From the IMG/VR virus record IMGVR_UViG_3300033407_000086, positions 1-31,286 of that record: DNA of 31,286 bases; one strand, written 5' to 3'. This DNA is from a virus. Its lineage: Duplodnaviria > Caudoviricetes. Shown here piece after piece: positions 1-31,286 of this stretch. The notes below the pieces were generated by a model. The model did no database searches, had not been told where the DNA came from, and was given only the letters and a program-made list of their open reading frames with translations. Positions within the stretch are counted from its first letter, which is position 1, and each line of letters opens with the position of its first letter. Position numbers and translations under genes: made by a program.

Positions 1-1
1 A

Positions 2-853
2 GTGGTTGAAGTATCCGATGTGTATGAAGTGGTGGATACACAATTGGTGGCCACACAAAACAGGCTCGACAGTGTACAAGCGCTTTTAGAAGCACAGATA
101 GCCGCTGGCGGTGGCGGCGGGGACCGCCGAATATCCGGCCGGGATACCGTATTTATCATGTTCGACGACTTGTGCAACAATTCAGGTACCGGTGCATCTA
201 CGACTTTAGGAGACTATGGGAAAACGTCTGTTGTTGTATCCACGGGCGGTGCATCAAACCACCGGGCAGCTTTTGCGGCGGATACGATGGACTATAGGAA
301 CCCGGGTATTGTTGAGCTGAACTCAGGCACCACATCCAATTCTACAGGATATGCTTTGTTGGGGTGGTACAACAGGTGGTACTTAATAGACAATGCGACT
401 GGTAGGGGAGGAGACTTCAACATCGAATGGATGGTGTACACTAACAGTACAATGGGTTCATCTGTTGACATGGGGTATTTTATCGGTTTTGGGTCGAGTT
501 CAAGCACGGTTGCCACCGATGACATAATAGCTTTTCATTATGACAGTGACGTCTCGGATAACTGGAGCATTATATCTGACAGCACTGGCACTCAGACATC
601 GGTGGATTTAGGTGCGCTTTATGAAGCCACCGCCAATACTTGGTTTAAGTTAGGTATAAGTTGGACGCTGGCAACACGTACACTGGACTTTTATATAGAC
701 GGTGATTTAGTGCACAGCATTGTGAACGAGAACATACCCAATATGTTCCGCCAACCGCTTGCAAAAGTTCATAAAAACAATACCACAATCACAGCCCAAC
801 GATTGTTCGTGGATTATTTCTATGTCGATCAAAAAATTGATCGAAGGCTTTAA
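2..853 (+). CDS. Partial (5'-truncated) virion structural/tail-fibre-like protein, C-terminal beta-sandwich (ConA/LamG-like) domain
   Basis: Open from the window edge; coiled stretch, poly-Gly linker, then Gly/Ser/Thr/aromatic-rich domain with 'WFKLGISW...LDFYIDGDLV' and 'LFVDYFYV'; lies upstream of the lysis gene. Confidence 0.5.
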   Translation: MVEVSDVYEVVDTQLVATQNRLDSVQALLEAQIAAGGGGGDRRISGRDTVFIMFDDLCNNSGTGASTTLGDYGKTSVVVSTGGASNHRAAFAADTMDYRNPGIVELNSGTTSNSTGYALLGWYNRWYLIDNATGRGGDFNIEWMVYTNSTMGSSVDMGYFIGFGSSSSTVATDDIIAFHYDSDVSDNWSIISDSTGTQTSVDLGALYEATANTWFKLGISWTLATRTLDFYIDGDLVHSIVNENIPNMFRQPLAKVHKNNTTITAQRLFVDYFYVDQKIDRRL

Positions 854-872
854 CTTTTTAAACTATCTTAAT

Positions 873-1550
873 ATGAAAAACTTTCTTTTGTTCTTTATGC
901 TTTGTATCCTATGCATTGGTTGCACCGGATCGCTGGACATACAGCCGCATGAACTCAAGACCACAAACCCCAAAGGCTGGGATGATATGGTTGCGGAATG
1001 GGATTCTATAAACCAGTACCATGTACAGTCCAGGGATTGCATAATCGGCCAATGCCCAAACAACCTTACGGTGGTCCTTTACCCGAACCAGACGGATCAA
1101 TGCGGTTGCCTTGACACAAATAATTCTTACCTGTTCTGGCATGGTGGCGGCGATTCTACTCAGGTTGACAATGGGTTCGACCCTTTCATTCTTATAGGTG
1201 ATGTATATGTTGCTCATATCCCGATAGACGTATGTAAAGACAGTAATGTGGGGATATTCTTGACCGAGAAGATAGGTTGCAGCAATGAATGCTTTAACTT
1301 CTTTGTGGCGTTTTCAGTACAAGGGCAGCCCAGTGGTTTTACTTTTGACCCTGACCTGAACATATGTGTGGAAAACCCGTTGCCAGGGCTCGGCGGTTCG
1401 GTAGGCATAAAGTATTGGGCGGTATGGGGAGGGTCCTATGGAGGCACTTCATCATGTGATCTGATCGCCAATGAAGACTGGCTGGATGATACACCAGGGC
1501 TGGTTGAATGCACAACGTTAAACTGCGGTACACCAGTGCCTTGCCAATAA
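873..1550 (+). CDS. Cys-rich putative lipoprotein
   Basis: Start reassigned to ATG 873: MKNFLLFFMLCILCIG-C resembles a type II signal peptide with lipobox; 12 further Cys in the mature part. Confidence 0.6.
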   Translation: MKNFLLFFMLCILCIGCTGSLDIQPHELKTTNPKGWDDMVAEWDSINQYHVQSRDCIIGQCPNNLTVVLYPNQTDQCGCLDTNNSYLFWHGGGDSTQVDNGFDPFILIGDVYVAHIPIDVCKDSNVGIFLTEKIGCSNECFNFFVAFSVQGQPSGFTFDPDLNICVENPLPGLGGSVGIKYWAVWGGSYGGTSSCDLIANEDWLDDTPGLVECTTLNCGTPVPCQ

Positions 1551-1573
1551 CTGACTGCCTCATATACACTCAA

Positions 1574-2035
1574 ATGACTAAAGCCTCTGATATTATGGAA
1601 TTAAGTAATAACTACCCAAAGTCGATTATGCAAAAATTACTGGACTGGGATGTGTACGTGGGGCTGGTTTTGTCGTTGGTGTCTATGGTGGTGACATTTT
1701 TATTGCCCATACGTGACTTTGTCCTATTAGCCCTGCTGCTGATATTCATAGACCATATTATGGGCGTCAAGGTATCTAAAAGGGATGGCAGGAACATAAC
1801 GGCGGATGGGTTGCAGCGGACAGTGACCAAAGGATTGCTGTACTTCTGTTTCTTACTGGCCTCGCACGCGATAACGACCGTGCTTCATGTGCCGTACATA
1901 CCTTACTTTGCGGCGCTTATGATAAGCCGTGTGGAGTTTAAGTCCATTGACGGCCACATGCTGAAACTTACGAACGTGTCCATTTGGGACGCTGTGGAAA
2001 AGCTGTTCACATTTAAAAACTTATTCAAAAAATAA
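1574..2035 (+). CDS. Holin (phage holin 4 family-like)
   Basis: Several hydrophobic helices; 'LLIFIDHIMGV..S', 'GLQRTVTKGLLY', 'EFKSID' pattern; basic C-terminus; start probably ATG 1574 or slightly downstream. Confidence 0.75.
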   Translation: MTKASDIMELSNNYPKSIMQKLLDWDVYVGLVLSLVSMVVTFLLPIRDFVLLALLLIFIDHIMGVKVSKRDGRNITADGLQRTVTKGLLYFCFLLASHAITTVLHVPYIPYFAALMISRVEFKSIDGHMLKLTNVSIWDAVEKLFTFKNLFKK

Positions 2036-2089
2036 ACGGTTCACCGGTGGCCGTGAACACTACTGTATGGCCGTGCAACCAATTAAGTC

Positions 2090-2425
2090 ATGAAGCAGAC
2101 ACAAGAGTTCATCAATGCTCTGTTCAACACCATTTCTCAGGGCGTGGAATCTTTTAAAGATGGTTTCCAGATCAACGACATTACCGATTTCGTAGATGAG
2201 GGGATGTCTTGGCCGAACGCCGTGAACGGGTTGGCGGAAGGTTTCCCAGAAGAAGCGAAGACCGCCACGGTTGAAGAAGTTGATGCAATGTTCAAAGCAC
2301 AAGAAAGCAAACTGGTTAAAGCCGGTGTGAACCCAATGCTTGTGGGTGCCATCATATCCAATATGAAAGGCATCTACTATGTCTATGCGGTACTGGCTCA
2401 GAAGGGGGAGATTATTGTGAAATAA
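2090..2425 (+). CDS. Hypothetical protein, last gene of lysis/structural block
   Basis: 111 aa ORF with ATG start, followed by a terminator. Confidence 0.7.
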   Translation: MKQTQEFINALFNTISQGVESFKDGFQINDITDFVDEGMSWPNAVNGLAEGFPEEAKTATVEEVDAMFKAQESKLVKAGVNPMLVGAIISNMKGIYYVYAVLAQKGEIIVK

Positions 2426-2460
2426 GGAATTTCATCCATTAGTACAATTTTACCATGCAC

Positions 2461-2490
2461 AGGCCACTCTTTGAACAGAGTGGCCTTTTT
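2461..2490 (+). terminator. Intrinsic terminator between convergent blocks
   Basis: AGGCCACTCT-ttgaac-AGAGTGGCCT perfect 10 bp stem running into a T-tract. Confidence 0.8.
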
Positions 2491-2852
2491 CAGTCCACGT
2501 GCTCGCACATCAGGCACCAATGGTGCTTGTCGAACATCAATGGTCTGAGCGATTTGCTGAACGACCCATCTTCGTTCTGTCCGACTCCGAACCACTGGCC
2601 TTTGATATTGCCGACAAGTTCGGTGCTGTCTTTCATCCAATCGTAGTAGTGTTTGCAGTACAGTCTATAAAGCATTGTCTCGCCCCTGAACTCCGGGACT
2701 ATGGCCATAACGTTTGGGTCAATCGTTATCGGTATCAGCGGCTTGCCGGACACCATGTCGAAGAACGACAAAGGTATGACCCAACTGGTAGGCGGTGGCG
2801 GGCATGTAATATCGCTTATGGGTTCAAGTTGTTTTTCAATCTTTATGCTCAT
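2490..2852 (-). CDS. Hypothetical protein
   Basis: 120 aa ORF 10 bp downstream of the HD gene on the same strand, ends at the terminator. Confidence 0.6.
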   Translation of the reverse strand: MSIKIEKQLEPISDITCPPPPTSWVIPLSFFDMVSGKPLIPITIDPNVMAIVPEFRGETMLYRLYCKHYYDWMKDSTELVGNIKGQWFGVGQNEDGSFSKSLRPLMFDKHHWCLMCEHVD

Positions 2853-2861
2853 AATATCCGA

Positions 2862-3359
2862 TTATGATCTTTTGTATTGATGGTAGAGTTTTAAGAAATT
2901 CACTTCGGCCAACTGTGAAGACCAAACGTCCATCAAATGGCCGCGGTTGTTGATCATGTAGTTCTCCCATTCAAACCTTCCCTCATAGTCATCCAACGTT
3001 TTTACAGCTCTATGTAATGGGTACTGTATTTTGAACTTATCGGTTATGATGGCCATAAGCTTGTCTTCCATTTCTTTGTAACCGTTAAGCCTATGCTTCC
3101 AGGGCCGTGGTATGTCCAGTAGGTACGCCTCCGAAGCGTCATGGAGCAAACCTTCAAGGTTTAAGCCGCATTTTATGTTAGCACCCACCTTCCACGAATG
3201 CTGTGCCACTGAATAGAAGCATGGTAGATTACCACCGAACCTACATTGCAGCGACAGCGAATGAGCGATGTCTTCAATGCATATAAGTTCTGGGTCGGGG
3301 TCGAACGGGTCTATGTAGTGGCCGCTGAAAGTCCGGATGCAGTTAGGGTAACGGTTCAT
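2862..3359 (-). CDS. HD-domain phosphohydrolase (YfbR/YfdR-like 5'-deoxynucleotidase)
   Basis: 'IEDIAHSLSLQCRFGG', 'YSVAQHS', 'LLHDASEAYLLDIPRPWK'. Confidence 0.85.
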   Translation of the reverse strand: MNRYPNCIRTFSGHYIDPFDPDPELICIEDIAHSLSLQCRFGGNLPCFYSVAQHSWKVGANIKCGLNLEGLLHDASEAYLLDIPRPWKHRLNGYKEMEDKLMAIITDKFKIQYPLHRAVKTLDDYEGRFEWENYMINNRGHLMDVWSSQLAEVNFLKLYHQYKRS

Positions 3360-3497
3360 ATAGCAATGTTTTTAAATGGGCAACAATTGCGGTGGCATTC
3401 GTAAGCTCACCGTAGTCTTAGGGGACATTATCCAAAAGCACAGCGAACAACACGTGCATAATGGACTTGTCCGTACCCGGCAGTAAAGGGACAGGAA

Positions 3498-3767
3498 TTA
3501 GTCTTTGTAGTCCGCCCGGTCGCCATAAGGCCCGGGCTTAACGCGAAGTGTCTCAGCCGTTATGATTACCAGCCGTTCACGGCCGGGCCTGAACCAGTGA
3601 ATCTTGTTCTGGATCATCCAAGACGCTATGGTCTCAGGCCTTGCTTCGGGGAAATACTTTTCGATATAGTCCACCTTAGTCATGTAGTCCAGTTGGTTGT
3701 CAATGACGGTCTGTTTAGTGAGTTTGCCAGTCGGTAAGCCGATGCGTTTGGGAGATTCTTTAGCCAT
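3498..3767 (-). CDS. Hypothetical protein
   Basis: 89 aa ORF whose start overlaps the resolvase stop. Confidence 0.65.
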   Translation of the reverse strand: MAKESPKRIGLPTGKLTKQTVIDNQLDYMTKVDYIEKYFPEARPETIASWMIQNKIHWFRPGRERLVIITAETLRVKPGPYGDRADYKD

Positions 3768-4281
3768 TTTTCAAATAAGTTAAAAATTCTGTGTAAGGTA
3801 TTTCAAATAAGTCTTGTGACCGATAACTTATAAGATCTTTAGCTTGAAACAATTCCATAATGCTCAACGGCTCTATGTCTGAAACGCTGAAAATGACGTC
3901 CCATGTTTTTGCTGGCATTCCATTAGACCGCAAAAACATCACTGGGGTTTGTTCTGCCCGTTCTCCGTCATTTTTGGCCTGTTTCCACAACGTATATACC
4001 AACGACCGTTTTTGGTTCTTCTGAGGATGTTTAAATGTCTTAAGATGTTTAGTCTCCACGGAAAACGGGAAATAAAAACCAACGTCCGTGCAGATCAAGT
4101 CGCCGCAAACGTTCATAACGTTCTTCCAGCGCAGCCCGCCGGACTGTGGCACTCTATTAAACTCGGACCCAGTCCATTCAGACAGGCTGTGCGCAAGAAC
4201 CAGTTCGTTTTTGTTCCCTTTTACTTTTGAGTTTATCTTGTTCGGCGGGAGACCGAACAGCTCATCATAAAGATTTTCCAT
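3760..4281 (-). CDS. Holliday junction resolvase (Hjc-like PD-(D/E)xK nuclease)
   Basis: 'NSKVKGNKNE', 'FNRVPQSGG', 'GDL', 'SVETK', 'WKQAKND'; start reassigned to ATG 4281 just downstream of a promoter box. Confidence 0.8.
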   Translation of the reverse strand: MENLYDELFGLPPNKINSKVKGNKNELVLAHSLSEWTGSEFNRVPQSGGLRWKNVMNVCGDLICTDVGFYFPFSVETKHLKTFKHPQKNQKRSLVYTLWKQAKNDGERAEQTPVMFLRSNGMPAKTWDVIFSVSDIEPLSIMELFQAKDLISYRSQDLFEIPYTEFLTYLKNG

Positions 4282-4292
4282 GATAACGGCTG

Positions 4293-4372
4293 CAAATATA
4301 AAACTATTTTTTCTTAAAATAAAATATTGGCGCAAATTTTAACCAAAAATAAAAAACTGTTTTATATATTTG
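4293..4372. promoter_or_regulatory. Divergent Bacteroidota-type promoters
   Basis: TATATTTG on the - strand at 4293-4300 and on the + strand at 4365-4372 match the TAnnTTTG -7 box; -33 boxes imperfect. Confidence 0.65.
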
Positions 4373-4401
4373 TACCTCTTACAAAATAAAATAATGGAAA
4401 T

Positions 4402-5793
4402 ATGATACAGGAATTTACGGTCGAGTTTCAATATGACCTATTGAAGTACCTGACCCGAGCGAAAGACATGAAGATTTATGTGAAGATACTGGACAGTAGT
4501 ATCTTCGGCTTATCGGAACACCAATTTATCTTCAGCCTTATCCAGTCTTATCAAGCAACTTACTTCGTAACTCCTAAAAAGAATTCACTCAAACAGTTTT
4601 TCATAAGTTCGGTCAAAGACAAACAAGTTGATGACCAGACCATCGAGTACATGAGCGGCTTGATTGATGGTCTTTACATGGATTGTGAAAGCAACGATGA
4701 GTTCTTAAAAGAGACCGTCATTGATTTTGCCAAAAGGCAGATGGTCAGAGCGGTCATGCTGGAATACGCCGACAAGATAAACGACATGGCCGACAGCGAC
4801 TATGTGTCACTGCTCAGTAAACTTAAGAAAATATCGGACCTTGGGCGTGAAAGCGAATCGCTTGTCCCAGGTCGGTACTTGTTCAAAGATTTCACGCTGG
4901 ACAGGGCAGTGACGGTGGCGGGCGTACCGTTCTTCCTCAAAGGAGTCAACCAATTGACCGCGGCACGTGGGTTCCATACGCCGCAAGTTGTCATATTCTT
5001 AGCAGCACCGAAAGGGTTTAAGACTGGGACAATGCTTAACGCAGCGGTTGACTTCGCCATATACCAGCGTAAGAAGGTGCTCTACTGTGATACTGAAAAC
5101 GGTATCCAGCAATTGGTGAACAGGTCTTATCAACAGATAGTAAGTTGCACTTATGACGACCTCGTGAGCTCTAAGTTCGATGACAAGCTGGAGCATACGG
5201 CTGCTATGGCTTTAAAGCTTGGCGGCGAACTGAGGTTCGAGTATTTCCCGCCAACAGTCTCCACGCTTGACGACGTTGAGTCAAAGATCGCTGAACTGGC
5301 AGAAGACGGGTTCGTGCCGGACATAATCTTTTATGACTACTTTGATAAATTTGGCAGCAACAACCGCAAAGCGTATGACAAACGGCTGGTCATACAGGAT
5401 GTGTACGAGCATGCAGTTAGGATCAACATGAAGCACTCGACGTTCGCCATATCGGTAAGCCAGGTCAAGCAGTCGGCGGTCGGGAAAGCGGTCATAACGA
5501 TGACGGACTTTGGTGAGGATTTTGCAAAAGCAGCCAATTCCCATGCGGCGTTCGCTATATGCAGGACTCAATGGGAGCTTGACAACGGGTACGCCCATAT
5601 CATCCCGGTCGTCCAGCGGCAGGGCCAACGGTACAAGCCGGGCGAGAACGAAGTGTTCGTTCGGATAAACGAAGAGACCATGCTGATACAAGAACTCGGC
5701 CAACACGAGTCGTCAAAACTTAGGGAAGTGCTGGGGCTGGACATCAGTGAAGCCGTGGTCATTGCGTCCGCTGACGACTTGGATGATAGGTAA
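4402..5793 (+). CDS. Replicative DNA helicase (DnaB/SF4 type)
   Basis: Walker A 'AAPKGFKT', 'VLYCDTEN', Walker B 'IIFYDY', 'SVSQ'. Confidence 0.8.
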   Translation: MIQEFTVEFQYDLLKYLTRAKDMKIYVKILDSSIFGLSEHQFIFSLIQSYQATYFVTPKKNSLKQFFISSVKDKQVDDQTIEYMSGLIDGLYMDCESNDEFLKETVIDFAKRQMVRAVMLEYADKINDMADSDYVSLLSKLKKISDLGRESESLVPGRYLFKDFTLDRAVTVAGVPFFLKGVNQLTAARGFHTPQVVIFLAAPKGFKTGTMLNAAVDFAIYQRKKVLYCDTENGIQQLVNRSYQQIVSCTYDDLVSSKFDDKLEHTAAMALKLGGELRFEYFPPTVSTLDDVESKIAELAEDGFVPDIIFYDYFDKFGSNNRKAYDKRLVIQDVYEHAVRINMKHSTFAISVSQVKQSAVGKAVITMTDFGEDFAKAANSHAAFAICRTQWELDNGYAHIIPVVQRQGQRYKPGENEVFVRINEETMLIQELGQHESSKLREVLGLDISEAVVIASADDLDDR

Positions 5794-5828
5794 AAAAAAT
5801 CGGGCAAGCTGATAGGACGCTTACCCGA
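5792..5828 (-). terminator. Intrinsic terminator oriented for a leftward transcript
   Basis: - strand reads TCGGGTAAGC-gtcctatca-GCTTGCCCGA then a T-run; stem is complete (one G.U) only on this strand. Confidence 0.55.
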
Positions 5829-5975
5829 CATTTTAACCACAACGTAAATGTATATATGCTTTCAAAAGAACAAGCCGCTAAAAAACGGCTTGTCTCTAAT
5901 TATAATCCCATGAACATATCCGGCGCAATATTAGACCATAGCCGCTTTATTTGTATCAGTCGGACAGGTGGCGGA

Positions 5976-6200
5976 TGTCTGAAATGACACTGAAAAATAG
6001 CCTGGTGTCAATTTTGACACCAGGAAAAAAGCTTCCTGGTGTCAAAATTGACACGTAGATACAATAATACGTATTAATAACGGGCGCAAAGCGCCCTGTA
6101 TTTAGATTTTTGTTTGCTGTTCTTTTCGAGCGAGCTCTCAAGAAAGCAAACAAAAATGAAGCTTTGCTTCAGGCATCCCGTCCATGAGCTTCGCTCAAGA
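5976..6200. other. Probable replication origin (palindromic iterons plus hairpin cluster)
   Basis: Three TGTC-N6-GACA boxes (5976, 6006, 6040), perfect 22 bp inverted repeat 6005-6026/6033-6054, four GC-closed hairpins, AT-rich flank; between helicase and HTH initiator/primase genes. Confidence 0.6.
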
Positions 6201-6307
6201 GAGAATGAATCCTTGACCGATTGGATTTTTTTTTTCACGGCCTACAAACCTTAACCAGGTTAGGCACATATTATGAATAAAAATATTTGAAAATAAGTTC
6301 TGCAATA

Positions 6308-6339
6308 TTTGTTTAAAGTAAAAACGTGTTGTAAATTTG
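6308..6339 (+). promoter_or_regulatory. Bacteroidota housekeeping-sigma promoter
   Basis: TTTG (6308-6311), 20 bp spacer, TAAATTTG (6332-6339). Confidence 0.75.
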
Positions 6340-6342
6340 CAA

Positions 6343-6471
6343 ATCGAAACTGTTAGTACAATTCTTATAGCTTATTTTGTTGATCCTGTATAGCTGCCAT
6401 TTTTTATTCAATGGGCGTTCAAGTTTAACAGTTTCGATACCTTGGCAGCTTACAGGATCAACAAGATCAGC
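6343..6471 (+). ncRNA. Structured 5' leader with two interleaved stems
   Basis: 6343-6355 pairs perfectly with 6426-6438 (13 bp); 6370-6399 pairs with 6443-6471 (~28 bp, one bulge, one mismatch). Confidence 0.5.
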
Positions 6472-6487
6472 AATAAAATATGAGCCC

Positions 6488-7126
6488 ATGAATCACGGCC
6501 AACTGGTTGAAGCGATAACCAACCATATCTTACCTGAAGACATTTCAAACAACCTACCAGATTACCTCCTACCTTACATACGTTTTAAGTCCCGAGATTT
6601 CGGTTATTGCTGGGTGAGTAACGAAGCGATAGTCAAAGACCTTGGGTTTAATTCATTACCTACTTTATACCGTTCGTTGAAACTGCTTGAGGAATCCAAC
6701 CAGATAACTCGGGTAACTGTAAGTATTGGGTCGCAGCAAGTACGCCGCATTTACCCTTACGTAATATCCGAAGGTGTCAAGAACGAATCCGCCAATGAAA
6801 TGGTAAAGAACGGTAACGCTTACCCAAATTCTCAACAGTTCAACATCACCAAGATAAGTTTCAATTCTTTCATGTTTTTTGACCAATTCACCGTTTGCAG
6901 GGACCAGTTCCTTAGCAGGGTGTACCCGTCTGCTGATTCGATAGGCATGGAGTGGAACTACATAATGCAACAGACTTTTTATGAGTTCTTATTGTCAATG
7001 TTCATTAGGCGAACGTCCGGCCAACGCATTACAGCCGATTCATGGGAGAAGTCATTCACTGCCTATTTGTCCACAAGTTACACAAATCAATTAAGCATAT
7101 TTATCCGCAACATCAATGAACAGTAA
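6488..7126 (+). CDS. Winged-HTH protein, replication-initiator-like
   Basis: 'GYCWVSNEAIVKDLGFNSLPTLYRSLKLLEESNQITR' resembles replisome-organiser HTH; start reassigned to ATG 6488 after the leader. Confidence 0.6.
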   Translation: MNHGQLVEAITNHILPEDISNNLPDYLLPYIRFKSRDFGYCWVSNEAIVKDLGFNSLPTLYRSLKLLEESNQITRVTVSIGSQQVRRIYPYVISEGVKNESANEMVKNGNAYPNSQQFNITKISFNSFMFFDQFTVCRDQFLSRVYPSADSIGMEWNYIMQQTFYEFLLSMFIRRTSGQRITADSWEKSFTAYLSTSYTNQLSIFIRNINEQ

Positions 7127-8054
7127 GGTACTTACCGTATTCGTATCAGAGTTCGATGCTACACAGTCAACAAACGGTTGGTGGCGGTTCACGAACCCGT
7201 TTGATGTAAAATCGCTGAAAGCCAACGATAGGACTATGGCTTTCAGCCCCACTTACAATTATGTCAAATGCTTTAGGACAGGCGAACGGTACACAGCTTA
7301 TGAGTTCCTTATGCGTTGGTGGTCGGCTGATTATTACAGCATGCTTGAGGAGGTCCGTGGCTACCGTGCGACCGATTTCATAAAAATAAAGAACCGTTTC
7401 CATTCAGGTGTTAACATAAGCCTTAAGTTCCCTGACCATTACGTAAGGCTTTTAAGCAAATCGGATATGTTCGCTAAACGTGCGCAGAACTACCTTAAGA
7501 ACCGTGGGTTCAATTTGTACCGACTGGACAACTTAAAGTTTGGGTACTTTGAAGATGGGCCTTATATGGGTTATATATTCATACCTTATTGGTCGCATGG
7601 CGAACTGGTGTACTGGAGCGCAAGGTCTTTTATGGATCATCAAAGGAAGTACCTTAACCCAAAGTCAGATGAAGTAAAAGTAGGTAAGAACGATATATTC
7701 TTCAATGAGGACGCATTGTACGTGTATGACGAGATAAAACTGGTAGAAGGCGCATTTGACTCGTTGTCGGTCGGTAACGAGTCAGTGGCCACATCGGGTT
7801 GGTCGTTCAGCCACATACAAGTTGACAAGATACTTAAGTCCCCGGTCAAACGGTTGGTGTTCATACCAGATGCCGGGTACTACAACCAGACCCTGAAACA
7901 GGCTTCAAGATTCGTAAACTATAAAGACACAAGCATAGTGGACGTTCGTAAGATACCAGTGTGGAGCGATGTGACCGCTTTTGGTTACAAACAATTCATG
8001 CATTATTATCCTGAACTGAAACAGCCAGTTAATTTTAACATGCTTTACATATGA
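7116..8054 (+). CDS. DNA primase (DnaG/Toprim type)
   Basis: 'YLKNRG', 'IFIPY', 'YWSARS', 'KYLNPK', Toprim 'LVEGAFD', 'FIPD'. Confidence 0.85.
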   Translation: MNSKVLTVFVSEFDATQSTNGWWRFTNPFDVKSLKANDRTMAFSPTYNYVKCFRTGERYTAYEFLMRWWSADYYSMLEEVRGYRATDFIKIKNRFHSGVNISLKFPDHYVRLLSKSDMFAKRAQNYLKNRGFNLYRLDNLKFGYFEDGPYMGYIFIPYWSHGELVYWSARSFMDHQRKYLNPKSDEVKVGKNDIFFNEDALYVYDEIKLVEGAFDSLSVGNESVATSGWSFSHIQVDKILKSPVKRLVFIPDAGYYNQTLKQASRFVNYKDTSIVDVRKIPVWSDVTAFGYKQFMHYYPELKQPVNFNMLYI

Positions 8055-8809
8055 GGAACCCAAGCGTACATATCGGTAAAGATGACTTGAAAAAAGTGTT
8101 CCAGCGTTTTGGGATTGAGGTTAAGCTGATCGAACCCTTCATGTTGGAATGCATGAAGCACCGAATAACCAACCGTGTGCTGCTGACTGGTAATAAGCGA
8201 AACATAAAAAAGATAAGCGATGCAATTGATGATGCTACGGTCGGTAAGTTTGCGGCCACATTCAAACAGTTTATGACCGACAACAAACTTAGGCGCAAAG
8301 TAGAGTCCATAACGCCGATGCATTCAGACTGGCAGTATGTAAAAAAAGCGGCTAAGATATATCTGGAATTTTGCGATGAGTTCGTCATTGACATAGATAC
8401 TGAAATGTACGACTTTATATTGTTGTCTTATAAAGTTATGGGCAACAATATCAACATAAGGAAATTCGCTTATTACCGTACACGGATATTCGATGAGTAC
8501 GAAATAATAAGTACCATAGACGACGACAGCAACCAAGATACCACAATAGCACTATTTAACGCTTATATGAAAATGCTTACACGTGAGACCACGGTTGATG
8601 TTAAAGAATTTAAGAACACAAAAACTTTTTACCATTTTGTCAAAGCTGCTGAATATGTAGCGAACCGCAGCATAAGACCAGATGATTGGATAAAGTCACA
8701 GTTCGACGCATTGTCTTATCTGGATGCCGTACCTGAACCGAACCAGATGCATGGGAAACATGCAGAAGAAAGGTATCGGCGGTATCTGCTTAAAACCAAA
8801 GTAAGATGA
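8051..8809 (+). CDS. Hypothetical replication-module protein
   Basis: 252 aa, ATGA-coupled to both primase and SF2 helicase. Confidence 0.7.
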   Translation: MRNPSVHIGKDDLKKVFQRFGIEVKLIEPFMLECMKHRITNRVLLTGNKRNIKKISDAIDDATVGKFAATFKQFMTDNKLRRKVESITPMHSDWQYVKKAAKIYLEFCDEFVIDIDTEMYDFILLSYKVMGNNINIRKFAYYRTRIFDEYEIISTIDDDSNQDTTIALFNAYMKMLTRETTVDVKEFKNTKTFYHFVKAAEYVANRSIRPDDWIKSQFDALSYLDAVPEPNQMHGKHAEERYRRYLLKTKVR

Positions 8810-10233
8810 CCATAGAGATCAACAATGTAAAATGCCATATACATTCAGGCGGTGCTGACAACCTCATAGGGGATATGATCGAAGAAGTACGTGAATATCT
8901 GTCAGTGCCGAAGCAGGGTTCTTTTTTCGCTCAGAAAAACGCAAAATACAAAGTAAGTAACCGAGTGTACTTCTGCACACCGACTGGTAAGTTCCCAACT
9001 GGTTTTTTGCCTTATGTATACCAGTACTTAAAGACCTTTGAGGGACTTAAAATAAACCTGGTGGACAACCGGGATTTTTTGTTACCGTTCAGTAATGATC
9101 TTGATATGGACGTTGTTCATTTTGAATTGATGGATCACCAGAAAGACAGTGTCCGGCAATGCAACAGGATGGTGAACAATATGTACTGGCCCCGTGGTAT
9201 AATTGACGCGGCCACAAACGCAGGTAAGAACAGTGTAATCGCTGGTATAGCTCAGAACATTATCGGGAACGACGCTACGCTGATGGTGCTTCACAATAAA
9301 GATATAAAAGACCAAGCTATTGAATTTTTCGGGGAGATATTCGATGTTGGGGTGTTCCATAAAAACAAACGTGAAATAAATAAACCTTTTGTTATAGCTA
9401 TGGCAAAGACTTTGTACAACGCTGCCAACAAATCGGTAAACATCAAAAGGTGGCTGTCAACAAGAAAAGTGCTGTTCGTTGATGAGTCGCATGTATCAGC
9501 TGGTCATCAGTATTCAAGGCTTCTAATCTGGGTCAACGCAGGGCATAGGTACCTGGTGTCCGGGACACCGCTGGATATGAATGACCCTAAAAAGAAAATG
9601 ATGATGATCGGCAATTCGGGAGATATAATCTACAAGATAAGTAATATGGAGCTTATAGATAAAGGCGTGTCCAACAATGTCGAAGTTCATATGTACCCAT
9701 GCATTTATGACCCTTATTTATTTGATGTTTATGAGGATGCTTATAACGCTCTTAAGACATCAATGAACAGGGTCTATATTATAAAGAAGTACCTTATGGA
9801 AAACCCGGACAGGCAGGTGCTTATAAACGTTAAGAACTATGACCACGGTGAGTTCATATATAACCAGATAAGCAGCATGTGCAACTGCCGTCTGTTGTTC
9901 GGCAAAAGCGCCGAACGGTCTAAACTGATCGAAGAGTTTAAAGAATATAAATACAGGGTGGTGATAACCACCATCCTTAAAGAAGGCATAAACGCTGGCA
10001 TTGATACACTGATATATGCATGCGGTGGTAAAGAGACCATACGGCTGAAACAGTACATAGGCAGGGTGCTTCGGAAAAAAGGCAAATACGATACATCTCA
10101 TGTAATTGATTTCTTTGACAGGAACAACTATTGTGACAAGCATTCACGTGCTCGGATACGTATATATAAGAAGGAGGGTTTCCCACTGGGATACCATTAT
10201 AAACCCAATAGGTTCGGGTCAATCATTTTATAA
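8806..10233 (+). CDS. Superfamily 2 DExH helicase (UvsW-like)
   Basis: 'AATNAGKN', 'VDESH', 'SGT', 'LKEGIN', 'QYIGRVLR'. Confidence 0.85.
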   Translation: MTIEINNVKCHIHSGGADNLIGDMIEEVREYLSVPKQGSFFAQKNAKYKVSNRVYFCTPTGKFPTGFLPYVYQYLKTFEGLKINLVDNRDFLLPFSNDLDMDVVHFELMDHQKDSVRQCNRMVNNMYWPRGIIDAATNAGKNSVIAGIAQNIIGNDATLMVLHNKDIKDQAIEFFGEIFDVGVFHKNKREINKPFVIAMAKTLYNAANKSVNIKRWLSTRKVLFVDESHVSAGHQYSRLLIWVNAGHRYLVSGTPLDMNDPKKKMMMIGNSGDIIYKISNMELIDKGVSNNVEVHMYPCIYDPYLFDVYEDAYNALKTSMNRVYIIKKYLMENPDRQVLINVKNYDHGEFIYNQISSMCNCRLLFGKSAERSKLIEEFKEYKYRVVITTILKEGINAGIDTLIYACGGKETIRLKQYIGRVLRKKGKYDTSHVIDFFDRNNYCDKHSRARIRIYKKEGFPLGYHYKPNRFGSIIL

Positions 10234-10250
10234 AAAATGTGGCAGATTAT

Positions 10251-10282
10251 TTTTTAGTTTAAAATAAAATTTTATAAATTTG
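10251..10282 (+). promoter_or_regulatory. Bacteroidota-type promoter for the polymerase operon
   Basis: TAAATTTG at 10275-10282 in an AT-rich intergenic gap; T-run at the -33 position. Confidence 0.6.
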
Positions 10283-10301
10283 CCGACGTTAAAACGCAGA
10301 C

Positions 10302-10733
10302 ATGAAACGACAATACAAAAGTATACCCACGGATGTTGACTTCTCTAAAATAGTAAAAGTCAATGACTTCACAATAGATGAAGACGACTGTTTTACAAAA
10401 ATGTACGACCCATCAACAAACGACTGTGCGTTGTGCGCCGACTGTGATTTATGTGCCATACTGTTTAATAAAACAGTAAGCGTAAGTCTTAAGAAAAAAT
10501 TCAATGATGAGTTTGGTCAAACAGCCGATACTTATGACTTTGAATCAGTCAATTCATCTAAGCTCGGTGAGAAGTTGTCAACCAACCCAGGCGTATATAC
10601 CAGAGCAGATATGTTCGATGTCGTTAAGAAACTGTCAAAGTGTGACTGTAATGATTTGGTAAACGACTGTGTAGAGTCCATACTTATGGAATATGGGCTT
10701 AAAGAACACAACGGCAAAATAGTACTGAAATGA
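10302..10733 (+). CDS. Hypothetical Cys-cluster protein
   Basis: 143 aa; 'DDCF...CALCADCDLC' possible metal site; ATGA-coupled to the polymerase. Confidence 0.7.
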   Translation: MKRQYKSIPTDVDFSKIVKVNDFTIDEDDCFTKMYDPSTNDCALCADCDLCAILFNKTVSVSLKKKFNDEFGQTADTYDFESVNSSKLGEKLSTNPGVYTRADMFDVVKKLSKCDCNDLVNDCVESILMEYGLKEHNGKIVLK

Positions 10734-13345
10734 TAGAGATCGGTAAATGCAATAAATCAATAATGTTCGTGTCTGACTACCCGGATGATATGGACTTTAC
10801 AACTGGTACTATAAACGTATACAGCACGTACAATACTTTGAACTCATTGGTCACAAAAGTGTTTACCGAATATTCATGGGATGATTTTTACCTTACTTTT
10901 ATATGTAGGTCACCTTTCCCAAGAAATACAAAGATAAACACCACATCGTTCAATCGGTTGGCGGTTGAGCATACCGATATGCTTATTGAGGATTTGGCTA
11001 TATATAAGCCTAAAGTTATAGTTGCTTTCGGAGCTCGTGCCGTTAAATACCTCATAGGTAAAACGTTAAAAGAATCAATCAATAAACTGAATAAAATAGA
11101 CCCTAAATTCGGCCATGAATGCTATGTCATTGCTACCGAATCGGTACGGTCTATGGATGATGACCTTGTGCAGGTTATTTTCAACGATATTCTTAAAGCG
11201 ATAGAACATGTGAGCACAGGTGATGACCCTTTTGAAAATGACGTGGTTGATTTTAAGTTGATAACAAACTTACAGGAATTTGAAGAATCCATAGATATGT
11301 GCGTCGAGGCTGGTGTGTTCTGCCATGACTATGAAACGGACGGCGGTGAGTATTTTGACCCAAGTTCAGTGGCAACAGTTTTGGGTTATTGCTTCCAACC
11401 AGGTTATGTTTACATACTGCCGTTAAATCATGAAAGCTCACCGTTCAACGACTATGATATTGCTTATTTATTTGGGATACTGAATGACCGTATATTTGGG
11501 AACATTGACGTGGTTAAGATCGCACACAATCTAAAGTATGAAATGCACTGGCACCGTAAATATGGTGTCACTGAGTTCCGTGGCATATTTGAAGATACTA
11601 TGCTAATGTCGCACTTATGCAACGAGAACGAACCGAACGGTCTTAAGGATATTGTGAAACAATTGTTTTCAAAGTACGATGGTTATGTACTTAAGCCTGG
11701 GAAGGACGAGACATGGGCCACATTGCCTATGGGCAGGCTGACAATTTACAATGCCATAGACTGCCATACTACAATGCTTGCTTATATCCATTATGAACAT
11801 AAGCTGCTGACCGACGACATTGATGAGTCCGGCAACAATAGGTTTATACAGTACGCTTATTATAGGAACCTTACCATGTTTGCTTTTAAGATGTTGCAGC
11901 GCATGGAATACCATGGCGCATATATAGACAGCGGCCATATAGAAAAGTCGATAGAAGTAGCAGAAAGACGCATACAAGAAAAATACAAGGACCTTATGGC
12001 AAACGGTACGGTCAATAGGTTCATAAAATACAAACGTGACGAGATTCTTCAGGCGACCATAGAAGAATATACTGAAAAAATGAACTCCCATGCAGCGAAC
12101 GGAAAAGATTACTTTGTGAACATGTACCGTACCAAGATACAAGATGTAAAAAACAACGGCATTGATTATGAGATAAATTTCAATTCACCCACACAGTTGT
12201 CCGATTTGTTGTTCATTAGCACTTATGGGTTCAATCTGCCAGTCAATCCAGCTACCAACAAACCAGAGACCAGTAAAGAATATTTGCACACATTAGATGA
12301 GCCTTTTGTTGAAGTGCTGCTTGCTTACCGCAGCATTGGAAAAATGGTGTCCACATATTATAAAGGCATATTGGACAAACTGGATAAGGACAGCAAACTC
12401 CATACAAGTTTTAACATGCATGGCACTGTTACTGGCAGGCTTTCATCGTCACGGCCAAATTTACAGAATATACCTACAAGGACAAAGCATGGTGACCCTG
12501 ATGTCATTTGGGCGATTAAAGAAGTTAAGAAATTTTTTGTTATACCAGAAGGTTATGTGGGTTTGCAATTTGACTTTTCACAAGCTGAATTACGGCTGAT
12601 CGCAAATTTTTCAGGTGATGAAGTAATGCAAGAAGTATATAACCAAGGCAAAGACATTCATGCAATGACCGGGGCGCAGATTGCCGGCATGGGTTATGAA
12701 GAATTTTTAACGTCATCCAACTATGCTGAAGTGAGGAACGATGCCAAGTCTGCAAATTTCGGTCTGGTATATGACATATCTCTTGACGGTTATATAAATT
12801 ACATAAAAGCGGCCACTGGTAAGACCATAACGATGGAAACGGCCAAAAAGCATTATGAAAGTTTGTTCACTACTTACCCAAGGCTTAGTGAATGGCATGT
12901 GAATTACAAATTCAAAGCAATGAAATATGGTTATGTTAGGACTTTGTTTGGACGTAAACGGAGGCTTGGAGATGTGTACTCATCGGTTTCTAAGTATCAG
13001 TCCAAAGCGTTGAGGAATTCCATCAACGCCCCTATCCAGGGCAGCGGCGGCGAATGGACTATTTTCGTGATGGCACTGCTTGACTGTGTGCTGCCACAAT
13101 CGGTTCTTTTCTTCAATACTGTTCACGATTCATTCTTTGCATATTGCCCTCCAGAGCTTGTGGCACATACATGTAAACTTGTTGACAAGTACGCAAGCAA
13201 GCCTCCGGTAGTCCGTTATTTCAAATGCGATGAAAGAAAACTCATTGTCCCAATGAAATTAGACCTTGAAACATCAACCAGATCATGGGGCGATATGGAA
13301 AAAGCAAACATAGACGGTATCATCGAGCAGGGAGTTTATAACTGA
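10730..13345 (+). CDS. polA: Family A DNA polymerase with N-terminal UDG-like domain and 3'-5' exonuclease
   Basis: Exo 'HDYET', 'HNLKYE', 'YNAID'; 'TVTGRLSSSRPNLQNIP'; motif A 'DFSQAELR'; motif B 'RNDAKSANFGLVY'; motif C 'VHDS'; N-terminal 'KPKVIVAFGARA'. Confidence 0.93.
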   Translation: MIEIGKCNKSIMFVSDYPDDMDFTTGTINVYSTYNTLNSLVTKVFTEYSWDDFYLTFICRSPFPRNTKINTTSFNRLAVEHTDMLIEDLAIYKPKVIVAFGARAVKYLIGKTLKESINKLNKIDPKFGHECYVIATESVRSMDDDLVQVIFNDILKAIEHVSTGDDPFENDVVDFKLITNLQEFEESIDMCVEAGVFCHDYETDGGEYFDPSSVATVLGYCFQPGYVYILPLNHESSPFNDYDIAYLFGILNDRIFGNIDVVKIAHNLKYEMHWHRKYGVTEFRGIFEDTMLMSHLCNENEPNGLKDIVKQLFSKYDGYVLKPGKDETWATLPMGRLTIYNAIDCHTTMLAYIHYEHKLLTDDIDESGNNRFIQYAYYRNLTMFAFKMLQRMEYHGAYIDSGHIEKSIEVAERRIQEKYKDLMANGTVNRFIKYKRDEILQATIEEYTEKMNSHAANGKDYFVNMYRTKIQDVKNNGIDYEINFNSPTQLSDLLFISTYGFNLPVNPATNKPETSKEYLHTLDEPFVEVLLAYRSIGKMVSTYYKGILDKLDKDSKLHTSFNMHGTVTGRLSSSRPNLQNIPTRTKHGDPDVIWAIKEVKKFFVIPEGYVGLQFDFSQAELRLIANFSGDEVMQEVYNQGKDIHAMTGAQIAGMGYEEFLTSSNYAEVRNDAKSANFGLVYDISLDGYINYIKAATGKTITMETAKKHYESLFTTYPRLSEWHVNYKFKAMKYGYVRTLFGRKRRLGDVYSSVSKYQSKALRNSINAPIQGSGGEWTIFVMALLDCVLPQSVLFFNTVHDSFFAYCPPELVAHTCKLVDKYASKPPVVRYFKCDERKLIVPMKLDLETSTRSWGDMEKANIDGIIEQGVYN

Positions 13346-13386
13346 TCGGTGGCCGTTGATTATATCACTTTTAAATTCATTTAATT

Positions 13387-14223
13387 ATGGGAAAGATTGC
13401 AAAAGTCAAGATCAATATTGACGCGTTGAAAGAAGCCCAGGAAAACATGAAGTCCGGCAGTGATGGCTTGTTTGTCGGCCAATCTGAACTGAAGCCTAAC
13501 CTTTATATTAGGCTTATGCCAAGCCAACCCAATATCTCAAGCCTTGGGTTCTTTGAGGAAGATGGTTTCTGGATAAAGGGCAAACGTTATGTAAGCCCTG
13601 AAACGTTCGGCAAGCCATGCCCAATCTCAGAAGAAGTAGAGGAAGCATTGGCATCTGGGGACCCAGTGCTTCAAGCATTGTTGAATCACAAAGATTTTAA
13701 AAGGAAGAAACAAGTAAGTTTCCCAATCTGTATCCTGAACGCCAAGAACGAAAAGACGTACCAGTTTGACGGTGTACGCGACAACATGGTAAAGATATTG
13801 CAGACAGGCCCACAACTTGGCTCTGCAATAATCAAATTATTGGTCAATGCACCAGGGTGTGAGCCTGAAGAATTGTTGGAACAAGAAGGTTATATCATCC
13901 AGTGCACGAAGACTGGTGAAAAGATTGACACCGAGTATAGCGCACAAGTAATTGTCCGTAAGTTCAACGTACCAGACGAGCTTTATGATTACGACAAGAT
14001 ACCTGATATTCTGGAACTGTGCCGTAAGAAATTAAAGTCAGACGACTATCTCCGTGGTGTTGTTAGGAACTATCTTTACGGCGAACCGATGCCAGTTGAA
14101 GAATCCAACAATGATATAGGTTCTGCACCTGATGCCATTCAACGGGAATCAGTTAAAGCGGAACCTAAAGGCGGACAAACTAAACCGAGGAGGTCGCTGA
14201 TGGAAGATTTAATGGGTTCATAA
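13387..14223 (+). CDS. Single-stranded DNA-binding protein (gp32-like)
   Basis: Directly after the polymerase; 'IRLMP', 'PCPI', 'KTGEKIDTEYS', flexible C-terminal tail. Confidence 0.65.
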   Translation: MGKIAKVKINIDALKEAQENMKSGSDGLFVGQSELKPNLYIRLMPSQPNISSLGFFEEDGFWIKGKRYVSPETFGKPCPISEEVEEALASGDPVLQALLNHKDFKRKKQVSFPICILNAKNEKTYQFDGVRDNMVKILQTGPQLGSAIIKLLVNAPGCEPEELLEQEGYIIQCTKTGEKIDTEYSAQVIVRKFNVPDELYDYDKIPDILELCRKKLKSDDYLRGVVRNYLYGEPMPVEESNNDIGSAPDAIQRESVKAEPKGGQTKPRRSLMEDLMGS

Positions 14224-14232
14224 TAATTGACC

Positions 14233-14262
14233 GTGGCGGTTTGCAGCAATGCAGGCCGCCAC
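14233..14262 (+). terminator. Strong stem-loop after SSB (attenuator or stability hairpin)
   Basis: GTGGCGGTTTGCA-GCAA-TGCAGGCCGCCAC, 13 bp with GNRA loop, no U-tract. Confidence 0.5.
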
Positions 14263-14277
14263 TAAACCAACAACAGC

Positions 14278-14898
14278 ATGAAGACAAGTGACTTATTCGT
14301 ACGTGGCCGGCTGATACCAGATTCTTCTTTGATCGTTTTCGGTGACGACCTTGAACGGGTTAACGCTGAAAGATTATTGCGAACCAACGGTTTTTCATTT
14401 AGGTCTGAAAAAACAAAAGTCGCAATAATAAACGACTTTGTAAAATTGCATAAATATATCAAAAAGTTCTTTAACAAAGAACTGGTGTTCGGCATTTCGG
14501 TATCCAGTGAAAAAAGGAGTTTAAGACAGTTGAGGTTCTATTTCGGGGTTATCGTTCATACCATAATATCTTTTTATAAAGAGCACGGTGAAGACTACAC
14601 AAAAGAGCAAGTGCATCTGGACAACCTAATGAATATATGGGGATGGAAACCAGTTGAAGAATCGGTAAATGGGCGCCTTATCATAAGGCTTGACACTATG
14701 CCGTCAACCGGGGCGATGTCCAAGGAAACATTTTCACAATTTTTAAAAGCCATTGAAAAAGAATACGCATATAAAGGTCTTGATTGGTCATCCGTACTGG
14801 ACGATAAAGACGGAAACCAAGTCAGGGAAGGCACAGGCATACCTTATGTTGATTCTGGTGATGGCACATTAAACCAGTACTATGAACGGTTTAAATGA
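14278..14898 (+). CDS. NinB/Orf-like recombination mediator
   Basis: 'KRSLRQLRFYFGVI' and 'STGAMSKETFSQFLKAI' resemble the two conserved NinB-family blocks. Confidence 0.5.
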   Translation: MKTSDLFVRGRLIPDSSLIVFGDDLERVNAERLLRTNGFSFRSEKTKVAIINDFVKLHKYIKKFFNKELVFGISVSSEKRSLRQLRFYFGVIVHTIISFYKEHGEDYTKEQVHLDNLMNIWGWKPVEESVNGRLIIRLDTMPSTGAMSKETFSQFLKAIEKEYAYKGLDWSSVLDDKDGNQVREGTGIPYVDSGDGTLNQYYERFK

Positions 14899-15397
14899 AT
14901 TCCCACGGAAAATACCAAATAACATAAAGTCTTATTTGGTGGCAGATGATACGTGCATCCATGTCATTAGCACTCATTACATGACAGACGGCAAACGTAA
15001 TGTGCTTTATGTATTAGAGGATGCTTATCATGATTATTCTATAAAGCATTTATATTTCAATGATTTCTGCAACGAATACGCTATGGTAATACCGAATGAT
15101 ATAATCCTAAAAGAACAGACTTTGCTTGAACATGCTTATGATATACTCCATAAAAGGTCTGAGGAAAAAGAAAGGCAGTATGGTCCTATGACCGAAGGTA
15201 TGGAGAAAGCAGCCAAAATAGCGGCGTTGTTGAGTGGTAAAGAATTTGATGCAAGAATGATGTATATCGCTATGGTCTCTTTGAAATTATCTCGTGAATC
15301 GTATAGCAAAAAATATGATAACATATTGGACACCATTGTGTACATGGCCGCTATGGTTGATGCAGACATTGAGTCCTATACCAAAAGTAAAAAATAA
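14882..15397 (+). CDS. DUF6378-like helical protein (nucleotide-metabolism-associated)
   Basis: C-terminal 'TLLEHAYDILHKRSEEKERQYGP...MVSLKLSRE...DNILDTIVY'. Confidence 0.6.
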   Translation: MNGLNEFPRKIPNNIKSYLVADDTCIHVISTHYMTDGKRNVLYVLEDAYHDYSIKHLYFNDFCNEYAMVIPNDIILKEQTLLEHAYDILHKRSEEKERQYGPMTEGMEKAAKIAALLSGKEFDARMMYIAMVSLKLSRESYSKKYDNILDTIVYMAAMVDADIESYTKSKK

Positions 15398-16590
15398 TGA
15401 GCACAACTTGGGGAACGATCATACCGCTGATCGGTGGGATGGCCATAGGCAACAAAGCAGCATTTGGTTCAGATGCTAAGTGGGCGGTCGGGTACAATGG
15501 TTTTGAACGCAACAATGAGCACTTTAGGGCATACTTTAAAGATGTACCGTTCCATGATTTTGTTGACGACGGCAATATAACGGACTTAAGCCATTTGGAG
15601 CCCGTGGATGTGGTCAGTACCGTATGCCCGTGTGCAGGGTTGTCAATGCTTAACCGAGCCAACAACAAAGACAGTGACCGTTCACGTGGTTGCAACGCTT
15701 TGCAGAACGGTTACATGTACTTGACCGCTGAAGCTGTATTGCAGCATTTAACGCCAAGAGTTTTCTTTGGTGAAAACGCACCAGGTCTTTTCACAAATGC
15801 TGGGTATGATGTAAGAGTCAACCTGTACGAAATAGCCAAAAAGTACGGTTATAGTTTAAGCTTTGTAAAAACCAATACAATGCTTCATGGGATACCGCAG
15901 CACCGCATGCGCACTTTCTATTTTTTCTGGGATTCTGACACAGCGCCGATAATGAACTATTACCGTGAAAAGTCACCCAGGCTGGTTGATTATCTGGCAG
16001 AAGTACCAAGCGATGCCTCATGTCAGTACCACATGACTCCAAACCTTAGCGACCATATAACTTTTCGTTACATAAAAATGAAAGAGGGCAACAATTGGCG
16101 GAAAGCGCTGCTGAACAACGGCAGAAGTGTGTGGGGTTATATAGAAGCACATAACTTATTTGAGGACTTTATAAAATTCTGCACCAAAGATGGTAGTAAG
16201 CAAGCACTCAAATATATCAAAAGGGCTGTGTACATTGCCGATAAGATAAAGATAGACCCTGTGACTGGCAGGTCAAAAGGCGGCTACTGGGACGACAGCA
16301 TCATTTATTATGGTGAAGAGGAAATAAACGGTGTAATAGTAAAGAATGTGACTTATGGGATGCACCCAACCGAAGAAAGGTCGTTCACCATACGTGAGCT
16401 CTTATGGATGATGGGGCACCCACATGATTTTGAAATGAAGAATAAACACATTGGGACCATATTCCAGAATGTGCCTTCATGCACCGCTGAATCATGGTCA
16501 CGTGAGGTTGTCAAATACCTAAATGACGAACTGCCATTTTCTAAAAACGATTATCTTAAACAAGATAATATAAAAAGAAGGATAGTATGA
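15397..16590 (+). CDS. C5 cytosine DNA methyltransferase-like protein with atypical motif I
   Basis: Catalytic 'CPCAGLS', motif VI 'GENAPGL', motif VIII 'HGIPQHRMRTF', motif IX 'RSFTIRE', motif X 'QNVP'; motif I is 'IPLIGG'. Confidence 0.8.
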   Translation: MSTTWGTIIPLIGGMAIGNKAAFGSDAKWAVGYNGFERNNEHFRAYFKDVPFHDFVDDGNITDLSHLEPVDVVSTVCPCAGLSMLNRANNKDSDRSRGCNALQNGYMYLTAEAVLQHLTPRVFFGENAPGLFTNAGYDVRVNLYEIAKKYGYSLSFVKTNTMLHGIPQHRMRTFYFFWDSDTAPIMNYYREKSPRLVDYLAEVPSDASCQYHMTPNLSDHITFRYIKMKEGNNWRKALLNNGRSVWGYIEAHNLFEDFIKFCTKDGSKQALKYIKRAVYIADKIKIDPVTGRSKGGYWDDSIIYYGEEEINGVIVKNVTYGMHPTEERSFTIRELLWMMGHPHDFEMKNKHIGTIFQNVPSCTAESWSREVVKYLNDELPFSKNDYLKQDNIKRRIV

Positions 16591-17861
16591 ACGTAGTCAT
16601 TGGAAAAATAGGGAAGTCGTTGCTGTTCGACCCTAAGTCATGGGGTTTGGTCGGCGGTGATTCAGCACCCGCTATACTTTATACAAACTTGGCCAACATG
16701 AACCCGCAAGATAATTTTTACATTATCGGCAAATCTGATTTTGACAGGTTGACCGACAGTTATAAAGAACGTCTTTTCCCAAACGGTAATGTGCATTATT
16801 GTATGCCTAATGACGATGAGTACAAAGACCCGGATTTCAGCTATATGCATGCGGTTGACTGGTTGGACGAGAACGAGGTTGACATTGATACAGGCATTGT
16901 CTTTAATGGCATGGTTGGCGGGACAAACATACCCAATAAAATAGTTAAGCAGAAAGACCCATCTGTTTTTACCAAACCTTACTTTATGATGCGGGCTTAT
17001 TCTGCCAACGTCATACATACGTTGAATGATCTTGATGTACCTTATGCATTAATATCGGAAGACCCACGTTACATTGATGTCAATGGCCGTGACTTGTTCA
17101 ACAGACCTAAGATAATACTTTCACAATGCAACGGTTCATCAACTAAGCATCATATACTTTCTTATGAACGTCAACTTGAAACCGACGTTCATGAAGTACC
17201 AGTGGTCTATGCTGAAACAGAAAAGATATTTTTGATGGGTGAAAACCCTATTGATGTGGCCGAGATAGAAAAGAAGTACGCAGTCAACGCTTTTATGAAC
17301 GGTCACGGCATGTCAAAAGGCGAGTCCAGGTATGATTTTGTAAAAGAGTATGTACTGGATTCTTTTGAGTATGCTAAGGTTTACGGCAATTGGCCGAAAG
17401 AATTATATGAGACAGGTAGGTTCGTAAAAAAGCGGATGGGCGATGCTATGGACATTGTGATGGGGACCAAGTACACACCGGTCGTTTCCATCAAGCCAGG
17501 GTTCGTTACTTGCAAACCTTTCGAGATGCTGAACTGGGGCATACTGCCTTTCATGCATGATTCTTACGATTCTAAAGACTTGGTGGGGTTCGACCCGTAT
17601 CTTATCATAAGTTCAGCCGACGAGTTCAAAGAAAAAGTCAACATGTTGGAATCCCGTCCAAACATTAGGATTGATTTCCTTAAAGCGATTTATGACCAGT
17701 ACATGACCGATGAATATTTCAACGGGACCAGACTGAACAACAAGTACATGAGTATACTTTACGAACTGGTTGGTCAGGCTTATCAGCCAGTCCAGCAAAA
17801 CGAATTTATAAAAATATCAAACTTTCAATCCAATGAACGCTTCCAAAACAATAGTAAGTGA
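16587..17861 (+). CDS. Putative GT-B glycosyltransferase (DNA-modifying candidate)
   Basis: 424 aa; N-terminal 'GLVGGD' loop, 'EDPR', C-terminal 'KVYGNW' and 'TCKPFEMLNWGILPF' typical of GT-B nucleotide-sugar binding; operon context. Confidence 0.55.
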   Translation: MNVVIGKIGKSLLFDPKSWGLVGGDSAPAILYTNLANMNPQDNFYIIGKSDFDRLTDSYKERLFPNGNVHYCMPNDDEYKDPDFSYMHAVDWLDENEVDIDTGIVFNGMVGGTNIPNKIVKQKDPSVFTKPYFMMRAYSANVIHTLNDLDVPYALISEDPRYIDVNGRDLFNRPKIILSQCNGSSTKHHILSYERQLETDVHEVPVVYAETEKIFLMGENPIDVAEIEKKYAVNAFMNGHGMSKGESRYDFVKEYVLDSFEYAKVYGNWPKELYETGRFVKKRMGDAMDIVMGTKYTPVVSIKPGFVTCKPFEMLNWGILPFMHDSYDSKDLVGFDPYLIISSADEFKEKVNMLESRPNIRIDFLKAIYDQYMTDEYFNGTRLNNKYMSILYELVGQAYQPVQQNEFIKISNFQSNERFQNNSK

Positions 17862-18816
17862 CGTTGACGGTATATTGACGGACGGTAAGTTTGCATATAC
17901 CACTACGGGTAAAATCCTTAAGATGTTCGGTGCACATGACAGTGACGGCATTAAGCTTCTTAAATCAATCGGGTACGATATAAAGTTCATTACGGCTGAC
18001 CATCGTGGGTACCCTATATCGGTCAAGAGGCTGGAGCATTTAGGTTGTACATTGGAACTTGTGGAAGACGGCAAACGGCTGGAGTACATTAAAGAAAATT
18101 ACGGTAAAGACATTATATACTTAGGAGACGGTTACTATGATGCGGCCATACTGGAGTATGTTGATGTTGGGGTAACTTTGTTGAACGGGTTGCCTATATG
18201 CAAAAGCAACGCTGATGTGGTTTTGCAGACGACCGGGGGAAACGGTGCATTTATGTATTTGTACGATTATCTTACCAGCAAAGCTCATACGAACATTAAG
18301 CGTGTTATAAGTGAAATAAACAAGTGTGTTGGTCATTTTGATACGATCAACGGCCATACGTTGCCGCATTTCCTGGAAGTTATCGAACGTGCTCATAACA
18401 TCTTTCTGATAGGTGCAGGCCGCATGGGTTACGCTTGCCGTGGTTTTGCCATGCGGTTGTCGCATCTTGGTTATAAGTCGTTCTTTATAAGCGATTCAAA
18501 CACACCACGGGTAACACCTAACGACTTGGTTATTTTCGGCACGTCGTCTGGCAATACTCCCAGTATTAGAATGATGCTTGATATTGCCGTATCAGCCGAA
18601 GCAATGACAGCTTGTATAACGGCCAACTCAAATGGTTATGTAAGTAGGCATGCGGGCATCACATTGTACATGGGGGAGATACAGACAGGACAGTTCATGA
18701 AGACGGTCTATGAACAAAGCATTCAGGTAGTGTTCGATTATATAGCTTCGTTATTGATAGAAGAACGTGGCCTTGATACGGGCATTCTTGGACTTAACCA
18801 TTCAATATTTGAATAA
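17833..18816 (+). CDS. Fusion: KdsC-like HAD phosphatase + SIS sugar-phosphate isomerase (HxlB/PHI-like)
   Basis: 'SDVDGILTDG', 'YLGDGYYD', 'GGNGA'; then 'IFLIGAGRMGYACRGFAMRLSHLG', 'TSSGNT', 'NHSIFE'. Confidence 0.85.
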   Translation: MNASKTIVSDVDGILTDGKFAYTTTGKILKMFGAHDSDGIKLLKSIGYDIKFITADHRGYPISVKRLEHLGCTLELVEDGKRLEYIKENYGKDIIYLGDGYYDAAILEYVDVGVTLLNGLPICKSNADVVLQTTGGNGAFMYLYDYLTSKAHTNIKRVISEINKCVGHFDTINGHTLPHFLEVIERAHNIFLIGAGRMGYACRGFAMRLSHLGYKSFFISDSNTPRVTPNDLVIFGTSSGNTPSIRMMLDIAVSAEAMTACITANSNGYVSRHAGITLYMGEIQTGQFMKTVYEQSIQVVFDYIASLLIEERGLDTGILGLNHSIFE

Positions 18817-19427
18817 TGAAAACGATCAACAGCGCATCTTTGGTATGCAGCGACTTACTGGACTTAAGGTCATCGTTAAGAGCGATAAACAACACATCTT
18901 ATATAGACTCGATCCATATTGACATAATGGACGGTTTATATGTGGACAGGATCGGCATCATGCCGGAAGTATTCAGCCAGATAAATGAGTTTACCAACAA
19001 AAGCACTGATGTGCACTTCATGGTAGATGACCCTGTTAAATTCATGGCTTTATGCCAGGGAGCCGATATGTTTTGGGTGCATAGTGATAAGCTTGATGAA
19101 AATACGTATAAAATAGCCAAAAGTTATGCAAAGAAATGTGGTGTGGTGTTCAGTCCGGGCGATGATATGGAGGCGTGGCTGTCAGACGGGTTGTATGACT
19201 CAATAATACTGATGGCCATGCGTCCAGGTGACTTATCATCTGATATGGACAGCCGTATCTACGATATGATCAAGATTGCCCGTAAGAATTGCAGTGGGGT
19301 AGTGGCGGTTGATGGTAAAGTAAGCCGTAATACTTATGTTGATTTTATGGTCAACGGTGCTAACTTTTTTGTACTTGGCACATCTTCAATCTATCAAGAT
19401 GGTAGGATGTTAAAAACATTTAAATGA
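18816..19427 (+). CDS. Ribulose-phosphate 3-epimerase family protein (AlsE-like)
   Basis: 'SLVCSDLL', 'HIDIMDG', 'DVHFMV', 'LMAMRPG', 'VAVDG', 'VLGTS'. Confidence 0.85.
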   Translation: MKTINSASLVCSDLLDLRSSLRAINNTSYIDSIHIDIMDGLYVDRIGIMPEVFSQINEFTNKSTDVHFMVDDPVKFMALCQGADMFWVHSDKLDENTYKIAKSYAKKCGVVFSPGDDMEAWLSDGLYDSIILMAMRPGDLSSDMDSRIYDMIKIARKNCSGVVAVDGKVSRNTYVDFMVNGANFFVLGTSSIYQDGRMLKTFK

Positions 19428-20920
19428 AAGTAATAATCACAACAGCCGGGAGAGGTTCACGTATATCGGGCAAAACCGACATACTGAACAAAGCATTGAT
19501 AAAAGTAGGTGACAAAGCGATGATCAATCATATCATTGATTCTTATCCAGCGACCACCAAGTTTGTGATCGTTTTAGGTTATAAAGGTGATCAAGTAATG
19601 GATTATATATTGTTATGTTACCCTGACCATAATATTGAATTTGTGCGAGTGGATTTGACAAAAAAACAATCAATGCTTTATTCATTAGTGACGGCCATAA
19701 AAGAAAGCGCTGACCCATACAGTGCATTTATATACAATGCTTGTGATATGTTCGTACCAGATGCACATACTTTATGGGGTCACTATACAGACACTTTAAT
19801 GTTCGGGTCAACGCTGATGGACAACGTGATGTATGACTGTGTCGACTCTAATGGTAAATTACAGTACAAAGGGCATAAAGGCTACCCTTATTTAGGTGTA
19901 TGCTATGTGGTCAAAACCGCTACTTTTGTAGAAAATGCTGAAATTATACTTGAACTGTGCGGCGAATCAGAACGGAACGACTTTTCAGTTTTCAAAAAAA
20001 GTAACACAGATATTAGGCATATTAAAAAAGACTTATGGTACGACATCGGCAATATACATGCTTGGCGTGAAAGCGACGCTAAAATGGGAAGGACTTTTTT
20101 TACATCTGAAAAGATAGACCGTGAGACTTATTTTATCGAGGGCCATGTTATAAAATTTTTAAAGAATGAGGAAGATATAGATGAATTGTACCAACGGCGG
20201 TCACAGTTCAACTATACTGACATAGTGATGGGGCAGTTCATAAAAATGGACTTTGTACATGGCGTATCGGCTGATTTGAAATGCGATAGGCAAGTAATGA
20301 ACTTTATTATAAACCATCTTAAAAATAAGGTCCAAGTAGATTATAAGTTCAATCATTTCTACACAAGAAAGACACTGGACAGGGTAGGTAAATTTTTGAC
20401 CGACAACAACGACTACAATCTGATAAATGGTGAACGTATCAAAGAACCGATACAAGATATGATAAATGCCTGTGGCCGGGCGTTGGGACTGACGGCCATA
20501 ATAGGCGCACATGGTGATTTTGTATTGTCCAACGTTATAGTCAAGGGCGATGGCATTCATTATATCGACATTAGGACCGATTTTGGCGGCAATGATTACG
20601 GTGCACTGGAATATGAATGGGCTAAACTGTCTCATTCATTGCTGTTCAATCATAAGAAAATATCTTTGGGTGAATATAACTTTAATGAACTTGATGATGA
20701 ATGTTATGTGGATATTACCGTAAGCTATAATAATCTGCTATTTCTTGAAATGGTCAGGGAATCTATACCAGAAAACCAAAGAACGACGGTTGAGATACTT
20801 CATGCATTTGTCTGGTTGTCAATGTCGCCGCTGCACCCATGTGTGGAAGGTAAGATATTGTACGCATTAGGCAAATTAAAACTATACCAATGTTACAATA
20901 TTTTAAATGCAGAGACGTAA
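19424..20920 (+). CDS. Fusion: sugar-phosphate nucleotidyltransferase + APH/choline-kinase-like phosphotransferase
   Basis: 'TTAGRGSRI...NKAL', 'LGYKG', 'WYDIGN'; C-terminal 'HGDFVLSNVI', 'YIDIR', 'YEWAKL', 'LSMSPLH'. Confidence 0.85.
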   Translation: MKVIITTAGRGSRISGKTDILNKALIKVGDKAMINHIIDSYPATTKFVIVLGYKGDQVMDYILLCYPDHNIEFVRVDLTKKQSMLYSLVTAIKESADPYSAFIYNACDMFVPDAHTLWGHYTDTLMFGSTLMDNVMYDCVDSNGKLQYKGHKGYPYLGVCYVVKTATFVENAEIILELCGESERNDFSVFKKSNTDIRHIKKDLWYDIGNIHAWRESDAKMGRTFFTSEKIDRETYFIEGHVIKFLKNEEDIDELYQRRSQFNYTDIVMGQFIKMDFVHGVSADLKCDRQVMNFIINHLKNKVQVDYKFNHFYTRKTLDRVGKFLTDNNDYNLINGERIKEPIQDMINACGRALGLTAIIGAHGDFVLSNVIVKGDGIHYIDIRTDFGGNDYGALEYEWAKLSHSLLFNHKKISLGEYNFNELDDECYVDITVSYNNLLFLEMVRESIPENQRTTVEILHAFVWLSMSPLHPCVEGKILYALGKLKLYQCYNILNAET

Positions 20921-21390
20921 AATCTCCAGAACGCCGGAAAGGCGATGCTGGGTTTGATTTTTTTGTACCCAAAGATTTCAACGCTGAAATGCTGCCGACT
21001 GAACAAGACCGCCGCTGGGCGTTTAATCTTGACGGTAAGTATGAACTTAATTCTGGCTGTGATTTACTGATACCGTCCGGCCTTCATGTAAGGCTCCCGG
21101 TTGACCATGTGCTTATGTTGGCTGACAAATCAGGAGTGGCTACACGTAAGAAGTTGATGGTGGCCGCTAAGATCATAGACGAAAGCTACCAAGGAGAGAT
21201 ACATTACCACATGGTCAATTTCTCGAACGGTATCATTCTTATAAGCCCTGGTGAGAAAATAATCCAGGGACTGCTTATACGTTGCAACTATATGGGATCG
21301 GCTGAGATAAGTAGTCTTGAAAAACTTTATAAAAACCATTCAAAAAGCCATCGTGGCAGTGGTGGGTTCGGTTCGACTGGTTCATATTAA
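20890..21390 (+). CDS. dut: Trimeric dUTPase-family protein with variant motifs
   Basis: 'DAGFDF', 'ADKSG', 'KIIDESYQGEI', 'KIIQG', 'RGSGGFGSTG'. Confidence 0.85.
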   Translation: MLQYFKCRDVKSPERRKGDAGFDFFVPKDFNAEMLPTEQDRRWAFNLDGKYELNSGCDLLIPSGLHVRLPVDHVLMLADKSGVATRKKLMVAAKIIDESYQGEIHYHMVNFSNGIILISPGEKIIQGLLIRCNYMGSAEISSLEKLYKNHSKSHRGSGGFGSTGSY

Positions 21391-21497
21391 GTTCAAAAAA
21401 AATATTTTACTTTTAAGAAAAAAGTTCCTAAAAAATTTGGAAGTCTTAAGAACTTGGTGTAATTTTGTTTCATCATTAACGATCAAACTAAATCAAT
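21384..21497 (+). repeat. Promoter cassette repeat, copy 1 (114 bp)
   Basis: Identical to 30825-30938; TTTG (21436-21439), 20 bp spacer, TAATTTTG (21460-21467). Confidence 0.92.
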
Positions 21498-21498
21498 C

Positions 21499-21726
21499 AT
21501 TGAAAAACTTAATAAAAGAACTGTATTAGATTTAATGAGGAATGGCCATATCTTAAGAAATATTACAATTAAAGACGAAATATGGGATTGTATAGCACCT
21601 GACGGTACTCCTACAAGATTAAGTAAATCCACTGGTCGCGCTGTAAGACAAGACCCAGATGTAAAACGTATGGGCGGCACTGTTTGTAGTACATATTTCA
21701 ATATACCGACAGTAGATGTACATTGA
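21499..21726 (+). CDS. Small hypothetical protein (ATT at the expected start; first ATG at 21535)
   Basis: Frame open from 21499, the same offset from the repeat as the ATG after copy 3. Confidence 0.45.
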   Translation: MEKLNKRTVLDLMRNGHILRNITIKDEIWDCIAPDGTPTRLSKSTGRAVRQDPDVKRMGGTVCSTYFNIPTVDVH

Positions 21727-21852
21727 AATACACAAGAACTTGGCATGGTTATTTCAACCAGATAAACAAACTGAATCATGATACTTAAAGAAAGTAAAGA
21801 ACTAATGGGTTGAAATCAAATCTCTTAAAGAATTTATAAAATACTTTAATTT

Positions 21853-22041
21853 ATGAGAACTTTACAATCAGTGGCCATAACCAGGGCTTATAACATATTT
21901 AAAAGAAAAGGCACCAATCAGTCGGCTTTTGAATTTGCTTGGCGGTCAATCGAAATAAATTTCCCATCACTGTTCACGTCAACTGTTATAGAAACAGCTT
22001 TGATAAAATATAACAAAACCCACCACAATGAATGTATTTGA
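21853..22041 (+). CDS. Small hypothetical protein
   Basis: 62 aa, AT-rich leader, overlaps the next start. Confidence 0.55.
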   Translation: MRTLQSVAITRAYNIFKRKGTNQSAFEFAWRSIEINFPSLFTSTVIETALIKYNKTHHNECI

Positions 22042-22705
22042 AACTCCTACAAACGCTTTTGAATGGGTGTATGATAAGATAATGCACGGTGGTATCAGCC
22101 ACCGGGGTACAAAAGCTATCATAGGATACTCAATGGAAATATTGCGCCCACAGCATAAAGTTATAACCACCGAGTGGCGTAAATTCAATGAGGACTATGC
22201 CAAAAAAGAATGGGAGTGGTATTTGTCAGGCAACACATGCGCCGACGCTATGGCGGAAATGGCAAAGATATGGAAGCAGTGCCAAGATTCTGAAGGTAAC
22301 GTGAACTCCAATTACGGTCATCATTGGTTTAAGCCGTTGTATGGCGGCGTAAACCAATATGACTGGCTTTTGGCTGAACTCAAAAACGATAAGGATTCAC
22401 GTAGAGCGATATTAAGCCACTATGACTATAACGAACTTCATAAATATTCCAAAGATACTCCGTGCAACCTGGCACTCCAGTTCGTCATAGTCGGCCATAA
22501 ACTTGAAGTCATTATATTCTGTAGGTCGCAGGACTTGGTGTACGGTTTCTGCAATGACCAGTATATTTGGGCATGCCTACAGGCTAAGATCATAAAAGAC
22601 CTTTGGCCTACTTATCAACTGATACCGGGTAGGATGGTTTACCAATATGGTCATATTCATATTTACCCAAGGCATTACAATCTTAGCGGTGAGTTCAAAA
22701 ACTAA
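22028..22705 (+). CDS. Thymidylate-synthase-family enzyme, dCMP hydroxymethylase-like
   Basis: 'EWEWY', 'NSNYG', 'DSRRA', catalytic 'TPCN', 'RSQDLVYGFCND', 'HIY'. Confidence 0.8.
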   Translation: MNVFETPTNAFEWVYDKIMHGGISHRGTKAIIGYSMEILRPQHKVITTEWRKFNEDYAKKEWEWYLSGNTCADAMAEMAKIWKQCQDSEGNVNSNYGHHWFKPLYGGVNQYDWLLAELKNDKDSRRAILSHYDYNELHKYSKDTPCNLALQFVIVGHKLEVIIFCRSQDLVYGFCNDQYIWACLQAKIIKDLWPTYQLIPGRMVYQYGHIHIYPRHYNLSGEFKN

Positions 22706-22709
22706 TGCA

Positions 22710-23285
22710 ATGAACAAACTTTTTTTCGTTGATACTGAAACGGTCAATACAGACAGAAGTAAGTGCGGGATATTCCAATTGGCAGCGGTGGTGATCGAAG
22801 AATCAACTGGGTTCTTGGCGGTCAAAGATAAAGTAGATTTCAGAATGTGCCCACAAGAATCTGAGTATTGGGATGAATTGGTTCTTGATCATATCCATTA
22901 CTCATTTAAAGACATTGAAAAATTCCGGCCACAACACTTGGTATTCAGGGAGTTTGTAAAATTCTTAGACTCTCACATAGACCGATACAACAAAGAAGAT
23001 AAGTTTTTCTTTGTGGCGTACAATGCAGCGTTTGATTACCAGAAGATAAGGAACTGGTTCGATGCTAACAACGACAGTTTTTTTGGGTCTTATTTCTGGA
23101 GCAACCCAATGTGCTTGATGTCATTAAGCACTTATGCGCTGAAAGACCAACGTCACTTAATGCCAAATTTCAAGCTTCAGACCGTATGTTTGTCATTGGG
23201 TATTGAACTGCCAAAAGCGCATGATGCCATGTCGGACATTATAGCGTTGGTCGGGTTGTACGAAACATTAACTGATTCTTTGTAA
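22710..23285 (+). CDS. DEDDh 3'-5' exonuclease (DnaQ-like)
   Basis: 'FVDTET', 'AYNAAFD', 'AHDAMSDI'; start reassigned to ATG 22710. Confidence 0.85.
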   Translation: MNKLFFVDTETVNTDRSKCGIFQLAAVVIEESTGFLAVKDKVDFRMCPQESEYWDELVLDHIHYSFKDIEKFRPQHLVFREFVKFLDSHIDRYNKEDKFFFVAYNAAFDYQKIRNWFDANNDSFFGSYFWSNPMCLMSLSTYALKDQRHLMPNFKLQTVCLSLGIELPKAHDAMSDIIALVGLYETLTDSL

Positions 23286-23287
23286 AA

Positions 23288-23725
23288 ATGAACAGACAAT
23301 TCTTCACAATAATGACAAGACAGCAACTAAAAGACACAGTGTTCCTAAATGTTGCCAAACAGATAGGGACGCTTAGCAGATGCAAACGGCTTAAAGTGGG
23401 TGCGGTATTGGTTCGTGACAACCGTATCATTTCGATAGGTTACAACGGTACGCCGACGGGGCTTGACAATGAATGTGAATGCAATGATACTACGAAAGAG
23501 AGTGTTGTGCATGCCGAAATGAACGCCATAATGTTTGCGGCCAAAAACGGCATAGGGACCGATAAGTGTACATTGTACGTAACTGACGCTCCATGTTATG
23601 GGTGCACAAGGTCTATAATACAAGCAGGGATAGTCCGTGTGGTCTATAGCCGTGAATACCATAGCGACGGCCTGCCGTTGCTGAACCTGGTTAAAATACC
23701 TTATACGTTATGGGAGAAAGAATAA
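23288..23725 (+). CDS. dCMP deaminase
   Basis: 'KVGAVL', 'GYNG', 'HAEMNA', 'PCYGC'. Confidence 0.92.
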   Translation: MNRQFFTIMTRQQLKDTVFLNVAKQIGTLSRCKRLKVGAVLVRDNRIISIGYNGTPTGLDNECECNDTTKESVVHAEMNAIMFAAKNGIGTDKCTLYVTDAPCYGCTRSIIQAGIVRVVYSREYHSDGLPLLNLVKIPYTLWEKE

Positions 23726-24132
23726 AATTGTTCTATGTAGGCCGTTGTATGCGTGTCGGCAATACCACTGGTTACAAATATCTGAAAGCTAGCACTAAAT
23801 CAGATTTTTTGGTGTTCGCCAAGAAATTGGTAAAGTACCAGGCCGTAGGCACTTGCATTGAAGTGACAGAACACGAGGATGTGGTCAAAAGCCCATACAC
23901 ACCTATAGGCTTACAAGTAGATGAAAAGACCGCTGCTGCATGGATAGCCGATGACCGGGCGTTGGCCGCTGAACTGGGAATGTCCAGGGTCATCAAAAAG
24001 AACCTCAACAGGTACTACGACACGGCGGTTGGCCAATTGGCCACGGTTTACAAAGGCATGAACTATAAGCCTGATGAGGCGTTCTTCATAAAGCTTATAA
24101 ACGACATTAAAATCAAAGCAATGAAATTATGA
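23710..24132 (+). CDS. Hypothetical protein
   Basis: 140 aa, overlaps both neighbours. Confidence 0.65.
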   Translation: MGERIKLFYVGRCMRVGNTTGYKYLKASTKSDFLVFAKKLVKYQAVGTCIEVTEHEDVVKSPYTPIGLQVDEKTAAAWIADDRALAAELGMSRVIKKNLNRYYDTAVGQLATVYKGMNYKPDEAFFIKLINDIKIKAMKL

Positions 24133-24908
24133 ACACTATACATGTAGCGGTGGATTTTTCCATATTACTGCACAGCAACTACCATGTACTTAAAAAGATC
24201 GGTGAACCGACCGGGAAAGGTTTGGCTGAAATGTGCTTAAGCTCCATCAACAAACTTGTGATGGACATCAGCTTAAGGTTTAAACGGCGCTCAGAGATAT
24301 ACGTCTGCACCGATACGGGCGACAGTTGGCGCAAAACGCTTTGTGTCGGCTACAAATCCAAACGTGTGCCCAATGATGATTTTCTTGAATGTGCGTACGA
24401 AGCAAGGTCTATTGTGGCCAAAGATTTCAATATACTTGAGATGGATGGTATGGAAGCCGATGACTGGGGCTACCTTATGGCTTACTACAAACAGCCATGC
24501 GTGCTGGTGTCCAATGACAACGACTGGAAACAGATGGTTTTATCAGATGATGTAGTGTACTTTAAATTCAGGACAAAAGATTTTTATACGTCTATGGATA
24601 TAAACCCGATGTATGAAGCTTTTGAGAAACTGGTACTTGGGTGCCCAGGCGATGAAATACCCCGGCTGTTGCCCAAAGGTGTCAGAAGAACCGAGGTGGC
24701 ACAAATGTATGACCGTTTGGAAACGCTGGTAGGGCCGTTCATAAGTTACACCAAGGCTGCAAAAATGGCCATAGCTGACCACGGCTACACGGTTGACTTA
24801 AAACGTTTCATAATAAACTACATGGTGGCTAACTATTCAGTGGATACCATAAAAAAACAGTTTGAGAGTAAGTGGAACAAAATCGAGTCACAGTTGAGAA
24901 TAAGCTGA
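24129..24908 (+). CDS. 5'-3' exonuclease / phage RNase H (FEN family)
   Basis: 'VDFS', 'SWRK...YKSKR', 'EADD', 'SNDNDWKQ', 'GCPGDEIP'. Confidence 0.8.
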   Translation: MNTIHVAVDFSILLHSNYHVLKKIGEPTGKGLAEMCLSSINKLVMDISLRFKRRSEIYVCTDTGDSWRKTLCVGYKSKRVPNDDFLECAYEARSIVAKDFNILEMDGMEADDWGYLMAYYKQPCVLVSNDNDWKQMVLSDDVVYFKFRTKDFYTSMDINPMYEAFEKLVLGCPGDEIPRLLPKGVRRTEVAQMYDRLETLVGPFISYTKAAKMAIADHGYTVDLKRFIINYMVANYSVDTIKKQFESKWNKIESQLRIS

Positions 24909-24913
24909 TTATG

Positions 24914-25009
24914 TATTAAGTTCAAAAATATATTTTACTTTTAAGAAAAAAGTTGTTAAAAAATTTGGAAGTCTTAAGAACTTAATGTAATTTTGTTTCA
25001 TCAATTAAC
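24914..25009 (+). repeat. Promoter cassette repeat, copy 2 (diverged)
   Basis: Matches copies 1 and 3 over ~96 bp with a few changes; TTTG-N20-TAATTTTG retained. Confidence 0.9.
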
Positions 25010-25063
25010 CGCAACGGCGGGTTCATTAAACAAAAATTTTTTAATCAACAAAATCTTTTAATC

Positions 25064-25645
25064 ATGCAAAATTTAATTCTTAAGTCATCAGCACAACTTT
25101 TGAAAATGTTGAAAGCTGCAAAAGAAAACTACACAGTTGACCATATCGAATCTGCAAAGATCTTGAACGACCGCAAAAAACTTACCACTGAGTTCAGGGA
25201 GCTTCTTCCAGATACCGTTGTTTATTGGGAGGACGTCGCTGAAGAAGCCGCACCTGCTGCAAAAGCAGCCAAAGAGCCTAAGGCTTCAAAGGCGCCCAAA
25301 GACCCTAACGCTGCCAAACCTAAGAATGCAACGTCACGGGTCAAATATGAAAACCCACGGCCAATCGTCATAGGCGACATCGTTGAGATTGACACCAAAG
25401 ACGGTAAAGAACAGGGCGAAGTGGTACGTACATCAACAGGTCATGCACCAGACCAGATTTACTTCCAAGTAAAGACGGCCAACGGTACAAGGTCAAAGCG
25501 TGATTACGCCACTAAACTTTTGGTGACAGAATCAGAGGCCCGTCAGGAAGAACGTTTTGAAGAGCAGGCTGCTGCTGCTACCAAAGCAGTTAAAACTGAG
25601 CCAGTGGCCAAAACTGAACCAGCGCCTAAGAAAGGCAAAAAGTAA
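25064..25645 (+). CDS. Lys/Ala/Pro-rich hypothetical protein with possible SH3-like central domain
   Basis: 'AAPAAKAAKEPKASKAPKDPNAAKPK', 'IGDIVEI...GEVV', C-terminal KTE repeats and 'KKGKK'. Confidence 0.7.
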   Translation: MQNLILKSSAQLLKMLKAAKENYTVDHIESAKILNDRKKLTTEFRELLPDTVVYWEDVAEEAAPAAKAAKEPKASKAPKDPNAAKPKNATSRVKYENPRPIVIGDIVEIDTKDGKEQGEVVRTSTGHAPDQIYFQVKTANGTRSKRDYATKLLVTESEARQEERFEEQAAAATKAVKTEPVAKTEPAPKKGKK

Positions 25646-25677
25646 AACTGGCGGTGACCTAACAGTTTAACAAAAGC

Positions 25678-25755
25678 GACCTTCATAGTTTAATTGGTTA
25701 GAACGCCGGGTTTAGAGCCCGGTATGATCCCGGTTCGAGTCCGGGTGGAGGTCCA
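25678..25755 (+). tRNA. tRNA with TAG anticodon but non-Leu body
   Basis: Acceptor ACCTTCA/TGGAGGT, D arm GTTT/GAAC, anticodon arm CCGGG-TTTAGAG-CCCGG, 6 nt variable region, T arm CCCGG-TTCGAGT-CCGGG; extra G-1:C73 pair. Confidence 0.8.
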
Positions 25756-25810
25756 GCGAGTAGTAAGAGCCGACGGGCAAGGTCTTAACGACCGATCTTA
25801 TTATAAGTGT

Positions 25811-25931
25811 GGGGATGTAGCTTAATGGTCAGAGCTGCTTATTCAATAGGTGAAGACGGCCCTTTCGGGGGTAGTGTCGCAGGGCCAGGACGTCATGGCA
25901 ATGAGTATGGGTTAGAGCCCCATCGCCCCCG
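25811..25931 (+). ncRNA. tRNA-like RNA with greatly expanded anticodon/variable region
   Basis: GGGGATG/CGCCCCC acceptor, canonical D arm TAGCTTAATGGTCAGAGC, T arm ATGGG-TTAGAGC-CCCAT, 71 nt between D and T arms. Confidence 0.6.
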
Positions 25932-25961
25932 CTGATTTAGTTTGAATATTTACTAGTGTAG

Positions 25962-25987
25962 TACGGCCACAGGCTTATGTGGCCGTA
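25962..25987 (+). terminator. Stem-loop ending the tRNA cluster
   Basis: TACGGCCACA-ggctta-TGTGGCCGTA perfect 10 bp stem, weak U-tract. Confidence 0.55.
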
Positions 25988-26009
25988 TCTCTATTTTAAA
26001 CCGCAACGG

Positions 26010-26936
26010 ATGGCAAAGATACTAATGTTCGCAGACCTTCATATTGATGATTTCAAAACATTCTCAAAAGGTTTTAGCAGGCTGAACAATACTTTAAAAG
26101 CTCTTATCCATGTGTTCGTAACGGCCAATGATCATGGGATCGTGAATATAGGCTTTTCAGGGGACCTTTTCAACAAACAGAAACAACTACCTACGGTTGT
26201 CATAAATTCTACCGTAGAAGTCTTTAAAAGTTTGTTTGAGATGTTTCCCAGTATAGATTTTTACGCAATATCCGGGAACCATGATCTGGCTACACGGTCG
26301 TCAGCTTCAGACGACTATATAACGGCACTTACCTATCTTAGCAGTATATTCGACAGGTTCCACATACTGGACATGAAGACAGCCACCACGGTTGACGGTC
26401 TGACGATCGCAGGTATACCGTACCTCAACTCAAGAGATGAATTTTCCGATGCATTGGATACTATATGCCAGACCGACGGTGTGGACATACTGATGGTTCA
26501 CCAGACTCCAGACGAGTTTATGGACGGTGAAGTGTCGGTGGATGATCAGCGTTTCAAACGTTTTAAGAAAGTATTCTCAGGACATATACATGAGTTCAAC
26601 GAGTACAACCAGTGGTTCATAATGCTGGGAAACCCGCTTCATCAAAATTTATCGGATGAGTGCAGCGACAAATTTATTTGCATATATGACAGCGATACCG
26701 ACGAGCTGGCCCCGTTGCCGACCGCTGGACTGTTCCCAGAATTTAAGCGTGGAACACATAGAGATGACGGTAATTTCTGGATTGAGGATGTAAGTCAAAT
26801 ACAGAACGAAAGCGAACTTATCAACAATTTTTCCACATCGTTGAAAGAGTCTGAACTGTTGGCCAATTACTGCCATGAAATCGGTACGGACGACTTCATT
26901 TTAAAACTGGGTATCAAATGCTTACCAAAAGTATAA
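26010..26936 (+). CDS. SbcD/Mre11-like metallophosphoesterase nuclease
   Basis: 'ADLH', 'GDLF', 'GNHD', 'VHQ', 'GHIH'; start reassigned to ATG 26010. Confidence 0.88.
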   Translation: MAKILMFADLHIDDFKTFSKGFSRLNNTLKALIHVFVTANDHGIVNIGFSGDLFNKQKQLPTVVINSTVEVFKSLFEMFPSIDFYAISGNHDLATRSSASDDYITALTYLSSIFDRFHILDMKTATTVDGLTIAGIPYLNSRDEFSDALDTICQTDGVDILMVHQTPDEFMDGEVSVDDQRFKRFKKVFSGHIHEFNEYNQWFIMLGNPLHQNLSDECSDKFICIYDSDTDELAPLPTAGLFPEFKRGTHRDDGNFWIEDVSQIQNESELINNFSTSLKESELLANYCHEIGTDDFILKLGIKCLPKV

Positions 26937-28729
26937 GATTCAAAAAACTTGGAATCGAAGGTTTCAGGTCTTATAAAGAATACATTGAATTTGACTTTTC
27001 AGACAAAGGGCTGTTTGTCCTGAACGGGCACAATGGCTCTGGTAAGACGTCATTGATCGAAGCGCCGTACTGGTGCCTTACTGGTGACAATCTTAAGGGT
27101 TCGTTGCAAGATGAGCTTATAAATGAGGAATGTCAATATTGTGTTGTAGGCTTATTTATTGAAGTTGATGGCGTTGATTTTCTTATAAGTAGGTCAATAG
27201 GTTCAGAATCGTTGCTTAAAGTTTATGAGAACGGTACATTGATAGGCGCACTCCATAAAAAAGACTCACAAGAATATATAGACCGCCTTTTATCAGTCAG
27301 TAAGGTCACATTGCTTAATACGCTGGTTTTCGGTCAACGTATGAAAAGGCTTGTCGAGACCACTGCATCAGAGCAGCGTGAACTATTTGAAGAGATGTTC
27401 AATATCGGATTTGTGGACGCTGCAAGGTCCAATGCCAAGGACTTAAAAGCCGGGTTGAACGATGAAAAAACAGAGCTGGAAAATAAAACGGCCATATCGG
27501 AAAACAAAGTAAAAATTTGTTTAAATTTGATCGAACAAAACGCCGCTGATATAAACAATTTCAAACAACGTAAGGAAGCACGTATAAAAGACTTGGAAGA
27601 ATCAATAAAAGAGTGGACTGTAAAAAGTGAGAGTGAAAAACTTATACATTTAAAAATGGTCAAAGAGCCTTTAGGAGACATAGGTGAACTGACCAAAAAA
27701 TTTGATGAAACAAACGAAGCGATAGTAACGGTCAACCAAGAGTTGGCTGTTATTGAATCAAAGGTTAAAAGTAAGAAATCTGAGATAGATTCTTTTAAGG
27801 ATAACATAAGTGGTGAATGCCCAACGTGTTTTTCAGAAATAGACTCCAAAGTATATCAGACGACCGTTAAGCGCCGTGTGGCCGATATTAATAAACAGAT
27901 AACCAAACTTAATAAACAGTCCACCAATGAGCGCAACAAACTTAATGAACTGGTAACTCAGCGGGACAAGATCGCTAAAGAGATTAAATCATATCGCGAA
28001 TCGTTGGCGAAATACAACGAAGATATGAATGAAAACCGATTGGCTGAACAGCATAACAATATGATGCTTAAGAGCCGTGAAAACATATTACAAGTAATAA
28101 AAGAAAAACACAAAGAGCTTGGTGATATAATCGCAGACGAAGGCCCTGAAGATTTGCGAGAGTCATATATGGAGGAGATGGGTGCCGCCAATATAGAACT
28201 TGCCGAACTCAAGTTAAAGCTTGACAACTATGATAAGTTGATAAACGGCTTTAATTGGTGGGTGAATACAGGGTTCGGACCTAATGGTTTAAAAGCTTAC
28301 ATTTTCAAATATATGCTGGGACAGTTGAACGCCAACATTGTGAAATACTCAAGCAGGCTGGGCTTGTCCATCAATTTTACCGTTGACGTATCGGGTAAGA
28401 CCAAACGGTTTGAAACGGTCTGTAAAATGCAGGACGGCACTATAAGAAAATACAGTAGCTTGTCAGGTGGTGAAAAGACCCGTGTCGATATATCAATAGC
28501 ATTTGGTATGTTCGACCTACTGAAGTCATCTAAAGTGTCCTTTAATGTGTTGTTACTTGATGAAGTATTTGAGAACCTTGACTTGGAGGGAGTTGAGGAA
28601 GCATTTGAGATCATTAGGGTTTTGGCTGAAGATTCAGCCGTTTATTTGGTAACTTTTAACATGGTTGATTCGTTGGGTGTAAAGACATATACTTTTGACA
28701 AAACCGACGGGACCACTAAAATACATTGA
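26918..28729 (+). CDS. SbcC/Rad50-like ABC ATPase
   Basis: Walker A 'GHNGSGKT', coiled coils around zinc hook 'CPTC', 'LSGGE', 'LLLDE'. Confidence 0.92.
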   Translation: MLTKSIRFKKLGIEGFRSYKEYIEFDFSDKGLFVLNGHNGSGKTSLIEAPYWCLTGDNLKGSLQDELINEECQYCVVGLFIEVDGVDFLISRSIGSESLLKVYENGTLIGALHKKDSQEYIDRLLSVSKVTLLNTLVFGQRMKRLVETTASEQRELFEEMFNIGFVDAARSNAKDLKAGLNDEKTELENKTAISENKVKICLNLIEQNAADINNFKQRKEARIKDLEESIKEWTVKSESEKLIHLKMVKEPLGDIGELTKKFDETNEAIVTVNQELAVIESKVKSKKSEIDSFKDNISGECPTCFSEIDSKVYQTTVKRRVADINKQITKLNKQSTNERNKLNELVTQRDKIAKEIKSYRESLAKYNEDMNENRLAEQHNNMMLKSRENILQVIKEKHKELGDIIADEGPEDLRESYMEEMGAANIELAELKLKLDNYDKLINGFNWWVNTGFGPNGLKAYIFKYMLGQLNANIVKYSSRLGLSINFTVDVSGKTKRFETVCKMQDGTIRKYSSLSGGEKTRVDISIAFGMFDLLKSSKVSFNVLLLDEVFENLDLEGVEEAFEIIRVLAEDSAVYLVTFNMVDSLGVKTYTFDKTDGTTKIH

Positions 28730-28791
28730 CATGTACGGTTTACTTATAATACTTGCTGTTTGGCATTTACTTAACACAATGCTTAACCAGA

Positions 28792-29064
28792 ATGAACGAC
28801 CTTAAGTACATAACGGTAATAATGCAGGGCATGACCACAAGATCGGCCATATTGTTCCGTGGCTGCATAACGCATAAAGAAATGGTGCCCGATGGTTCCA
28901 AAGCAGTTGGCGGTGGTTTCTGTAGGTTGTCAGTAGATGGCGGCGAACTGAACGCGCTATGCTACAGTGAAGCTGTAAGCCTTAACATATCATCCGACCC
29001 GGTAGAAGACGGTATAGCCGTTGTAATGACATTGACCCGGTCGCATTCATACAGTATATATTAA
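28792..29064 (+). CDS. Hypothetical protein
   Basis: 90 aa from ATG 28792, stop overlaps the next start. Confidence 0.6.
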   Translation: MNDLKYITVIMQGMTTRSAILFRGCITHKEMVPDGSKAVGGGFCRLSVDGGELNALCYSEAVSLNISSDPVEDGIAVVMTLTRSHSYSIY

Positions 29065-29381
29065 TGAAACCCTGGACAAAGACATATATGGATCATTTTG
29101 GTTACGGCACTACCGATTTTGTACTAAGCGAGATCAGCGGTGGCAGGTGCGTTGACATACATCATATTGATTGCAGGGGCATGGGTGGGAAAAAGAAAAA
29201 ATACAACATAAATGAATTGGTGGGGCTCACACGTGATGAGCATATCTATTTTGGCGATAAGGAGCAATACATGGATTTTTTGACGGAAGTCCATAATTCG
29301 TTTTTAACCACACAGGTACCCTGGGCTGAAACCAACCCAGACTGCCCTATATTAAAAGAGTATATAAATGGACTTATTTGA
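29064..29381 (+). CDS. Small HNH-like protein with degenerate Zn ligands
   Basis: 'SEISG...VDIHHID...NELVGLTRDEH'. Confidence 0.5.
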   Translation: MKPWTKTYMDHFGYGTTDFVLSEISGGRCVDIHHIDCRGMGGKKKKYNINELVGLTRDEHIYFGDKEQYMDFLTEVHNSFLTTQVPWAETNPDCPILKEYINGLI

Positions 29382-30831
29382 ACTGCCAGCGGTACAACCG
29401 AACAAGCATGTTGAAAAACGGCTGATAAGCGACCCTGATCTTTCATTGCTTTTGGACAGTCAGTATGAAGTGTTCAAATCATTGAACATTTTTATGAAAA
29501 GCGGTGAACGGTTTATGCGTGTCAGGGGTAAAGCTGGTGTAGGTAAGACTTTCTTAATATCAATGTTCATTGAGTATTATCTGTTCAATAACCCCCATAC
29601 ACCGGTATGCATATGTGCGCCGACTAATAAAGCGGTACGTGTAAGCAATACTATGAGCCAATATGAGAACGGCAGTATCAGCTACAAGACCAACCATTCA
29701 GTGCTTGGCATACGGATGAAACGTGAGCACGGTAAAGAAGTGTTTATCCAGTCGGTAAAACCAACGGTGAACAACTTTAAAATGATAGGCTCAGATGAGG
29801 CCAGTATGCTTCATCCTTACATAACCGAACTGATGGACGGCATGTGTGCGAACAAAGTCATATTCATTGGCGACCCTAACCAATTGCCCCCAGTGATTGA
29901 CGACAGTGAAAAAGAGTACTGGTTGGTCAAAGGCTACCCGGTGGACATAAGCCCTATATGGTCAATGCCCATGAATGAAGTCACAATGGATACCATAGTG
30001 CGCCAAGCGCAGGGCAACCCAATAATAACCCTGGCAAACTTATGCACTGAAAAACCTTATGTACCGTTGCCGGACTTCAATGCGGCAAGCAATGTGATAG
30101 ACGGTAAGCTGGTTGGCGTGTTCCAGTTCAACAAACGATCAAGTGATGACTATGAAATGTTCCTTGAACTTATACTTAATTATTTCTTAAGCGACAACTA
30201 CCGACAGGACTTTGATTTCTGCCGGGTGGTATGCTTTACCAACGAGGAAGTTAACAGGTATAATAAGTTCATTAGGAAGCATTATTTCAAAGGCATAGAG
30301 GAGAAAATAGCTGTGGGTGAACGGCTGATCGTATCAGACAGCATAAAGGACCTTGAGTACGAACCACAATATACAGGCGATGAGCATTTACTGTTCAATG
30401 TCAACGATGAGCTTGAAGTCATATCTTATACCATAGAATCATTGGACATTGGCAGGTTACGGCTGAACTATTACGAAGCAAAAGTAATTGACTTAAACAA
30501 GCCTTATAGTCCACCAAAGACCATCAACATAATACACGAGTCGAGTGAGGACATTTTAAAAAAGACTTTGAACACAATGGCAGCAATGGCCAACAACGCC
30601 AAAGGCATACAGAAGTCAAGGTACTGGGAAGCGTTCTACCAGTTAAAAGATTTGTTCGCTGTTGTCATGTATGGTTATGCTTCCACCATACATAAGTCAC
30701 AGGGCTCTACAATCAAGTACGTGTTTTACGATAAGACAGACGAACACTATGTAAAAGACAGCTCGCTGTTGCGGCGGCTGCAATATACAGCGGTTACCAG
30801 GGCAAGCAGTGTGCTTATGATATTATATTAA
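29368..30831 (+). CDS. SF1B helicase (Dda/RecD-like)
   Basis: 'GKAGVGKT', 'APTNKA', 'DEASM', 'GDPNQLPP', 'RQ', 'TIHKSQGST', 'YTAVTRAS'. Confidence 0.92.
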   Translation: MDLFELPAVQPNKHVEKRLISDPDLSLLLDSQYEVFKSLNIFMKSGERFMRVRGKAGVGKTFLISMFIEYYLFNNPHTPVCICAPTNKAVRVSNTMSQYENGSISYKTNHSVLGIRMKREHGKEVFIQSVKPTVNNFKMIGSDEASMLHPYITELMDGMCANKVIFIGDPNQLPPVIDDSEKEYWLVKGYPVDISPIWSMPMNEVTMDTIVRQAQGNPIITLANLCTEKPYVPLPDFNAASNVIDGKLVGVFQFNKRSSDDYEMFLELILNYFLSDNYRQDFDFCRVVCFTNEEVNRYNKFIRKHYFKGIEEKIAVGERLIVSDSIKDLEYEPQYTGDEHLLFNVNDELEVISYTIESLDIGRLRLNYYEAKVIDLNKPYSPPKTINIIHESSEDILKKTLNTMAAMANNAKGIQKSRYWEAFYQLKDLFAVVMYGYASTIHKSQGSTIKYVFYDKTDEHYVKDSSLLRRLQYTAVTRASSVLMILY

Positions 30832-30938
30832 GTTCAAAAAAAATATTTTACTTTTAAGAAAAAAGTTCCTAAAAAATTTGGAAGTCTTAAGAACTTGGTG
30901 TAATTTTGTTTCATCATTAACGATCAAACTAAATCAAT
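30825..30938 (+). repeat. Promoter cassette repeat, copy 3 (114 bp)
   Basis: Identical to 21384-21497. Confidence 0.92.
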
Positions 30939-30939
30939 T

Positions 30940-31286
30940 ATGACAACTTTACAAACCGTAGAACTTGAAAAACTTCAAAAATTAGTAGCTGAACGTATAA
31001 AATACTCTAAGATTTATAGTAGGAGTATTTTAGAGAAAGCAACGACACATACGTCTTGGGATTCAACGTTTACTTACCCATCTTTAATGGAGTTTACAGT
31101 AGAAGCTCGCTGGTATAAAATACTTGAAGAATTGTTGAGTTACCTACATACGCCAAATGTAAGTAAGGGTATTATCATGAGTTCTTTGATGGATAATTTC
31201 AATATTAAGAAAATTACCGTTGAAAATTATTCAGGCATATTTGCCGCTGCTGAATCATCGACTTATAAAGAGATTGTCAAACGTAA
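30940..31286 (+). CDS. Hypothetical protein, 3'-truncated by the window edge
   Basis: ATG 30940 (MTTLQTVELEKLQKLVAERIK...), frame open to the end; absent from the ORF track. Confidence 0.7.
   Translation, partial: MTTLQTVELEKLQKLVAERIKYSKIYSRSILEKATTHTSWDSTFTYPSLMEFTVEARWYKILEELLSYLHTPNVSKGIIMSSLMDNFNIKKITVENYSGIFAAAESSTYKEIVKR

What the first reader, a model, noticed from the sequence alone, without database searches (positions are those of the whole stretch)
14882..22705. Self-contained putative cytosine glyco-hypermodification system with its own NDP-sugar pathway
Seen: seven genes with overlapping stop/start codons (DUF6378-like, C5-MTase-like, GT-B-like, HAD-SIS, epimerase, nucleotidyltransferase-kinase, dUTPase-like) sit among replication genes, with a dCMP-type TS homologue ~640 bp further on. 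Established: T4 makes hmdCMP with gp42 and glucosylates it with host UDP-glucose; RB69-type phages arabinosylate cytosine using phage-encoded sugar enzymes; isomerase-kinase-HAD phosphatase-nucleotidyltransferase is the logic of the GmhA/HldE/GmhB ADP-heptose route. Inference: this phage builds a non-host NDP-sugar from a central sugar phosphate and transfers it to modified C as anti-restriction/anti-CRISPR armour. I do not know of this combination (added 3-epimerase, C5-MTase, PolA replicon, probable Bacteroidota host) being characterised.
Basis: partly seen in the sequence, partly recalled or inferred. Interest (0 to 1): 0.9.

Follow-up and report, generated by a model that had tools for sequence, protein, structure and literature searches.

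The report
Phage rare-sugar DNA coat, odd methylase
An uncultured phage, likely of a Bacteroidota host, carries genes predicted to swap cytosine in its DNA for hydroxymethylcytosine and likely cap it with a rare sugar made by a four-enzyme set also found in bacterial surface-sugar loci, beside a methylase-like enzyme that lacks the usual cofactor-binding motifs and may edit the modified base.

Summary
The cluster is real: seven overlapping genes, with the TS homologue 637 bp further on. The TS has the T4 gp42 hydroxymethylase signature (D143/D169/D177), not the RB69 5-hydroxy signature. The unknown protein is GT-B, closest to T4 beta-glucosyltransferase (Z 23.4). Best reading: hmC-DNA glycosylated with a phage-made NDP-sugar (0.7). 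The pathway logic is known (RB69/HY126 AfhE/AfhF). The parts differ: a PHI-like isomerase, an AlsE-like epimerase and a KdsC-like HAD, a four-gene cassette found in 19 of 29 genome-collection loci, in surface-glycan-type regions. It points to an allose/altrose-type hexose (inferred). The more surprising part is the C5-MTase-fold gene. Its catalytic residues are invariant, but three SAM-contact features are replaced throughout a family of at least 945 proteins. The family tracks dCMP hydroxymethylases whichever glycosyltransferase is present. It may act on hmC without SAM (0.3). Against: the S-TIM5 homologue is that phage's only C5-MTase, and S-TIM5 is recalled to methylate C after purines. The window also avoids restriction palindromes as much as Bacteroidota phages without these genes, so full armour is doubtful. 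Verdict: new variant of a known kind.

The parts
14882..15397 (+). DUF6378 protein; possible nucleotide-pool pyrophosphatase (dCTPase role, inferred only)
   Evidence: Pfam. C-terminal domain 48% identical to the DUF6378 gene directly behind the TS in L005; same subfamily in L151 and L157. No significant match to T6 gp56 or to the gene that takes this place in T4-like relatives
15397..16590 (+). C5-MTase-fold protein with intact catalytic motifs and rebuilt SAM pocket
   Evidence: Model pLDDT 90.5; M.HaeIII Z 27.6, rmsd 2.8, 278 aligned; M.HhaI Z 26; motif analysis
16587..17861 (+). GT-B glycosyltransferase, T4 BGT-like; predicted DNA hmC glycosyltransferase
   Evidence: Model pLDDT 90; Foldseek ranks 1-3 are T4 BGT; VIA Z 23.4, rmsd 3.4, 309 aligned, against 19.8 for the next non-BGT, 17.7 for HY126 GT and 17.0 for AGT
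17833..18816 (+). Fusion of KdsC-type HAD phosphatase (res 6-151) and PHI/HxlB-like SIS isomerase (res 156-324)
   Evidence: NCBIfam TIGR01670 2e-18, TIGR03127 3e-29, both below their cut-offs; PDB YckF, MJ1247, KdsC
18816..19427 (+). AlsE-like ketose-phosphate 3-epimerase (predicted hexulose-6-P type)
   Evidence: NF007266 98.6 bits against 86.6 for RPE; best PDB hit AlsE 3ct7 4e-19 with a gap-free GTS loop; 25 of 25 cassette epimerases have GT in loop 8
19424..20920 (+). Bifunctional nucleotidyltransferase + APH/choline-kinase-like sugar kinase (AfhE-like architecture)
20890..21390 (+). Trimeric dUTPase-like protein
21384..21500 (+). 117-bp intergenic repeat (99% copy at 30825-30941, 71% at 24912-25028) holding a TAnnTTTG Bacteroidota -7 motif; likely promoter for the TS unit
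22028..22705 (+). Predicted dCMP hydroxymethylase (D143, C146, D169, D177 in ThyA numbering)
   Evidence: Best PDB hit T4 gp42 4e-24 against ThyA 5e-14; signature; closest phages B. fragilis BF503P group, 41%
23288..23725 (+). dCMP deaminase, often next to the TS in related loci
   Evidence: 34 of 79 GT-selected loci

Best explanation
The phage encodes a T4 gp42-like enzyme predicted to make 5-hydroxymethyl-dCMP, a T4 BGT-like glycosyltransferase that likely sugars the resulting hmC in DNA, and four enzymes predicted to make their own NDP-sugar, likely a rare allose/altrose-type hexose. Proposed steps: (1) TS turns dCMP into hmdCMP (signature shown, activity inferred); kinases make the triphosphate and PolA incorporates it (no dNMP kinase seen in this 31-kb fragment; DUF6378 and the dUTPase may trim the pools, inferred). 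(2) Fructose-6-P to allulose-6-P by the AlsE-like epimerase, to an aldohexose-6-P by the PHI-like SIS, 1-phosphorylated by the kinase half, 6-dephosphorylated by the KdsC-like HAD, activated by the nucleotidyltransferase half (order by analogy with AfhE/AfhF; sugar identity about 0.4). (3) The GT-B enzyme transfers it to hmC (fold shown, substrate inferred). (4) The MTase-fold partner flips cytosines and activates C5 through its catalytic Cys; its cofactor is unclear, and my preferred reading is that it works on hmC rather than on C. Substitution is probably incomplete.
For: TS; residue rules from PMC13326640 sections 24 and 28. GT. Linkage: GT relatives sit with a D143/D169/D177 TS in 54 of 79 loci, 29 of 33 with long flanks; 39 of 40 non-redundant TS are D/D/D. 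Cultured phages XG4, 9183 and Planchet have TS + HAD + NTase-kinase + this GT. In many T4-like relatives the block lies between DNA polymerase and uvsX/gp41, where T6 keeps gp42 and a glucosyltransferase. L005 has the same set: TS, DUF6378, deaminase, GT, HAD, PHI, epimerase, NTase-kinase, MTase-like. Epimerase type: (the loop rule for hexulose versus pentulose is recalled from Chan et al. 2008, not read).
Against: No chemistry was measured. C-containing 6-bp palindromes are at 231/342 = 0.67 of expectation (0.68 inside the cluster), against 0.94 in T6; the pattern matches B40-8 and FCL-2, which have no annotated hmC genes, so restriction still shapes this genome. The TS is separated from the block and is closest to TS genes of Bacteroides phages whose neighbour looks like a carbamoyltransferase (by inspection), so it may have a different history. 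55 of 60 viral relatives of the NTase-kinase have no TS or GT within 8 kb: the sugar genes alone do not indicate DNA modification. All sugar-gene HMM scores for the window are below curated cut-offs. No dCTPase or dNMP kinase was identified.
Confidence: 0.7

Rival explanations
1. The MTase-fold protein is a dedicated SAM-independent hmC editor: it strips the hydroxymethyl group as formaldehyde at chosen sites, or swaps the hydroxyl for another nucleophile.
For: In the 120 best homologues C79, E126, N127, R170 and R172 are 120/120, while motif I FxG is [IV]PL in 120/120, the motif II Glu is S/T in 120/120 and motif X Gly is Q in 119/120 (partly circular because found by the family profile, but 48 sequences found through the GT or tblastn show the same). 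9 of 9 distinct controls (8 bacterial, Fnu1) keep FxG. Of 80 MTase-selected loci 34 have a TS in the flank, 33 of them D/D/D and 1 truncated. The partner GT varies: TAGT in L133, AGT in L152, none between TS and MTase in L138. Distant phage G gp301 is also degenerate, and phage G has an AGT and a D/D/D TS. C5-MTases can dehydroxymethylate hmC without SAM (PMC11347137 passages).
Against: S-TIM5 has one PF00145 gene, a member of this family, and one TS with C143/H147/D177; its DNA is recalled to be methylated at C after purines (Sabehi 2012, not readable here), which a plain methylase explains simply. The replaced residues are invariant, which suggests a new ligand rather than an empty pocket. 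14 of 29 long-flank MTase loci have no TS nearby; of 23 records searched whole, 5 had a D/D/D TS, 1 only ThyA and 17 none (16 fragments at most 38% complete, and Fnu1). Phage 9183 has TS + GT without this gene. No RC/YC signature shared by the family was found.
Confidence: 0.3
2. The MTase-fold protein is a working C5 alkyltransferase (SAM or a SAM analogue, as CmoX uses Cx-SAM) that marks the cytosines left unsubstituted, as a second layer beside partial glycosyl-hmC.
For: Full fold and catalytic set; S-TIM5 argument above; CmoX precedent (PMC12783734 passages; 8yf3 Z 25.1); palindrome avoidance suggests incomplete substitution.
Against: Three SAM-contact features are replaced family-wide; no SPPC motif and no CmoA-like neighbour in the window; it does not explain why nearly every linked TS is a hydroxymethylase.
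Confidence: 0.4
3. The four sugar genes and GT make a surface or virion glycan, and the TS and deaminase serve nucleotide supply only.
For: The same four-gene cassette lies beside Wzm/Wzt, Wzz, Wza-type and flippase genes in bacteria; most viral NTase-kinase relatives lack TS and GT; strong restriction-site avoidance.
Against: The GT's best structural match is a DNA enzyme by more than 3 Z units; the GT family is tied to hmdCMP synthase and replication genes; in the 28 non-phage genome-collection loci this GT family is absent.
Confidence: 0.12
4. The donor is a pentose: ribulose-5-P to xylulose-5-P to xylose- or lyxose-5-P, giving pentosyl-hmC.
For: Pfam family is Ribul_P_3_epim; L005 and L023 epimerases score higher on RPE models than on AlsE; known phage routes of this design make a pentose.
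Against: Window enzyme is closer to AlsE, all 25 have the GT loop; the SIS is of a hexulose-6-P family; hosts normally supply RPE.
Confidence: 0.2

Closest known systems
T4/T6 glucosyl-5-hydroxymethylcytosine system (gp42, gp56, gp1, BGT/AGT)
   Same: dCMP hydroxymethylase signature and best PDB hit; BGT-like GT-B; dCMP deaminase nearby
   Different: Own NDP-sugar genes, MTase-fold partner, PolA replicon, no recognisable gp56 or gp1, strong restriction-site avoidance
Arabinosyl-5-hydroxycytosine systems of RB69, DLP3, HY126 (AfhE/AfhF; PMC13326640)
   Same: SIS isomerase + bifunctional nucleotidyltransferase-kinase + HAD + GT-B + dCMP-type TS
   Different: TS keeps D169 (not the 5-hydroxylase N169); SIS is PHI-like, not API; HAD is KdsC-like; added AlsE-like epimerase; GT closer to BGT than to the HY126 GT
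Canonical C5 DNA methyltransferases (M.HhaI, M.HaeIII) and phage CmoX (PMC12783734)
   Same: Fold and catalytic Cys, ENx, RxR motifs
   Different: Motif I FxG is IPL, motif II Glu is G/S, motif X GN is QN; no SPPC motif; tied to hmdCMP synthases
Cyanophage S-TIM5 methylase-like gene and Bacillus phage G gp301
   Same: Same degenerate family
   Different: S-TIM5 has no GT of this family nearby and a C143 TS; neither enzyme is characterised in what I could read
Uncharacterised bacterial PHI + AlsE-like + NTase-kinase + KdsC-like cassette
   Same: Same four activities, 19 of 29 genome-collection loci
   Different: There beside surface-polysaccharide export and GT genes; here HAD and SIS are fused and feed a DNA GT

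Membership tests
T4-type glucosyl-hmC system | dCMP hydroxymethylase (N177D, L143D, D169 kept) | tested here: met
   (sequence signature only)
T4-type glucosyl-hmC system | BGT/AGT-type DNA glycosyltransferase fold | tested here: met
T4-type glucosyl-hmC system | dCTPase and hmdCMP kinase for full substitution | tested here: inconclusive
   DUF6378 does not match T6 gp56; no kinase hit in the 31-kb fragment
T4-type glucosyl-hmC system | Glucose from host UDP-glucose on virion hmC | not testable with these tools
   Needs LC-MS; own sugar genes argue for another donor
RB69/DLP3/HY126 arabinosyl-5hoC system | 5hodCMP synthase signature D169N | tested here: not met
   D169 kept in the window and in all 40 TS examined; rule
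RB69/DLP3/HY126 arabinosyl-5hoC system | Bifunctional nucleotidyltransferase-kinase | tested here: met
   (architecture)
RB69/DLP3/HY126 arabinosyl-5hoC system | Arabinose-5-P isomerase-type SIS | tested here: not met
   Window SIS hits HxlB/PHI models and structures; KdsD not among its hits at 1e-5
Canonical SAM-dependent C5-MTase | Fold and catalytic motifs IV, VI, VIII | tested here: met
Canonical SAM-dependent C5-MTase | SAM motifs: FxGxG (I), acidic residue (II), GN (X) | tested here: not met
   motif roles recalled from M.HhaI
Canonical SAM-dependent C5-MTase | SAM binding and 5mC formation | not testable with these tools
   Needs biochemistry
CmoX carboxymethyltransferase | SPPC motif and CmoA partner | tested here: not met
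   Window has VCPC; no CmoA-like hit among the ORFs scanned; criteria
Post-replicative MT + TET + GT systems | TET/5mYOX dioxygenase beside the MTase | tested here: inconclusive
   None among 30 ORFs in Pfam or 36 in PHROGs; the genome is a fragment
GmhA/HldE/GmhB ADP-heptose route | GmhA-type SIS, PfkB kinase, GmhB HAD | tested here: not met
   PHI-like SIS, APH-type kinase motif, KdsC-like HAD; same logic, other families
AlsE (D-allulose-6-P 3-epimerase) | Score over the equivalog cut-off; GT loop 8 | tested here: inconclusive
   98.6 bits against cut-off 271, but best family and loop present

The most novel reading that the evidence does not exclude
A widespread phage family (at least 945 proteins) has turned the C5-methyltransferase fold into a SAM-free editor of hydroxymethylcytosine, the first natural dedicated DNA dehydroxymethylase or hmC-conjugating enzyme, which here works beside a BGT-like enzyme that puts a rare hexose (allose or altrose) on DNA.
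Probability: 0.3. Interest if true: 0.9.

Novelty: new variant of a known kind. Interest (0 to 1): 0.62.

Why it matters
It predicts a new glycosyl-hmC base and makes an uncharacterised bacterial rare-sugar cassette testable in a simple DNA read-out. If the MTase-fold partner acts on hmC without SAM, direct C-C cleavage of hmC, known so far as a side reaction of methyltransferases, would have a natural dedicated enzyme. That bears on phage evasion of modification-dependent restriction and would be a tool for 5hmC sequencing. Cultured phages carry the genes (XG4, phage G, S-TIM5; 9183 lacks the MTase-like gene), so the question can be tested now.

Tried and rejected
RC/YC signature: palindromes whose cytosines all follow a pyrimidine are at 24/79 in the window against 122/152 for those with C after a purine (permutation p 0.0003). 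This post hoc test looked like support for S-TIM5-type context protection, but BF503P2 (21/39), B40-8 (48/125) and FCL-2 (40/87) show the same, and S-TIM5 does not; rejected as a Bacteroidota-phage trait. Codon-position and dinucleotide tests showed no family pattern. DUF6378 against T6 gp56 and against the gene in the same position in T4-like relatives: not significant. GT family against 9183 ORF050: not significant. Sigma-70 promoter and terminator scan at chance level. No close relative of this phage: TS scan gave 0 loci, PolA scan only the window's own contig, L274. NTase-kinase tree is a quick tree of 47 of 104 sequences; L005 nests among bacterial cassettes, the window is a long branch (3.1) and cannot be placed, so no donor is claimed. 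The representative-protein search never ran. Literature searches that found no description of this MTase family, the cassette or 9183 DNA chemistry: (open-access library only). The S-TIM5 paper and Iyer 2013 were not held, and no supplements were read, so a prior description cannot be excluded.
Full report
Observation. The window is a 31,286-bp virus record. The seven ORFs from 14882 to 21390 overlap one another by 1-31 bp, and the TS homologue starts 637 bp later. They follow DnaB, primase, helicase, PolA and SSB genes. GC and GC3 of the block resemble PolA. A 117-bp repeat with a TAnnTTTG motif lies between the block and the TS, so the TS is probably transcribed separately. Near-absence of Shine-Dalgarno words, TAnnTTTG enrichment (49 against 32.8) and the closest TS genes in B. 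fragilis phages favour a Bacteroidota host; the consensus itself is recalled.

Acceptor base. The TS is closest to T4 dCMP hydroxymethylase (4e-24 against 5e-14 for ThyA) and has D143, D169 and D177. By the rules in PMC13326640 (sections 24 and 28 read) this predicts hmdCMP and excludes the RB69 5-hydroxylase (D169N). Of 40 non-redundant TS from GT-linked loci and S-TIM5, 39 are D/D/D; S-TIM5 is C143/H147/D177.

Glycosyltransferase. 16587-17861 has no family hit, 19 homologues at 28-45% including itself, and a confident model. T4 BGT is the best structure by Foldseek and by VIA (Z 23.4, rmsd 3.4, 309 aligned; next non-BGT 19.8; HY126 GT 17.7; AGT 17.0). In 79 viral loci found with it the TS is present in 54 and the MTase-like gene in 70; in the 33 with long flanks, 29 and 27. 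These loci include many near-identical marine contigs and are not independent. Five cultured-phage records carry it: XG4 and four Enterococcus records.

Sugar route. The design (SIS isomerase, kinase, HAD, nucleotidyltransferase, with kinase and transferase fused) is that of UDP-arabinose synthesis in RB69, DLP3 and HY126 (PMC13326640 sections 25 and 27). The parts differ: PHI-like SIS, KdsC-like HAD, AlsE-like epimerase. A scan with the NTase-kinase alignment gave 29 genome-collection loci; 19 hold all four genes, and the only one with TS, GT and MTase is the phage contig already held as L037. Neighbours checked in L222, L235 and L237 are Wzm/Wzt, Wzz, polysaccharide export, flippases and GTs. 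Among phages the full set recurs in L005; L023, L031 and L037 lack the SIS nearby. All 25 epimerases have GT in loop 8 like AlsE; the link of this loop to hexulose-6-P substrates is recalled, and one search did not retrieve the source. Hence the inference: fructose-6-P to allulose-6-P to allose- or altrose-6-P to an NDP-hexose. Of 60 viral relatives of the NTase-kinase only 5 have TS and GT, so the link to DNA rests on the GT and TS, not on the sugar genes.

The MTase-fold gene. The model superposes on M.HaeIII and M.HhaI (Z 26-28). The family has at least 945 members at E 1e-30; the nearest Atlas clusters are viral. Catalytic residues are invariant, while motif I reads [IV]PL[IV]GG, the motif II Glu is S/T (G in the window) and motif X reads QN; 9 of 9 distinct controls keep FxG. 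The family follows hmdCMP synthases rather than a given GT: 33 of 34 TS in 80 MTase-selected loci are D/D/D and one is truncated; the GT beside it can be TAGT, AGT or absent; phage G has the degenerate gene, an AGT and a D/D/D TS. If hmC replaced all C, a methylase would have no substrate in phage DNA. C5-MTases can release formaldehyde from hmC without SAM (PMC11347137, passages). That gives the novel case, 0.3. Against it: S-TIM5 has only this PF00145 gene and is recalled to be methylated at C after purines (paper not held); bisulfite would not tell 5mC from hmC, but I do not know which method was used. The substituted residues are invariant, which fits a new ligand, and CmoX shows that phage C5-MTases can change cofactor (PMC12783734, passages). 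14 of 29 long-flank loci lack a nearby TS; in whole-record searches 5 of 23 records had a D/D/D TS, 1 only ThyA, 17 none, mostly small fragments. A true alkyltransferase therefore remains slightly more likely (0.4).

Against full armour. C-containing 6-bp palindromes are at 0.67 of Markov expectation in the window and 0.68 in the block, against 0.94 in T6 and 0.81-1.11 in 14 other comparator loci. B40-8 and FCL-2 avoid them similarly. Protection is therefore partial, recent, or ineffective against this host's enzymes.

Literature seen. PMC13326640: abstract and sections 24, 25, 27, 28, 29. Passages only: PMC7824862, 10.1101/2024.12.05.627091 (deaminases beside dCMP-type TS can be 5mC/5hmC-selective), PMC10452541, PMC12783734, 10.1101/2023.12.21.572611, PMC11347137, 10.1101/2020.09.22.309401. 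Recalled, not read: Sabehi 2012, Chan 2008, Liutkeviciute 2009/2011, M.HhaI motif roles. No supplements were read. Ten searches found no description of this MTase family or cassette. Earlier scan notes e1-5903646, e1-9720122 and e1-5848225, seen after this analysis, describe like systems in other genomes; they are unchecked and are not counted as support.

Verdict. A real hmC-glycosylation locus that works like T4 for the base and like RB69/HY126 for the donor, yet is a member of neither: new variant of a known kind, interest 0.62.

Noticed in passing
window 21384-21500, 24912-25028, 30825-30941: 117-bp intergenic repeat (99% and 71% identity) with a TAnnTTTG motif, probably a phage promoter module; two ORFs of 62-63 aa without family hits follow the first copy.
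   Followed up: partly
window, whole: Bacteroidota-like signals: a Shine-Dalgarno-like word before 1 of 29 start positions checked (two of them misplaced), TAnnTTTG 49 against 32.8 expected, 0 of 100 shuffles.
   Followed up: yes
window 2862-3359 (-): HD-type dNMP phosphatase (phrog_318, 1e-48); could help clear unmodified nucleotides.
   Followed up: no
window 10730-13345: PolA with an N-terminal UDG-like domain (PF03167 9e-4, below cut-off), like SP-10-type polymerases.
   Followed up: no
window 5900-6250: AT-rich intergenic stretch with a 20-bp direct repeat (6001-6020, 6035-6054) upstream of a replication-initiator-like HTH gene; possible origin.
   Followed up: no
L222-L250 (genome collection): Conserved uncharacterised PHI + AlsE-like + NTase-kinase + KdsC-like cassette in surface-polysaccharide loci of CPR, Bacteroidota, Bdellovibrionota and others.
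   Followed up: partly
L167:9533-10525, L179, L205: In many viral loci the same NTase-kinase is followed by a 325-330 aa gene without Pfam hit (by recall like GatZ tagatose-6-P epimerase) and a HAD: perhaps a second rare-sugar cassette.
   Followed up: no
L023:6042-6629, L037:6089-6676: Large phages with a second, degenerate TS-fold gene directly behind the hydroxymethylase.
   Followed up: no
L151:3603-12132, L157: hmdCMP synthase + DUF6378 + myo-inositol-1-P synthase + HMUDK-helical-domain gene + the MTase-like gene: a different hypermodification design.
   Followed up: no
L271:8609-14672 (BF503P2): Cultured B. fragilis phage with two TS homologues and a carbamoyltransferase-like gene; candidate for carbamoyl-hmC DNA.
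   Followed up: no
L001 / L004 (Enterococcus phages 9183, Planchet): Cultured phages with D/D/D TS, kinase, HAD, NTase-kinase and this GT; the 9183 paper passages read report no DNA chemistry.
   Followed up: partly
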